A stretch of DNA of 64,000 bases from an uncultured bacterium (lineage in GTDB: Bacteria > Babelota > Babeliae > Babelales > Vermiphilaceae), in contig OY970212.1 of assembly GCA_963713925.1 (NCBI GenBank), positions 896,001 to 960,000 on the forward strand, in the 5' to 3' direction. The notes beneath the pieces are model-generated. The model did not search any database. It was given only the letters and a program-made list of their open reading frames with translations, and had not been told where the DNA came from. Both the position numbers and the translations under genes were made by a program. This document shows, in pieces, positions 1-64,000 of this stretch; positions within the stretch are counted from its first letter, which is position 1; each line of letters starts with the position of its first letter.

Positions 1-2
1 CC

Positions 3-566
3 TTTGTTTCAGCTGGAGCTGCTCTCGGATCATTTGTTGCAGCACGATATGTAAATAACCCAATTGCAACAGTCGGTATCGCTCTCGGGGGAAATGCTGC
101 CGGAGCTGCTGCGAGCCATGATCTCAAAAACTGGATGAACGATAACGAAAAGAAAATGGAAGCGCAATTGGGCAAAAAACTACCTTATTCCGTGAATGAT
201 CTTGGCTACACTCACCTTGCAATATCCGGACTTGGCTTTGTCGCAGTTAGCGCAGATATGGCACGAGCAATGATGGCGCAGCAGGAAGAACTTAAAAAAG
301 CAAACACAAATCTTACCCTTATAGGAAATGACCTTGCAAGTTCAAGACAAACAAACGATAAAATAAATGCTGAGCTTTCAGCTGCCAAAGAAAGTCTACA
401 ATTATCCAAAAAGGATGCAGTTACTCAGACAGCCTTATTGAACGAACAAATAAAAGAACTAAAAGAAAATATCGCAACTAAAGCAAAAAAGAAAGCGATA
501 AAGTGGCTTAAAGCAACCGGCGCTATCAAAAGCAACGATTCTGCTACTGAAAACAAACCCGAATAA
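3..566 (+). CDS. 5'-truncated hypothetical membrane/coiled-coil protein, paralog of 629..1357
   Basis: Frame is open from base 3 (FVSAGAALGSFVAARYV...GGNAAG...EKKMEAQLGKKLPYSVN) and aligns with the next ORF (SFVAARYV...GGNVAG...EKQIEAQSGKKVPYSVN). Confidence 0.8.
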   Translation, partial: FVSAGAALGSFVAARYVNNPIATVGIALGGNAAGAAASHDLKNWMNDNEKKMEAQLGKKLPYSVNDLGYTHLAISGLGFVAVSADMARAMMAQQEELKKANTNLTLIGNDLASSRQTNDKINAELSAAKESLQLSKKDAVTQTALLNEQIKELKENIATKAKKKAIKWLKATGAIKSNDSATENKPE

Positions 567-572
567 AATATG

Positions 573-600
573 AAGAGAGCCTCCACCGGAGGCTCTCTTT
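573..600 (+). terminator. Rho-independent terminator
   Basis: AGAGAGCCTCC-ACC-GGAGGCTCTCT hairpin followed by T residues. Confidence 0.75.
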
Positions 601-628
601 GCTTAATACGATTAAAGTGGAGATTTTT

Positions 629-1357
629 ATGAAACGTTTAATATTCCTCACCCTTATTTCAAGCTTGCATCTTATTGCTGCACCTACACAACAGCGGTGG
701 TCAACAAAAGATAAAGCATATTATGCATTCCGCGCTACATGGCCAACATTAGTTGCAACAGGAGCTGCCGGCCTATCATTTGTTGCAGCGCGGTACGTTC
801 AAAGCCGAATCAAAAATACTAGCCTTGCAACGACCGGTGTTGCCGTTGGTGGAAATGTTGCCGGATACGCGGCTTCAGAATGGCTCAAAAGCCGTTTGAA
901 CCACGAAGAAAAACAGATAGAAGCTCAATCGGGCAAAAAAGTGCCCTATTCAGTCAATGGATTTTTTGGAAAAGTTCCCGCAGTAATCTCAATTGCCGGC
1001 GTGGGTGCTGTTCTGTTTGATATGGCGCAAACAAAAGCGAATATAGAGCGTCAATTGGCTCAAATTACCCCGGATGCAAAAACACAAAAAAACGTAAATG
1101 ATGGATTACTTGAACAAAACCTTAAGCAACAAGAACGTATAGCTGCCCTAGAAAAAGAACTCACAGTCTTGCATCAACCCACCGTTGAGGCTGAATACTT
1201 AGCATCGTTGGAAGCAACAGCGCGCAAGCTGCAGAGAAAAAACGATAGACTCACCGGAACGGTGACTGCTGCTACGGTTGATCGTAAGACAGCAATTATT
1301 GCTGATTTGAATGCGGAATTAGTTCGTTTGGACGAGAGTTTGCAAACAAATAAATGA
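629..1357 (+). CDS. Signal-peptide protein with Gly/Ala-rich hydrophobic segments and C-terminal coiled coil
   Basis: GGAG RBS before ATG 629; MKRLIFLTLISSLHLIAA signal-like N-terminus. Confidence 0.8.
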   Translation: MKRLIFLTLISSLHLIAAPTQQRWSTKDKAYYAFRATWPTLVATGAAGLSFVAARYVQSRIKNTSLATTGVAVGGNVAGYAASEWLKSRLNHEEKQIEAQSGKKVPYSVNGFFGKVPAVISIAGVGAVLFDMAQTKANIERQLAQITPDAKTQKNVNDGLLEQNLKQQERIAALEKELTVLHQPTVEAEYLASLEATARKLQRKNDRLTGTVTAATVDRKTAIIADLNAELVRLDESLQTNK

Positions 1358-1392
1358 AACTGATTATCAAATCTCAAACTACGCAATTTCAT

Positions 1393-1419
1393 GAGCCTCC
1401 GCCGGAGGCTCTTTTTTTT
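1393..1419 (+). terminator. Rho-independent terminator
   Basis: GAGCCTCC-GCC-GGAGGCTC followed by T8; nearly identical to the 573-600 hairpin. Confidence 0.85.
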
Positions 1420-1475
1420 GGGTGTTTTTCTTGTAAAAAACATCTAAACTAAAAAGGTATTTTGCGGAGTTATAC

Positions 1476-2264
1476 ATGAAACCAAATTCAACTGCTCTCG
1501 AGATCAAAGATCTGACTGTTGCATATGGAAACAACATTGTTCTCGATGTGAGTTCTCTGACGATCGATCAGGGATCTATGGTTGGCATCTTAGGCCCAAA
1601 CGGCGCGGGAAAATCAACATTTATCAAATCGATCCTCGACTTAATTCCTGCTCAACAGGGATCAGTAAAAATATTTGGCGCTCCCTTTGCGTCACAAAAG
1701 GGTATCTGTGCTTATGTGCCTCAGAGAGCTTCCATCGATTGGCACTTTCCTATTAGTGCACTTGATGTTGTGCTCATGGGTTGTTATGCGCGCTTGGGCT
1801 GGTTCCGACGGCCAACAAACTCTGACAAAGAACAAGCCCTGCATACATTGGAAGAACTCGGTATGCGTGAATATGCGCATCGACCTATCGGCCAATTATC
1901 CGGCGGACAGCAACAGCGCATTTTTTTAGCGCGTGCATTATTACAAGATTCTCCGATTTTGATTCTTGATGAACCCTGCAACGGCATCGATGCTCAGACG
2001 CAACGACTTATTATGCAAAAATTATCCGCGCTCGCCCGTTCAGGAAAAACGGTGCTCATCGTGCATCACGATTTATCACATGTGCTTGATTATTTCACGC
2101 GCACTTTGTTGCTTAATAAATCGCTCATTGCTTTTGGGCCAACGCGTGAAGTATTCACGAGCGCGCTCCTTGAGAAAACGTTTGGGATTAATACCCCACA
2201 TTTTTATCAAAAATATGGGGGCCCCAGTAATCCACAGTCGATTGTTTGTCAGGACAAACAATGA
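1476..2264 (+). CDS. Mn/Zn/Fe ABC transporter ATP-binding protein (TroB/ZnuC-like)
   Basis: GPNGAGKST Walker A, YVPQR, LSGGQQQR signature, ILDEP Walker B, VHHDL. Confidence 0.95.
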   Translation: MKPNSTALEIKDLTVAYGNNIVLDVSSLTIDQGSMVGILGPNGAGKSTFIKSILDLIPAQQGSVKIFGAPFASQKGICAYVPQRASIDWHFPISALDVVLMGCYARLGWFRRPTNSDKEQALHTLEELGMREYAHRPIGQLSGGQQQRIFLARALLQDSPILILDEPCNGIDAQTQRLIMQKLSALARSGKTVLIVHHDLSHVLDYFTRTLLLNKSLIAFGPTREVFTSALLEKTFGINTPHFYQKYGGPSNPQSIVCQDKQ

Positions 2265-3112
2265 CGCATTTTTTGACTCAGCTGTATGCCGATTATTATC
2301 ACAGTATCATTGCAACCTGCTGTTGCACTTTTTTTGCTCTGTGTGCCGGAGCTCTTGGAACGATTGCCTATTTAAAGCGGCATAGCATGCTTGCAGACAC
2401 TTTGTCTCATGCGACATTGCCCGGTGTTGTCTGCGCGCTGATGCTGACAGTTTCCGGGTCATCGGGCATCTTATCGGCGGGAGCTATCATCAGCGCTGCT
2501 CTTGCCATGGGCTCAATTCAGTACCTTAAGCAAACTACCAAGCTGCAAACAGACACTCTTTTTGCTGTCATTTTGTCATCATACCTCGGGTTTGGACTTT
2601 TATTGATCTCCATTTTGCAAAAATTTCCACGCGCAGACCAGGGACTCATTAACAAATTTTTGTTTGGTAACGCATCGCTTGCGCTCAGTTCTGACCTTCT
2701 GCTTATCGTTATCATCGGAATCAGTTTACTATTGAGTATGACACTTTTTTTTAAAGAATTGATCATGGGCATTTTTGATGAAACATTTTCACAAACGATC
2801 GGATTTTCTGCCTCACGTCTATCTCTGATTTACAACATACTGTTGATTGGCATCATCGCATTGGGAATACAAACAGTTGGCATTATTTTGCTCAGCTCAC
2901 AACTGATTATGCCGAGTGTCGTCGCTCGACAATGGACATATAACACAAAACCGTTTGTTCTCCTGGCCAGCTGCATCGGAGCCGCGACGGCGCTTCTTGG
3001 AAGCCTCATCAGTTTTTACGCGCGCACACCGACGGGACCAACCATATGTGTGATCTTATTTATAACGGTCGTGAGTTCGCTCATCGCCAGACAGCCAAAG
3101 GGTCCACTTTGA
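2261..3112 (+). CDS. Mn/Zn ABC transporter permease (ABC-3 family)
   Basis: DTLSHATLPG motif, LFGN, many TM helices; ATGA overlap with the ATPase stop. Confidence 0.92.
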   Translation: MTHFLTQLYADYYHSIIATCCCTFFALCAGALGTIAYLKRHSMLADTLSHATLPGVVCALMLTVSGSSGILSAGAIISAALAMGSIQYLKQTTKLQTDTLFAVILSSYLGFGLLLISILQKFPRADQGLINKFLFGNASLALSSDLLLIVIIGISLLLSMTLFFKELIMGIFDETFSQTIGFSASRLSLIYNILLIGIIALGIQTVGIILLSSQLIMPSVVARQWTYNTKPFVLLASCIGAATALLGSLISFYARTPTGPTICVILFITVVSSLIARQPKGPL

Positions 3113-3147
3113 AAGCGGCTCATAAACTTAACATAAAATATTTAAAT

Positions 3148-3241
3148 GGGTCCCAAGCGTCTTGTCTCGCCATAGCCCCCGTCACGCTGAAGCCTTGGCG
3201 AAAGTGGATCGGCGACGGCGGAAGTTTAGCGAGCTTGGGTT
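3148..3241. repeat. Family-A palindrome (GGGTCCCAAGC...GCTTGGGT) with nested family-C element(s)
   Basis: Outer arms CCCAAGC/GCTTGGG enclose CTTGTCTCGCCATAGC...GGCGACGGCGGA. Confidence 0.7.
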
Positions 3242-3260
3242 GTAGACGTAAGGCATTCGT

Positions 3261-4103
3261 ATGAACATACTCATGGCAACTATTTTGCTCATCGCAATCC
3301 TTGTGTGTGTGACAACTGCAATCCCCGGCATTTTTTTAGTACTCTATGGCATCCCACTCATTGCCGATGCAATTAGCCATGCTATTTTGCCCGGCATTGT
3401 GATTATGTTTCTCATCACCGGCAACCTTGAGTCCCCACTGCTTTTTTTCGGCTCATGTATTTCAGGGTTGATCACCGTTTTTTGCATACAATTTTTTATC
3501 AACAAGACAAAGATACGTTCCGACGCCGTGCTCGGACTTGTCTTTCCTTTCTTTTTTTCCCTGGGCGTCATCTTAATTTCATTGTACGCACGCAACACAC
3601 ATTTAGACACCGATATGGTGCTTTTAGGAGAAATTGCGTTCACGCCATTTAACCGTCTCATTCTTTTTGATATCGATTGGGGACCTCTTGCGCTTTGGGT
3701 GCTCGGATTCCTTCTTGTTGGTAATGGCATCACAACGTGGCTCTTGTATAAAGAATTGGTCTTGGTAAGTTTTGACCGAATTTACGCACGCACCGTCGGC
3801 TTTTCTCCAACAATACTTTTGTACATCTTGATGGTCATGACAACGCTCACCTGCGTCGCCGCGTTTGATTGTGTCGGATCTCTCATGACAATTGCTTTGA
3901 TGGTTGTCCCTGCTGCAAGCGCACTTCTCCTGACAACAAATGTCCGCTCCCTGATTTCGTATACGCTTGCCATCAGTATCTGCTCCTGCATAATTGGATA
4001 TACTCTCGCCCATGGCGCTGACATTTCAATCGCCGGAAGTATCACCACCGTTCAGGGTTGTATATTTTTTATATGTGCTTTTTTAGCTCCCAAGTTCCGT
4101 TGA
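3261..4103 (+). CDS. Second Mn/Zn ABC transporter permease (TroD-like)
   Basis: DAISHAILPG motif, HLDTDMVLLGEI, many TM helices. Confidence 0.92.
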   Translation: MNILMATILLIAILVCVTTAIPGIFLVLYGIPLIADAISHAILPGIVIMFLITGNLESPLLFFGSCISGLITVFCIQFFINKTKIRSDAVLGLVFPFFFSLGVILISLYARNTHLDTDMVLLGEIAFTPFNRLILFDIDWGPLALWVLGFLLVGNGITTWLLYKELVLVSFDRIYARTVGFSPTILLYILMVMTTLTCVAAFDCVGSLMTIALMVVPAASALLLTTNVRSLISYTLAISICSCIIGYTLAHGADISIAGSITTVQGCIFFICAFLAPKFR

Positions 4104-4162
4104 GTTTTTAAAAAGTATGATACTCAGGTTTATTTTTTACATTTATGACATGCAAAGCGCTT

Positions 4163-4296
4163 TCCGTTCGTGGTGAGTGGAGCATAGAGGAATCGAACTA
4201 TACGAACTTTCATGCGATATGAGCATAATTCTAATCAAGCTAATTTTTCCGTTCGAACGGTTCGACTTCGTTTCACTTTCGCTCACCACGAACGGA
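4163..4296. repeat. Family-D inverted-repeat element (REP/MITE-like)
   Basis: Terminal inverted repeat TCCGTTCGTGGTGAG / CTCACCACGAACGGA; second copy at 9120-9334. Confidence 0.8.
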
Positions 4297-4465
4297 GGGA
4301 GGTCCTCTATTCTAAAAAAATGCTTAAAGAAAAGCCATCTTTATGGGTCAAAAATAGACATACTCATCCGATAACTCAAATGCCAAAAAATATCGTAAGA
4401 TATTGCATTTTTTGAGTGTTTTTTAATACAATTATAATAATAAGGGATAGTGGTTACAGGTTTGC

Positions 4466-4577
4466 AAACCTGGGGCCCCAACATATTTAATGTGGGGTTA
4501 AAACCTGGGCCCCAAAATATTTTAATTTTGGGCTTAAACCTGGGTCCTGAATAGCTTAGTTACGGTTTAATTCAGGA
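4466..4577. repeat. Three tandem family-A-like hairpin units each starting AAACCTGGG
   Basis: AAACCTGGG recurs at about 35-bp spacing, each followed by a self-complementary hairpin. Confidence 0.65.
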
Positions 4578-4588
4578 GTTTTTTGGGT

Positions 4589-5044
4589 ATGAAGATGAAG
4601 TATATGCACCTAACACTGATGCTCAGTTTGCTTGCGAGCGCAATCAACGCTTCACAAACTCCCCCTTCGGTTGTTGCAAGAGATATTACCGTACCGGGAG
4701 CAACTGAAACAGACGCCAATCAAGTTGCCTATATTAATGAAATCGCAAACCTCAACAATCAGATTTCAGACCTCAGCTTTAAGCTCAAAGATGCGAGCCC
4801 CGCGGAAGCTGATCGACTCACTGCCCAAATACGGTATCTGACCATTGAATTGAAAGAAAAAAATTTGAAATATCAAAAGTCACGATTGGAACAAAGCCAA
4901 ACGATATTGGACAAAGGCGAAACTTCATTAATCGGGACTGAAAAAGAATATCAAGACCAAGTGATAGTAAAACAACAAAATGATATCGCTCGTCTTGAAG
5001 CTGAATTAGATGAATTGAAAAGTAAGAAGGAAATGAAAGATTAA
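4589..5044 (+). CDS. Secreted coiled-coil hypothetical protein
   Basis: Signal-like N-terminus (LTLMLSLLASAINA) and heptad-rich body; start could also be 4595. Confidence 0.75.
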   Translation: MKMKYMHLTLMLSLLASAINASQTPPSVVARDITVPGATETDANQVAYINEIANLNNQISDLSFKLKDASPAEADRLTAQIRYLTIELKEKNLKYQKSRLEQSQTILDKGETSLIGTEKEYQDQVIVKQQNDIARLEAELDELKSKKEMKD

Positions 5045-5063
5045 ACCCTTCTATATTTTGGAT

Positions 5064-5121
5064 GGGTCCCAAATGGAGCGAAACATCGTCGTGACTACCC
5101 GCGAAGTGGTGAAATTTGGGT
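5064..5121. repeat. Family-A palindrome
   Basis: GGGTCCCAAAT...ATTTGGGT. Confidence 0.65.
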
Positions 5122-5336
5122 GTAATAATTTCATAACATCAACTCACTGCAACTTCGAGCAAAGTAAATTTCAAAAATTGGGGGTTTACTTGCGTGAGAT
5201 GATGGCTCATGGGAGCTGAAAGGCTTCCATGAGCTCGAAGTAAGAATCCCGAGTGAATTTCAAGGGATTGAAAATGAAGGTATAAAAAAATAGATAATGA
5301 AATATTTATTATTACTTTAACTCTGAAGGAACCAAT

Positions 5337-5594
5337 ATGAAATTCGTATATACCATCCTCTTTTTATCACTCACAACCGCAGCGTTTGCAAAGGATTTTG
5401 GAGAAGTCATGAGGGCTTATGGTGAAAAGAAACGAGAACTCGTGAAGCTTTTAGAACAAAAAGCTGAGTTAGAAAAGAAAATAGAAGCAATTAACAAAGA
5501 AAAACGTGCATTGGCTGCAGAAATCAACAGCACTCCGGAAGAGCTCGATGCGCCAGCGCCTAACTATGAACCCGAACACGGGCCCCGATCTTAA
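5337..5594 (+). CDS. Small secreted coiled-coil protein
   Basis: AAGGA RBS; MKFVYTILFLSLTTAAFA signal peptide; stop lies within a family-A repeat. Confidence 0.8.
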   Translation: MKFVYTILFLSLTTAAFAKDFGEVMRAYGEKKRELVKLLEQKAELEKKIEAINKEKRALAAEINSTPEELDAPAPNYEPEHGPRS

Positions 5595-5782
5595 GCGATA
5601 GCGTAGATTGGGTAAAACACACGGGCACCGATCGTAGCGACCTGTTCTTCGACCTGTCCGAAGAAGTCTTGACGAAGTCGGAAGCTCAAAGAGCAAATAG
5701 ATTGGGTTTAAAACACGGGCCCCAAGAGGAGCGTAGCGAAACTTGGGTTAAATAGCGAAGTAGAAAGCACAGATTGGGTAAA
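5575..5782. repeat. Cluster of family-A units (AACACGGGC...AGATTGGGT) with a nested family-C element
   Basis: ACACGGGC x3 and AGATTGGGT x3; internal CCTGTCCGAAGAAGTCTTGACGAAGTCGGA. Confidence 0.7.
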
Positions 5783-5814
5783 AAAGCGTTAAGAATTAAA
5801 AAAGGAGGATAGTC

Positions 5815-6228
5815 ATGAAGCGTATATTAGTATCAATAATCACACTTGCACTCGGTGCAACAGTGCACGCAGACCAAACGTCATCACTTAGCCAGTATCA
5901 ACCATATATTGAGCAAGGACTCGATTACGCAAGAAAACACTTGGGCGATTGGATTGCAAATATTGGATCGCCATCTGATGCAACAAAATCACCGGAAGCT
6001 AATGTGTCATCGGCCGGCGTAACACAGCCGGATGAAAAAGGTCAAACGCACAAGATGAAACAAGCTCATAGTCGTATATCAGGTCAAGAAAGCAAACTCA
6101 ACAACTTGATTATGCAACGTGACGCATTAAAAAGACAGGAAATTAATCTTCAAGAAGAAATTAACAAAGAACGGGCAACAATAGCTGCTGAACACAAACG
6201 TGAGGGTCTTGCCCATCACAAAAGATAG
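5815..6228 (+). CDS. Small secreted protein
   Basis: AAGGAGG RBS; MKRILVSIITLALGATVHA signal peptide. Confidence 0.85.
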   Translation: MKRILVSIITLALGATVHADQTSSLSQYQPYIEQGLDYARKHLGDWIANIGSPSDATKSPEANVSSAGVTQPDEKGQTHKMKQAHSRISGQESKLNNLIMQRDALKRQEINLQEEINKERATIAAEHKREGLAHHKR

Positions 6229-6269
6229 TTGGCTGAGCAATTATGTCGCTAAAGAAGAAAAGGAATAGT

Positions 6270-6524
6270 ATGAAACGTTTACTAGTATCAATCACATTAC
6301 TAACAGTAGCATCTGCACTCAAGTGTGAATCACTTGCAGTTTGGGAAACGCAGCACGATCTTGATGCGCTCGATAAAAAAATCGCAAATGCAAAAGTAAA
6401 ATATGCAAACGATCCTGTTGCATTGGATGGTGTGCTTTTAAGACTCAATACCAAAAAAAGTGAGCTTAAAATGGAACGTGGTGCTTGGAATAGTGTAGAT
6501 GAAGCTCATCATCAAAAGGATTAG
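6270..6524 (+). CDS. Small secreted helical protein
   Basis: AAGGA RBS; MKRLLVSITLL signal; resembles 6527..6757. Confidence 0.8.
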   Translation: MKRLLVSITLLTVASALKCESLAVWETQHDLDALDKKIANAKVKYANDPVALDGVLLRLNTKKSELKMERGAWNSVDEAHHQKD

Positions 6525-6526
6525 CC

Positions 6527-6757
6527 ATGAAACGCTTACTTATAGCAATCATATTTGTGACATGTGCATCAACATTCGCTGATGAATCGATAGCGCTCCA
6601 CGCAGCGCAGGCAGACCTTGAAAAAATCAATGAGCAAATAAAGAATGCAGAAGCAAACAATGCGAATGAAACGCTCAGAAAGCTCAAAGCAAAAAAATAT
6701 GACCTCGAGCGGGAAATACATCATTGGGAACTTTTAAGTAATTTACATTCGAAATAA
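6527..6757 (+). CDS. Small secreted helical protein
   Basis: AAGGA RBS; MKRLLIAIIFVTCASTFA signal. Confidence 0.8.
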   Translation: MKRLLIAIIFVTCASTFADESIALHAAQADLEKINEQIKNAEANNANETLRKLKAKKYDLEREIHHWELLSNLHSK

Positions 6758-6770
6758 AAAGGAGAATAGT

Positions 6771-7082
6771 ATGAACCGTTTATTTATAGCAATTACACTG
6801 GCGACAATAGCATCGGCATACGCAGAGGAACTTGACCAAAAAACAAAAAAACAAATCCAAACTTTAAAAATTGCAGAGCGTAACGAAGTTGAAGCACTTC
6901 GCAAAGAAAGAGACGAAGATATTGAAAAATTGGTCGGTCTTTTGAAAAAAGAATACGCATATGCGTCGCGAGGCGTCTACTACCCGAAAAGGGAAACGAG
7001 GGAAGAGGGAATTGATCCTTTACTCAAAAAAATTAAAGATCTTAAATTTGACATCGAAGAAAAACGGGCAAGAATGCCTTGA
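6771..7082 (+). CDS. Small secreted charged protein
   Basis: AAGGAG RBS; MNRLFIAITLATIASAYA signal. Confidence 0.8.
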   Translation: MNRLFIAITLATIASAYAEELDQKTKKQIQTLKIAERNEVEALRKERDEDIEKLVGLLKKEYAYASRGVYYPKRETREEGIDPLLKKIKDLKFDIEEKRARMP

Positions 7083-7129
7083 AGCAAGCCTCAACTAATC
7101 TCTTCAAATATAAAAAAAAGGAGAAACAT

Positions 7130-7360
7130 ATGAAACGCTTATTATTATGCCTATTTGTTGCAGAATTATCTTTGATCGCTGCCGATTCAACTAAGACCGA
7201 GCCTAATAAACCGACCGGATACATACAGCAAACGGGTAGTGAACCAATGCCATATTATACAAAGACGACAGAGACGCCAAGTGATTCGAAGCCGGCCGGA
7301 TATATACAACAATCAGGTGGTGGAGAACCAAAGGCATTTTATTCGGATGAGAAAAAATAA
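7130..7360 (+). CDS. Small secreted peptide with a two-fold internal repeat
   Basis: AAGGAG RBS; signal peptide; KPTGYIQQTG..EP / KPAGYIQQSG..EP. Confidence 0.8.
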   Translation: MKRLLLCLFVAELSLIAADSTKTEPNKPTGYIQQTGSEPMPYYTKTTETPSDSKPAGYIQQSGGGEPKAFYSDEKK

Positions 7361-7391
7361 GAATCACAAAGTATAAAAAAAGGAGAAACAT

Positions 7392-7682
7392 ATGAAACGT
7401 TTATTATTAGTAACAATGCTTATTACCGGAATTTCCGTAATAGCCGTTGAAAAACCTATGAGAATTCAGCCATACACCGGTGAAACGTACAGCACCCCAG
7501 GCATGGGCTATCAGACAGGTGAACCCGCAGGCATGGGATACCAAAACACTGGCTCACAAGCCGGAATGGGTTACCAAGCACCTGAACCTGCAGGCATGGG
7601 ATATCAAGCCCCTGAGCAGCCTGGTATTGGATACCAAAACACTGGCTCACAAGGGGGAATGGGGTATCAGATTCTTGAGTAA
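7392..7682 (+). CDS. Small secreted peptide with six G(M/I)GYQ repeats
   Basis: AAGGAG RBS; signal peptide; repeats are conserved in protein with synonymous DNA changes. Confidence 0.85.
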   Translation: MKRLLLVTMLITGISVIAVEKPMRIQPYTGETYSTPGMGYQTGEPAGMGYQNTGSQAGMGYQAPEPAGMGYQAPEQPGIGYQNTGSQGGMGYQILE

Positions 7683-7703
7683 TAAAGAATTGGTATAAAC
7701 AAT

Positions 7704-7740
7704 AAAAAAAGAGTTGTCGCTGAAGACAGCTCTTTTTTTT
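7704..7740 (+). terminator. Rho-independent terminator closing the small-gene array
   Basis: AAAAGAGTTGTC-GCTGAA-GACAGCTCTTTTTTTT. Confidence 0.85.
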
Positions 7741-7792
7741 GGGTTGAGGCCTATTGCGCACCCCCCTATGTTTCTGCTAACATCAAATAAAT

Positions 7793-7888
7793 TACCCCAG
7801 CACTCGCGTGCGGGGGCCGCACACACCCCAACTTTTGCTACGCTCCAGTTGGGGGCCCCAATAATAAAAGCGGATCAACATTTGGGTA
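7793..7888. repeat. Tandem family-A palindromes
   Basis: TACCCCAG...GGGGGCC, ACCCCAAC...GTTGGGGGCCCCAA...TTGGGT. Confidence 0.7.
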
Positions 7889-7910
7889 GTTAATAATAGG
7901 ATCTTTCTCT

Positions 7911-9005
7911 ATGCCATCCCCTCTCAAATCATCGCCCGAAACACATCATTTCACTGGAAACATCTATTTTTTCCACGCGTATGACGTTGGTGAAGATATC
8001 AATTTTGAACGAGTCAAAAGCTCGAATGCTGTTTCAATCGTCCCTCGGCAGCCCTCAAAATATTTTAAAAATTATCATGCCCCACTCTCAATTGAAATGC
8101 GCCAACAAAGACTTTCTCCGTTTTGCATTGAAGCTAAAATACACACCTTCGGCGCCATTTCTCTGACGTATAAAATACCTTTTTCAAACACGCTTGAGGC
8201 AGTCAGAAAAGATCTTGATGCACTTGATGATCAGTATGAAAACATCAGTTTAAAAGATGCTGAAAACATATTTGCGATCATCAAACCGTTTATCACCAAG
8301 CCAAAATTTAATCAGATGAATGCTTCTCATGTGGTCATACAAGTTGATCCTCAGCCAGAAGTTATCGATACGGTTGCACTGAAAGAAACTTTCGGGAGCA
8401 TTATTGCATCCACACTTCGCTTTGAAACAGAAACGCTTTCGGAATATCAAAAAAATGAAATTCTTGAATCGGCCATCGGTTATTTCCGAGGAGATTTACT
8501 GGTGATCGATACAGAAGCTTCGTTTGTCTACGATGATGAGTTTCCCGACATTCAGGAATTTTTTGAATTTGCCAATTTGCAACAGTTGGAGCTCCGCTAT
8601 TTTGATCGCATCTTAGATCAACATCTCAATATGATTTACGAAGACAAACAACGATCTGTGCCAATCACCTCATATCTGCCATTTGTGGGCATATATTCCA
8701 AAAACCAAGTCGATGAACTTGGCAAATTAAAGGTTGATATCTCGGTTATCACCGAACGGCTCGAAGGCAGTATCAAACTAGCCGGTGAGCCCTATTATTC
8801 TGAGCTCTATGCCCTCCTGCAAGATAAGCTTGATCTCAAAGGTTGGCAGGAAGCCGTGAATAAAAAGCTCTCCATTACCCTGGATATCAGATCAGTTCTC
8901 CAAAACAAAATTGATTCGGTCAGAGAGGATTTACTCACCGTTTTGATCGTTATCCTCATTTTTATTGAGTTAGTGGTTGGTTTGCTCAACTACGCCCAGC
9001 ATTAA
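7911..9005 (+). CDS. RMD1/DUF155-like protein
   Basis: 364 aa with a long helical C-half and a terminal TM segment (LLTVLIVILIFIELVVGLL) typical of the family; recognition from memory. Confidence 0.6.
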   Translation: MPSPLKSSPETHHFTGNIYFFHAYDVGEDINFERVKSSNAVSIVPRQPSKYFKNYHAPLSIEMRQQRLSPFCIEAKIHTFGAISLTYKIPFSNTLEAVRKDLDALDDQYENISLKDAENIFAIIKPFITKPKFNQMNASHVVIQVDPQPEVIDTVALKETFGSIIASTLRFETETLSEYQKNEILESAIGYFRGDLLVIDTEASFVYDDEFPDIQEFFEFANLQQLELRYFDRILDQHLNMIYEDKQRSVPITSYLPFVGIYSKNQVDELGKLKVDISVITERLEGSIKLAGEPYYSELYALLQDKLDLKGWQEAVNKKLSITLDIRSVLQNKIDSVREDLLTVLIVILIFIELVVGLLNYAQH

Positions 9006-9119
9006 GTTATCCTCATGTACACTAGGGAGGCCCCAATAAGAAATCCACAACTTCGCGAGGGTCATATAAATAAGCCAGAATAAACCATGAACGATGGGTG
9101 ACGTAAAGTAGTCTCCCAT

Positions 9120-9334
9120 CGTTCGTGGTGAGCAAAGCATACTGTAGTCGAACAATTCGAACGAAAAATAGATGCGTACTTAGGACTTCGTATTGTACCT
9201 GCCATACAGAGTAATTATATGAAATAACTTGTAACTGATTTATGAGTTCGTATGGATTCGACTTCGTTTCATGCCCCAATTTCGCTTATGCTCCATCGGG
9301 GACCCCAAAATTTCACTACGCTCACCACGAACGG
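9120..9334. repeat. Family-D element carrying an inserted family-A palindrome
   Basis: CGTTCGTGGTGAGC...GCTCACCACGAACG; 44-bp insert at 9272-9315 flanked by TTTCA direct repeats. Confidence 0.8.
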
Positions 9335-9542
9335 GAAGGGGGTTTTTATTCAAAAAACATGAACCTAACACCATTTTTTCGTCTTTTTCAAAAACTCAAC
9401 GGAACCTAAACCCGGTAGGCCATCAGGGATTCTTACCTATCCCCATGGACATTTTTATCCAAACTGATATAATTGCTATTAGAAACTGAATTTAAGCTTT
9501 CTAAGCTAAGTATCTAATACATATCAAAAATGGAGTCTTTTT

Positions 9543-10400
9543 ATGAATAAATATGCCCTTTACGGTCTTTTTATTGCCCTTTGCGGGGGAACTCTAACTG
9601 CTGCGGACAAAGGAACCGTTGCTAAGAAAACGGTAGTTAAGAAAGAACATTCTAAGCCTGCCGCAAAAAAACATTACAAATATCGCTTTAATGATCTCCC
9701 CGAGGAAGCTCTTGTGCATCTTTTCAAAAATCTTTCTATCGGCGACATTCCAACTATGCGCCTAGTAGGTAACAAATGCAAAAGAATTATTGAAGACAAA
9801 ACCGTTGTTGGCTACTTATTGAAAAAGGATACTCCACCCAATAAGACTCTTTTTCTCCCACTGGCGCTTCCCCATCCTCTATTAATCAATCAGTACAACG
9901 CTCTTCCAGAAAATGACAAAACTGCAATAATCAATCATTTTATAAAGCGTTTTTCAGATTTTCCTCCTGAAACGTCGACAAGAATTAGCATTCTATTCCA
10001 AAATCCGCTTTCTTACCTTACACAAAGAACGGGTCAATCATTTTCGAAAGCAATTGTAGAAAAAAAACCTATAAGAGCACTCTTGTGTTTGCATTTGCGC
10101 ATGGAAATACAACCAACCAATCAGGATTATGCAAATCTCTGTGATATTTATAAATCTAAAAAAACGAAAATAAAGGTTAACAATAGAGGCGCTATAGCGG
10201 CCGGACTTGATGGAAACGCCTTTCGTGATGCGATAGAAAAGAATTGGAAACTAATGCGACCCTATTTTGAGCTTTTGGAACGCATAACACAAAACTACCA
10301 AATTCCAAAAACGTACAAAAAAGGTATTGAAAGCTTTTTCAGATCAAGCAAAACTGCAAAAAAAGAATTGGACAAGCTTGAAAAGAAACGAAAGAAGTAA
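9543..10400 (+). CDS. Secreted F-box-like protein
   Basis: Signal peptide; FNDLPEEALVHLFKNLSIGDIPTMRLVGNKCKRII fits the F-box pattern; basic C-terminus KKRKK. Confidence 0.75.
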   Translation: MNKYALYGLFIALCGGTLTAADKGTVAKKTVVKKEHSKPAAKKHYKYRFNDLPEEALVHLFKNLSIGDIPTMRLVGNKCKRIIEDKTVVGYLLKKDTPPNKTLFLPLALPHPLLINQYNALPENDKTAIINHFIKRFSDFPPETSTRISILFQNPLSYLTQRTGQSFSKAIVEKKPIRALLCLHLRMEIQPTNQDYANLCDIYKSKKTKIKVNNRGAIAAGLDGNAFRDAIEKNWKLMRPYFELLERITQNYQIPKTYKKGIESFFRSSKTAKKELDKLEKKRKK

Positions 10401-10403
10401 CTC

Positions 10404-11168
10404 ATGAAACGAATATTTATTCTTATCACAAGCATCACGATAGGATCGATGGTATCCTGCTCGGATAGCAAACGGGTAAAAAAAATTGAGCAGACCACCG
10501 TACGCAGAGTTATCATAGCTGAAAACCCGGTCGACGGGTTCCGCGGATTCGACCACCCCGTTGATGAGATCAACCTCAACATTCCGCAACTGCTTATCGA
10601 CAATAACAATCCGGTACAATCGGCACGGGACCTTATTAATTTGGGCAAGACTTCGAAATATTTTCATGCCTTGTCACAAGATAAAGAAGTCGTGAATCTC
10701 ATGAAAAATCCGATTCTTATCGCGCTCGCTCACCCTCGAATTTTGCATACCAAAACACAATCTCTGGCCGATGCGGACAAAATGGAATTTCTTACCGATG
10801 TAGAGTTGATACCAAGCAATAAAATACAATACACCATATGCCGAAGACTTGTACAATTATCACTTCCTTTTTTCAGTACGTTAAAAAGACACCCTATTTT
10901 GTACTCTACAGTGATACAATCAAATTTACCTCTTTTTGAATTGTGTCAACAGCTGCTCAACGCATCATCCCGAATCAACCAACTGATACCTGAACAAATG
11001 TATCTTCATTATTTGAAAAGAGCTGCTCGACGCACAATTATGGATCTCGGAACTGAACGAAGTGAAATATACAAAAAAGACTACAATAGCAGAGAAGGAA
11101 GAAAAGAAATCGATAGATTAGATCTTTTGATACAAGATGCAAAAGCTATACTTGAAAAATTAAAATAA
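10404..11168 (+). CDS. Secreted divergent F-box-like protein
   Basis: Signal-like N-terminus; GFDHPVDEI...ARDLINLGKTSKYFHAL parallels its neighbours. Confidence 0.65.
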   Translation: MKRIFILITSITIGSMVSCSDSKRVKKIEQTTVRRVIIAENPVDGFRGFDHPVDEINLNIPQLLIDNNNPVQSARDLINLGKTSKYFHALSQDKEVVNLMKNPILIALAHPRILHTKTQSLADADKMEFLTDVELIPSNKIQYTICRRLVQLSLPFFSTLKRHPILYSTVIQSNLPLFELCQQLLNASSRINQLIPEQMYLHYLKRAARRTIMDLGTERSEIYKKDYNSREGRKEIDRLDLLIQDAKAILEKLK

Positions 11169-11195
11169 AAATTGTTCATTAATGGAGGAAATCTT

Positions 11196-11960
11196 ATGAA
11201 ACGTATATTTTTAGCACTCGCCCTTATCTGCAGCACTGCAGCTTTTTGTGCCGATAAATCCAATAAAAAAGCTAAAGTTGTCACCGCTCCTGCTGTCACA
11301 GCTGTAGTCAATGATCCATCTATTCCAGTACCAGGACATTCCGGATTTGACTATATTCCCGATGAGGCTGCACTAGAAATACCTTTGCAATTTGCTCATA
11401 AAAATTCTTTTGATCTCGAATCAGTAAGAGATTTAGCGCATTTGAGTGGAGTATCAAAACGATTCAATATCTTAGTAAAAGATACCCAGGTCGCACGTCA
11501 ACTGTATCCGCTTACCGCAGCTTTAATAAACCCAAACTGGATACTAACACTTGACCGTGAAAAAAAACTCTCGTTTCTTTTCGACGTTGATAAAGATTCG
11601 TCAGACGAGATGAAAACCATTGCTTGCAAACAACTCGCTCGAGCAATTAATAACTCCCAATCCAGGTTATCAGGATTAGGTCTCAAGTATCAGCTCAATC
11701 CACAAAACAAACCGATAATTCCTATTATTGAGGGCGCAATTCAACGCTCCAACCTTGAACTATTCAAGGAAGCTCAACGGATGCTCAAGCTTCATTTTGG
11801 TTCCGCACTTGGTTCAGCAGCAATTTCCCCAGAGCAAGAGAAATTGAAACGGCTGGCGTATCAAGCGGCTTCACCCAACTGCCCCGCGGATAAAAAAGCA
11901 GAAGCGAAAGCTATTTTAGCAATTGTCGATCCACAATCTATATCTATACCGGTGAGGTAA
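11196..11960 (+). CDS. Secreted F-box-like protein
   Basis: GGAGG RBS; signal peptide; GFDYIPDEAALEI...VRDLAHLSGVSKRFNILV. Confidence 0.7.
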   Translation: MKRIFLALALICSTAAFCADKSNKKAKVVTAPAVTAVVNDPSIPVPGHSGFDYIPDEAALEIPLQFAHKNSFDLESVRDLAHLSGVSKRFNILVKDTQVARQLYPLTAALINPNWILTLDREKKLSFLFDVDKDSSDEMKTIACKQLARAINNSQSRLSGLGLKYQLNPQNKPIIPIIEGAIQRSNLELFKEAQRMLKLHFGSALGSAAISPEQEKLKRLAYQAASPNCPADKKAEAKAILAIVDPQSISIPVR

Positions 11961-11981
11961 CTCCTGGATTGAAAATGATTT

Positions 11982-12024
11982 AAAAAAAGAGAGAACGTTT
12001 GCAGCGCAGACGTTCTCTCTTTTT
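11982..12024. terminator. Bidirectional terminator
   Basis: AAAAAGAGAGAACGT...ACGTTCTCTCTTTTT between convergent genes. Confidence 0.8.
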
Positions 12025-12032
12025 ACTTATAG

Positions 12033-12554
12033 CTATTGAGCGACGCTTACCTTTGCCGGGCGAAGCACTTTGTCGTGAAGCATATAGCCCTTTTCAAGTA
12101 CTTGCATAATAGTACCCGGAGCTTTATCTGAGGCTACCGACATCAGCGCCTCATGCTTTTCTGGGTCAAATTGATCGACATCAGGCATCACAGTAACCCC
12201 ATATTTTGACAAGAGTTTCACAAGAGATTTATGAATCATATCAAATCCAGAAAGCCAAACGTTCAATTCTACCTTGTGCGCTTGGTTTGAAGCCGGGGAT
12301 AATGCTCTCTCAAAATCATCTACTATCGTAATAATATCTTTGAGAATCAATTGCTGTCCGCTGCTGATCCAATGGAGACGATCTTTTTCGGTGCGTCGTT
12401 TAAAATTATCAAAATCAGCACCCAACCGAGTCAATTTTTCAGTCAGTTCTGCAACCTGCTTAAGACATGCTTCTTGCGCACTCTGTTTTCGTTCTGTTTG
12501 AGGATTTGTCGTTTCTGTTTGTTCGATATTGTTCTTATCAACTGTATCTTCCAT
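12033..12554 (-). CDS. grpE: Nucleotide exchange factor GrpE
   Basis: ADFDNFKRRTEK, FDPEKHEA, KGYMLHDKVLRPAKVSV. Confidence 0.97.
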   Translation of the reverse strand: MEDTVDKNNIEQTETTNPQTERKQSAQEACLKQVAELTEKLTRLGADFDNFKRRTEKDRLHWISSGQQLILKDIITIVDDFERALSPASNQAHKVELNVWLSGFDMIHKSLVKLLSKYGVTVMPDVDQFDPEKHEALMSVASDKAPGTIMQVLEKGYMLHDKVLRPAKVSVAQ

Positions 12555-12713
12555 TGATGCCCCTAAAAATTGTTTTTCTTTTTTTACAGTATATCATACC
12601 GGTCGCGTGCAACAAGTTTCAGATTTTGGGCTTTTCTTTTTTTTCGATTTTATTTATAAGTAGAGAAAAGAATCGAATTGAACATTCGAGTATACAAGGA
12701 GACTAAAAAAGTT

Positions 12714-14078
12714 ATGAACGCCCTAAAACGATCCCTTTTATTCTACATTTTGTGCTTCGTGGTGCACAATACAATTGCCATTGATAACCACCACTTCTAC
12801 CGCGCGAGCAATTTCTTTCCCGTCTTTCTCGAACCGCGCTTGTGTGAAGATGGTCTCTCGTCGTTTGATGTCTATTTCAGTGGTGGACGCACAGACAAAA
12901 GTGCCTATGGATGTTCACGCCCCTTCAACTTATGTCACAATAGAGATTGCCTGCTGAATATTTGCGGTTATGCCAACATTCAAGCTCTCGGGATAAATAT
13001 ACCTAACTTTGATCCGACAAACCCGGTCGATCAAGCGCTCAACGCCCTTGCCTTGCTTCCGACGCGCGAAAATTTTGCGAATCTTTCATTCTTGGGACAT
13101 TTCAGCATTTTTGAAGCCGATCTTTTCTATACCCAAAATATTGTCAATGGCTTCTTTGTACAAATTCACGCCCCATTTCGTCGCCTTAAAATAGCCTGCG
13201 TGGAAAAAAGAGATCTTTCGCCCAACGATAATCTGTTTCCCAATAGAAATACCCCGGAATGGACAACCTTTTTGGGATTGTATAACCAATTTCTTGATCG
13301 CTTTCAGCTCTCAACTTCCGACTGCTGCGATAACTTTGTCGGTGATACAACCGTACTATTCGGTTGGACGGGCAATTATGATGACACCGAGATTCTTGAT
13401 TTCTTCGACATGAGCGTGAGAGTAGGCGTGCTCATTCCAACCGGTAAAAAAGCTGATCCAAACTTCGCGTTTGACCTGCCGACCGGATACAACGGACTTG
13501 TCGGAATTCCAGTCACCTTCGATGCGGCCTTTGGTCTTTATGACTGGGTCACTCTTGGCATGCATTTTGGCGTCCTTCCGTTCACGAGCACCACCCAATC
13601 GGTGCGCGTTCCAACATCCCCCGATCAAACAGGATTACTAAAACTGCAGACAATCCGTGAGAGCGTCAAAGGTGGATTGCTCTGGGACGCAGTCGGCTAT
13701 TTTAAAGCCGATCATATCTGTCGCGGGCTTTCGTTTACCTTGGGTTACACGTTCGCGGATAAAAAAGCAAACAAACTTATCCCTCCCGTGTGTGATTGCG
13801 AAATTCTTTCATGCACTTCACCCGTCTGCACATCGCCGAATCTTTGCTCGCCTGCGTTGAGCCCTTGCGCCTGTGTTGAGTCGTGCGACCTGATTAACAG
13901 TGCGTGGAACATGCAAACAGTCCATATCTTCTTTGAATATGATTTTACCGCGCACGACCCAATATTCATGTGTCCAAGACTTGGCCTTTTTGTCAATGTT
14001 CCTGTTGGTGGAAAACGAATTTTTGATACCCCTACCGGCGGGTTCTCTACCGGCTTTGATTTGTCTTGGTGTTTTTGA
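12714..14078 (+). CDS. Cysteine-rich putative outer-membrane beta-barrel protein
   Basis: Signal-like N-terminus, alternating aromatic beta-strands, C-terminal Phe (GFDLSWCF), Cys-rich loops. Confidence 0.55.
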   Translation: MNALKRSLLFYILCFVVHNTIAIDNHHFYRASNFFPVFLEPRLCEDGLSSFDVYFSGGRTDKSAYGCSRPFNLCHNRDCLLNICGYANIQALGINIPNFDPTNPVDQALNALALLPTRENFANLSFLGHFSIFEADLFYTQNIVNGFFVQIHAPFRRLKIACVEKRDLSPNDNLFPNRNTPEWTTFLGLYNQFLDRFQLSTSDCCDNFVGDTTVLFGWTGNYDDTEILDFFDMSVRVGVLIPTGKKADPNFAFDLPTGYNGLVGIPVTFDAAFGLYDWVTLGMHFGVLPFTSTTQSVRVPTSPDQTGLLKLQTIRESVKGGLLWDAVGYFKADHICRGLSFTLGYTFADKKANKLIPPVCDCEILSCTSPVCTSPNLCSPALSPCACVESCDLINSAWNMQTVHIFFEYDFTAHDPIFMCPRLGLFVNVPVGGKRIFDTPTGGFSTGFDLSWCF

Positions 14079-14079
14079 A

Positions 14080-14114
14080 ACCCCAATCTACGTTGAACTT
14101 CGATTGGGGACCCC
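14080..14114. repeat. Family-A palindrome
   Basis: ACCCCAATC...GATTGGGGACCCC. Confidence 0.75.
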
Positions 14115-14130
14115 GAAAACAGGGTCGGTT

Positions 14131-14284
14131 GTCATGCTGAACTTGTTTCAGCAACTTGTCCGCCGTAACTTGCCAAGCCGGAAGGCCTGGATAAGTAGAG
14201 GCTGGATCCAGGTTAAATAGATCCTGAAATAAATTCAGGATGACAAAGCAATAAGCTACTTTCGGGAATTTCGGACAAGCTCTA
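14131..14284. repeat. Family-B element with a 53-bp nested family-C-like insert
   Basis: GTCATGCTGAACTTGTTTCAGCA...AGATCCTGAAATAAATTCAGGATGAC; uninterrupted copy at 51341. Confidence 0.85.
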
Positions 14285-14302
14285 AAGTTGCTACCCCATT
14301 CT

Positions 14303-14719
14303 TCATATAAGTTCTTTAATATCCGCACAAATAGATCGTGCAAGCGGTGCAACAATTGCGCTGCTTGCATCTGATTGTTCTTGATGATAAAACTCTTTTT
14401 CAATGTGAGAGATGATAGTACGCACTAATTCTAAGTCGCTGACCATCACAATATCTTCTTGAGCATCAAGCTGTTGTGCCATCATTTTAATCTCATAACC
14501 CAAACGAGTAAGTCTTCCTAAAATAATATCTTTTAAAAGCTGTTCATCCGCACTGTTTTCGCATTCAATCAGTTTTCGTGTGTCATCCCATACCTGCAAG
14601 CCAAGATCGAGCGCTGAGGAAAAGCAAAGAACTTCATCTGATCCGTAGCCCATCTTTGGGAGCAATAAGCAAAAAAAGAGACTCGATAGTGTGCAAAACA
14701 GATTCGGCATATATTTCAT
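14303..14719 (-). CDS. Hypothetical protein with a hydrophobic N-terminus
   Basis: ORF in intergenic space; start chosen at MKYMPNL. Confidence 0.6.
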   Translation of the reverse strand: MKYMPNLFCTLSSLFFCLLLPKMGYGSDEVLCFSSALDLGLQVWDDTRKLIECENSADEQLLKDIILGRLTRLGYEIKMMAQQLDAQEDIVMVSDLELVRTIISHIEKEFYHQEQSDASSAIVAPLARSICADIKELI

Positions 14720-15015
14720 ACTATGGCCCTTATTTTTACCCCCACACTTTCCGCCCACGTTACAACTAAGACGTGAGAAGTTGTGCAGGGGCCCCTTTTT
14801 ATTTACCCCATGCAAAGACATGCTCCCAACCGTCTCTCGTATGAAAGAATCACATTTTTATATTCAATCTGTCAATGGTTTATTAAGCATTTAAAAAGCC
14901 TATCCCGAGGATTGCTGGTTTGTTTGAACCTGGACAACAGCTTGAGAGATACCCCCCACTTGACGAAAATTTTCTATTTGATAATATAAATATAAGTGGT
15001 TTATTAATTATTAAT

Positions 15016-15070
15016 GGGCCCCAAGCGCCTGTCCCGCCATAACCTATGGTGACGGCGGAAATGCTTGGGT
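15016..15070. repeat. Family-A palindrome with nested family-C element
   Basis: GGGCCCCAAGC [CCTGTCCCCGCCATAACCTATGGTGACGGCGGA] GCTTGGGT. Confidence 0.75.
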
Positions 15071-15089
15071 GTAGAAGATGGAGAATCTT

Positions 15090-15551
15090 ATGAAAAAACT
15101 TATAGTACTCGGAGTAGCACTCCTTACCCTTGGCATCAGCCAATCAGCGGAAGCAATGTTTTTACGACAGGTTGCCAATCGCGGCGCGCAAGCAGCGGCT
15201 CGACAATTTTCAACAAAAGCACTCGTTCCTTATGAGCAAAAACAACTTGTTGTTATTTCAAAATCAAATAACGACTTACCGTGGGACTTTTCTGGAGTGC
15301 GTAAATATTTTACAACTCTTGCTGCTACCGGTTCGGCGTATCTTTTATCAAGACATAAACTTGGCTCTGATCATCCACTTACGGAAAATCTTAAGATAGC
15401 ACTTCAATTTGTAGGCCTTCCTGTCATCGGAGCTGGCTGCGCAACGGGTGCTGTTGCTACGGCTGCGTGCCTTGTAAAATATCCTCTGACAACCATAGCT
15501 ACCGCAGTTGCAGCTGCTACATATTTTGATGAAAGAGAAAAAACAAAATAA
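15090..15551 (+). CDS. Secreted protein with a mitochondrial presequence-like segment and hydrophobic C-terminus
   Basis: GGAG RBS; signal peptide ending AEA, followed by MFLRQVANRGAQAAARQFST. Confidence 0.8.
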   Translation: MKKLIVLGVALLTLGISQSAEAMFLRQVANRGAQAAARQFSTKALVPYEQKQLVVISKSNNDLPWDFSGVRKYFTTLAATGSAYLLSRHKLGSDHPLTENLKIALQFVGLPVIGAGCATGAVATAACLVKYPLTTIATAVAAATYFDEREKTK

Positions 15552-15588
15552 AAAATGCAACGTTATGAATGCATAATCATTATTGAGT

Positions 15589-15623
15589 GAAATAGGCCGG
15601 AAAATTCCGGCCTATTTCTTTTT
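15589..15623. terminator. Terminator between convergent genes
   Basis: GAAATAGGCCGGAA-AA-TTCCGGCCTATTTC followed by a T run. Confidence 0.8.
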
Positions 15624-16193
15624 TTAAAACGGTAAATCGTCTTGGAATGGTGGTTGATCTTTGAATTCAACCTCGGAGCCCATATCAGACGTTTCTTTCT
15701 TTTTACGAGCTGGTTTCGGCTCATCTAAGTCTGACTTAGTAGCAAAGCCGGAAGTTTTTTTGTTTTTAATGTTTTGGATTTGATTAAGCAAATCTTTTTC
15801 CATTTCTGATTGCACAGGCTCCGCGCTTGGCTCTTCTGCACCCATTTCAACTGATGCGCCAGCACCCGAAGACAAGAAGACCACACGGTCAGCAACTATG
15901 GTATGCTTGCTGTGTTTTTGGCCATTTGCTTCCCAGCTGTTAAATTTCAAGCGGCCTTCAATAAGCGCCGGACGACCTTTTTGCAAATATTGGCGGCAGC
16001 TTTCAGCTTGCGCTCCCCACACTTCAACATCAACAAAGCATACTTCTTGCACCATTGATCCTGATTGTTTGTTTTTAAATTGACGATTTGATGCAATGCC
16101 CAAAGTGCAAACTGCTTGTCCTGACGGAAGTTGTTTATAATCCGGGTCACGGGTTAAATTTCCGGCAATAATAACGCGATTAAAACTTGCCAT
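15624..16193 (-). CDS. ssb: Single-stranded DNA-binding protein
   Basis: FNRVIIAGNLTRDP, YLQKG..IEGRL, acidic tail DDLPF. Confidence 0.97.
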   Translation of the reverse strand: MASFNRVIIAGNLTRDPDYKQLPSGQAVCTLGIASNRQFKNKQSGSMVQEVCFVDVEVWGAQAESCRQYLQKGRPALIEGRLKFNSWEANGQKHSKHTIVADRVVFLSSGAGASVEMGAEEPSAEPVQSEMEKDLLNQIQNIKNKKTSGFATKSDLDEPKPARKKKETSDMGSEVEFKDQPPFQDDLPF

Positions 16194-16781
16194 AAGAAGA
16201 ACCTTTTGAAATGAGTAATTTGTAATAAATTTTTTGAATATATATTCGCTATCGTAACAAAAAAGCAGATCCATTTCTACTATGACACACAAAGAACTCC
16301 GCTCCCCGCGTTGGGGCAAGAGTAGTTCTGCCACCACTCTTGCATCTCGGGCACTTAAGACCAAGGTCTTAAGAAACCCTTTGCCCGTTTCAAACATCGG
16401 GATCACGCAATTTTTCAAATTGCTTAGACCCTCGGCGAAACTACCGGACTTTTTTATTTTACCGTAGTTATTCGTATTGAATTGTTGCTCGATAAAACAA
16501 GAAATGATGGAGTGGAGGAGTGGGTGAAGCCAGCCGGGCCGGCTGTAGAGGCCAAATTTAACGTTTCAAGCCAATTAGCAATGCATTAAAATCGACACGA
16601 TAAAATAGAAAAGTCTGATGAGGTTCACCGAACCAATGTAGCGATTTATCGCGTATGGTGAGTTGAACCTCAAGGAATTTTTAAAACCTTGGTTTTAAAC
16701 GCCCGTTGCCCTGAAGGGTTGGCGAGAACCCTTCAGGCGCTGGTCCCCGCGGAGGGGACAAAATGTTTCTGGGGGGTGGGC

Positions 16782-17135
16782 TTAAAACTTTTTTAATATA
16801 CTGTTAAGTTCTTCGATCTTGCGCTCGATGGCGCGCACTGCCTCAACCATCTTTTGTTTACCTGATAGCTTTTTTTCTTTTGCAAACAACCCATTACTTG
16901 TTCCCTCAACCACATCCATCACATCTTCAAGTAATTTTTTCTGTAATCGACCAAGTTGCTCTTGAAGCTCTGCAATCTGCCGCAGCAGATCGCCCACACA
17001 GTAAACAAAATCTTCCTTAACGCCGAGTGCTGACGTTGCTGCGGGTTTTGCATTCGAAGATTTAGGAACCACGATAAATGATTCTTCTGCGCGAGATACC
17101 TCAAAAAAAAGCAGGCTTATAAACAAACTTTTCAT
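16782..17135 (-). CDS. Hypothetical secreted coiled-coil protein
   Basis: ATGA overlap with pgsA stop; MKSLFISLLFF N-terminus. Confidence 0.7.
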   Translation of the reverse strand: MKSLFISLLFFEVSRAEESFIVVPKSSNAKPAATSALGVKEDFVYCVGDLLRQIAELQEQLGRLQKKLLEDVMDVVEGTSNGLFAKEKKLSGKQKMVEAVRAIERKIEELNSILKKF

Positions 17136-17698
17136 GCAACTGACCTTCCTTGCAGCAAAAGAATACCGATGCGCAAATATTGTAACAACGATATCAACAC
17201 CAATGCCAGCACGCAAAAAAGGCTCGCGTAATATGTTTTAATAGGAACGAAGTGGAAGAAATAACACACGCACAACCACACAACCAACAATGACTGTACA
17301 ACTGTTGTTAGTTTGCTTGTCATGGTTGGCTTTACATACATAACTCCGCGGAAATAATAGAGTAGCCCCGTCCCACCCACGACAATGATTTCACGCGCAG
17401 CAATACATGCGACAAACCACCAGGGAATATGCAAACGATCTGCCGGCAAGGCAGCTAATGTTGTCAGCGAAGCTAACAAAAGAATTTTATCTGCAATAGG
17501 ATCTAACGATGCACCAAGCACCGTTTGTTCATTAAGGAGGCGCGCTAAAAAGCCGTCAAGCATATCGCTGAGCGCCGCGACCGAAAACAATATTCCTGCG
17601 ACAACCCACGATTGATTAATCAAGCTGAGCACGATAAATGGTGTCAACATGATACGGCTTAGCGTGATCCATGTCGCAATTGTTATTTTAAAAGACAT
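17132..17698 (-). CDS. pgsA: CDP-alcohol phosphatidyltransferase (PgsA family)
   Basis: ITLSRI, DMLDGFLAR...GASLDPIADK motif. Confidence 0.9.
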   Translation of the reverse strand: MSFKITIATWITLSRIMLTPFIVLSLINQSWVVAGILFSVAALSDMLDGFLARLLNEQTVLGASLDPIADKILLLASLTTLAALPADRLHIPWWFVACIAAREIIVVGGTGLLYYFRGVMYVKPTMTSKLTTVVQSLLVVWLCVCYFFHFVPIKTYYASLFCVLALVLISLLQYLRIGILLLQGRSVA

Positions 17699-17774
17699 AT
17701 AATTTACTCGGAAAAAGAGGGGAAACCTTATTGGGCCAGTATACCTAAAGAACAATAAATATTAAACACAGAAA

Positions 17775-18842
17775 TTATATTCGAGATTCTGTTATAATAC
17801 CGGCACCCAAGCAACGATTTTCGTCATAAAAAACAGCAAATTGTCCGGGGGCTATTCCCTGATCGTCTTCTTGCAATGAAACCGAGTATTGCCCATTTTC
17901 TTGGGGGATAATTTGGCAGCCATATATTTTTGGTCCATGGCGCAATTTCACTCGAAGATCATTTTTTTCAGGAGCCACGCCGTCAAACCAATTCACCGAT
18001 TCAACTAAAAAGCTATTTCTCTTTTTATCTTCGGTGTAATAGGCCGAAGATACCGAAACGCGATTCGCTTTCGGGTCTTTATTGACCACATACCATGGTC
18101 CGCCTGAGAGCCCCAAGCCTTGCCGCTGTCCGATGGTGTGAAACCAAAAGCCTTGATGGGTGCCCAATTTCTTGCCGGTTTCAAATTCTATGATAGGCCC
18201 CGGGCGTTCACCTAAATAATGTTTTAAAAAATCATTAAATTTCAGTTTTCCCAAAAAACAAATGCCTTGGCTATCTTTACGATCTTTATTGGGCAAATTG
18301 AATTCACGTGCCAATGCGCGGACTTGCTCTTTTTTCATATTCCCAATGGGAAAAAAGGCCCGATTCAGCTGTTTTTTATTCAGATAACCGAGGAAATAGG
18401 TTTGATCTTTAATCTCGTCAGGGGAACAAAAGAGATGAGCCTGCCCATTGTTATGCTCAATCCAGGCATAATGCCCGGTGGCAATCTTGTCATATGAATC
18501 ATCGATATGATCAACAAAAAGGCCAAATTTGATCTGTTGGTTGCAGAGCATATCCGGGTTGGGGGTCCGTCCCTGTTTTACCTGGTCAACCACAGAGGAA
18601 ACGACCCGCTCATGGTATTCCTTTTGCAGGGAGACCACCTTCAAGGGTACATCAAATTGAGAGCAGACAGCCTCAATAAACGACAAATCTTCTCGCCAGG
18701 GGCAATTATCCCCCAGAAAGCTCAGTTCGTCCTCAAGCCAAATTTTAATGTAAAAAGCGGTCACCTGATGGCCCTGCTGCTTTAAAAGCGCTAAAGCCAC
18801 TGAGCTATCAACCCCGCCGGAAATAAGCATTGCTATTTTCAT
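17775..18842 (-). CDS. mnmA: tRNA 2-thiouridylase
   Basis: SGGVDSS, TPNPDMLCN, ATGHYA, KDQTYFL, DSQGICF, APGQFAVFY. Confidence 0.98.
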   Translation of the reverse strand: MKIAMLISGGVDSSVALALLKQQGHQVTAFYIKIWLEDELSFLGDNCPWREDLSFIEAVCSQFDVPLKVVSLQKEYHERVVSSVVDQVKQGRTPNPDMLCNQQIKFGLFVDHIDDSYDKIATGHYAWIEHNNGQAHLFCSPDEIKDQTYFLGYLNKKQLNRAFFPIGNMKKEQVRALAREFNLPNKDRKDSQGICFLGKLKFNDFLKHYLGERPGPIIEFETGKKLGTHQGFWFHTIGQRQGLGLSGGPWYVVNKDPKANRVSVSSAYYTEDKKRNSFLVESVNWFDGVAPEKNDLRVKLRHGPKIYGCQIIPQENGQYSVSLQEDDQGIAPGQFAVFYDENRCLGAGIITESRI

Positions 18843-19014
18843 AGTGAAAAACCTCATGTTTTACTATAGCAAAAACGAGAAAAAGCGCTATAACAACGCC
18901 TTTATAATACCGCCCCCCCCTCAAATTAGGTTTTTTCTTGCTTTCAGGAAAATCCACCTGATATAATTCAAATAGAAATACTATTAAGTGATTAAAAATT
19001 ATTCAGGAGTCATT

Positions 19015-19479
19015 ATGAAGCGGATTGTACTCATATGCACGGCCCTTTTTGCCGGATACGCACAGGCTGAAGTGTTTGTAAAAAACCACACAGACTACGA
19101 TATCGTAGTGCAAATAAGCTGGAAAGTTGCAGGAAGAACGTTCGAAGAAGGCTTCAAGGGAAATAAAATTAATGCACACACCGGAGGCTTTGTTACCGAT
19201 CCTCTCGGCAATAAAACGGAAGATCATGCGTGGACCAAGGTTCGTTACCAAGTAAAAGCGAACACATCCAAAAACCCTAAAAGCGACATCAAAGATTGGG
19301 TGCTTGTCTATGACACTACAACGGACCCCAAATTATCCGAATACAAGCGAAATAATTATGAGGCAGGCGGATACAGAAATCTCGACATTTTTACCCACAC
19401 TGACGAAAGAGGAAATCCCGTTTTTGATGTTTTAGATAGCGTGAGATTACCTGGAATCGATAGTGATACGGTTCAGTAA
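19015..19479 (+). CDS. Secreted hypothetical beta-rich protein
   Basis: AGGAG RBS; signal peptide ending AQA; VKNHTDY start resembles IRNQTDV of the next ORF. Confidence 0.8.
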   Translation: MKRIVLICTALFAGYAQAEVFVKNHTDYDIVVQISWKVAGRTFEEGFKGNKINAHTGGFVTDPLGNKTEDHAWTKVRYQVKANTSKNPKSDIKDWVLVYDTTTDPKLSEYKRNNYEAGGYRNLDIFTHTDERGNPVFDVLDSVRLPGIDSDTVQ

Positions 19480-19507
19480 AACAAGATTGGTAAAAAAAAG
19501 GAAACAT

Positions 19508-19945
19508 ATGAAAAAAATAATACTTTTACTGGCGCTTGCTGCGACGCAGGCGATTTATTCACAAACCAGAATCCGTAACCAAACAGACGTCACCCTCAAA
19601 GTTAAAATTAATTGGCTTAATGGAAATGTATGGAATGCTGACAATAGCGAAACAGTTATTATTAAGCCCGACGAAGCAATTAACATTTACAAGGATGGCC
19701 AACTTATCAAATATCATGTTCAAGTGTGGTATAACAAAGACGAAAATATACTTCCCTATGATGAAAAAGAAAATATAAATCCAGCATGGGAAAATAGCCT
19801 TACCCAAGCTGTCGACTATATTCTTCCAAACGGAACACTCAATCAAGCGATCCGTATTATCGGTTCTGTAGATCCAAAAACTCAAATCTTGAAGCCGAAG
19901 GTTATTAATAGACCTACGCTCGATTTAAATAACGAAGAAATTTAA
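19508..19945 (+). CDS. Secreted hypothetical beta-rich protein
   Basis: AAGGA RBS; MKKIILLLALAA signal. Confidence 0.8.
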   Translation: MKKIILLLALAATQAIYSQTRIRNQTDVTLKVKINWLNGNVWNADNSETVIIKPDEAINIYKDGQLIKYHVQVWYNKDENILPYDEKENINPAWENSLTQAVDYILPNGTLNQAIRIIGSVDPKTQILKPKVINRPTLDLNNEEI

Positions 19946-20004
19946 AAAAAGACCCCATATCAAGCGAATGCGTACTATGGGGCACAATTTAAAGGATTTC
20001 GGTC

Positions 20005-21273
20005 ATGAAGCAAAGAATTATAATAGTATTATTGGCAACATTCGCATTTTTCGCGCACATTGCGAATGCGGAGACACTTAATGCGATTCGCAACAATTTA
20101 GGCAGTGATTACGCCGTAACCATTAGCGGCCAAGTTTCAAAACCCATTCAGGGCTGGTGGTCTTCCGATATAGAACAGGGTCTTACGTTACCACAAACGG
20201 TACAAGTCGTTTATAAGGGAACACAATACAATATTGATCTGAAGCGAGAATTTGCCTTATCTTCCTGCGACGGAATTTCAATTTCAGCCGCTCCAACCGG
20301 GGCGAAGGAGAACCTTGCAGAACCAAAAACTATTTGTATTCCGAACGCTGAGTCGCAAATTGTTGGACAAAAAACTGATTATTACCAACGAATTTTACTG
20401 GCGCTTGATCCTAAAGCGACCGTGGTCGCAGATGAACTTCCCTTTAATTTCGCCATTTCATCATGGACAAGCACCAAATATCCTTGGTTTGATAAAAGTA
20501 ATCAAAGCAAGCAAACCGTTTCATTCGCTAATGATGATCAGGGAAACAGTTTCGCACCCTTGGCTGTCATGCAGGGATATGCCGCATGGGGAGGAGGTAT
20601 TCTACCTCGTAAAAATCATGGGTTTATCGGCCACATTTATAATGCGTCAGACTTGGCTCTCGCGTTCGTGAGAGAAGTTCAAGACACTGCAAGGACCGCG
20701 GCTGAATCTCTTGCAAACTTTAATTTCAAAAAAATCGTTCTTCCCTTCTCGGCTGTTCCTTTAGCTGGAGTATGGATTCCTAAAAATAACTCCGATCAAA
20801 TAAGTCTTAACGATAATCAAGTCTTTATTTATGCGATTTCCATAGGCAAACAACCACCGGTTGGGCCGTACAGTTTCATGACGGACGTCGCCGGAAAAGA
20901 TACGGATGTCGTGCAGAAGGACGTTAACGATATTATCGCAGATCGAGAAAAGAGTTTCCCAAGCCAAGTGGCTAAAATAACCGGACAACCGGACATCAAA
21001 GATTCTTTCTCCGACACCACGCGGTATAAGAGCAATTTCTTTTACAGCATCGCGACTAACGCCAAAGGAAAAGTAATCGTTACCACCTACAAGAAAGATG
21101 AAAAGGGCTCTACAGCACTGATTAGTTCAAAAGATGCCGGATTAGCAGTATTGCCGGGCGGCATATCGAACTACTTCAAGCTCATTGCGCGTCCAAGCAA
21201 CAACCCTGAAACCGAGGGGCCGCTTACTCTTGATCTAACTCAGCTCAAAGATCGTAAAAAATTATTTGAATAA
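20005..21273 (+). CDS. Secreted hypothetical protein
   Basis: 422-aa ORF with signal peptide ending ANA. Confidence 0.85.
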   Translation: MKQRIIIVLLATFAFFAHIANAETLNAIRNNLGSDYAVTISGQVSKPIQGWWSSDIEQGLTLPQTVQVVYKGTQYNIDLKREFALSSCDGISISAAPTGAKENLAEPKTICIPNAESQIVGQKTDYYQRILLALDPKATVVADELPFNFAISSWTSTKYPWFDKSNQSKQTVSFANDDQGNSFAPLAVMQGYAAWGGGILPRKNHGFIGHIYNASDLALAFVREVQDTARTAAESLANFNFKKIVLPFSAVPLAGVWIPKNNSDQISLNDNQVFIYAISIGKQPPVGPYSFMTDVAGKDTDVVQKDVNDIIADREKSFPSQVAKITGQPDIKDSFSDTTRYKSNFFYSIATNAKGKVIVTTYKKDEKGSTALISSKDAGLAVLPGGISNYFKLIARPSNNPETEGPLTLDLTQLKDRKKLFE

Positions 21274-21282
21274 GGAAAAGCC

Positions 21283-23136
21283 ATGAAAAGAATTATAATA
21301 AAATCATTCATTTCCGGCTTGAGCATCCTCGGGCTTGCAACAAGCGCGCATGCCGGACTTCTTTCGGGAATTCCTGAAGAGAAGCAAAAAAAGCCTTTGA
21401 ATGTCAGAATCATTCAAGGTAATCCCTCAACAAAGTATTCCGTTGTCGAGACAATTATTACCTCAAACCCAGCAAAAGCAGGTGATCCTAAAAAGCTCAT
21501 TCAACGTTCTGAATTGGGAACTATCGGACCGGAAGGAAAAGTAATTAATAGAAATCTTCCATTGCGTGTCCCACAACTTGGTTTTGACATTAAAAGCAAT
21601 TTGACTGACCTCGTGCCAGAAGTTGTTGGTGCCGTTTCTCCGAACCCGAAAGTGCAAGTGGCGGCCGCTGCTGCAGGTTCACTCGTTGAAGAAGGTCTCG
21701 CCTTCTTAAGCAAAGAGCTTAACAAAGGGTATGGCAATCAACAAAAAGAAATTCGCTTGCTCGAATTGATTCCATCACAATATTATGCGATTGACTCAAC
21801 AAACAACACCGTTGTTGTCAAAGACAATTTCAAGACTGATTTACCACTGTATCTGCAAGCACAAGCAAACATTGTACCTATCGCAAACGAATTAAATAAA
21901 GCAAAAGTTGAATACAATAAGATGTATCAAACGTGGCAAGAGCTTCAAAAGCAAAAGAAATTTGATGAGGCTGATGCATATGTTAATAAAATGGAGAACT
22001 ATCGAAATGGGACAGTTGTTCCGATTGAAAAACGCTTCATAACTGCTGCCCAAGCTGTTGAAAAATATTCTATGCACCGCATCTTGATCATGAACGATCC
22101 TGAAGGTTCAGATAGCTCCTGCCAAGGTGGGTTACAAGGTCGTTGGAACTTATTGCTCTATTTCTACTTGGGTGCAAAACAAACCAATAGAATTAAAGTA
22201 AGCTTCTGCGTTCCCAACACTGAAAAAGACCAAGGTCTTATCGTTGACTTGAAAAAAAATCAGCTCGTCACCGATAAAAATGGCGAGTTCAGATTAGAAG
22301 ATGGCGGTATTGCATTTAAATCAACTGATGATAAAAATATCACCTTCCCTGCTGATATTGAAGCGGGCAGAGTTGCATGGGATGCCCCACAATCCGAACG
22401 CATCAACTGGTTCCGAGAAATGGTAACCGGCGAAGGAAGTGACTTAAATGCCCTCATGTTCCCGTTTGATTTATTGAAAATCGCTAAAGACATGAAAGCC
22501 CAAGAAGATGAAGAAGGCAAAAAGCGCTGGGAAAAAACTCGCGCCGCTATCAAAAATCTGAAAGAACAAGGCGGCCTTCCGAAAAAAGAAGCTTCTGCGT
22601 TGGATGATTTAGCAGCTACAGCACCTGCCGGGGGAGCAAAGCCTGGTGACGAGCAAGGAAATCCTCCCGCTGGTGGAGAACCAGCAGCCGGTCAAAAACC
22701 GGGCGAAGCTGCTGGAGAAAAACCAAAAGAGGAACCAAAAAGCATATTGGATACCTTGGGGGGCCTTGCCGGGAAAGTAATTGAAAAAGCGCCGGCGATT
22801 ATATCAACCGGAAAAGAGATCTTCGGTGCCGGAAAAGACGTTATCTCCGCAATACAAGATAAGAATAAGAAAGATAATGAGAAGAAGGACGACAAGCCTT
22901 CTGCAAAAGACGAAACGTCTCAAACAACACAAAACTACTATGCCATACTTGGAGTGCCGCAAAAAGCAACGCAGGAAGAAATAAAGGATGCGTACAAAAA
23001 GTTGGCTCTCACAGAACATCCGGATAAAGGTGGGGATACAGAAAAATTCCAAAAAATTGTTGCCGCCTACGAAACACTCAAAGATCCCGAGAAACGCGCA
23101 AAATATGACGAAAGCCTAACGGAAGATCGTCCATAG
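21283..23136 (+). CDS. Signal-peptide protein with C-terminal DnaJ (J) domain
   Basis: NYYAILGV...[19 protein letters not shown]...[15 protein letters not shown]; signal ending AHA; Pro/Gly/Ala linker. Confidence 0.9.
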
Positions 23137-23147
23137 AACACACAAGT

Positions 23148-23186
23148 TAAAGGCCGGTAAAACAAAGCAGTTTTACCGGCCTTAAT
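23148..23186 (+). terminator. Probable terminator
   Basis: AAGGCCGGTAAAAC...GTTTTACCGGCCTT hairpin. Confidence 0.7.
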
Positions 23187-23250
23187 TTTACCGGTACATA
23201 AAAATAGGTTATTCTAACTTTCGTATATTCCACTTTCATTTCGGACCATT

Positions 23251-24903
23251 ATGAATAGCATAGAACAGATTCAAAATTCCTTTCTTACCTTTTTAACCCA
23301 AACCTTCTCTATCGATCCCGAAACGGCTCGCACGTGTGCCCCTACCCTAAACACAGATGAAAATAAGGCTACATTTGGCGATCTCACTTCCAATGCGGCC
23401 ATGGGTTTAGCGAAATTAAAAAAGCAAAATCCAAGGATCCTGGCACAGCAAATCATTGATTCTTATAACCATCCCTTGGTGGAAAAGATAGAGGTTGCCG
23501 GAGCCGGATTTCTTAATTTTTACCTTAAGTCTGAAGCATGGACGACCGTTGCGCAGGAATTAGATCTTGAGAAAGCAACTTTTTTTAAGCCAGCAGACAT
23601 CACAAAATCATCCTATTCCCTGGAATTTGTGAGCGCCAACCCGACCGGCCCTCTTCATTTTGGCCATGGGCGTGGCGGGATTATTGGAGATACCCTTGCC
23701 CGCATTTTACGCTTTCTAGGCCATGGAGTCACAACAGAGTTTTATATCAATGACGCGGGAAACCAGATTAATAATTTGGGCGTGTCATTTAAAGCGCGCT
23801 GTTTGCAAGCGCTTGGACAAGACGTGAATGTCCCCGAAGACGGATATCATGGGCACTATTTGGTTGAACTTGCCCAACAACTTGTATCGGCCGAAGGTAA
23901 AGCATTACTTGAAAAAGAACAATCATTTTTTGAGCAGTATGCCAAAGCATACTTACTTGAAAAAATAAAATTAACACTTGAGCGCTATGGCATCGTGTAT
24001 GACGTCTGGTTTTCAGAAAAAACATTGCACGAAAAAAATGGAGCCATTGATCAGGCCATTGAAAAGCTCAAAAAATCGGGGCATTTGTATGAATCTGAAG
24101 ATGCGCTCTGGTTTCGATCAACCGCCTTTGGCGATGACAAAGATCGTGTTGTCAGAAAATCTACCGGGGAGTGGACCTATATCGCGGCCGACATTGCCTA
24201 TTTAGTCAATAAAGTGGAACGTGGACTCAACCCGCTTGTGATGGTGCTTGGTCACGATCATCATAGCTACGCAGTGCGCTTAAACGGAATTCGCCAAGCG
24301 CTTGGATATAATTCAATCTCACTCGATTTTATTTTGTATCAGCTGGTGCGTATGAAACAAGGTGAAGAACTCGTTAAACTTTCCAAACGTGCCGGCAACA
24401 TTATCAGCCTTGATGACGTTATCGATTCGGTTGGCACCGACGTCGCTCGCTTCTTTTATTTACATCGTAAAGCGGATGCGCATTTAGAATTTGATCTTGA
24501 ACTCGCAAAGAAAAAGACCGACGAAAACCCCGTCTATTACATTCAATATGCATATGTGCGCATCAAATCATTGCTTGCCAAAGCAGCAACCGATGATGCC
24601 TTTAAAAATATTAACACTCCCGACGCACACAACATAAGCATTGCGGAACATGCGTTGCTTAAAAAAATAGTGGCATTAAAAGATTTGTTGCTCAACATCA
24701 GCAGCAACTATCAAACGCATTTGATTAGCTACTATGCAATTGAATTGGCAGACTGTTATCATCGCTACTATAGTAACAATCGTGTCATCGACTCGAACAA
24801 TATTCCGCTCAGCCGTGCGCGCTTGTATGTCATGGGTATTGTGCAAGAAACCATGGGAACAGTGTTTGATTTGTTGGGTATTTCGAAACCGGAAAGAATG
24901 TAA
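23251..24903 (+). CDS. argS: Arginine--tRNA ligase
   Basis: EFVSANPTGPLHFGHGRG, YINDAGNQ, KLSKRAG, YIQYAYVR, C-terminal PERM. Confidence 0.98.
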   Translation: MNSIEQIQNSFLTFLTQTFSIDPETARTCAPTLNTDENKATFGDLTSNAAMGLAKLKKQNPRILAQQIIDSYNHPLVEKIEVAGAGFLNFYLKSEAWTTVAQELDLEKATFFKPADITKSSYSLEFVSANPTGPLHFGHGRGGIIGDTLARILRFLGHGVTTEFYINDAGNQINNLGVSFKARCLQALGQDVNVPEDGYHGHYLVELAQQLVSAEGKALLEKEQSFFEQYAKAYLLEKIKLTLERYGIVYDVWFSEKTLHEKNGAIDQAIEKLKKSGHLYESEDALWFRSTAFGDDKDRVVRKSTGEWTYIAADIAYLVNKVERGLNPLVMVLGHDHHSYAVRLNGIRQALGYNSISLDFILYQLVRMKQGEELVKLSKRAGNIISLDDVIDSVGTDVARFFYLHRKADAHLEFDLELAKKKTDENPVYYIQYAYVRIKSLLAKAATDDAFKNINTPDAHNISIAEHALLKKIVALKDLLLNISSNYQTHLISYYAIELADCYHRYYSNNRVIDSNNIPLSRARLYVMGIVQETMGTVFDLLGISKPERM

Positions 24904-24907
24904 ATAT

Positions 24908-25017
24908 ACCCCAAACTATCGCTAGCGCTCATTTGGGGGCCCCAGGAATTACCCCCATCTTCACTCTGTTACGATGGGGGACCCCCGGAAATGGGCTCCC
25001 ATGCGCCAGCATGGGAA
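24908..25017. repeat. Three adjacent family-A palindromes
   Basis: ACCCCAAA...TTTGGGGGCCCC; ACCCCCATC...GATGGGGGACCCC; GGGCTCCCATG...CATGGGA. Confidence 0.75.
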
Positions 25018-25068
25018 TAAAAAAAGTGTAAAAAAAGAGGTGCGATCTGTTTATATCGCACCTCTTTT

Positions 25069-25701
25069 TTATTCTGTAGCTATGTTATTTTTTCTTTGTA
25101 AATCTCTCAGTATTTTATTATATCGATCATTACGCCGAACCTCGAAGCACACTTTATCTAACATCTTTAATGCGGAATTTAATTGTTTAAGAATAGCTTC
25201 CAAAGATTGAATGGTGCTTTCCGATTCAAATTCCGATTTTGATTTTAGTTCCGAGATACTATTCTCAACTAATCTTCTCTTTCCTCTGATCCGGCTTGCT
25301 CTGAAACCTAATATACGATCTAAATCCTTAAAAAAGGCTCTCTCATTTTGGTTTACTTGCAATAAAGATAATGACTGCTCACGAGCGCGTTCATCTTCTG
25401 CGGCAAGAAAAGCTTCGACGAAAAGCTCGGTTTCATCGCGATATTTTTGCAAAGTTTCTTCTGCATTGCGCACAACTTTTTCTGCGGTGTTCAAACAATC
25501 CTTGAACAATTCGTCTTGAGTTTTTGCAACAGGCTTTGATTGTCCGGAAAAAAGTGGCGACAACACTAATCCTGCAATGCCTAATTTTATAACTGTACCA
25601 AGTCCACTCTTTTCGAAGAATTCAGTATCTGCCGCTTTAACTCTTGGCTGAATTGATGATAATCCAAGCCCTAATAAAACTATAAATTTTAATGATTTCA
25701 T
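25069..25701 (-). CDS. Secreted/membrane coiled-coil hypothetical protein
   Basis: AGGAG RBS; signal-like N-terminus plus one hydrophobic segment. Confidence 0.8.
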   Translation of the reverse strand: MKSLKFIVLLGLGLSSIQPRVKAADTEFFEKSGLGTVIKLGIAGLVLSPLFSGQSKPVAKTQDELFKDCLNTAEKVVRNAEETLQKYRDETELFVEAFLAAEDERAREQSLSLLQVNQNERAFFKDLDRILGFRASRIRGKRRLVENSISELKSKSEFESESTIQSLEAILKQLNSALKMLDKVCFEVRRNDRYNKILRDLQRKNNIATE

Positions 25702-25719
25702 AAAAACTCCTGACTATTT

Positions 25720-26421
25720 TTATTTTGTCGCAGACCACATAGTCAAAACACCGGCGCCAATCGCTCCCGCGATTGCGAGCAATCCCGCACCTGGAGCTAC
25801 ACGAGTTTTCCAGTCTTTGTTTGGACCGAAAGTACCCACAGCCAACGTTTTGCCAAAAGCACATCCGAAGGCGACTCCCGCTCCAGCAACACCGAAGCCC
25901 ATGCCAAATCGCATAGCTCGAGGAGTGATATCAACAACATGGCTTATTGTAACGCCCTGAGAGATTTTATCGGCTGCTTTTGAAAAATCTTTAATTGCTT
26001 CCGCAGTTTCCTTATCAATGCCCAAATTCACATTAATAGGCGCTCGTTGCGCAGTTTGGATCAATTGATTAGCTTCTTTGAAAAATTGAGGCATATAAAC
26101 ACTGCCAGCTTTCGATAGCAATTGAGAAACTCTTTTTTCCATTTCTAAAGTTTCTTTACCCATTTCCAATGTGACGGTTGATTTTGATAATGTCGTTGCT
26201 GCTGTAGCAAGGTCTGTTCCTAATTGGGTCAAACCCTCTTTTACCGGAACGGTGGCGTTATAAAGATTTGCCGCAAGTTGTTCCTGCATCATTTCCAATG
26301 CGCCTTTACCATATCCAGCTTGCGGATGAGGTGTTTGCGTCGATTGCGAATTAGGTGTTTGAGCTGCTTGCAATTGGTCCACTGCTGACAAACATGTGAG
26401 AGCTAAAATTAAACGTTTCAT
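25720..26421 (-). CDS. Secreted protein with a C-terminal Gly-rich hydrophobic hairpin
   Basis: GGAGG RBS; MKRLILAL signal; FGMGFGVAGAGVAFG and GAGLLAIAGAIGAGVL segments. Confidence 0.85.
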   Translation of the reverse strand: MKRLILALTCLSAVDQLQAAQTPNSQSTQTPHPQAGYGKGALEMMQEQLAANLYNATVPVKEGLTQLGTDLATAATTLSKSTVTLEMGKETLEMEKRVSQLLSKAGSVYMPQFFKEANQLIQTAQRAPINVNLGIDKETAEAIKDFSKAADKISQGVTISHVVDITPRAMRFGMGFGVAGAGVAFGCAFGKTLAVGTFGPNKDWKTRVAPGAGLLAIAGAIGAGVLTMWSATK

Positions 26422-26573
26422 AGTTTCCTCCGTAATAAATCTATTTATCTTAATAGTAACAAAGCAATCAGGGCCCGCAATACCTCCAGACTCCATTTGT
26501 TTCAGGCTGAAAATTTTAACCTGAAAAACAAAAAGCCTCTTGGATTCTCCCCCAAGAGGCTTTGGCTATTTTT

Positions 26574-26987
26574 TTATTCTTCTTTTTTTGAAACCTGCTT
26601 TTGTTCACCATCGATACAAAAAACAGCGTTTTTTAGTTTTTGTAAGGCCCCACACATCGACCATAGGGTAAGCGCCCCACCGATGATCACTGTCGTTTTT
26701 TGCAAGATATTTCCATATTTATTGAAAAAAAGTACAAAAGAATCAGTGGTTTGGATGCCCTTCCAAGCGTTACGCTTCACAGCAGCCTCGGCAACATTGG
26801 TCGCGTTATTTATAAGATGGTTTATAACATAGGTCGTTCCAGCCAAAAGAGTAGCGTTAATGCCATCTCCGGCAGCCTTAAAACTATTTTCAAGGAAAAT
26901 ATATGTTTTGCTTCTCGGTTTTTCGGCAGAATGTAAAAATCCGCCCCATAACCCTGCAAATATGATTATTTTGATAAGATTTTTCAT
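26574..26987 (-). CDS. Small secreted two-helix membrane protein (paralog family)
   Basis: GGAGG RBS; YIFLENSFK...IIGGALTLWS aligns with 27148..27606. Confidence 0.8.
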   Translation of the reverse strand: MKNLIKIIIFAGLWGGFLHSAEKPRSKTYIFLENSFKAAGDGINATLLAGTTYVINHLINNATNVAEAAVKRNAWKGIQTTDSFVLFFNKYGNILQKTTVIIGGALTLWSMCGALQKLKNAVFCIDGEQKQVSKKEE

Positions 26988-27147
26988 AGATACTCCCTCC
27001 ATTACCATATCCTAATCCTATTATTTCTAATTGTAACAAAATGGATGCTTTTGTCAACCTGGGATACGGGGCCAAAAATACCATTTTTGGGCATTAAAAA
27101 AGCCTCTCAGGCAACCCGAGAGGCTTTTTATCAAATATTTATGCAAA

Positions 27148-27606
27148 TTACTCTGTTTTCTTCTGTTCTTCTGAATCAACAAAGAAAATGGTATCAATAG
27201 CTGCTTTTGCAGTTTGATAGAGTGAATAGAGAGTTAGTGACCCACCGATAAGACCAGCGCCTATTCCAATGATCGCACGATTATTGTGCCAGAACTTTGC
27301 CCGATTATGTATTTTTGAAACTTTATCGATTCCATCAAAGATACCAACTGGTTCTGGGGTAATTTTAATCAATAAATCGGCTACTTGTTCATAACTAAAA
27401 TCGTTAGCAGCTTTGCAAATCAAGCCGGTAATACCTGCAGTGGCAGCGGTCGCCAATGCTAAAACCGAAGTTTTTAAAGCATTTTTGGTGAAAATGTATG
27501 CATTTTTCTTGAGAGAACCTTCATTCTTCGGTTGATTATCTTGTCCCGCAAACACTTGGCTTGCACACAATCCAGCAGCGATAACTGCCAACATTAAACG
27601 TTTCAT
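27148..27606 (-). CDS. Small secreted two-helix membrane protein (paralog family)
   Basis: AAGGAGG RBS; signal peptide; YIFTKNALKT...LIGGSLTLYS. Confidence 0.85.
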   Translation of the reverse strand: MKRLMLAVIAAGLCASQVFAGQDNQPKNEGSLKKNAYIFTKNALKTSVLALATAATAGITGLICKAANDFSYEQVADLLIKITPEPVGIFDGIDKVSKIHNRAKFWHNNRAIIGIGAGLIGGSLTLYSLYQTAKAAIDTIFFVDSEEQKKTE

Positions 27607-27686
27607 AGAGAAACCTCCTTAAAATTGATTTTAAACAATTACTATTCTAATTGTACAAGGCCTTGAGGAGTCGTCAAAAGCCCCCC
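27607..27686 (-). promoter_or_regulatory. Sigma70-like promoter and RBS block, duplicated at 28260-28340
   Basis: TTGACG-N16-TACAAT...AAGGAGG on the minus strand. Confidence 0.7.
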
Positions 27687-27758
27687 GATTCAAAAAAGGC
27701 ACCCCAAGTTTCCCTGGAGTGCCTTTGATCTATTTATCAATCGTTTGCAGATGATATT

Positions 27759-28259
27759 TTATTGATTTTTCAATACCTGAAGTTCAGCTTTCAATTGTTC
27801 AACTTTTGCATTATTTTTGGCTCTGTTGTGCCAATAAAGCACTTGAACCCCAACCCAAGCAAAAACTGATAGTGCTCCGGGAATGCAGGCTATTATGCCT
27901 TTTTTGTTCAAGGACTGGAATTCATTCCAAATATCAGCCCGCTCAGGTGCGTTAAAAGCATCCATCACAGGTGCAATTATGGGATCATTATCATTCAAAT
28001 CTTTTAATCTAGCTTGAAGTAAATTGACCTTAGAAGCAAGAGCACGTATCCAGTTAGCTGATCCTGCGACACCAATAAGTGCCGCAGCCGTCGATGGAAC
28101 GGTGTATTTTAACCATGTTCCAAAGCCATAAGAACTTGATTTAATCTCTGCCTCAAGTTGTGCTATTCTGAGTTTCTTTGCAGTTTCTGTATCGCTAGCA
28201 AAAGAGCTAGAGCCTGCACACAATCCGGCAACAATAGCTGCCAATAGTAAACGTTTCAT
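27759..28259 (-). CDS. Small secreted membrane protein
   Basis: AAGGAGG RBS; MKRLLLAAIVAGLCA signal; two hydrophobic segments. Confidence 0.85.
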   Translation of the reverse strand: MKRLLLAAIVAGLCAGSSSFASDTETAKKLRIAQLEAEIKSSSYGFGTWLKYTVPSTAAALIGVAGSANWIRALASKVNLLQARLKDLNDNDPIIAPVMDAFNAPERADIWNEFQSLNKKGIIACIPGALSVFAWVGVQVLYWHNRAKNNAKVEQLKAELQVLKNQ

Positions 28260-28340
28260 AGAGAAACCTCCTTAAAATTGATTTTAAACAATTATTACTC
28301 TAATAGTAACAAGGCTTGGAGATGGCGTCAAAAGCCCCCC
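28260..28340 (-). promoter_or_regulatory. Sigma70-like promoter and RBS block
   Basis: TTGACG-N17-TACTAT (TG-extended)...AAGGAGG; near-identical to 27607-27686. Confidence 0.7.
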
Positions 28341-28434
28341 CTCCCCGGAGAATCTACAATATCTCGATCCAGTATAAAAAAAGGCCCGGATTTCTAAATC
28401 CGGGCTATCAAATTCGTTTTAATTTCGCTTTTTT

Positions 28435-28818
28435 TTACTCTTTTTCTGAATCTTCCGAAGACAACATGTCATTAACTGATGTCATGGTCATATATCCAAA
28501 AAGAGCCGTCGCATTGATGCCAAAAAGAACTGAATAGATTGTGGAAATCATGTGATTTGCTTTTAAACGGAGCATTTCATGCCCGGGAGCAGCTACTTTA
28601 CGAATCATATCATTCACCTCAAAAGATTCTTGAAGAATGAGTCCGGTACCAGCTGCCACTACAACAGTTCCAACGGCACATGCGGTTGTCTTTAATGCAT
28701 TTTTCACAAACCGAGACACTTTTGAACTTTTGGATTGATTTGAACTCGAATTTTGCTCAGCAAAAGAAGTTCCCACGCATACTCCAGCAGCAATTATCGT
28801 CAACAACATACGTTTCAT
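28435..28818 (-). CDS. Small secreted two-helix membrane protein (paralog family)
   Basis: Signal peptide; FVKNALKT...AAGTGLI shared with 27148..27606. Confidence 0.85.
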   Translation of the reverse strand: MKRMLLTIIAAGVCVGTSFAEQNSSSNQSKSSKVSRFVKNALKTTACAVGTVVVAAGTGLILQESFEVNDMIRKVAAPGHEMLRLKANHMISTIYSVLFGINATALFGYMTMTSVNDMLSSEDSEKE

Positions 28819-28885
28819 AGAAGAAACCTCTTTATATTGGGGGTTTAAAACAGTGCTTATAATTCTAATGTGGAAAAAACATACT

Positions 28886-29266
28886 TCAAACAGACTTCCT
28901 CTCCCTCAAATTCTGCAATGCATCGAGCACGCGCATAAAGAGATGTTCAACTTTCTCAAACTCCAGAGAAACGCTTGGTTTTTTAGCAACAATAATAAGA
29001 TCTTTACCCATGGGGGCGACTTGGTGCTTAGCAAATAACGCCTTCAACCGTCGTCTAATCTTATTTCGTTGCACAGCATTACCAATATGCCCGGGGGTAA
29101 CGACGACCAATCTCCCCTGGGATTCAGGAGAAAAATTTGTACCCCTGCTTGCGCTAGGGGGCCCCACGGGTTCGGCTAAAACGTCAAAAGCCGGATGCCT
29201 AAAAACTCGCGAAGCGGTTTTAAACATCCGGTTAATTTCTTGCTTAGTTAATTTCTGCATGTTCAA
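28886..29266 (-). CDS. rnpA: Ribonuclease P protein component, with an in-frame palindrome insertion
   Basis: GNAVQRNKIRRRLK RNR motif; directly downstream of rpmH. Confidence 0.9.
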   Translation of the reverse strand: MNMQKLTKQEINRMFKTASRVFRHPAFDVLAEPVGPPSASRGTNFSPESQGRLVVVTPGHIGNAVQRNKIRRRLKALFAKHQVAPMGKDLIIVAKKPSVSLEFEKVEHLFMRVLDALQNLRERKSV

Positions 29267-29281
29267 AGCAATAAAGCCTGA

Positions 29282-29425
29282 TTACGCACGAACGGCAACA
29301 CGTTTTCTGCCACGAGATCTGCGGCGATTAAGGATCAAACGGCCATGGCGACTTGCCATACGTTTACGGAATCCGTGCTTTCTATTGCGCTTTTTATTGC
29401 TTTTTTTGAAAAAAGTTACTGACAT
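29282..29425 (-). CDS. rpmH: 50S ribosomal protein L34 (absent from the ORF track)
   Basis: Hand translation [47 protein letters not shown]. Confidence 0.95.
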
Positions 29426-29515
29426 GGGCTTCCTGAGGTAGAAGATATTCTTTTATTGTTATTTATCGACAATCTTATTGCTTATAATAAGGCAAAATCG
29501 GATATTTTTCAAATT

Positions 29516-30439
29516 TTATATGGAAGATAAAAATCGCTCAGCGTCAAGCGAAGCCTGGCATCCGCTGCCGGCAGAAGTAATTGCCTGGCGGTATCTATCA
29601 TCAAAAACGTCCCCGGCGGCAAACACCCCCGGAACAGATGTTTTGGTATGATCATGCACAGAGATATATCCGTAGCTATTGAGCAATAGCTGGCCTTTGA
29701 ATATTCCTGTATTAGGGTTCAATCCGATTGCCACAAATACCCCGTCGACCGGAAGCTCTCGTTTATCACCCTTCTTTTGATCTTGAATCACGACGCCCGT
29801 CACTCGCGAGCCATCCCCCTTGATTTCAACCACCGTTGCCTGGTAGATGATTTTGATATCCGGGTGCTTCACTACTTTTTCACGCATAACGGCAGATGCG
29901 GTCAATTGCGGCAAAATATGCACGATAGTGACTGATTTAGTGAATTTGGTCAAAAAAAGCGCTTCCTCAGCAGCAGTATCTCCCCCACCTACCACGATCA
30001 CTCGCTTATCTTTATAAAATGCGGCATCACACACGGCGCAACTTGACACTCCCCTGCCCCACTGTTGCTGCTCGCCCGCGCACCCCAATTTTTTCGGTGT
30101 GGCTCCGGTTGCAATTATAACCGCACGAGCTTGAAACTGTTTTTCTTTTGATGTCCAAATTTGAAATGGTTGCGAAGAAAAATCAACTCTTACCACTTCG
30201 CCACCGACGATCTCAGCTCCATATGCTTGCGCATGCTCACGCATATTCATCATCAATTTTGGCCCGAAAATCGAAATATTTCCTGGCCAGTTTTCGATCT
30301 CAGAGGTCCCCATCAATTGCCCGCCGGGCTGCGAACCTTCAATCACAATTGGCGACAAATTTGCTCGACCAGCATATATGGCTGCGGTAAGCCCGGCCGG
30401 CCCCGCTCCAATGATAATCAAGTTATGAATTTTGCTCAT
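29516..30439 (-). CDS. trxB: Thioredoxin-disulfide reductase
   Basis: GAGPAG, CAVCD, GGGDTA, FAAGDV, YRQAITSAG. Confidence 0.97.
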   Translation of the reverse strand: MSKIHNLIIIGAGPAGLTAAIYAGRANLSPIVIEGSQPGGQLMGTSEIENWPGNISIFGPKLMMNMREHAQAYGAEIVGGEVVRVDFSSQPFQIWTSKEKQFQARAVIIATGATPKKLGCAGEQQQWGRGVSSCAVCDAAFYKDKRVIVVGGGDTAAEEALFLTKFTKSVTIVHILPQLTASAVMREKVVKHPDIKIIYQATVVEIKGDGSRVTGVVIQDQKKGDKRELPVDGVFVAIGLNPNTGIFKGQLLLNSYGYISVHDHTKTSVPGVFAAGDVFDDRYRQAITSAGSGCQASLDAERFLSSI

Positions 30440-30475
30440 ATTAAAAACCTAATTTTTTTTAACATTTTTGAAACA

Positions 30476-30532
30476 GGGTCCCCAATTTTTTTGACACGGG
30501 GCCCCCAAAATTTTTAAAGAAAATTTTGGGGT
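30476..30532. repeat. Family-A palindromes
   Basis: GGGTCCCCAA...GGGGCCCCCAAAATTT...AAATTTTGGGGT. Confidence 0.7.
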
Positions 30533-30536
30533 ATAT

Positions 30537-31841
30537 TTAATGCCGTATCAACGTATGAATGACATGATTCAACATCTTTTCTCTACCACAAAACAGCTTC
30601 AGATACTCAGAACTCATCGGCATTTCTTGCCCTATGTTTTTCGCCAACGGTGTGCCAAAATAAATAAATTCTTTTGTGCGAGGCCGCTGCATTAAGGTCA
30701 GATAGCTTTTGACATCATTCTCGCTAATATCCATTGAATCATTGTGCATAATTGCATCCATCATCACAGCCTCTTTAGATTGTTTTTCAGCTAATTGACG
30801 CAGGCTTGCTTGGAAATCTTTTTGCACGCGATACACATGATAATCCGGATTATGTTGCATATCAGCTAATAATTGTTGTTGGTGACGCAACACTAAAGAA
30901 TTAGGGATTTCAAATTTGTGTTTGGTTAATAATAATCGCAACGAATCTTCGGCAATATTTCTTCTTAACGAAATATCATTGCGATAGGAAAACACTTCTA
31001 TTAACCTTTGCTGTATTTCTTTGTTTGTCTTCAGTTTAAAATGATGCTTTAATTGCTCGAGACAAAAAAACGCATTTTTTACAATTCCAGTGATCGTTAT
31101 TTCGAAGCTATAATTCACCTGAAGCTGCAATGAAAAATAGGATTGCAATACGATGCTGTCGGTCACAAATGTTTCATGTAATTTTCTTCCAACAAATAGC
31201 GAACGCAGCGCCACGTCAACATCTTCTTCTCCCAGCTTAAGCCAAAGATCTTCGGTGAGCGTTTGAGTATCGCGAGAAAGTGGATCAATGATTTTTATGG
31301 AAAACCCAACCCAATCACCCACTTGCGCGCATGTCTCATCACAATTTTTTGATTTTTCTTTTTCTTCTTTTATGAACGATTCAACTTGACGGTCGAGGTC
31401 TTTATAATTTTTTCTTTTTGGTGCTTTAAACGGGAAATACTGCCATTCCAATAGCGCCAACCCCTGCACCGGCACAACCTCAAAGGTATAAGCTGCAGAA
31501 TTCGGCAAATCAAGATCAACGGAATGAATGCGCGGAGAACCGGTGATCAAAACCTTTTCTTTTCTCAGTGTTTTATAGAGTGTCTTGATGACACAATACT
31601 GAAGAAAAAATTCTTCAAGATGATCTGCTATGGTTTCTTTGAGCGAGTAGGCTATATATTCAAGAGGAGCAGCTCCACGCGCAAAACCCGGCGCATGCAC
31701 TTGACTTTGCAAAAGTTCCAACGTCTGCCGATATACAAACGAGACAAAATCCTGTGGAACCGCTATTGAAATATAAGTGACGACGGGAGAATCCTTATGT
31801 ATCTCATACGAGATACCGCTTACTTCTTGCTTCATAGACAT
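30537..31841 (-). CDS. tig: Trigger-factor-like protein (divergent)
   Basis: APGFARG ribosome-binding-like motif, AQVGDWV, FEIPNSLV; length typical of trigger factor. Confidence 0.7.
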   Translation of the reverse strand: MSMKQEVSGISYEIHKDSPVVTYISIAVPQDFVSFVYRQTLELLQSQVHAPGFARGAAPLEYIAYSLKETIADHLEEFFLQYCVIKTLYKTLRKEKVLITGSPRIHSVDLDLPNSAAYTFEVVPVQGLALLEWQYFPFKAPKRKNYKDLDRQVESFIKEEKEKSKNCDETCAQVGDWVGFSIKIIDPLSRDTQTLTEDLWLKLGEEDVDVALRSLFVGRKLHETFVTDSIVLQSYFSLQLQVNYSFEITITGIVKNAFFCLEQLKHHFKLKTNKEIQQRLIEVFSYRNDISLRRNIAEDSLRLLLTKHKFEIPNSLVLRHQQQLLADMQHNPDYHVYRVQKDFQASLRQLAEKQSKEAVMMDAIMHNDSMDISENDVKSYLTLMQRPRTKEFIYFGTPLAKNIGQEMPMSSEYLKLFCGREKMLNHVIHTLIRH

Positions 31842-32110
31842 CTCACTCCTAAAACTCAAACTTTTTTTCAAAGACTACTCTTTATACTTTGAAATTGCAA
31901 AAGAATGGAAGTATGGCGTGGAATAGGGGAAAAATTGAAAAATGAGAGATTTCGAGAACTGGGTTACGCATCTACTCTATGATATATAATTTACTATTGA
32001 TAATTATGACTCGCCGTATGTCAAGGTCAATTTTTTGAAAGCCTATTGCTAAAAATCCTTATTTTGGCACAATAAAAAAGAAACTTTTCTTTCTTACAAG
32101 GTATAAATCA

Positions 32111-32710
32111 ATGGCAAAAATAGATATGTCGCTCATTCAGCGGCTTCGTGATATCACCGGTCTTGGTATGATGGATTGCAAAAAGGCATTGGAAGAGACT
32201 GATGGCGATCTTGAAAAGGCAATAGAAATTTTGCGTAAAAAAGGCGCCGCGGTTGCAGCAAAACGCGCTGACAAAACAACCTCCGAGGGTCGCGTTCATG
32301 CCTATATTCACCCGGGCAACAGAATCGGTGTTTTGCTTGAGCTTAATTGCGAAACCGATTTTGTGGCAAATACTGATAATATGAAGGCGTTTGCGCAAGA
32401 CGTGTGCATGCATATCACCGCCATGAAGCCATTGTATTTGAGCCCTGAAGAAGTTGATGCAAAATTCTTGGCGCATGAAAAAGAAATCTTCTTGGAACAA
32501 ATGCGCTCAACTGGAAAACCTGAAAAAGTAATAGCACAGATCGTTGAAGGCAAAATCAATAAGCTTTATACAGAAGTATGTCTTCTGAAACAACCATTTG
32601 TGAAAAATGATCAAAAGACGATTGAAGAACTTTTGAATGATTTGATAGCAAAGACCGGGGAACGTGTCCAAATCAAACGTTTTGCTCGTTTTGAAATCGG
32701 TATTTACTAA
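32111..32710 (+). CDS. tsf: Elongation factor Ts (short form)
   Basis: LRDITGLGMMDCKKAL, ELNCETDFVA. Confidence 0.97.
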   Translation: MAKIDMSLIQRLRDITGLGMMDCKKALEETDGDLEKAIEILRKKGAAVAAKRADKTTSEGRVHAYIHPGNRIGVLLELNCETDFVANTDNMKAFAQDVCMHITAMKPLYLSPEEVDAKFLAHEKEIFLEQMRSTGKPEKVIAQIVEGKINKLYTEVCLLKQPFVKNDQKTIEELLNDLIAKTGERVQIKRFARFEIGIY

Positions 32711-32756
32711 ACCCGACGTACTTTTGGGCCTAAAGTTTTTTTAAATTAGTAAGGGA

Positions 32757-33353
32757 ATGCATATGGCGCAACCAATAACCATTATCGAAAATGATATAAA
32801 ATCGTTTCAGACTCCTATGGATGCTGAAATGGCAAAAGCGATTAAGCATTTTGAAGGCGAATTAGTAAAAATTCGTACAGGCAGAGCACACACCTCAATG
32901 GTTGAAGATATTATGGTGACTGCTTATGGGCAAAACCCTATGCCGCTTAAATCTTATGCGGCTATTGCAGCACCGGATGCTGGCTTACTCACTATTCAAC
33001 CATGGGATGCGACTTTAGTTGCTGACATTGAAAAAGCAATTAAACTTTCCGATATTGGGCTTAATCCGGTCAATGATGGTGCTGTTATCAAGCTTGTATT
33101 GCCTAAAATGAGCAGTGACCGACGAGAAAGCTTGATTAAAATCTTGGGCACAAAGCTTGAAGAGTGCAAAATCAGCATTCGAAATGTGCGCAAAGACTTT
33201 AATAATCTTTTGCGTGACGCTAAAAAAGATAAGAAAATTTCAGAGAATTTTGCGAGTCGTTTAGAAGATGTGTTGCAGAAATCAACTGATAATTTCACGG
33301 AAAAAGCAAATCAGCTTGCCGATAAAAAAGACAAAGAATTAAAATCTGTTTAG
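32757..33353 (+). CDS. frr: Ribosome recycling factor
   Basis: IRTGRA, IQPWD, IGLNPVNDG, IRNVRKD; start may be 32763. Confidence 0.95.
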   Translation: MHMAQPITIIENDIKSFQTPMDAEMAKAIKHFEGELVKIRTGRAHTSMVEDIMVTAYGQNPMPLKSYAAIAAPDAGLLTIQPWDATLVADIEKAIKLSDIGLNPVNDGAVIKLVLPKMSSDRRESLIKILGTKLEECKISIRNVRKDFNNLLRDAKKDKKISENFASRLEDVLQKSTDNFTEKANQLADKKDKELKSV

Positions 33354-33410
33354 ACTATCGTTTTTTTGCTTTATTTTCTTTTCTCTTTTGTTACAATATT
33401 GAAATAATTT

Positions 33411-33483
33411 GGGCTGCTAGCTCAATTGGCAGAGCAACAGACTCTTAATCTGTGGGTTCTTGGTTCGATTCCAAGGCAGCCCA
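33411..33483 (+). tRNA. tRNA-Lys(CTT)
   Basis: Cloverleaf GGGCTGC/GCAGCCC, anticodon loop CT-CTT-AA, GGTTCGATTCC; CCA not encoded. Confidence 0.95.
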
Positions 33484-33505
33484 ATTGGTTTGAAATAATC
33501 TTATT

Positions 33506-33592
33506 GCAAGAGTGGCGGAATTGGTAGACGCGCTGGACTTAGGATCCAGTTCCCGAAAGGGAGTGGGGGTTCGATTCCTCTCTCTTGCACCA
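33506..33592 (+). tRNA. tRNA-Leu(TAG)
   Basis: GCAAGAG/CTCTTGC acceptor, loop CT-TAG-GA, long variable arm, encoded CCA. Confidence 0.95.
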
Positions 33593-33693
33593 GGCTTCGC
33601 CCGTAAAGGGCTACGCCTGGCATGGCCAGACTTTTTACCCAAGACATTTTATTATGCTTTGGATCCAAGAATTCGCCCGATATAGAAGTAACT

Positions 33694-34587
33694 ATGAGAT
33701 ACATAATTCTCACCTCAGCCCTTTTAGTGGCATGCCTTCAGTCGACTATTCATGCCGCTGATGCTATAACCTCAGCTCCATATCCCTATTGGCATTCACT
33801 CCCCAACGAAATTCAAGACACAATTCTCGATATTATCGATTTAGAAGAAGAAAAAGTTTCTGGAAAAAAACTGACTCCGGCCGATTATACGTGGTTGTAT
33901 CAAAACTATGCGACCGTACGAATGGTCCACATGACACAACGTACCTACCGACAAACGGGTAAGCGAGAACATGATGAACTAAAAAAGCGTATCACTTTAC
34001 TCGACCATAACCTTTTGATGTCATTGGTTGATGTCGACCCGAAAACGATACTGAAATCGCTACGAAAAGAAAAAAGTCCTCAGCTGGAAGATACCAAACA
34101 AAATAACCGACTATGTGCTCTCGAACATCTCAACGATATTGTCATGTCACTCGAAAAACCTTTATCCCACAAGATATTCAAGAGATTTCTTACCAGCTCT
34201 CCTGAATTACTTTTGTCAAAAAAGCCTAGAGCTCTCATTCCGAATCTGCGTTTTATCCGCGATTATTATTCGCCATTCATGCTAAGCTTAATCAAAAATG
34301 GTGAATACGACCTCTTATCGTTTCTGATTTCTCACAACTATCCTTTAATCACCGGAAACATGGCCAACCCTGATCTAGTAATTCTGCTGGAAGACAAAGC
34401 ATATGATTTAATCCAAAAACACAAGCTCAAGCTCAAACTTAAGTCTGTATCAGAACCTAAAGATAAAGACGCGCTAAAAATTATGTCAATAGTAATGAAT
34501 GCATATAGGTATGAAATTTGCAAAGTAGAAGATTACTCTTGGACCCATTTGCATTCTCCAGCAAATTCATGTTGTACCATCATTTGA
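33694..34587 (+). CDS. Secreted protein with an F-box-like start and C-terminal CaaX (CTII)
   Basis: Signal ending IHA; WHSLPNEIQDTILDII; ends NSCCTII. Confidence 0.75.
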   Translation: MRYIILTSALLVACLQSTIHAADAITSAPYPYWHSLPNEIQDTILDIIDLEEEKVSGKKLTPADYTWLYQNYATVRMVHMTQRTYRQTGKREHDELKKRITLLDHNLLMSLVDVDPKTILKSLRKEKSPQLEDTKQNNRLCALEHLNDIVMSLEKPLSHKIFKRFLTSSPELLLSKKPRALIPNLRFIRDYYSPFMLSLIKNGEYDLLSFLISHNYPLITGNMANPDLVILLEDKAYDLIQKHKLKLKLKSVSEPKDKDALKIMSIVMNAYRYEICKVEDYSWTHLHSPANSCCTII

Positions 34588-34647
34588 AGACAAAGAGGCG
34601 AGGACATAATCCTCACCTCTTGTTTTAGTAAAATCAGCAAACTGTTT

Positions 34648-36063
34648 TTACAATAATTCCCCAGCCAAGCGACTCAACTCAGAACGCTCACTCGTTTCAA
34701 GATAAACCGTTCCGAAAATATTTTGTCCTTTGAACCGCTCGCTGGTGACCACGAGGCCGTTTGAGCTGAAATCAAGGTATGGCGAGTCAATTTGATATGG
34801 GTCACCTGCCAAGATAATCTTACTTCCCTCGCCTACACGGCTCACCAGCGTTTTAACTTCATGCGGCGTGAGGTTTTGCACTTCATCAATTAAGATATAT
34901 TGATATGGAATAGAGCGTCCACGCATGTAGGTGATTGCCTCAAGGCTCATTTTGTCGTGCTTGACAAGTTCATGTAACGGCCCGAGACCGGTTGAATCAA
35001 CCCGTTGCTCAATTTGAGCAAAGCGACGTTTTCCTTTTTTATCTTTAGAACCATTTTGGTGATCAGGCAGATATTCTTGTTTGATATCGTGCTGATGTCT
35101 GGCCGCTTGGCCTGCATGCACAATAAAATCAATGTTGTCATAAATTGGCAACATCCAACTTTGTAATTTTTCTTCAATGGTCCCCGGCAAATAGCCAATA
35201 TCTCTGCCAAGCGGCACCACCGGGCGAGAGATGAGAATTTTGCGATACACGTCTTCAACAAGCACCTTGTGCAATCCCGCAAGAAGCGCCAAGAATGTTT
35301 TTCCGGTTCCAGCCGGACCAAAAAGTGTGAGGCACTGAATTGAATCATCGAGCAATAAATTGAGCGCCATGAGCTGCTGTGGATTGCGAGCTTGCAACGG
35401 CCACTTGAACACCGGGTCAGCAATGGGTATAAATTTTGAATGCCCTAAATAGCGGAACACTTTATAATGATGCGGATTATGATTGCTTTCAACTAAAACA
35501 AACTCATTAGCCGTCAATTCATATTCTTTTGCAAGATGATAAAGATCATCCGGCACCTCTTTTTTCAATTGCACTGCCGGCACTTGAAGAGTAATCCACC
35601 CACGATAAAAATTATCCCGAGATACTCGCTCTTTCATATAATCAACGGCTTCAATGCCAAGCGCATCGGCCTTGACGCGAGCATTCAAATCTTTCGAGAC
35701 AAAGCGAACATCGAACCCTTTGTTTTTAAAACTCAAGGCAGTCAAAATAATCTCGTTGTCCTGCAGATTCATTCGAAATGGAATGAGCAGCGGCTGATCC
35801 GGATCCAGAAATAACACTTGCACTATTGCACCATTATCAAGCTTAATTCCATCTCCCAAAGAGCCTTTTTGGCGCAGCGCATCAAGTTGGCGAATGACTT
35901 CGCGCGTGTTTCTTCCTCGATCCGTTGTTTCTTTTTTAAACTCATCCAACTCCTCTAAAACAATTGCGGGGATCCCAACGAGAGCCCCTTCAAATGCATA
36001 GAGTGCGTGTGGATCATGTACCAAGACATTGGTGTCGAGCACAAATAATTTTTTCTTTATCAT
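34648..36063 (-). CDS. PIN-PhoH family protein (PhoH2/YbeZ-like ATPase)
   Basis: VLDTNVLVHDP PIN domain, GPAGTGKT, YMRGRS, DEVQN, GDPYQID. Confidence 0.95.
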   Translation of the reverse strand: MIKKKLFVLDTNVLVHDPHALYAFEGALVGIPAIVLEELDEFKKETTDRGRNTREVIRQLDALRQKGSLGDGIKLDNGAIVQVLFLDPDQPLLIPFRMNLQDNEIILTALSFKNKGFDVRFVSKDLNARVKADALGIEAVDYMKERVSRDNFYRGWITLQVPAVQLKKEVPDDLYHLAKEYELTANEFVLVESNHNPHHYKVFRYLGHSKFIPIADPVFKWPLQARNPQQLMALNLLLDDSIQCLTLFGPAGTGKTFLALLAGLHKVLVEDVYRKILISRPVVPLGRDIGYLPGTIEEKLQSWMLPIYDNIDFIVHAGQAARHQHDIKQEYLPDHQNGSKDKKGKRRFAQIEQRVDSTGLGPLHELVKHDKMSLEAITYMRGRSIPYQYILIDEVQNLTPHEVKTLVSRVGEGSKIILAGDPYQIDSPYLDFSSNGLVVTSERFKGQNIFGTVYLETSERSELSRLAGELL

Positions 36064-36283
36064 GACAACCCTTTTTTATGTCCAAATGAAGCCAATGTTG
36101 CAATACCCCATGCCTTATTGCTCAGGCTTCATGTATATCCAACCTCGACATATCGCGATTGGAAGCCGCTCGTCGAAGGCATAACATACTACTCAGAGAC
36201 ATCCTAACAAACAGACTCCGCTCAAGCAATGAAACATAAGAATTTGGGAAATAATAACCACCAGGAACTTAAAAACAACTTTT

Positions 36284-37252
36284 TTATTTCAAAAATCGCT
36301 CCATGACCGTAATATCAATTGCCGACGGCTTGCGAACAAATGAAGCACACGATTCATGGGCAAGCGCGGTGCACAATGTATCCCGATATGGACCCTGCGA
36401 ACTTTTTGCATGATATTTTTTATCAAATCCTATCGTTTGCAATGTCGCAACAACATTTTCTATATGTGTCCCTCCCGCGACTGCGATGACTACTTCATGA
36501 TCAGCTTCTTTTTTTATAGTCTCATGCACCATCACACAGTCTAATAATCCGCTATCAAAAGTGAGCAGTTGCCTCAATAATGCATATTTATTCTGTCGAT
36601 ATCGATTTTGCATGATGCTCACATAATTGGCAACGCTCATATCATGCTTTTTGTCTAGCTTCAAAGTTCGTGCAGCACCGTTTGTTTTATTAATGTTTTC
36701 TTGATACCAATCATGCGCCTTCCAATCGTCATACGTTGAGATCAGATCACACAACTGTGACATCTCTTGGTGTATATCCGCGATCCGTATGGAACACGCG
36801 GGCTGAAATTGATATGGACTCGTATATTTACTCGTGAGTAGTCCCCCACAGGAAATCACTCTATGATATCGATACTCAAGATTCAAAACCGGAATATTAA
36901 TACGCGCTATATCTTGGGCCAGGTGCGCAAGCATCCCTTGTTTTGAATTAAGCACATAGGAAGCACACCCAAAATTGCCTATCGAGCTGGCTGAACTCAA
37001 ATCTTCCACTAAAAATTGTACTTTACGCCCTTGTAGCTCTTGGGCAACTTTCAAGACATAATCTCGTTGAATTGCATTATGAGGATGCTGCTTATCATGG
37101 TAATCGCTCAGCCCGATGAATGTTTTTTTCGGTCCGGAATAGCTATCTTTGAGTTCTAAAACAGTTAAATCATAAATATATGGATGGAGCGCATTAGTTA
37201 TCACTAATGCAGTCCCCAATGAACAGATTTTGATTAAAAGTGCATGCTTCAT
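36284..37252 (-). CDS. Hypothetical secreted protein
   Basis: 322-aa ORF with a signal-like N-terminus. Confidence 0.75.
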   Translation of the reverse strand: MKHALLIKICSLGTALVITNALHPYIYDLTVLELKDSYSGPKKTFIGLSDYHDKQHPHNAIQRDYVLKVAQELQGRKVQFLVEDLSSASSIGNFGCASYVLNSKQGMLAHLAQDIARINIPVLNLEYRYHRVISCGGLLTSKYTSPYQFQPACSIRIADIHQEMSQLCDLISTYDDWKAHDWYQENINKTNGAARTLKLDKKHDMSVANYVSIMQNRYRQNKYALLRQLLTFDSGLLDCVMVHETIKKEADHEVVIAVAGGTHIENVVATLQTIGFDKKYHAKSSQGPYRDTLCTALAHESCASFVRKPSAIDITVMERFLK

Positions 37253-37369
37253 ATCTCAACCTTGTATAATATATTCATTTCAAATTATAAAAAATTTACA
37301 AATGAAAAATAAATACAATCGTGAAAAAGCCACAAAAAGCGAGTTGCTTTCGATACAAATTCAAAAAAA

Positions 37370-37960
37370 GGCTGGGTCCAGGTTAAGTAGATCCTGAAAT
37401 AAATTCAGGATGACGCAATAAGGAACTTCCGGGATTTTTGTATAGGCTCCACTCAACGCTAATTGTAATTTAGGCGGCAACTTTTGTGTAAAAAATGGGG
37501 GGGGGCAATTTCGTTGTGTTTATTAATCGGGGGTCCCCAATCGCAACTTGTGAAGATTGGGGTAAAACCGGGGGTGAATAGAATTTGCCTGTCCGCGGAA
37601 GCTTCGCCGCACACGGCCGTAGTTCTACGAACGAAGGCGGCAATTTTTGGTGTAAAAAATGGGGCCCCCGAGCGTAATGAAATTTGCCTGTCCGCCGAAG
37701 CTTGGCCCCAAATGCAAATTTGGGTAAAATCTTGCCGAGTCGAAATCGGGTCCCAAGTGAAGCAAAGCGTAACTTGGGTGAAATGACCCGGATAAGCGAA
37801 GGAGGAGGGTATAAAAAAACCCCCATCCAGACAGAACGTCATGGACAGGGGAAATGGAGGTTATCTGAGTTATGTTTGAATCGCTGATTATTACCCCAAT
37901 TTTTGCTTCCGCTTCAATCGGGGACCCCGTGAATACTACTTCGCTGCTTTGCAGCTACGA
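37370..37960. repeat. Dense composite cluster of family-A, B and C palindromes
   Basis: AGATCCTGAAATAAATTCAGGATGAC; several GGG(T/C)CCCAA...TTGGG(G)T units; AATTTGCCTGTCCGCNGAAGCTT twice. Confidence 0.8.
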
Positions 37961-38057
37961 AGTACTAGACAGATCTTGGGTTATTTCAACTGATTCAAGT
38001 AAAAAGGTACACGAAGATTTTTTAAAAAGCAACAGTTTCATTCCACTGTTTCCAACT

Positions 38058-39695
38058 TCATTGAGCACTATGCGCATCAAGTTCATACAACCGTTTTTTA
38101 TCAATCTTTCCTGTTGCAGTAGCCGGCAAAGGCTCGGTTGTGATAATAAATGAACGGGGCATTTTATAATGAGCAAGAGACTCAGAACACAACTTCTGCA
38201 ACTCAGCCAAAAGCCCTTTATGTTCGGATCTTACTTGCACATAAGCAACTGGAAGTTGATCACCCATACTACGCTGACGCTCCGCATGGGACCCGATTTG
38301 GCCTCCTTCTGCCGGTTTGCCAATAACTCCAACGCGCACGACCAATGGATGACTCATGATTACATTTTCGATCTCTTGTGGATAAATTTTGAAGCCTTTA
38401 TTGGCAATTACATCTTTCGCTCGTCCGGCGATAACAATGCGTTTTTGTTCATCAAAATAGGCCAAATCTCCGGTCGCAAACCACCCATCATGCATGACAT
38501 CTTCTGTCGCTTCAATTGCATTGTAATACCCGAGCATAACTGAATCACCTTTGACAAACAGTTCTCCAATAACACCCGAATTAGTCACCATATTTCCTGC
38601 TTCATTTTTCAAGACAACTTCAAGCCCGGCTACTGCTGTGCCAACAGTGTTTGTTTTAACGGGGATATCTTCAAGATCAACGCTAATAAGCGGCGATGTT
38701 TCAGTTAATCCATATCCGCTGCATATTTTTCTGCCAAATAATAATGCAAATCCAAGCCTGATTTTATCCGGCAATGCGTCTCCACCCGAGACAATATATT
38801 TCACTGAATCGAAATTAAAATTACGTAACAATGCCATCAAACCATAAAGAGCTGGAACACCAACCATAATAGTGGGTTTCAATTTCATATTTTCAAACAA
38901 ATAACGTCGCTCAATTTTGGGCACGACAATCACTGCCGATCCGGTCAAAAAAGCTCCCCATACGCATGCAAATTGAGCGAACGCGTGAAAGAGTGGCAAC
39001 ACACCAAAAATGCGCTCACCCTCTTGCAGCCCAAAACTCAACCGCGCAATCCCTTGCGCAATATTCGTCACAATATTTCGTGCACTGAGCATAACTCCTT
39101 TTGGCATGCCGGTCGTTCCGGAAGTATAGAGCAACACCGCTAACTCATCCGGTTGCGAATCAACCGGATTGTAATCAAGTTCATGAAAATCTGTTTGAGA
39201 ATTCTCCATTTCTTCTTTTGACACAACATGAAAAGAAGAACAATCGATTTCAGACAATTTCGGTTTCTGCTCTTGAGAAACACATACAACTCTCGGAGCA
39301 GCGTCGGCGATAATATGTTGTAACTCCCGTTCTTGTAAAAAAATATTAAGCGGTGCAACAATTGCCCCCACATGTGCAGCGGCGCAATAGGCAATATAAA
39401 ACTCGGGAGAATTTTCCCACAATACCAATACGCGATCACCCTTTTTAACCCCTTTTGCACGCAAGAGGCTGCTGAATTTTACCGACGCAATAAAGAGGTC
39501 TTTATAGGTCATCACTGACGAGCGATATAAAAGTGCTATTCTATCGGCAAAAAATAAGGAAGCTCGATGTAAGAATCGAGAAAGCGATAGGGGATGTCCA
39601 TCAAAATGGAGCCATTGTTGCGCAAGCTCAAATCGCTTCTGTTCACTGGTTACTTTTTTAATATCTTGCAACGTTATAGATGTAGTATAGCTCAT
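38058..39695 (-). CDS. fadD: Long-chain fatty acid--CoA ligase (AMP-binding), with an in-frame palindrome insertion
   Basis: YTSGTTGMPKG, GYGLTETSP, ATGDLA, GKIDKK. Confidence 0.9.
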   Translation of the reverse strand: MSYTTSITLQDIKKVTSEQKRFELAQQWLHFDGHPLSLSRFLHRASLFFADRIALLYRSSVMTYKDLFIASVKFSSLLRAKGVKKGDRVLVLWENSPEFYIAYCAAAHVGAIVAPLNIFLQERELQHIIADAAPRVVCVSQEQKPKLSEIDCSSFHVVSKEEMENSQTDFHELDYNPVDSQPDELAVLLYTSGTTGMPKGVMLSARNIVTNIAQGIARLSFGLQEGERIFGVLPLFHAFAQFACVWGAFLTGSAVIVVPKIERRYLFENMKLKPTIMVGVPALYGLMALLRNFNFDSVKYIVSGGDALPDKIRLGFALLFGRKICSGYGLTETSPLISVDLEDIPVKTNTVGTAVAGLEVVLKNEAGNMVTNSGVIGELFVKGDSVMLGYYNAIEATEDVMHDGWFATGDLAYFDEQKRIVIAGRAKDVIANKGFKIYPQEIENVIMSHPLVVRVGVIGKPAEGGQIGSHAERQRSMGDQLPVAYVQVRSEHKGLLAELQKLCSESLAHYKMPRSFIITTEPLPATATGKIDKKRLYELDAHSAQ

Positions 39696-39764
39696 ACCGA
39701 TTTACTCACTCTAGATCGATCATTTAAACATAGTTTAGAATGATCGACTTTTTTTATAGCCATT

Positions 39765-39950
39765 CTATTCTTCAAACTTAATAACATTCACCGGACACGA
39801 TCGCACCGCCTGCTCAATCGCCTCAACATGCTGCTCAATGGGCGCATTTTTTTTGATGTGCGAAATGTCAGTGACTTCAAAAATCTCAGGCGCGATAAAT
39901 TCACACAATCCGCAGGTGGTGCACCCCGGTTCAATAGATAGTTTTTTCAT
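39765..39950 (-). CDS. Small ferredoxin
   Basis: CTTCGLC...CPV motif in a 61-aa protein. Confidence 0.9.
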   Translation of the reverse strand: MKKLSIEPGCTTCGLCEFIAPEIFEVTDISHIKKNAPIEQHVEAIEQAVRSCPVNVIKFEE

Positions 39951-40036
39951 ATGGAGACTCAAATAATAAAATATCCTAAAAGAATATCGTAAAACAATTT
40001 GATCTTGCTGTCATTTTTTACCAATTTTTTATCTCA

Positions 40037-41656
40037 TTATCTGAGCGAACGCAAATGTTTTAAAATGATCGGAATCATTTTTTGGGCTACTGTCGAATTG
40101 TCTTGTTTCTGCAATTCTTCAAGCTTGTCTACGCAGTCTTTCAATTTATGCTTGTGGATTACAGACGAATGGAGTGTTATTGCATTGACCACACACATCA
40201 TTTGTAACACTGAAAGAGGCAATTGCTTTAGAAATTGTTGCTGATCATCGGCAAACCCCACTTTATATTTCATAATTTTACCATGATCATTATCGGCATA
40301 TATGGAACAGTCCCGGCAATATTGAGCAAAACGACTGGCAGGGCATTGATATATCGCTTGCTTTTTTTCTTTGATTTTTTGTAATAAACCTCCTTGAACA
40401 AACAAACGCACAAGTGAAAAAAAAGCTCCATTGTCGCCAAAACAAACCTGATCCCATGAACCGTAAAACTCGCGCGCCTCCCCTAAGCCCAACTCTACTA
40501 AATACGAGCGCGGATCGCCTCCCTTGTTTTCTAATGTTATATATCCGAGTTGTTTTCCGTCCGGCGATATAGCCAATGAGCGAACTTCTTGAATCCCAAT
40601 GCCTACCGGTGCTCGATTGATAAGATTTAGCGTTTTGCAATCCCAGGTATAGACCTCGTTTTGATGGACGCCCACTGCAGTTCCCATTGAACTAAATTGC
40701 ACATCACAATCTGCATCGTGAGGTAAAACTCCTCGGCATTGATGTGATTTTCTCTCAATAATCTGCGTCGAAATAACCTTTCGAACGGCAATAAGCTCAT
40801 TATCAGGAGAAATAGAAAAACCTTTTATATTCCCATCCCCCGAAGCCTCAATTTCTTCCCTTTGGGCAGTATCAGTTAGGTTTGTTATCCGAAAACGTTT
40901 ATCTTGAGCCCAATTGTTTTTTGATATGGTCGCTAATAGCAATGATTCATCCGGAGAAAATAAGTGTACTTGGCCAGATCTGCCCCACACGTCGCAGATA
41001 CGTCTTCCCGAAAAAGATTCTGCCACCCATAGTTCTTGTGCCATAGAAAATCTACCTACTTCATCAGATGGGCTCCGGCTATAATCTTTCCCTACAAGCG
41101 CATATTTTCCTCGCGGCGACATTTTTATAAGGTTAACAAGTTCCGGAATCGGCAATGGGGTGCCGGTCAGCAAATCACTTAAAAAAGGAGCTGAACCGCG
41201 AAGATCGGTGAGTATTTCATCTTTTAATACATTTTCAGAATCAGGTGTTAAATCCAAAGGTGTGCAATCTCCTGATATTATTCTTGTTATCATTGCATTC
41301 TGCACGGAATCAGCAAGTTTCTTGCTTTCAAAAAAATCAAGCAGTGTTGAAACAGAACCGAGCTGTTGCAAATTAAGAATATTCATAAATGACGGATCTT
41401 TTATCATTGTTTTAATGTGTCTCATATCCAGGGCAGTGCCCACGGAGATGTTTATATCTGTAACGCCATCCGCGATTGCAATCTGATTATCCAAAAAAGG
41501 GCTTGCAAGCGTCTGCGCCATTTCAGCAGAGACCTTCTCACTCTTGCCATCCGGAAATTGTAACTTCCATGTATTGGTTTCCGGTTTATCCGCAGCATGC
41601 ATGCCAAATGCAAAAGCACTGAATACGACAATTCTTTTTATAACAATTTTTTTCAT
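40037..41656 (-). CDS. Secreted BTB/Skp1-like plus WD40-like beta-propeller protein
   Basis: Signal peptide; WKLQFPDG...LLDFFESKKL; repeated FSPD/ISPD blades. Confidence 0.7.
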   Translation of the reverse strand: MKKIVIKRIVVFSAFAFGMHAADKPETNTWKLQFPDGKSEKVSAEMAQTLASPFLDNQIAIADGVTDINISVGTALDMRHIKTMIKDPSFMNILNLQQLGSVSTLLDFFESKKLADSVQNAMITRIISGDCTPLDLTPDSENVLKDEILTDLRGSAPFLSDLLTGTPLPIPELVNLIKMSPRGKYALVGKDYSRSPSDEVGRFSMAQELWVAESFSGRRICDVWGRSGQVHLFSPDESLLLATISKNNWAQDKRFRITNLTDTAQREEIEASGDGNIKGFSISPDNELIAVRKVISTQIIERKSHQCRGVLPHDADCDVQFSSMGTAVGVHQNEVYTWDCKTLNLINRAPVGIGIQEVRSLAISPDGKQLGYITLENKGGDPRSYLVELGLGEAREFYGSWDQVCFGDNGAFFSLVRLFVQGGLLQKIKEKKQAIYQCPASRFAQYCRDCSIYADNDHGKIMKYKVGFADDQQQFLKQLPLSVLQMMCVVNAITLHSSVIHKHKLKDCVDKLEELQKQDNSTVAQKMIPIILKHLRSLR

Positions 41657-41679
41657 CTCAACTTCCTCATTTCAAGATT

Positions 41680-43281
41680 TTATGAAACGGTGCAACTCTT
41701 TTTTTTGCCAAATCGTTCAAGCAAGCCATCTATTATTTTTCTATCTGCCGAACAAATGTTAGGTCTTATATCTTCCAAAACTTTCACATGAGCAGCGATG
41801 ACCGCCGGATCAACAGGATTTCGAGAGTCTTTTCCTAAAACATAAAAAAGGGATAGTGGCAATTCTTTGAGTGTCGCTTTTTCCATCTTAAGATCCGTAT
41901 CATATACGCTGATTTCCCAGCGAAACTTTCCATCGGAGCCTAGATAATTTTCGCGTAATAACTTTCCATTTGAAGAAAAAATAGCCCTCCGCGGACAATA
42001 CATTGACCGCTCCCCAAAATAGGGCGCCAAATGAATGCGACAAGCATCTTTATTCCCACAGACATCCGAGACACTAAGCGGTATATCATTACAATAAAAA
42101 GCTCTTTTCCCCCGCCTATGCATACTTAAAGATGTCCCTGCAATAAGAGCATAATCTTTCAAGGAAATAACCTTTGCTTTTTCTCTGCTCACGAACACTA
42201 TCTTTTTATCATCTGGTGAAATTGCAAGATCTCTGAAGCCCGGCACCTTGAGGCTGCTCCCCCCCTCCCATAGAGGGTCAAGGGTATGCGCATCGAATAA
42301 AAATAATCTTTCAGAATCCCTTGAGAGATCCTTTTCAACCACTGCTAAACAATTACCATCATGAGTATATTTCAGGCAAATAGGCTTCCCCCATGTTTTA
42401 CATTTTATTTGAACCCTATTATCTTTTCTATCGAACAAAGCAAGCGATCTTATCCCCCCAATTGCAAGAGTTTTGGCATCGGGAGCAAGAGAATGTGCGT
42501 ACATTGCTGGTATTTGTGTCTGCGAAAAATCAATGAATTCTTTTTGATCTAAAGCCAAGCAATCAATAAATTCTATCGTTTTATTTGTATCATCACAGCA
42601 CATGAGTAACGAATCATGAAAATCCGAGAAAGCTATAGTATGTTGAGTAACTGGAAAGGTGCTCAAAACTTCTCCCGAACTAGTTGCGATAATCTTAACC
42701 GTTTTTTCTCTGAAATTGTTCTTTTTTGATAAAAGCGCATACGTACCCAAGATTGAACATCCTTTCAATCGAAAGCCTTCTTCAACATCAAATCTTTTAT
42801 GCAGTTCAAAATCATCGATTTTATCAAATGGTCCCAAAAATCGCACCATCGACATACACTTTTGTTTCAATGCATCTTTCCAACTGCCATGAGCATCAAA
42901 CACAGCAACGATGTCACGTCCTTGAGATGCAAACCGATCTTGCAAGAGCATATTCGCAGTTGCGAACATATTTTTTGGAGCTTCAAGATGATCGAGAAGA
43001 TCTGCCACTTCCACCACTTGCTTGGTTGTCATCTGTGAATAATCCGGTCCGGTTTCTTTTAAAATGGATTTCATTGCTTCTGCTGTTCCAAAATCCATTG
43101 GAACGGCATTGCCCGATCCCACTATATTTTTGAAAAAATCAAATTTCTCAAGTGAAGCGCATGGAGCTTCCACTATTCCATCAGAAAATTGCAATAACAA
43201 GTTATTCGAAACGTCTTGTCTATCAGCCGCATGCGCAGTAAAGATTGCGCATAGAAACAACATCGTTCTTTTTTTGTACAT
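41680..43281 (-). CDS. Secreted BTB/Skp1-like plus beta-propeller protein with C-terminal polybasic CaaX
   Basis: Signal peptide; LLLQFSDG...VADLLDHLE; LAPD/YTHDG/ISPDD blades; ends KKKSCTVS. Confidence 0.7.
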   Translation of the reverse strand: MYKKRTMLFLCAIFTAHAADRQDVSNNLLLQFSDGIVEAPCASLEKFDFFKNIVGSGNAVPMDFGTAEAMKSILKETGPDYSQMTTKQVVEVADLLDHLEAPKNMFATANMLLQDRFASQGRDIVAVFDAHGSWKDALKQKCMSMVRFLGPFDKIDDFELHKRFDVEEGFRLKGCSILGTYALLSKKNNFREKTVKIIATSSGEVLSTFPVTQHTIAFSDFHDSLLMCCDDTNKTIEFIDCLALDQKEFIDFSQTQIPAMYAHSLAPDAKTLAIGGIRSLALFDRKDNRVQIKCKTWGKPICLKYTHDGNCLAVVEKDLSRDSERLFLFDAHTLDPLWEGGSSLKVPGFRDLAISPDDKKIVFVSREKAKVISLKDYALIAGTSLSMHRRGKRAFYCNDIPLSVSDVCGNKDACRIHLAPYFGERSMYCPRRAIFSSNGKLLRENYLGSDGKFRWEISVYDTDLKMEKATLKELPLSLFYVLGKDSRNPVDPAVIAAHVKVLEDIRPNICSADRKIIDGLLERFGKKKSCTVS

Positions 43282-43379
43282 CAACAATCCTTTCAAATGA
43301 ATATCGCTCTGCTCATTTTTGCTGATATACTATAAAAAAATAAAAACAAAGTCAGTTGTTTATAGAAAATGGATCTCAC

Positions 43380-44126
43380 ATGATCACACTCAACAGGGGT
43401 GTTTTAATTGCCGTTGAAGGCATCGATGGCTCAGGAAAAAGTAGCCTAGTAAAAAATTTAAGCGCACTGCTTGAAAAAGCCGGTTTGCCCGTGCGCACAA
43501 CGCGCGAACCGGGGGCAACTCCTTTGGGCAAGCAACTGCGCACATTGGTGCAAGAAAAATCGGTTGCCATATGCCCCGAAGCAGAATTTTTACTGTTTGC
43601 TGCCGATCGGGCCCAACATATGCATGAGATTGTGCTCCCCGCATTGGCACAAAACAAGATTGTCATCTCCGATCGCATGAAAGATTCGTCACTGGTGTAT
43701 CAAGGATATGGCAGAGGATTGGATCGAACATTCATCAACACCGTCAATTCTTGGACAATGCAAAATCGAGAACCGGATCTGACTTTGTATGTAAACGTTG
43801 ACATACAGACAGCTTCAGAGCGAATTAAAAAACGGAATGAGAAATTAACTTCTTTTGAAAAAGAACATGCTCAATTTATTCAAAAGCTCATCGATGGATT
43901 TAATGATCTGTATTATACCCCATATCGAAGCTCGATGGGAGCCACACATACCCCATCTCGAAGCTCGATGGGGGCCCCGGATTTAAGTAGAACGCAAAGT
44001 GCTGAAGCAAGACATGCCTCAAGTGTAATTATTTTGGATGGAAATCTTGATGAGCAAACCGTTGCTCACACCGCTTACAAGGAGTTGACCACATGGATGC
44101 AACAACAATCAGTCATAAACAACTGA
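43380..44126 (+). CDS. tmk: Thymidylate kinase, with an in-frame tandem palindrome insertion
   Basis: EGIDGSGKS, REPG, LLFAADRAQH, SDR, YQGYGRG. Confidence 0.95.
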   Translation: MITLNRGVLIAVEGIDGSGKSSLVKNLSALLEKAGLPVRTTREPGATPLGKQLRTLVQEKSVAICPEAEFLLFAADRAQHMHEIVLPALAQNKIVISDRMKDSSLVYQGYGRGLDRTFINTVNSWTMQNREPDLTLYVNVDIQTASERIKKRNEKLTSFEKEHAQFIQKLIDGFNDLYYTPYRSSMGATHTPSRSSMGAPDLSRTQSAEARHASSVIILDGNLDEQTVAHTAYKELTTWMQQQSVINN

Positions 44127-44863
44127 ATCAACTCGATCAACTGCATATCCCACCCGCACAAATCTGGTTTGGCCCGGACGAGACTGCATTATCCGAAGCA
44201 ATCAAATGGCTGCAAAAAACGATTGCACACGGACATTCAGACGCCACTTGTTACACTTGCAATGCCATTCGGACACATGAATACGCATCAGTCTATTGGC
44301 TCAAGCCTGAAAAGAATTATGTGCTTGAAGATCTTGAGGATGTCTTTCAACTCTGTGCATTCAAACGAGATGCACATGATCCTTTTTTTATCATCTTTCA
44401 ACGAGCAGAAACCTTGAGCGCGCAATGCGCCAACAGTTTGCTCAAACTTGTGGAAGAACCACCGACCGGTTACCATTTTCTCTTTTTGACCAACAAGCTT
44501 GAAGCGATTTTGCCAACCATTCGCTCCCGCTGCCATATTCATACATTATCAGCTGTCGCCGATGCGACATACCCATCAACACTCATTGAACTACTTCTGG
44601 AGCAAAAAAATACCGCCCTTGCATTTGCAAAGGAACTTGATGCAATTAAAATTGATGAAGTTGAGAGCATGAAACTGCTCAATGATTTAATAACCATCTG
44701 CACGAATAAAACAAAATCCTCAATCGAACACAATGATACTGCTGCATACGCCTATTGGAATGCGGTGCATTCAGTTGTTCTATCCGGCTTGAAGCAGCCG
44801 CCTATGGCCGGAAGCAGTAAATTGTTTTGGAAGAATCTATATCTACAGTTGCGAGTAAAATAG
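44093..44863 (+). CDS. holB: DNA polymerase III delta-prime-like subunit
   Basis: ANSLLKLVEEPP and LPTIRSRC motifs; follows tmk. Confidence 0.8.
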   Translation: MDATTISHKQLNQLDQLHIPPAQIWFGPDETALSEAIKWLQKTIAHGHSDATCYTCNAIRTHEYASVYWLKPEKNYVLEDLEDVFQLCAFKRDAHDPFFIIFQRAETLSAQCANSLLKLVEEPPTGYHFLFLTNKLEAILPTIRSRCHIHTLSAVADATYPSTLIELLLEQKNTALAFAKELDAIKIDEVESMKLLNDLITICTNKTKSSIEHNDTAAYAYWNAVHSVVLSGLKQPPMAGSSKLFWKNLYLQLRVK

Positions 44864-44877
44864 ATTTTGTACATTTT

Positions 44878-46200
44878 TTATTTTACCGCTTTATGCAAAT
44901 GCGCAAGCATCCAAGGCAATAGCTCTTTAGCTGGTTTTGATTGATCAGAATCTCTCGCTTGAGATATTGTTTCGATGCATTGTGCCAATTCTGATTGATT
45001 GATCTTCTTTTTTCCCACTGCGCACAACATAGACAGCGTCTCAAGTGGAATTTTCTTTAGAAATTTTTCTTGTTCATCCGTAAATTCGATATCACTTACT
45101 TGAATGGTGCTCTGATCAGGAAATAATGCTACTAATTTTCCGTTAATGTAGTCAGTCAGATATGATCTAAAGAAGGGAGTTTTTTGCGGTTCTCCATCTG
45201 TTTTTTCATTCGTAACCCAACAGGAGCCGGCTTTTTTCAAATCACGATCGTATCTATGAAAATGAAGAACAAGCTCATCCCCTTTTTTTGATCTTCTAAT
45301 ATATTCTGACGGCTCAAAGTCTTGTGGTTTTCTCTTCTCAACCAGACCACTAGCAATATCTATATGATAATTAACAAACTTATTACGTATTGCTATTTTA
45401 TTATCAGTTGTAAACTCCACTGAAGGAAATGGCGCATAGTTACAGTTTGTTCTAACTTCAATACATTTTATTTTACCGTCGGTTATATCCACTATATGTA
45501 AATACCTACCATCATACAAAGCAAGGATTGATTTATCTGGAGCAAAAATCATTTTATAATTTTTGCTTTCGCTTTGATACGGCAATTTAAAAATTCTCTG
45601 CCAGTGTAATAAGTCGGTTGATAGATCAAATAATTCTATCAGATCTTTAGAATGAATTGCCACACGGAGTGAATCTGGTGAAAAAATTGTTAATTGAGAA
45701 TCTAGTCCTCCATATGGCATAGTAGCAACTTTCGTGCTCACGGGCATCTCTACGAATGGTGCGACAAATCTCAATCGACTCACTATAAGATCTTGAAATT
45801 CATACATAAAATTTTCCGGTACATCGATATTTTTCATACTATGTCCAATAAAAAATTTTTCACTCATCCGTTCAATAATAGGCTGCGCCAAATCTGCGCA
45901 AGCAACTCCTTTATCAATATAGTGCAGCATAAGTCCCAGTTTTTTAAATGGCGTCCGCTGTAATGCTGAGGGACCTTGTTCTTTTAAATTTGATAATGAA
46001 TTGATAATGCTTTGGGGTGTTATTTGATATGTAACCTTGGGGCATAAGGATAGGTTATCTAAATTAAATTGTTTTTTTTGTTCTGCAGAGAGTATTATCG
46101 AAGAATTGTCACGAAATTTAATCAATGATGGTGATTCTTCTGCTGCAGATATAGATAAAGATGAAATAGTGACTAAAGCAAGCAAGTTGTAATACAACAT
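44878..46200 (-). CDS. Secreted beta-propeller protein, same family as 40037 and 41680
   Basis: Signal-like N-terminus; FSPD/FAPD blades; FTDEQEKFLKKIPLETLSMLC matches FADDQQQFLKQLPLSVLQMMC. Confidence 0.75.
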   Translation of the reverse strand: MLYYNLLALVTISSLSISAAEESPSLIKFRDNSSIILSAEQKKQFNLDNLSLCPKVTYQITPQSIINSLSNLKEQGPSALQRTPFKKLGLMLHYIDKGVACADLAQPIIERMSEKFFIGHSMKNIDVPENFMYEFQDLIVSRLRFVAPFVEMPVSTKVATMPYGGLDSQLTIFSPDSLRVAIHSKDLIELFDLSTDLLHWQRIFKLPYQSESKNYKMIFAPDKSILALYDGRYLHIVDITDGKIKCIEVRTNCNYAPFPSVEFTTDNKIAIRNKFVNYHIDIASGLVEKRKPQDFEPSEYIRRSKKGDELVLHFHRYDRDLKKAGSCWVTNEKTDGEPQKTPFFRSYLTDYINGKLVALFPDQSTIQVSDIEFTDEQEKFLKKIPLETLSMLCAVGKKKINQSELAQCIETISQARDSDQSKPAKELLPWMLAHLHKAVK

Positions 46201-46323
46201 GACAACCTTTCCTTGAATTGCATACACGTAATGTAATTTTGTCTTGCGCACAGTATATGCAGTTTTCGCCCAACGTACAATCTCTTTGCTTTCGATGCTC
46301 AAACAGTCTAGACTCGGACATGA

Positions 46324-46353
46324 TCCGCCTTCGCTAAAGCTATGGCGTGACAA
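46324..46353. repeat. Family-C palindrome
   Basis: TCCGCCTTCGCTAAAGCTATGGCGTGACAAG. Confidence 0.65.
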
Positions 46354-46451
46354 GAACTGCGATTGACGGTTCGCAGCGAGGAACCTATCCCGAAATATAA
46401 AACGTCTTCGGATATAATGAAGCGCAATCCGAATATCAAAGGAGATTTTTT

Positions 46452-47405
46452 GTGGAAAATACGTACACAAAAAAAACAGTCATTGCCATTGGAGCAACAA
46501 CGGTGCTCCATGCAAGTATTCTTTTGTTATTACTTGCTCGATTGTTACTTGATCACACCGATTCTGAAAAAGCATTTCCTTTACCCGAAATTCCTGATAC
46601 CTGGGCGAAGAGAGATGCGCCTATTCGTTTTGTAGATTTTAATGAGTCGGAAAAAGAAACGAATAATCAACAAGAAGCATCATCTGAAGCGCAAATGCAA
46701 AACTCTGTTGAAAAAATGATCGTGGAACCAACATCTATTGCCCCTGAAATCGAAGATAATCAAGAAACGACGACCCAAGAATCACAAGAGCTTCCTCAGG
46801 AAGAAACTCATCAACAAAGTCAAAACGAAGCGCTCACGCACGGTTTTGCGATGAATGTCGAGAATAAACCCGAACCAATCGCCAAAACAGAAGAAAAGAA
46901 ACCAATTACAAAAGAAGTTCGGGTAAAAAAAAGGCCAGCCGAGAAAAAACCTGTGCCCCAAAGAAAATTACCGAAACTCGAAGATTTAACCGACATGTTT
47001 AAAATGCGCATGAACCAACAAGCTCCGGTGGGTGATTTCTTTATGCAAGGTAATCCTCACAACCTACCGCCAGATCAACAAATTATTTTTGAACGTTATC
47101 GAAGCAAATTAAGCGCCATTATCGAACAAGTTAAAAAAGAAAATCCAATGCCGTGCGCGGTGCCGCTGGGAGTCATGATCAAAATCTATTTATCACTCGC
47201 GCAAACCGGTCGATTTAAAGAATTGAAAATCACGCACAGCACTGGATATAACTCGATAGATAATTATTGTATGACGATTTACAAAATAGCGTCCGAACGA
47301 TTCCCACCGATTCCTTCTTGCCTGAAAGAATCGATGTTCAAGGGAACCATCACGCTGCAATCAACTCAGAGTCCACAAGCCGGCGGTTGGTTTTGCTTTA
47401 ACTAA
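46452..47405 (+). CDS. TonB/TolA-like membrane-anchored protein
   Basis: N-terminal TM with LHAS motif, Glu/Gln/Lys/Pro linker, C-terminal HSTGYNSID...FPPIP. Confidence 0.7.
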   Translation: MENTYTKKTVIAIGATTVLHASILLLLLARLLLDHTDSEKAFPLPEIPDTWAKRDAPIRFVDFNESEKETNNQQEASSEAQMQNSVEKMIVEPTSIAPEIEDNQETTTQESQELPQEETHQQSQNEALTHGFAMNVENKPEPIAKTEEKKPITKEVRVKKRPAEKKPVPQRKLPKLEDLTDMFKMRMNQQAPVGDFFMQGNPHNLPPDQQIIFERYRSKLSAIIEQVKKENPMPCAVPLGVMIKIYLSLAQTGRFKELKITHSTGYNSIDNYCMTIYKIASERFPPIPSCLKESMFKGTITLQSTQSPQAGGWFCFN

Positions 47406-47543
47406 GTGATGGACATTTTTAAAAAAAATTTCTATAAAAAGCTAAGGCATCTGATATTTCGATGCATTGAAGCATTATTAAAAAAGTTTTTCACATTTAT
47501 TAAAGGGGCCCCCAAACATACTTGGGGGTGTAGTGGTTGGTAC

Positions 47544-48791
47544 ATGAAGCGTTTTCTCATTCTTTTATCATGCATTTTTTCATTTTCAATTTTTATACCC
47601 CATACCGTGTACGGGGGCCTCAACTCTCACACCTATGACCCGGTGCTTGCCATTGTGATCATGGTCAAAAATGAGCAAGATAATATCGTCAAAACGCTCG
47701 AACCATACGTGCAAGCCGGCATCAACTCATATCTGGTATTTGATACAGGTTCTACTGATCAGACGATAGAAGTTATTTCAAACTATTTTGTAGAACAGGG
47801 TGTTACCGACGCCCACATCAGACAAGAACCGTTTATCGACTTTGCGACCTCACGCAATCGCGCACTTGATTTGGCGCAAGAAATTTTTCCAAATGCCGGT
47901 TTTTTTCTCATGCCCGATGCTGAATGGTATATGGAACATGCAGACTCGCTCGTGAAATTTTGTGATAACGAATTAGAATCAGGAAATGCGCGTGAATTAT
48001 ACTTAGTTCGTATCGGCAATGAGTATATCGATTTCTTCCATGCCCGATTATTTAAGGGAGACACCAAGATTCGTTTTGTCGGAAGTGTACACGAAATACC
48101 GAGTCAGGGAACTGGAAATAAAACGCCGCATGAGGTGTTCTTTCATTGGATGCCGTCAAAACTCGGTGCTGAAAAATCATTTGCACGATGGAAACGAGAT
48201 AAAGTCTTGCTTGAAAAAGATTACGCAAAAGACCCGCTCAATGCGCGAACGCTTTTCTATTTAGCTCAAACATATTCGCTGCTTGGAGAAGCAGAAAAAG
48301 CTGCCGAATTTTATCTCAAACGAACTCAAGTGCCAGGATTTGTCGAAGAAACATATGTAGCATGGTATCGCCTGGGACATATGTATGCAACGCTCTGTTC
48401 GCAAGGAAAAGCTTCTTGGGCATTCGCGCTGCTCTATTATATGCAGGCCTTTGCGTATAGACCGTGTCGAGCAGAACCGTTAATCACACTTGCTCGCCAC
48501 TATGTTGAAGAAGGAAATTATGATCTTGCCTATCTCTATGCACGCCGCGCCTGCGAAATTCCATATCCGGCACAGGATATCTTGTTTATCGATAAAAATC
48601 TCTACGATTATGATCGATATGAAATACTTTCGCGTGCATGTGTGTATGTGAAAGACTACATTGTGGGAGAATGGGCAACACTCAAGGCATTGGCAATCCA
48701 TCCTGATGACCAACGCTTACGAAATAATTTAAAACTACATGAGCTCCAAAAAAAGGGTCTTTCCTCTCAAACTATGACTGCCGCTGCATAA
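47544..48791 (+). CDS. Glycosyltransferase family 2 with TPR-like C-terminus and hydrophobic N-terminus
   Basis: IMVKNE, DTGSTD, FATSRNRAL, PDAEW, GSVHE; FYLAQTY helical repeats. Confidence 0.85.
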   Translation: MKRFLILLSCIFSFSIFIPHTVYGGLNSHTYDPVLAIVIMVKNEQDNIVKTLEPYVQAGINSYLVFDTGSTDQTIEVISNYFVEQGVTDAHIRQEPFIDFATSRNRALDLAQEIFPNAGFFLMPDAEWYMEHADSLVKFCDNELESGNARELYLVRIGNEYIDFFHARLFKGDTKIRFVGSVHEIPSQGTGNKTPHEVFFHWMPSKLGAEKSFARWKRDKVLLEKDYAKDPLNARTLFYLAQTYSLLGEAEKAAEFYLKRTQVPGFVEETYVAWYRLGHMYATLCSQGKASWAFALLYYMQAFAYRPCRAEPLITLARHYVEEGNYDLAYLYARRACEIPYPAQDILFIDKNLYDYDRYEILSRACVYVKDYIVGEWATLKALAIHPDDQRLRNNLKLHELQKKGLSSQTMTAAA

Positions 48792-50202
48792 CCCATTGAT
48801 GCGCGCGCTCAAGCAAATCTTGTTTGGTAAGAGTGTGATCTTCGATCTGAAGAGCATATAAATGATCAAGCAGTTCGCCCATGCTTGGCCCGGGAGCTAT
48901 GATGTTCATGACATCTCGGCCCAACACAAGCGGCTCTTCAGGCTTATATTCAATATGAAGTTCGCTCACAATGGACAAGAACAGATCAATCTGTGCTATT
49001 TCTATTCGTAACGGCTCATGCCCTTTCGGATTACGCCCACGCTTGTCAGCTTGTGCTAATTGCGCAAGCATCGCCATATTGGTGTAGGGAGCCAGTTTGA
49101 GCGCAAGCCGTTTGTATGCGCTCTTGCCAGATTTTTGTTCAACAAATACTATTGGATCCAGGTGATAGCGCACTAGCCGCTCAACTGCCGCGATAAGCAT
49201 TCCGTTTGCGGTAACACGTTTGAGCATTGAGCGCGCAAGCGGCACACCTTCAACTTGATGATTGTGGCTGATGATTTTTCCATCTTCTGTTTCAGTCGTT
49301 CCGACTTTTCCTAAATCATGACAAACTGCCGCCCAAGAAAGAATAACTTTTTCAAGCCCTTGATAGTGAGCATAATAAACGGCATCAAGTGTCTGCATAG
49401 AATGCTCAAATACATCACCTTCCGGATGCCATTGTCGATCTTGCACAACTCCCTTTGTTGCAGCAAGCTCCGGTAAAATTTCTTTTAATCGATCAATATC
49501 TTCCAACCAGCGAACTCCGAGTGATGCTCTTTTGGAGCGTAAAAATAATTTTTCGAATTCAACTTCAATGCGTTCACGCGCAATCTGAGAAATGTCCATA
49601 GTCCGACAAACCTCAGTCAGCTCTTGATCGGGATACATCTCAAATCGACCAATAAATTGCATGACGCGATAAAATCTGAGTGGATCTTGCAAGAAAAATG
49701 AAGCATTGGGAGCTCGCAATGTTTTTGTGATCAGGTCATGCAATCCATGAAAAGGATCTATCAATTCAGATGTGACCATATCGATTCCCATTGCATTGAT
49801 CGTCAGATCACGTCGTGCAAATGCTTGCTCAATCGGAAGATCAATTTTCGTTTGCACAATCGGCTTTCTACCGGCACTATCAATACGAGGAACAGACCAA
49901 TCAATGTCATACTTGGTTAATCGCAACACGCCAAAAGCTTTGCCTACTTCATCAACAAATCCAAACTGCGCCAAAACAGTTTTTAACTGATCGAGGCTCA
50001 TGCCATGAATTTCAATATCAACATCCTTGATCGATAAGCCCAAAAACATATCTCGAACCGCCCCACCCACTAACAAAATGCGAGCTCCATGCGCAGAAAG
50101 AGATGAAATAATTTCACGCAATCCTTTATTTTGATCCAATACGATCTTGATAGTTTTTTGAATCAGATCTGAAGTTTGTATAGAATGGGGGTACTGTGAC
50201 AT
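48772..50202 (-). CDS. cca: CCA tRNA nucleotidyltransferase with HD domain
   Basis: LVGGAVRD, DVDIE, RRDLTINAM, DPLR, WHPEGDVFEH, CHDLGK. Confidence 0.92.
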   Translation of the reverse strand: MSQYPHSIQTSDLIQKTIKIVLDQNKGLREIISSLSAHGARILLVGGAVRDMFLGLSIKDVDIEIHGMSLDQLKTVLAQFGFVDEVGKAFGVLRLTKYDIDWSVPRIDSAGRKPIVQTKIDLPIEQAFARRDLTINAMGIDMVTSELIDPFHGLHDLITKTLRAPNASFFLQDPLRFYRVMQFIGRFEMYPDQELTEVCRTMDISQIARERIEVEFEKLFLRSKRASLGVRWLEDIDRLKEILPELAATKGVVQDRQWHPEGDVFEHSMQTLDAVYYAHYQGLEKVILSWAAVCHDLGKVGTTETEDGKIISHNHQVEGVPLARSMLKRVTANGMLIAAVERLVRYHLDPIVFVEQKSGKSAYKRLALKLAPYTNMAMLAQLAQADKRGRNPKGHEPLRIEIAQIDLFLSIVSELHIEYKPEEPLVLGRDVMNIIAPGPSMGELLDHLYALQIEDHTLTKQDLLERAHQWVMQRQS

Positions 50203-50227
50203 ATTTTAATTCCATGTAAGGAAAATT

Positions 50228-51268
50228 ATGAATATAGAACTTACCAATTTTACACCCTACGCTTGTGAAGAACGAGAGCGGATGATTCACGTAAAAGCCC
50301 CCTTAATCGGGCCCCAAGCGAAGCAAATGCGAAGCTTGGGTATTTTACAGCATATCCTCGTATCGCTGGTTTTATCAACCCTCATTTCCACAAAAAATTT
50401 ATTTGGCGACTCGGAAAGCTCCTGGAAATCATGGCTTCCATGGCCTGCGAAAAAGTGGGAAAAATCGACCGAAACAATTACGTCCCAACTGAATCATCCA
50501 TCGTGTACGCTTGTCATCAATAATACACATGGCTCAATTACCTTAAAAACATGGGATAAGGAAAATGCAACGATTGAAATACAAAAAAGTGCTCCCGACA
50601 AAGAAGCTTTGGGAAAGATAAAGATTGAAAAAGTAGAAAAAAGAGATTTATTATCTTTGACGACGCAAGAAGGATCCAATCAACAGGTAGATTATCTCGT
50701 GCTCGTGCCCGCCCATGCGCACGTCCAAATCACAACACAAGATGGTGATATCAATTGCTCCGGCCATTTTTTGGGCAAAATTTCCGCGACGGTTGAAAAA
50801 GGTTCTATTTCAATGGATCATCATACACAGCTTTTTACTGCCTCAACCACAAAAACAGGCGGCATCACCATTCTCCAGGCCGATGGCCCGGTAAATGCAT
50901 CTACTGCGTCTGGCGCAATCGCGGTGAAAAATTCTAAAAATTCAGTCTTGGCAAAGACACAAAACGGCGCCCTATCGATTGACGTCCATTCGCTTCCGAC
51001 CACATCAAAAATTGACGTGAAAACAAATAATGGAACCGTGACACTCAAGCTCGATGCAACTGTTAATGCTGATATTCAAGCAAGCACGCAAAAAGGAACT
51101 CTTATTTCAACGATTCCAATCACTATTAAAAGCTACACAACAACCCTCGGACCGGATAGTTGGAAGCAATTTAAAAAATCAGTTGATGGAACGATTGGTT
51201 CAGGAGAGTCACTTATTTCAATCGCATGCGTTAAAGGATCGATTAAAATAAGTCCATTAAAGGCATAA
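50228..51268 (+). CDS. DUF4097/adhesin-like beta-repeat protein
   Basis: Repeated TxxGxI units; start uncertain (50228 or 50282). Confidence 0.75.
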   Translation: MNIELTNFTPYACEERERMIHVKAPLIGPQAKQMRSLGILQHILVSLVLSTLISTKNLFGDSESSWKSWLPWPAKKWEKSTETITSQLNHPSCTLVINNTHGSITLKTWDKENATIEIQKSAPDKEALGKIKIEKVEKRDLLSLTTQEGSNQQVDYLVLVPAHAHVQITTQDGDINCSGHFLGKISATVEKGSISMDHHTQLFTASTTKTGGITILQADGPVNASTASGAIAVKNSKNSVLAKTQNGALSIDVHSLPTTSKIDVKTNNGTVTLKLDATVNADIQASTQKGTLISTIPITIKSYTTTLGPDSWKQFKKSVDGTIGSGESLISIACVKGSIKISPLKA

Positions 51269-51294
51269 AATCACGGCCCTTACTGATAACAGTA

Positions 51295-51440
51295 AGAGCT
51301 TATACGAAAATTAAGCTTTCTAACTAAAAAGGGTTGATTTGTCATGCTGAACTTGTTTCAGCATCCAGGTTAAGTAGATCCTGAAATAAATTCAGGATGA
51401 CATAGCAATAAAAAACTTCTGGGATTTTCGGATAAGCTCT
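51295..51440. mobile_element. MITE-like element enclosing a family-B palindrome pair
   Basis: 17-bp terminal inverted repeat with one mismatch (AGAGCTTATACGAAAAT / ATTTTCGGATAAGCTCT). Confidence 0.65.
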
Positions 51441-51460
51441 AAGATGATGACCGTGAAAAT

Positions 51461-51652
51461 TTATCGTTTTTTTGATGGCGCTTTTGGAACTTTTGCTCCG
51501 GATTTCCGTGCTTCCGAGAGACCAATTGCTATTGCTTGCTTTCTGCTCGTTACTTTTTTACCACTTTTACCGGACTTTAATGTTCCTTCTTTCATCTCAT
51601 GCATTGCGCGTTTCACTTTCGCTTGTGATTTTTTTCCATATTTTCTTGCCAT
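51461..51652 (-). CDS. Small basic protein (DUF6496-like)
   Basis: KVKRAMHEMKEGTLKSG...SRKQAIAIGLSEAR; AGGAGG RBS. Confidence 0.85.
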   Translation of the reverse strand: MARKYGKKSQAKVKRAMHEMKEGTLKSGKSGKKVTSRKQAIAIGLSEARKSGAKVPKAPSKKR

Positions 51653-51756
51653 GATAACCTCCTTTTTTTAAATACAATATGCCCCGGCAAAAAACCGGGG
51701 CACATCAAGATTATGGTGTCCCCAAGCGTAATGTATGTAGCTTGGGGTTTATTAGT

Positions 51757-51951
51757 TTATTCCATATCCTCTTCACGTCGTGAACCAGCTTCTCGCTTTT
51801 CACCACGGTTTGATTGAGCTTGTTTAGACTCATTACGCTCATGCTTCATCGATTTTTCTTCACGTTCAGCATGATTAAATTGTCCATGCTTTGAAGCTTC
51901 TTTTTGTTCTTTTTGGTTGTTGTTCCAACCGTGTTTTTTTTCGTTAGCCAT
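51757..51951 (-). CDS. Small hydrophilic (hydrophilin-like) protein
   Basis: AAGGAGG RBS; 64 aa almost devoid of hydrophobic residues. Confidence 0.8.
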   Translation of the reverse strand: MANEKKHGWNNNQKEQKEASKHGQFNHAEREEKSMKHERNESKQAQSNRGEKREAGSRREEDME

Positions 51952-52138
51952 GAGAACCTCCTTTTTAGGTAATAGCTACAATAGACTCCCCGATACAAGA
52001 ACTGTACCTGGTTACTATAAGTGTAACAACTCAACTACCCAAAAAGCAATAATTTCAGTTAAAAATTTTAATTTAGGCTAAAAAAAGATATCCCGGAGAA
52101 ATTAATCTCGGGATATCTTTTTTTGTAAGCAAATGTAT

Positions 52139-52315
52139 TTATTTGCAATTTTTGTCGCCGCATTTGCCGCAATCACTGCATTTACAGTCTTTGCCGCAGC
52201 AGTCACAGTCTTTCGCACAAGACTTGCCATGCTTTTCATGCTTCATTGACTTATCATGGTGCGACGCACTCTTTTCTGAGTGAGGGTGTTGACCATATTT
52301 TTTTTCCTGAGCCAT
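52139..52315 (-). CDS. 58-aa His/Cys-rich metallothionein-like protein (absent from the ORF track)
   Basis: Hand translation MAQEKKYGQHPHSEKSASHHDKSMKHEKHGKSCAKDCDCCGKDCKCSDCGKCGDKNCK; AAGGAG RBS; downstream hairpin at 52080-52124. Confidence 0.8.
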   Translation of the reverse strand: MAQEKKYGQHPHSEKSASHHDKSMKHEKHGKSCAKDCDCCGKDCKCSDCGKCGDKNCK

Positions 52316-52427
52316 GAGAATCTCCTTAAATTATAGCTGGAAATAGACTCCTGGAGCATTCCTACTTTTATTTTTCTATAAAAATACCTCCAGTTACTTT
52401 CATCGTAGCATAAACAGCAATCTTATT

Positions 52428-53003
52428 TCAATATTCAGATTGAAAATTATTTACATGGGGTCTGTGTTCTGCCGCCTTGAATTGTTGTTCTAAAATATCG
52501 CGAACACGAGCATGTCGCTCATCATATATCGGGTTAAATTGATCCGAGCAGAAAAAGGGTCGTGTCATAAGCTCTTGTTTTTTCAGAGATACTAAGGCTT
52601 GCCCGGCAATTTGACGAATACATTCGGGGTTATCCTCACATTGTTTGATTGCGACAAAAAGTTGCAACACTTCAAATGCATATCCTTTTTTGGCAAACGT
52701 ACAAATAATTTTTTTTAATGATTTAACACAAACAGCATTGAAGGGAATGATTGCGAGATATCCTTTTATTTTTTTAACTTCCTCCTGCGCTTCATGTTCG
52801 TTTAAACCATGATTTGCTTTAATCCGACTTGCTGTCATTTCCAAGGCATAGCGCGCGTCAGCAATTTGAAGCATTCTAATCGCCATATTCTGTCGATTTA
52901 CTTTTTCAAGACGGGGTGATATTGTCGGCTTATCAGCTGCTCTGATAAAAGAGACGAAACTAAGAAATAGAAATGTCAGCTGACTTCTCACGAGACTCTC
53001 CAT
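52428..53003 (-). CDS. Hypothetical protein with a hydrophobic N-terminus
   Basis: ORF fills intergenic space; start uncertain. Confidence 0.65.
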   Translation of the reverse strand: MESLVRSQLTFLFLSFVSFIRAADKPTISPRLEKVNRQNMAIRMLQIADARYALEMTASRIKANHGLNEHEAQEEVKKIKGYLAIIPFNAVCVKSLKKIICTFAKKGYAFEVLQLFVAIKQCEDNPECIRQIAGQALVSLKKQELMTRPFFCSDQFNPIYDERHARVRDILEQQFKAAEHRPHVNNFQSEY

Positions 53004-53018
53004 TTTATTTTTGTGACA

Positions 53019-53065
53019 AATGAGTGGGGTGACTATACTCAATAAGCGTAGTCACCCCACTCATT
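53019..53065. repeat. Perfect 17-bp-stem hairpin (terminator or REP-like)
   Basis: AATGAGTGGGGTGACTA...TAGTCACCCCACTCATT. Confidence 0.65.
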
Positions 53066-53102
53066 CGATTGCAAGCTAACGTAATTTTAAATCAAATTAT
53101 CC

Positions 53103-53657
53103 TCATGCTACCTTTTTAATATCTTCATCAGTAACATTGCCAAACAAATTAATGCCTGAGCTCGCACCACTTCCGGTGAAAAGCCCCTTCGCCCTATTTC
53201 CTTTTTGTGGTCGAATGGAAATATTGCCATCTTTATCTTCTTCGACAACAAGCGCTATAATTTTTCTCTTGCTATTTTGATTGAGTTTATAGGTAATCGA
53301 TTTTTTGGTTTTTGGGTTATAAACTTGAAATTTGAATTCTTGCGTTACATCGAGTGGTTCAATCCCTCTTGCTCCTTGTCGAGATTGACCACCAACCACT
53401 TGAGTTATACGCAAATAATCTTTGCCCTTTAATTTTCCCTGAACACGATCTTTTGTGAGGGCCTGATTTTCTTTAAAAACCGCTAGACCCTTGCTTTGAA
53501 TATCAAGCCCGATACCAAAATCGTTTTTGGTATCATTGCGCACTTCGATAATGCCTACAGTTTGGCTCGGCTTTGACCCTTGCTCACTAATAACTTCAAC
53601 ATCCGCTTGAAGCATTGCCGCAGACATGAGCAACATACTGGCTATTTGTTTTTTCAT
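53103..53657 (-). CDS. Secreted hypothetical protein
   Basis: AGGAG/GAGG RBS; MKKQIASMLLMSAAMLQA signal. Confidence 0.8.
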   Translation of the reverse strand: MKKQIASMLLMSAAMLQADVEVISEQGSKPSQTVGIIEVRNDTKNDFGIGLDIQSKGLAVFKENQALTKDRVQGKLKGKDYLRITQVVGGQSRQGARGIEPLDVTQEFKFQVYNPKTKKSITYKLNQNSKRKIIALVVEEDKDGNISIRPQKGNRAKGLFTGSGASSGINLFGNVTDEDIKKVA

Positions 53658-53817
53658 TCCTCACTCCTTTCAAATAAAAAAAATAAGACTTCGGATACAT
53701 CCTATTCTAAACGTGGTTCAAATTGCTATACCTTTTCACGGCTCTGGTAGCGGTATTTTCAAATTTGGTGTATTTTACTCAGAAAAGATCATTTATATTC
53801 TCGTTTGAGGAAATATC

Positions 53818-55521
53818 ATGAAATCAGATAAAGCCCTTGAAATGCTGCGCCATTCATGCGCGCATCTTCTCGCACACGCTGTTGTAGAACTCTATCCTGA
53901 TACCTTGCTTACTATTGGACCCGCAACTGAAACAGGCTTTTTTTATGATTTCCTTCCAACGACAAACTTCAAAGAGGCCGACCTTCCTGCTATTGAAACT
54001 CGCATGCGAGAAATTCAAGCGCGCAACCTGCCTATTACTCACAAACAAATAACAAAGGATGAGGCTCGAAAGATATTTGCCAGCAATCGATTCAAACTGG
54101 AACTTATTAATGAAATTCCCGGCGACACAGTCGGGCTCGCAAGCCAAGGCAATTTTCATGACCTCTGTAAAGGAGGACACGTCAATGCAACCGGAGATAT
54201 CAAGCATTATAAAATCCAAGCAATCTCCGGATCATACTGGCGCGCAGATAAAACCAACCAAGCCTTGCAACGCATCACCGGTACTGCATTTTTGACCGAA
54301 AAAGATCTCAAAGACTACGAGCAACAGATTGAAGACGCGCAGCGCTATGACCATCGCCGCATCGGAAAACAGCTTGATCTCTTTTCTTTCCATGAAGAAG
54401 GAGTCGGATTTCCCTTTTTTCACCCGAAGGGCAAGTTCGTTTTGAATCTTCTGCAAGGGTATCTACGAAAGCTGCTTGAAAAAGCCGGGTATCTTGAAAT
54501 TCAAACACCCATCATGCTTTCAGATGAATTGTGGAAACAATCGGGACATTATGCACATTATAAAAATAATATGTATTTCTGTTCCATTGATGAGAAAGAT
54601 TACGCAGTCAAACCGATGAACTGCCCCGGCTCAATTCTCATTTATAAAGAGCGCCCACGATCATACAAAGATCTCCCGCTTCGACTTTCTGAATTTGGAT
54701 TAGTACATCGCTTTGAACTTTCAGGAGTGTTGCATGGGCTATTCCGCGTGAGAGCATTTACCATTGATGACGCCCATATTTTCTGCACCCCTGAGCAAAT
54801 CGAGCAAGAAGTCTTGAATGCTATCAAGCTCAATGTGGAAGTGTTTAAAAAGTTCGGCTTTGAACATATTGATATCGGTCTTTCAACCAAGCCTTCAAAC
54901 GCAATGGGCAGCGATGCTTTGTGGAAAAAGGCAATTGATGCATTAGCAAATGCACTCACTACTGCAGGACTGAAATTTAAAATTAATGAAGGCGACGGAG
55001 CCTTTTACGGGCCTAAAATCGAATTTGGTATCAAAGATTCGATGGGCCGCGAATGGCAATGCGGCACCGTGCAGCTCGACTTTTTCCTTCCGGAAAATTT
55101 CAACCTCGAGTATGTCGCCTCCGGCGGGGCCAAAGAGCGGCCGGTCATGATTCACCGCGCCATTTATGGTTCATTTGAGCGATTCTTTGCAATTCTACTT
55201 GAACACTTTAAGGGCAACCTCCCATTCTGGGTTGCGCCGACACAAATTCGTATTTTAACCATTACTGATGAACAAAAGCCATATGCGCTCGATATCGCTG
55301 AGAAATTAAAAGCAACCGGTTTACGCGTGGAGATTGATGAATCGCATGATCAGATATCTGCTCAAATTAAAACAGCCCAATTGGCTAAGATTCCATGGAT
55401 GCTCGTAATTGGTAAAAAAGAAGCTGAAAACAAGACGATTACGCTCAGATATTTGGACGGCAAGCAGGAGTTTGGATTGAACTTAGAAACGGTCATTGAA
55501 AAGGCCAAGAACCTTTTATAG
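53818..55521 (+). CDS. thrS: Threonine--tRNA ligase (lacks the N-terminal TGS domain)
   Basis: RHSCAHLLA, DLCKGGHV, KPMNCPG, GAFYGPK, HRAIYGSFERF. Confidence 0.98.
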   Translation: MKSDKALEMLRHSCAHLLAHAVVELYPDTLLTIGPATETGFFYDFLPTTNFKEADLPAIETRMREIQARNLPITHKQITKDEARKIFASNRFKLELINEIPGDTVGLASQGNFHDLCKGGHVNATGDIKHYKIQAISGSYWRADKTNQALQRITGTAFLTEKDLKDYEQQIEDAQRYDHRRIGKQLDLFSFHEEGVGFPFFHPKGKFVLNLLQGYLRKLLEKAGYLEIQTPIMLSDELWKQSGHYAHYKNNMYFCSIDEKDYAVKPMNCPGSILIYKERPRSYKDLPLRLSEFGLVHRFELSGVLHGLFRVRAFTIDDAHIFCTPEQIEQEVLNAIKLNVEVFKKFGFEHIDIGLSTKPSNAMGSDALWKKAIDALANALTTAGLKFKINEGDGAFYGPKIEFGIKDSMGREWQCGTVQLDFFLPENFNLEYVASGGAKERPVMIHRAIYGSFERFFAILLEHFKGNLPFWVAPTQIRILTITDEQKPYALDIAEKLKATGLRVEIDESHDQISAQIKTAQLAKIPWMLVIGKKEAENKTITLRYLDGKQEFGLNLETVIEKAKNLL

Positions 55522-55535
55522 CGAAATAATTTTGC

Positions 55536-56693
55536 ATGAAAAGTATGAATGTAACGATATCTCTGTCGTTTCTTATCTTTAACACAATAGTTTTCTCACT
55601 ATGTGCTCTTGATATCCCAAAACTGAGGGATGCTGTTATTATCAAACCGATCGTCGATGCAAGCATAAGCATGCCGATTCCTATTAATGATCCGGCATCG
55701 CCACAGAACGAAAAAATCAGAAGAGCTCATCAGTTTCTTTTCAATCAAAGAGTGAGTGTGATCGGTCAGGATCAAGGCTGCCTTGTTGTGCAAGTAACAG
55801 ATGATAATGCCATATATGGGACAAGACAAGAAGGTTTACACAACACATTTTGGATCAAACGGAGTGATATCAAAATGCTTAACGAAATAGCTAAAGACAT
55901 TCGAAAGACCATACCTAAGTCAATCTATGGCAAGGGGTCGACAATTGTGCTGACATACCCATGGAAAGGCTTGTCGACTGGCACTCGATTGCGATACTGT
56001 CCCGAATATACAACAGACCAAAGTTATCTTGTTGCATACCCCGACCATCAAAAAAATTCGATATCATATGACTATGTTTCTCATCAAGACGCGATTGTAG
56101 AAACCCCCAAAACCTCCCTTGAATCTCGCGCTCTCTTTGTACGTCTTATCAATGGATTGATGGATAGATTATATGAGTCTGGTGACAAAGTGATCCCTTA
56201 TGTATGGGGTGGAAGCAGTTTTATCAGGGCACACGCCCCCAATGATTATTATCTGGCAGAAGATGGGTCTGCTTGGCATAGAGCTGGAAATCAGATGCCA
56301 TATACCGGTTACGATTGCTCCGAATTTGTGATGCGTATGGCACAAATGGTAGGAATCAATTTCCCATGGAAAATAACTACCACAATGAAAGATGCTCTTT
56401 CTCCCCTCGCTCCCGAGGATCAACTCCAAGAAGGCGACCTGATTTGGACGCACGGGCATATTATGCTTGTAAGCAATCTTGAGCGTAATGAAGTTATAGA
56501 ATCTCGTGGTTACAGCTCCGGATACGGATGCGTACATCGAATTCGTCTGTGCGAATGCCTTGACGGTGTTGAAACATTTAATGAGCTTTGCAAGCGATAT
56601 GTAGCACAAGAGCCGATTCGCTACAAAAATAAAGCTGGTTTCCTCGCTGATAAATCCCAACCCTTTCAATTGTTAAAACTTCCTTGCGACTAA
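55536..56693 (+). CDS. NlpC/P60 family peptidase
   Basis: PYVWGG, GYDCSEF, GDLIW, GHIML; N-terminal hydrophobic segment. Confidence 0.85.
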   Translation: MKSMNVTISLSFLIFNTIVFSLCALDIPKLRDAVIIKPIVDASISMPIPINDPASPQNEKIRRAHQFLFNQRVSVIGQDQGCLVVQVTDDNAIYGTRQEGLHNTFWIKRSDIKMLNEIAKDIRKTIPKSIYGKGSTIVLTYPWKGLSTGTRLRYCPEYTTDQSYLVAYPDHQKNSISYDYVSHQDAIVETPKTSLESRALFVRLINGLMDRLYESGDKVIPYVWGGSSFIRAHAPNDYYLAEDGSAWHRAGNQMPYTGYDCSEFVMRMAQMVGINFPWKITTTMKDALSPLAPEDQLQEGDLIWTHGHIMLVSNLERNEVIESRGYSSGYGCVHRIRLCECLDGVETFNELCKRYVAQEPIRYKNKAGFLADKSQPFQLLKLPCD

Positions 56694-56755
56694 AAACCAA
56701 ACAAAATTTGGGAAATAGTGGCCCCCAAGCTCATGCGCTTCGCTTGAGGTGATCA

Positions 56756-57418
56756 TCAGCGAGATCTAGTGACGCCCTTGCGCTGGCACAAATCAAAGAT
56801 AGGGCATTTTGAGCAAAAGGGAGAAATGGGAACACATATGTTTTGCCCCCACATAACAAGCAAACGTGTGTATTGAATCCAATACTTTTTTGGCAACAGC
56901 TCCCGCAGTGCCTTTTCCGTTTCTTCAGGAGCTTTGGTTGAGACTAAGCCAAGCCGGTTAGAAATCCGATGAACATGAGTATCGACAACCATTGCAGGTA
57001 TGCCAAAGCCTTCGGCAAGGACCAAATTAGCGGTTTTGCGCCCTACCCCGGGCAATGTCAGAAGTTCTTCCATAGCATTGGGGACTTGAGATGAATAGTT
57101 TGAGATGAGAATGGCTGAAATTTGATGAATGGCGCGCGATTTGTTACGATAAAAACCCACCGGATAGATGAGTTTTTGAATCTGTTCCAAGGAAAGCGCA
57201 AGCATTTGAGAAGGTGTCTTTGCATGCTCAAAGAGCCTGATTGAAGCAGGCAACGAGACAGTATCTCTCGTTCTGAGGCTCAAAATACACGAAATAAGCA
57301 CTAAATAAGGGTCCCGCCCAAACTGATCGACTATTGAAATCGATGCAGGTGGCATCATGCCCTTGGTTGCTTTTTCGAGCGTTTTAATGATTAGTTCAAT
57401 ACGCCCTTCTGAAACCAT
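56756..57418 (-). CDS. nth: Endonuclease III
   Basis: LPGVGRKTAN HhH, VDTHVHR, C-x6-C-x2-C-x5-C. Confidence 0.95.
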   Translation of the reverse strand: MVSEGRIELIIKTLEKATKGMMPPASISIVDQFGRDPYLVLISCILSLRTRDTVSLPASIRLFEHAKTPSQMLALSLEQIQKLIYPVGFYRNKSRAIHQISAILISNYSSQVPNAMEELLTLPGVGRKTANLVLAEGFGIPAMVVDTHVHRISNRLGLVSTKAPEETEKALRELLPKKYWIQYTRLLVMWGQNICVPISPFCSKCPIFDLCQRKGVTRSR

Positions 57419-57426
57419 CTCGATAA

Positions 57427-57537
57427 TTAACGGAATGGAGGAAACTCTTCAGCAAACACGATTGCCGCAATAACAAATAGGGCAAGTTTAACGTAATCAG
57501 AGTTTACAAAAGCTATAATATTCTTTAGTTTATTCAT
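57427..57537 (-). CDS. 36-aa hydrophobic peptide ending FPPFR, divergent from regulator 1
   Basis: MNKLKNIIAFVNSDYVKLALFVIAAIVFAEEFPPFR; AGGAG RBS; own promoter; positional twin at 60317..60394. Confidence 0.7.
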   Translation of the reverse strand: MNKLKNIIAFVNSDYVKLALFVIAAIVFAEEFPPFR

Positions 57538-57568
57538 AAGTGGACTCCTGATAAAACAATCTGACCCA

Positions 57569-57597
57569 AGTATAACCACTTGGCAACCTAAGATCAA
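57569..57597 (-). promoter_or_regulatory. Sigma70-like promoter for peptide 1
   Basis: TTGATC (57592-97)-N17-TATACT (57569-74); overlaps the palindrome CCAAGT-N6-ACTTGG. Confidence 0.7.
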
Positions 57598-57598
57598 T

Positions 57599-60304
57599 AT
57601 GATTGATAACTTTTTAACATTATTCGAACAAGCCTTTGGCAATAATTATTCCCTTTTGGTATTTTTAACGATCTCCTTCTTGGTAAAGGGATATCTTTTT
57701 ATTTATCTCACAATAAAAGGGATTATCAATTCTTCTAAAATTTATCGTCCGGTCCCCCTGCTCTTGCTTGTTCTTTTAAGCGGAATTATTCAAGATTCGG
57801 CCTGGATCGCTAGGCTCATTGGCCGTATTTTCTTCGCATCCAGTCAACCATCTTTGTATGTTGCGGGATGGGTTATCTTTTCCTGGGCCTTTCCTACCAT
57901 TCAATATCAAGCGGTGGCACTTTTTCTTGAATCGCTTGTAAACCAACAAAGACATTTTTCCGGGAGGAATATTCTTACCTCACTAATAAGTGTCGGATTC
58001 AGCATCTTTTTTGTTGCTGCCGGCATACTCAATTTACTTGATATTCGCAGTTTGGATATGCACATAGTGCAAGAATTCTGCAGTTTATATTGCATTTTAT
58101 TTTTAATGCCTTTGAGTATAATAAACGTATTTTTGAAAATGAAAAAAAGCACGGTTCCTGAGATTCTCAGACAGCAATTATTGATCATTCTCAAGTTTTT
58201 TATCTACCCGCAACTTTTTTGTGATTTTATTCAGTTATATCCATTTAAAATTGTATCCAACAGCACTCTTGCAAATAGTTATGGCATGGTTGGTCTCTCG
58301 ACTATCTTACTTGCATGCGCTATGTACTATTGCACCCGGCGAATCATTGCTCTCAGATTCTTAAATATTAAAGAGCACGTTGAAGCTGCCGATCGTTTTA
58401 ACTTCGTTAACAGCTTTAAAGATGTGCTTGAACAGTTTAGCTCGGTAACTAATGTGAAAGAGTTGGCTTATATCACGCAGACCTTCTTTAAAGAAAATTT
58501 TAATATTCCTCTCTCAAAAATACAGGTTCACATCAGGAATGATGGCAAGAAAGAAGGTTCTCTTTCAAGTAGGCCTGAGCTGAGCACCATTGAGGTCGTC
58601 GCTGAAACATTTGTAACTACCCATTATCAAAATATCGCTGCTAAAACTGAAGAAGTTCTTATTTTTGATGAAATTGCGTTTAACAGCTTTTATGGGACAA
58701 AAGATCAACGCCAAGAGCTACACTTTTTAGAAACTATTAATGCTGATATCTTTTTGCCTATCTTCAAAAATGATTCTGTGATTGCCTATATCATAGTTGA
58801 GCGGTATGCGCGACCCAAAGAATTTTACAGCACCGGCGAGCGGGATGAGATGGTTATATTTGCTCACTATTTGGGCAACATGATCCACCTACTCAAAAGC
58901 AGGCAGCTGGAATCGATTATTCAGCAGGAAAAAGAACTCAAAGAAGAGATTTACAATAAACATCAAGAAATCAATCAATATAGAGAAAGCATTCGATCCT
59001 TTTTGCGTAACAAGCCAAAAGAGATTGGCATCTTATTTTATAAGAATCGAAAGTTTATCTTCGGCAATCAGACAGCCCAAGAACTTGTGAAGGTGAATCC
59101 CAACACGCAAGAGGGTCACCCATTTGTGAAAGCAATCAAGCAAATAGCCACCATGGTTGAAGAATACAAGTCACCGCAAAATACGATTTATGCCGAATCT
59201 CCTGATCAAAAATATGTCATATCAGGTGTGCCTAATATTGAAAAAAACAATGTGATCATCACAATCTATCCGCCAGACATTTCTGATATCATAAAGCGAC
59301 AATTCAGTAGCTTGAAAGATCCGAGTAAATGGGATTATTTACTCTATCTTGAAACGACTCAATCGGGACAACTCATCAATCAAATGATCCCGGGAAATAG
59401 TGAGACTATTCTTCATTTCAAAATTGATCTACTCAAGCTCGCGCTGAATAAAAAGGCTATTTTAATCGATATGCCGCAAGAAGACACTCTTTCGATCGTT
59501 GAGATTCTCCATCATATATCATTGCGCGAGACACTCCATGTGATGCATATCAAAAGTCCATCTTCACATGCGGAACATGCTATCAAGCTCTTTGGAATCA
59601 ACCCCATTTTTTCTATGAATAAAGATACACAGTCACTGCTTGAAAAGCTCCATAACGTCGGCACGCTTTTTATTGAAAACATACACTTGCTTGAACTTGA
59701 AACTCAGGAATATTTGGCTGAATATTTACAATACGGCATGTTTCGCGTGTACAAAAGTGATCAACGAAAAGAAGCGAATGTACGCATTATCTGCTCAAGC
59801 AATCAGGATTTAACCTATCTCAGTCAACAAGGAAAATTTTCAGCTAACCTTCTTGCCGAATTGAAAAAAACACAGATTAAATTCCCCTCATTGCACGAAC
59901 TTCCACAAGAAGAACTTTCAGAACTCACTGAAGGATTCTCTCATGGCATGCTTCAAAACCAAGCCTATTCGAGTCTCTTGGAATTGACCGACCGAGAAAA
60001 AAATAGACTCATTGAATCGCGTCCGGTGAGTTTTAAGGAGCTTAAGCAACGAATTCAACAACTTATGCATAATAAATCAAAAAAGAATGAAATTGAGCAT
60101 GAAACTCATTTCGACCCAGCATTTGTTGATATTTCAAATCCTGAGCTTCTGCAAGCTGTCAGACTTGGCAAACACGCACTGCGCGACAAACGGGTCATGA
60201 CTATGTTGTGGAACAAATTTAAGAATCAGAATAAGATTGCGTCATTCTTGGGCGTTAACAGATCGTCAGTAAACCGACGCTGCAAAGAATTCAATCTTGA
60301 ATGA
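57599..60304 (+). CDS. Membrane one-component regulator: about 7 TM, GAF-like, degenerate sigma54-activator AAA+, Fis-type HTH
   Basis: Seven hydrophobic segments; DIFLPI...YSTGE GAF-like; GTLFIENIH, ANVRIICSSNQDL; KIASFLGVNRSSVNRR. Confidence 0.85.
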   Translation: MIDNFLTLFEQAFGNNYSLLVFLTISFLVKGYLFIYLTIKGIINSSKIYRPVPLLLLVLLSGIIQDSAWIARLIGRIFFASSQPSLYVAGWVIFSWAFPTIQYQAVALFLESLVNQQRHFSGRNILTSLISVGFSIFFVAAGILNLLDIRSLDMHIVQEFCSLYCILFLMPLSIINVFLKMKKSTVPEILRQQLLIILKFFIYPQLFCDFIQLYPFKIVSNSTLANSYGMVGLSTILLACAMYYCTRRIIALRFLNIKEHVEAADRFNFVNSFKDVLEQFSSVTNVKELAYITQTFFKENFNIPLSKIQVHIRNDGKKEGSLSSRPELSTIEVVAETFVTTHYQNIAAKTEEVLIFDEIAFNSFYGTKDQRQELHFLETINADIFLPIFKNDSVIAYIIVERYARPKEFYSTGERDEMVIFAHYLGNMIHLLKSRQLESIIQQEKELKEEIYNKHQEINQYRESIRSFLRNKPKEIGILFYKNRKFIFGNQTAQELVKVNPNTQEGHPFVKAIKQIATMVEEYKSPQNTIYAESPDQKYVISGVPNIEKNNVIITIYPPDISDIIKRQFSSLKDPSKWDYLLYLETTQSGQLINQMIPGNSETILHFKIDLLKLALNKKAILIDMPQEDTLSIVEILHHISLRETLHVMHIKSPSSHAEHAIKLFGINPIFSMNKDTQSLLEKLHNVGTLFIENIHLLELETQEYLAEYLQYGMFRVYKSDQRKEANVRIICSSNQDLTYLSQQGKFSANLLAELKKTQIKFPSLHELPQEELSELTEGFSHGMLQNQAYSSLLELTDREKNRLIESRPVSFKELKQRIQQLMHNKSKKNEIEHETHFDPAFVDISNPELLQAVRLGKHALRDKRVMTMLWNKFKNQNKIASFLGVNRSSVNRRCKEFNLE

Positions 60305-60316
60305 TGCGAATCAAAT

Positions 60317-60394
60317 TTAATCGTTCGGTGGAAATCTCATCATTACCGCGATGAGAAAAACTACTGAAAAAAATTGAAATAGTAACGTACTCAT
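60317..60394 (-). CDS. 25-aa hydrophobic peptide ending FPPND, divergent from regulator 2
   Basis: MSTLLFQFFSVVFLIAVMMRFPPND; GAGGA RBS; same promoter hexamers as peptide 1. Confidence 0.65.
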   Translation of the reverse strand: MSTLLFQFFSVVFLIAVMMRFPPND

Positions 60395-60455
60395 ATATCT
60401 TCCTCGAAAGTTATTCGTCCTTTCCCTCCATGTTGCAATCTCTTTATGATGTTGT

Positions 60456-60484
60456 AGTATAGTGACATTATAAAGGATGATCAA
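60456..60484 (-). promoter_or_regulatory. Sigma70-like promoter for peptide 2
   Basis: TTGATC (60479-84)-N17-TATACT (60456-61). Confidence 0.7.
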
Positions 60485-63221
60485 TAATATGCTGAACATT
60501 TTTCAATCTGTATGTGAATTAATACACAGCAAGCATTTCTTTTTTATAACCCTCATCTTTGTTCTATGCGCGAAATGTTTTCTTTTTATACAACTCATCA
60601 ATAGAACAAAACATTCTACAACTCAGCGTTTATCTATTTTGCTATTACTCGGAGTCATTATAGGATCTATAGCCGGCGATGTCAGCTGGTTTATTAAATT
60701 GTTGAGAGATTTATGGATTACAACCATCCCATATACAGTTAATATTTTTGGGTTAAGAATAGCGTGGGCATTTCTTATCATTCAATATCAGTCGCTCGCC
60801 CTCTTTATAGAAACGGTTCCTCAAAGAATTTTTCGATTAAAGCGCATGCATTTTGTATCGTTAGCTGTTAGCTGCGCGATCGCTTGTTTTTTTGTGTACA
60901 TTGCTTTTTTTGAACCCACCCTTCTTACACAAGTTGAGCGGCACCTTGCATTTAACGAAACAAATCCACAATTAATTCCTTGGGAAGTGCTTGTCATGAG
61001 ATATGTGAGTCTCTATCTCATTCCTATTTTTATGCTTTCCAGCCTCTTTTATACATTCAAAGCAATTTCTTCGCGACGATTGCCCACCCTACTTAAACGG
61101 CATATGTCAATTCTTGTACAATATTTTCTAACTCCATTCTTTATTGCGGAATCTATCGTTGCTATTCATATGAATGTCAAATCGCTTAACATATATTCAA
61201 GTGGAATCCTAAGTATATCGAATATTCTTTTGACCTGTTCTCTCTATTATAGCATTCGCACAATTTTAAATCTTCGATTCCTCAATCTTGACGCTCATAT
61301 TCCTGCCCGTCAACGCGTCAATTTTATAGAGCATTTCAAAGAAGCTCTTGAGACTCTGAGCAAAGTAGGAAATATCGAAGAGTTAGTTCAAATTACTCAA
61401 ACATTCTTTAAAGAAGCCTTTGATATTCACAATAAAAAAGTCACTCTCCACATCAAAAATCTTTCGCCGGAATCTACATCAGCAACTCCAGATAAAGTGA
61501 ATCCGCTTGAGCAAAGCATTGAACAATTTTTGCTCACATTGACCGAAAAAGAATCCGAGTGTCTGAAAAAATTAAAAATCTTAATTAACGATGAACTGAG
61601 CTTTACCGAATTTTATAACCCCAGCCCGATACGACACAAGTTCATACAATTTTTGCAGGATAATCAGTTGGATATCTTCTTACCCATTTATAGAAACAAC
61701 ACAATTATTGCACACATTAGCGTTGGGTTGAACGCACGGCTGCAACATAACTATACGCTCGCTGACCATGATGAAATGCTTGTTTATAGCACCTACTTGG
61801 CAAGCGTTATCAATTTGGTTAGAAATCGTAATCTCAAGCAGCTCATTCAAAAAAAACATATATTGCAAGATGATGCATTTCTCAAACATCAGGAAATTAA
61901 CTTATACAAAGAAAGTATAGAAGCTTTTATAAAAACAAACGCAACCAAGCACATCGGTATTTGTTTTTATAAAAATAATAAGATTACTATTGCGCATATC
62001 CTTTCCCACGGAATTATTAACCAACAGATTATTCAACAAGATCGTCATCCGCTCACCAAAGCAATCAAGGAAATTGGCGATCAAGTAGAACAGTTCAAGA
62101 CTCCTGCTACGCAGTTAATTAATTATGATGGTATACGCATTGTGTTAACCGCCGTCTCAAACCTTGAACGACAAAATGTGATCGTCACGTTATATCAACC
62201 GGAAATTTCGGATGTATTAAAACATAAAATAAATGTATTGAAAGACCCTGAACGCTGGAACTTCTTGCTCTACCTTGAAACGACAAAATTGGGCGCCAAA
62301 ATCAACCAGCTCATTCCAAGCGATAGTGAATTGATGCTCAATCTCAAGATTGAGTTGTTGCAAAATGCTATTAATCGAAAAATCGTACTTCTCAATGCCC
62401 CCGAAGAAGATATTCAATCGCTTGCACAGGTGATGTGTCAAAGCAGCGCTCAAAATATGCTCCATATATTGTCACTCAAATATCAGGCTCAAGATGCAAC
62501 CTATTATAAAAAGATGTTTGGAGATCACTCAGTTTTCGGTTCACATTCAGAACCGGCTCTGCTTGAGAAAGCTAATAATAACGCGACAATTTTGATAGAA
62601 AATATTCATTTCCTCGATTTGCAAACGCAAGCAATGCTTGCGCACTACAACAAAACGGGTGCCTATAGCCCATACCACAGCAGTGCACTCACCGAATCAC
62701 ACGTTCGTATTATATGCACCACCAACCAAAGCATCTCCAATCTTCTGCTTGAGAATAAGTGTGACTATGCATTGTATGAAATACTCAAAGATTCGAGCAT
62801 GAGCTTTCCTTCTCTACTGACCCTCCCGCATGAAGAATTAGAAGGATTGGCGCATGGATACTTACATCAGTTATTGCAACAAGATGAATTTAAAATTACT
62901 ATACCACCAACAAATAAAGAGATCTCGAACATTGTCAGAACAAAACCGACTAGTTTGACTGAATTAAAACGCAAAGTAAAAAATCTTCTCACGGCTCAAA
63001 AAGAATCGCTTCCCGATTCTGATTTTGAACATGCACACTCAACTGCATCTCAAGAACATGAGATCATCCATGCAACCAGACTTGGAAAAAAAGCCTTACA
63101 AGACCCGGATATTATGCGCGTTTTATGGCAAAAGTTTAAAAATCAGAATAAAATTGCTACCTTTTTAGGAGTAAATAGATCATCAGTTAATAGACGCTGT
63201 AAGGAATATCAGCTCCAGTAG
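60477..63221 (+). CDS. Paralogous membrane one-component regulator (7TM-GAF-degenerate AAA+-HTH)
   Basis: Collinear with 57599..60304 (IQYQ..ALF, ITQTFFKE, LLYLETT, IENIH, near-identical HTH); start may be 60489. Confidence 0.85.
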   Translation: MINNMLNIFQSVCELIHSKHFFFITLIFVLCAKCFLFIQLINRTKHSTTQRLSILLLLGVIIGSIAGDVSWFIKLLRDLWITTIPYTVNIFGLRIAWAFLIIQYQSLALFIETVPQRIFRLKRMHFVSLAVSCAIACFFVYIAFFEPTLLTQVERHLAFNETNPQLIPWEVLVMRYVSLYLIPIFMLSSLFYTFKAISSRRLPTLLKRHMSILVQYFLTPFFIAESIVAIHMNVKSLNIYSSGILSISNILLTCSLYYSIRTILNLRFLNLDAHIPARQRVNFIEHFKEALETLSKVGNIEELVQITQTFFKEAFDIHNKKVTLHIKNLSPESTSATPDKVNPLEQSIEQFLLTLTEKESECLKKLKILINDELSFTEFYNPSPIRHKFIQFLQDNQLDIFLPIYRNNTIIAHISVGLNARLQHNYTLADHDEMLVYSTYLASVINLVRNRNLKQLIQKKHILQDDAFLKHQEINLYKESIEAFIKTNATKHIGICFYKNNKITIAHILSHGIINQQIIQQDRHPLTKAIKEIGDQVEQFKTPATQLINYDGIRIVLTAVSNLERQNVIVTLYQPEISDVLKHKINVLKDPERWNFLLYLETTKLGAKINQLIPSDSELMLNLKIELLQNAINRKIVLLNAPEEDIQSLAQVMCQSSAQNMLHILSLKYQAQDATYYKKMFGDHSVFGSHSEPALLEKANNNATILIENIHFLDLQTQAMLAHYNKTGAYSPYHSSALTESHVRIICTTNQSISNLLLENKCDYALYEILKDSSMSFPSLLTLPHEELEGLAHGYLHQLLQQDEFKITIPPTNKEISNIVRTKPTSLTELKRKVKNLLTAQKESLPDSDFEHAHSTASQEHEIIHATRLGKKALQDPDIMRVLWQKFKNQNKIATFLGVNRSSVNRRCKEYQLQ

Positions 63222-63227
63222 GAAAAA

Positions 63228-64000
63228 ATGGAATCGGTGGAACTCAACATCTCTCAAGAAATTTTTAAAGAATTATCACATGAATTCATACTCCACCTGC
63301 AAGTTGAGCGACGCGTTTCAGAGCATACCATTCGCGCATACACCGGAGATCTGACAGATATTGTTCATTTTTGGACTTCACTATCAGAAGATGATCAAAA
63401 ACATCTTCCCTTCAAACAAATACTCGATCGATACATGATGAGTATTTTTTATAAAAAAATCAGTAAAAGTTCTATTGCTCGTAAATTCTCTTGTCTACGC
63501 TCATTTGAAAAATTTCTGCTCAAGCGGGGAATTCGATTAGCGCTCAAAATAAAACGACCACGCATAGAAAAAAAATTACCGGTCTATTTAAGCATTGATG
63601 AAATCACTTATCTCCTTGACGGCATTTCTGACAAAGAGCTGTTGTGTCAATATCCTTTGCGCGATAAAGCAATTTTTGAACTGCTCTATGCAACCGGAAT
63701 ACGATGTTCAGAGCTCGTTTCAATTTGCATGCGCGATCTTAATATGCACGAAAAAACAATTCGCATATTTGGCAAAGGAGCAAAAGAGCGCATTGTGTTG
63801 TTCGGCCAGCGAGCAAAAGAACGCCTGGAACTTTATTTGCAAAAGGAACGAGCTTTTGTTAAAAACACGGATGAGCGTCTGTTTTTGAACAATCGCCATG
63901 AACCGCTCACGCAACGGAGCATTCAAAGAATTATCGAACATTTCAGGATGTTTCTAAAAACTCCCCGAGAGATTACGCCTCACAAGCTACGACATTCATT
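63228..64000 (+). CDS. xerC: Tyrosine recombinase XerC/XerD family, 3'-truncated
   Basis: Hand translation: SEHTIRAY..DL, RDKAIFELLYATGIRCSEL, GKGAKERIV, ITPHKLRHS. Confidence 0.88.
   Translation, partial: MESVELNISQEIFKELSHEFILHLQVERRVSEHTIRAYTGDLTDIVHFWTSLSEDDQKHLPFKQILDRYMMSIFYKKISKSSIARKFSCLRSFEKFLLKRGIRLALKIKRPRIEKKLPVYLSIDEITYLLDGISDKELLCQYPLRDKAIFELLYATGIRCSELVSICMRDLNMHEKTIRIFGKGAKERIVLFGQRAKERLELYLQKERAFVKNTDERLFLNNRHEPLTQRSIQRIIEHFRMFLKTPREITPHKLRHS

Follow-up and report, generated by a model that had tools for sequence, protein, structure and literature searches.

The locus

The window, a 64,000-nucleotide stretch of contig OY970212.1 from an uncultured bacterium, carries two copies of a two-gene unit near its right end. 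Each copy pairs a micro-ORF with a divergently transcribed gene for a regulator of about 900 residues. Peptide gene 1 (57427..57537, minus strand) encodes 36 aa with a basic N-terminus, a hydrophobic core and the acidic tail EEFPPFR (D/E-x-PP class), and is preceded by the Shine-Dalgarno sequence AGGAG (57545..57549, minus strand). We infer cleavage of its product at a signal-peptidase-like site after VFA. Peptide gene 2 (60317..60394, minus strand) encodes 25 aa with a hydrophobic core and the C-terminus MRFPPND (tail RFPPND, R-x-PP class), behind the Shine-Dalgarno sequence GAGGA (60401..60405, minus strand). The best 11-residue Kyte-Doolittle means of the two cores are 3.27 and 2.93. A check of the genome's ORFs confirmed both genes, so that the first-pass annotation, which had placed here two micro-ORFs with a ribosome-binding site (RBS), a hydrophobic core and FPP plus two residues at the end, was accurate on each point. 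An FPPxx C-terminus occurs in 5 of 39,177 stop-to-stop segments of at least 20 aa genome-wide, and peptides 1 and 2 are two of the five. The exact peptide 1 protein has an entry in the protein collection, where it is an unnamed gene call. Six of the nine family peptides looked up there were found, none with a functional name; in databases the peptides are hypothetical, unnamed or uncalled. Comparison with Rfam gave 0 matches. Reads from one DNA sequencing run covered the sequence in part, with no differing letters, an uninformative result.

The same ORF check gives regulator R1 (57599..60304, plus strand, 901 aa). Regulator R2 (60477..63221, plus strand, 914 aa) has an R1-like architecture with a sensor domain of the long-second-outer-loop class; its start may be the second ATG at 60489 (910 aa), which matches the family spacing from the promoter element. 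Identity between R1 and R2 is 36%, and the genome contains no further copy of the regulator. To the left, 8 nt past the stop codon of peptide gene 1, lies nth (endonuclease III, HhH-GPD; 56756..57418, minus strand). To the right, a xerC-like tyrosine recombinase gene (63228..64000, plus strand) runs past the window end; both names are readings of Pfam matches. Because nth is retained in receptor-less genomes, it lies outside the cassette; in most of those genomes the xerC-like gene is directly divergent to nth. Peptide gene 2 has no gene downstream on its own strand.

Each peptide gene faces a putative sigma70-type promoter, TTGATC-N17-TATACT, at 57569..57597 (peptide 1) and 60456..60484 (peptide 2), both on the minus strand. 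In the first, the -10 element overlaps a plus-strand TATAAC and the -35 element abuts the R1 start codon. The strict pattern, which was picked after the data were seen, has 23 matches in the entire genome, the peptide 2 promoter among these, and recurs in 52 of 82 relatives, where 0.27 would be expected. Scanned for promoters in general, the region has 20 sites where 20.0 are expected, which alone gives no support. A search for an operator, with a position matrix built on 82 promoters and a scan for dyads in 126 intergenic regions, returned promoter elements and weak dyads only.

Conservation of the peptide genes

We scored a regulator copy as positive if a divergent, RBS-led ORF of 18–70 aa with Pro-Pro near its C-terminal end lay upstream. 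This holds for 82 of 99 regulator copies and for 44 of 49 in a held-out set (126 of 148 jointly), compared with 5 of 771 control genes. Peptide and regulator remain paired throughout most of the phylum. The first-pass annotation was to be given up if regulator homologues lacked a conserved divergent micro-ORF; they have one. The 17 misses among the 99 copies include 8 with a single-Pro variant and 7 copies without any candidate peptide. What is conserved is narrower than the FPP motif first described. The Pro-Pro pair is kept at the protein level, but the phenylalanine is not (the residue before PP is F in 18 and F, W or Y in 43 of 126 peptides), and the family motif is x-x-Pro-Pro.

Micro-ORFs could in principle be chance frames in an AT-rich divergent promoter region. 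Some divergent ORF of 18–70 codons accompanies 744 of 773 long genes, and the post hoc choice of the strict promoter pattern leans the same way. Nevertheless, the RBS-plus-PP test separates regulators from controls and did so again in the held-out set. All four proline codons are in use at both PP positions, and the pooled dN/dS over five pairs, a check proposed in the first-pass annotation, is 0.21, well below 1. The peptide is also gained and lost together with the receptor: a PP peptide occurs at 1 of 27 receptor-less nth loci, as a non-hydrophobic match, versus 83 of 91 receptor-bearing ones. Chance is therefore an extremely improbable explanation, and the comparative evidence indicates that both micro-ORFs are real protein-coding genes. 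A third intergenic PP-ORF in the genome (contig position 1126477) faces an unrelated 231-aa gene and is probably a chance occurrence.

The precursors have a median length of 32 aa, and 114 of 126 carry K or R within the first 10 residues, followed by a hydrophobic core. The membrane-spanning part is not conserved (22% mean column identity), and the sole invariant residues are in the tail. In 109 of 126 peptides at most 12 residues separate the core from PP, a spacing that an uncleaved membrane peptide would also fit. Of 43 class-A (D/E-x-PP) peptides, 28 have a small residue just ahead of their acidic tail, against a 25% background. Peptide 2 and the R-x-PP class have no obvious signal-peptidase site, and several R-x-PP members are barely hydrophobic (0.4–0.9). 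At least two PP motifs are present in 13 of 126 precursors, and in some of these a signal peptide is followed by near-identical copies (DDFPPMG-like three times, NMPPY-like three times); such a multi-copy layout is that of hormone precursors.

A signal-like N-terminus with a C-terminal Pro-Pro also recalls ribosome-stalling leaders of the SecM/ApdP/CutF kind, here controlling nth downstream. Peptide genes lie upstream of nth in 48 of 82 cases, with a gap of only 8 nt in the window. PPG is a known stalling triplet, and glycine is the commonest residue following PP (21 of 126). However, 34 of the 82 peptide genes are elsewhere, so the peptide moves with the receptor; the gap to nth varies from 1 to 243 nt, and nth does without such a leader where the receptor is absent. 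Peptides away from nth are followed by a terminator-like hairpin in 16 of 45 cases versus 0.3 expected. In the portion of PMC10987492 available, monitoring arrest peptides need more than 30 residues between signal and arrest motif, carry a RAPP-like motif and are uORFs of secA, secDF or yidC. The family has the short spacer given above, RAPP, RGPP, QAPP or RAGP in 0 of 126 peptides, and nth or nothing downstream, which sets it apart from Sec/YidC-monitoring peptides and makes a stalling leader very unlikely.

Architecture of the regulators

R1 is predicted to consist of a 7TM domain (residues 16–254), a GAF domain (about 269–433), a coil, a PAS-like domain (477–557), an ATPase-dead AAA+ domain of the bacterial enhancer-binding protein (bEBP) type (594–830) and a Fis-type HTH (864–897). 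The GAF and PAS calls are based on model secondary structure, Atlas neighbours, database names and one weak Pfam GAF match in a relative.

The 7TM sensor domain (57644..58360, plus strand) is modelled as seven helices with pLDDT mostly above 85 and a short second outer loop, oriented N-out/C-in by the positive-inside rule. Taken from the full-length R1 model rather than a separate 7TM model, residues 11–258 match class A GPCRs with Z 15–16.4, rmsd about 4–5 Å and 210–250 aligned residues; by the fold tool's own calibration helical bundles reach Z 13–14 by chance, and a shared fold shows no function. The model thus assigns the N-terminal domain a GPCR-like 7TM fold. Among the matches are CXCR4, PAR1 (with tethered ligand), NMUR2 and NPFFR2. 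Eukaryotic peptide-hormone GPCRs of class A share the fold and the multi-copy precursors, but sequence identity is 5–11%, there is no G protein and the receptor is fused directly to a transcription factor; no homology is implied. The 7TM profile matched no PDB sequence, and Foldseek against the PDB gave only bEBP AAA domains among the matches listed.

Bacteria and archaea have GPCR-like 7TM sensors, such as 7TM kinases and diguanylate cyclases, according to the accessible text of PMC13581589. The regulators resemble these and HisKA_7TM in having an N-out seven-helix bundle followed by GAF. They differ in their DNA-binding output and in the cognate peptide gene, none being described for the sensors in that text, and the HisKA_7TM HMM (PF16927) has no match to them. 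Their Atlas language-model neighbours at 0.91–0.93 contain HisKA_7TM in 21–65% of members, and HisKA_7TM+GAF clusters are nearest by features; distant kinship between the two 7TM domains is possible. Residues K30, D66, W69, R93, W96 and Y164 are conserved in the alignment of relatives and are placed in or near the outer half by the model and the positive-inside rule. An arginine in TM3 is kept in 73 of 83 relatives, and R1 has Ile there.

The cytoplasmic part descends from a bEBP and itself lacks Walker A and GAFTGA. Neither Walker A (GxxGxGK) nor GAFTGA is present in any of 83 regulator sequences, and sigma54 (PF04552) was not found in the source genome. The regulators are thus not sigma54-dependent bEBPs, and the motif test contradicts the database name "sigma54-interacting regulator". 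Atypical bEBPs (TyrR, NtrX, VpsR, FleQ, DhaR) likewise combine the AAA+ fold and Fis-type HTH without sigma54; here the family additionally lacks both motifs throughout and has a 7TM-GAF membrane anchor and a peptide partner gene.

R1 and R2 share 24 of 25 positions of the HTH stretch KFKNQNKIAxFLGVNRSSVNRRCKE, as first reported. The strong divergence of their sensor domains, reported alongside it, proves unremarkable: 7TM and HTH identities are 24% versus 67%, with family means of 28% versus 69%, and R2's GAF, PAS-like and AAA parts have likewise drifted (about 37%).

The family is closed by sequence, with 402 representatives at E<=0.001 and 374 at 1e-10 among 1.84 billion, and of 214 Dependentiae genomes, 160 have the regulator of about 900 aa. 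A single weak AAA match turned up in phage records, and a viral fold library returned mostly AAA proteins. A profile search for longer proteins, which is insensitive, returned only 2.

Pairing of peptide and receptor

The first-pass annotation proposed that each regulator reads its own peptide. In 16 tandem pairs, the 7TM domain of the second copy is always closer to second copies in other genomes than to its own first copy (16/16), and the cytoplasmic domains are closer to the first copy of the same genome in 13–15 of 16. Peptide class follows the sensor: of 21 long-loop receptors, 13 have a peptide with R or K at position -2, versus 2 of 103 short-loop receptors, and class labels change 4 times on the 7TM tree, 8 times on the cytoplasmic tree and about 10–11 times for shuffles. 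By these counts the two classes of receptor domain match two classes of peptide, a correlation that stems essentially from one clade and amounts to about one evolutionary event. Cognate pairing thus gains comparative support from class tracking and co-loss. The charges of peptide tail and outer loops show no significant complementarity (rho -0.08, p 0.40, n=124). As for covariation, also suggested at the outset, the covarying receptor columns lean to the outer half (16/20 and 15/20 versus 51%; 11/20 at position +2), but kinship confounds this result.

These data bear on whether the peptide is instead the regulator's output, a secreted product (host-directed or interbacterial) encoded beside its controller, with the 7TM domain sensing a host molecule such as a lipid. 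A divergent regulator-target layout with a strong promoter would suit this, many of the fold-matched GPCRs bind lipids or small molecules, and the single-Pro variants among the misses imply that the motif tolerates change. Against it, every duplicated receptor retains its own peptide despite near-identical HTHs, where one target copy would do, and peptide class follows the 7TM domain, not the DNA-binding part. We consider an output role improbable.

Comparison with known peptide systems

Agr and Com receptors are polytopic membrane proteins that read a small processed external peptide, and receptor and peptide split into specificity groups. Here, in contrast, receptor and output domain form one protein, R1 and R2 contain no kinase domain, and no receiver domain or response regulator was found in the source genome. 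The peptides do not belong to Agr, which requires the maturation enzyme AgrB and a conserved Cys or Ser to form a thiolactone: Cys lies near PP in just 21 of 126, and AgrB (PF04647) was not found in the source genome (95.75% complete), in a search of unproven sensitivity whose control matched in only 1 of 14 genomes, under the cut-off. Nor do they belong to ComABCDE or other double-glycine systems, since no conserved GG precedes the tail and no C39 peptidase-ABC exporter (PF03412) was found in the source genome. Regulators of the ToxR and CadC type also sense and bind DNA through a single membrane-bound chain, but they cross the membrane once, against seven helices here, and have their winged helix at the N-terminus and their sensor domain in the periplasm.

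Rgg/SHP and other RRNPP systems have a similar gene logic: a small propeptide gene, encoding a basic N-terminus and hydrophobic region, adjoins a one-component receptor-transcription factor. As far as the available text of PMC10075063 goes, RRNPP systems have a propeptide of 10–100 aa directly adjoining the receptor gene, a cytoplasmic receptor of 250–500 aa with peptide-binding TPRs, and secretion by Sec or PptAB. The peptides fit the size and adjacency (18–70 aa, 21–245 nt from the receptor start). The receptors rule out membership: they are membrane-bound, about 900 aa long, with 7TM input and 0 TPR families in Pfam scans of 27 regulators, and they come from Dependentiae rather than Firmicutes. 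The peptide would moreover be read at the outer face without re-import. By sequence, receptor and peptide appear to fit none of the peptide-signalling families checked, though the gene logic resembles Rgg/SHP; the novelty would lie in the parts, and the function is one that we infer. No description of the cassette was found in the literature searched, where subscription journals are mostly missing.

Proposed mechanism and meaning

The reading we favour, and hold to be probable, is a quorum-sensing-like system in which each membrane-bound transcription factor responds to its cognate peptide after processing and export of the latter. Each unit would be a two-gene cassette, with peptide precursor and one-component regulator read in opposite directions out of a single compact promoter region. 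The precursor would be inserted or exported post-translationally and then cut by a housekeeping protease; processing must be borrowed, because no AgrB or C39 exporter was found. Candidates are signal peptidase I for the D/E-x-PP class and perhaps RseP for the R-x-PP class. The product would be a Pro-Pro peptide of 5–8 residues, freed on the periplasmic side. If the cell has an outer membrane, such a peptide may signal to its own cell only.

MgrB, a small membrane protein, acts on the sensor PhoQ of its own cell. By analogy, uncleaved small membrane proteins or cell-bound cleavage products might bind the 7TM domain within the membrane as tethered agonists or feedback inhibitors. The cassette would then be a switch internal to each cell, or would report on secretion or membrane proteolysis, instead of carrying messages from cell to cell. 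The short precursors with PP right behind a single hydrophobic helix, the R-x-PP class without a clear cleavage site and the lack of a detected exporter or maturation enzyme (AgrB, C39) speak for this, and co-loss and class tracking fit it equally well. On the other hand, a signal region with a polar spacer and up to three PP repeats is better explained by released copies, a small residue is enriched ahead of the acidic tail, and invariant residues occur only in the tail, beside an unconserved membrane-spanning part. We judge a membrane-held modulator to be rather unlikely.

For the exported peptide, we propose docking in the outer 7TM pocket, from which the signal would pass through GAF, coil, PAS and the dead AAA+ scaffold to alter HTH binding at sigma70 promoters. 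The two paralogues would provide two inputs to one output. The likeliest use would be sibling counting within a confined host cell, timing a life-cycle switch. A paper on one Dependentiae isolate states, in the part available, that quorum-sensing mechanisms are absent (PMC6561590).

A broader proposition, which we regard as evenly balanced, is that peptide signalling in the Dependentiae includes a class distinct from both RRNPP and histidine-kinase systems. Its signals would be hormone-like Pro-Pro peptides, cut from precursors that are secreted and in some cases multi-copy, and its receptor would be a GPCR-fold protein doubling as the transcription factor. Two long-separated ligand-receptor channels with one DNA-binding output would form the main density or developmental switch of this obligately intracellular phylum. 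If true, bacteria would have a third peptide-signalling architecture, and with it a peptide receptor of GPCR fold. More than 100 natural ligand-receptor pairs could be read from genomes, allowing a direct test of which ligands are bound by prokaryotic GPCR-like 7TM domains. Life-cycle control in the Dependentiae, host-dependent parasites of protists, would also become approachable for the first time, here in a genome with no detected response regulator.

The tandem locus

The source genome (G000) is a single contig of 1.32 Mb, of which the window covers C1:896001-960000, and its named relatives are Dependentiae/Babelota. Two paralogous regulators, R1 (57599..60304, + strand, 901 aa) and R2 (60477..63221, + strand, 914 aa), form a tandem flanked by an endonuclease III gene (nth) and a tyrosine recombinase gene; they are 36% identical and the genome has no further copies. 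The first-pass annotation had described a micro-ORF divergent to each, with a Shine-Dalgarno sequence and a hydrophobic core, and both are present exactly as claimed: peptide 1 has 36 aa and ends in EEFPPFR, peptide 2 has 25 aa and ends in MRFPPND.

Other genes were noted. Three consecutive ORFs on the minus strand encode a Lys-rich protein of 63 aa (51461-51652), a charged one of 64 aa (51757-51951) and a His/Cys-rich one of 58 aa (52139-52315), the last with CxxC-like repeats and metallothionein-like in appearance. A 385-aa protein converging on nth (55536-56693, +) has a hydrophobic N-terminal segment and a GYDCS motif, which we take to resemble NlpC/P60 peptidase; an NCBIfam search with it gave no match. 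A third intergenic, RBS-led hydrophobic ORF of 20 aa with GPP near its C-terminus (G000:C1:1126477-1126539, +) is divergent to an unrelated 231-aa gene and is probably due to chance.

Micro-ORFs beside the regulators

Our test, defined after the first relatives had been inspected, asks for an ORF of 18-70 aa that runs divergently from a start 15-260 nt upstream, has an RBS word and carries PP within its last 16 residues. In this genome 7 of the 773 genes of at least 200 aa pass, R1 and R2 among them. Among regulator copies, 82 of 99 distinct ones pass (loci L001-L099, leaving out one locus without a usable start). The 17 failing copies comprise eight with an RBS-led single-proline ORF (e.g. 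GTPGGR, SYPGGS, GWPTGC), one with a hydrophobic ORF that lacks the motif and adjoins a truncated receptor, one unclear case and seven with nothing. A held-out set comprised the 30 best profile-match loci and 40 further matches, the latter chosen from 150 listed of about 250 so as to cover seven other families; once duplicates and a locus whose upstream DNA was too short had been removed, 44 of 49 copies pass the unchanged test. The proposed retention of a divergent micro-ORF by homologues thus holds in 126 of 148 copies overall, which include kin and are not independent, with matches covering many family codes. At L071:3995-4423 (+), the receptor frame is cut short at 143 aa, and the hydrophobic ORF ahead of it has no PP tail, unlike close relatives, through joint decay or assembly error.

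PP is the sole invariant feature of the peptides; 1-3 residues follow it in 69 of 82, and all four proline codons occur at each position. The dN/dS check suggested earlier came out in favour of coding, at 0.21 from five non-overlapping pairs at least 50% identical (43 synonymous differences over 83 sites, 47 non-synonymous over 292), a value lowered by choosing pairs on protein identity and with synonymous sites near saturation. A sigma70-type promoter pattern picked after the data were viewed, TTG[AC]NN-N17-TATA[AC]T, faces 52 of 82 peptide genes against 0.27 in shuffles, and 24 of 44 in the held-out set; it occurs only 23 times genome-wide, twice at this locus. On the regulator strand, a TATAAT-like word overlaps the -10 of this pattern, so the promoter may be bidirectional. 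The micro-ORFs are genes, and we give almost no credence to chance ORFs.

Co-inheritance with the receptor

Of the 82 peptide genes, 48 lie upstream of nth (gaps 1-243 nt) and 34 elsewhere. Terminator-like hairpins were seen after 16 of the 45 peptides not linked to nth, against 0.3 expected, and after 7 of the 81 nth-linked ones. Within the phylum the 7TM profile matches 160 of 214 genomes, with one family giving 0 of 27; when 31 genomes without a match were re-searched with a full-length regulator profile, one held a true homologue, cut by a contig end. Receptor-less genomes gave 27 evaluable nth loci, where nth is mostly directly divergent to the recombinase. An nth-anchored scan found a PP ORF at one of these 27 (non-hydrophobic) versus 83 of 91 receptor-bearing loci, so receptor and peptide are gained or lost as one cassette: the peptide gene goes with the receptor, not with nth.

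In nine of 30 receptor-less genomes, a frame of 430-485 aa matches the AAA part weakly and probably encodes a common NtrC-type regulator (G128:C16, G145:C11, G155:C6, G124:C64, G123:C126, G127:C1, G038:C21, G035:C1, G150:C1). Genomes G172, G186, G204, G052, G060, G118 and G126 have 4-6 7TM-profile matches each, possibly expanded receptor repertoires or fragments.

Receptor architecture

An AlphaFold2 model from 83 sequences (pLDDT 87.3, pTM 0.58) places seven N-terminal helices before a GAF-like domain, a coil, a PAS-like domain, AAA+ and HTH. In a structure search of 48,161 chains, residues 11-258 align to class A GPCRs, with Z 15-16.4, 210-250 aligned residues and identities of 5-11%, while residues 594-830 align to sigma54-type activators (bEBPs). 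Loop charges orient the 7TM domain N-out, C-in. Given this topology, the conserved K30, D66, W69, R93, W96, Y164 and S234 would lie in or near the outer half, the ligand-binding region of GPCRs. By sequence, the 7TM domains form a closed family of 402 representatives. PF16927 (HisKA_7TM) does not match it, but the clusters closest to it by language model are of the HisKA_7TM+GAF type.

All 83 regulators lack Walker A and GAFTGA, leaving a dead ATPase, and a search of G000 for a sigma54 DNA-binding domain found none, so the AAA+ part is a scaffold. Searches of G000 for a receiver domain, AgrB and a C39 exporter found none; the genome does encode signal peptidase I and a protease of the M50 (RseP) type.

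Two proposed receptor-peptide channels

Peptides of first copies mostly have D/E-x-PP tails and those of second copies R/K-[FYWM]-PP tails. In 16 tandem pairs, the second-copy 7TM domain is 36% identical to second copies of other genomes versus 28% to its own first copy, which is closer in 0 of 16 pairs, whereas for the other parts the own first copy is closer by small margins (GAF 13/16, PAS-like 13/16, AAA 15/16, HTH 15/16). On FastTree phylogenies with 42 labelled rows, the peptide label needs 4 changes for the 7TM domain and 8 for the cytoplasmic part, compared with about 10-11 in shuffles. Where the second outer loop of the receptor is long, Arg or Lys stands at -2 in 13 of 21 cases, versus 2 of 103 for the other receptors, and this class tracking amounts to roughly one clade. 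The sensor thus appears to keep its class with the peptide while the output parts of neighbours are homogenised. Of the anticipated peptide/7TM covariation, the correspondence of classes stood; charge complementarity between outer loops and peptide was not significant. That the peptide is an output only we consider improbable.

R2 has a long-branch cytoplasmic part (about 37% to R1 versus a family mean of 41-49%) with an intact HTH, and is not homogenised with its neighbour R1, in contrast to most second copies. Four second-copy peptides (L051:6742-6816, L089:4818-4895, L032:4797-4880, L046:1743-1817) are amphipathic and basic, not hydrophobic (Kyte-Doolittle maximum 0.4-0.9), and keep W/F-PP; they may take another route or act as inhibitors.

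Released ligand or membrane modulator

At least two PP motifs occur in 13 of 126 precursors. In the clearest (L130, L120, L135), three near-identical repeats come after a signal region, which favours a short excised ligand. A small residue precedes the D/E-x-PP tail in 28 of 43 cases versus a 25% background, resembling a signal-peptidase site. Judged on sequence and models, we lean towards a peptide that is released and then sensed by its cognate receptor-transcription factor: it would be exported, cleaved and bound, and signal transfer to a regulon might serve density sensing. The main rival is an uncleaved, cell-bound membrane modulator, since a lone helix bearing the tail makes up most precursors and no clear cleavage site is seen in the R-x-PP class; the three-repeat precursors speak against it, and we think it rather unlikely. 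To define the mature peptide, the best candidates are those precursors in which a signal region is combined with two or three PP repeats (also L084, L090, L087, L006).

Comparison with known systems

In Agr and Com the peptide is read at the membrane, as proposed for the cassette, for which no kinase, receiver, AgrB or C39 was found. The likeness to Rgg/SHP is in gene layout and that to atypical bEBPs in output. By the criteria of PMC10075063, the receptor is no RRNPP protein because it has no TPR and is of the wrong size. A stalling leader is very unlikely, the spacer being too short and the neighbours wrong for arrest peptides (criteria from PMC10987492). The cassette thus falls outside all three groups, RRNPP, Agr/Com and arrest peptides.

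Prokaryotic GPCR-like 7TM sensors have been published as kinases and cyclases (PMC13581589), and a paper on one isolate reports quorum sensing as absent (PMC6561590). The literature searched gave no account of this cassette. It is real and phylum-wide, and comparative evidence strongly supports its candidacy as a cognate peptide-receptor pair.
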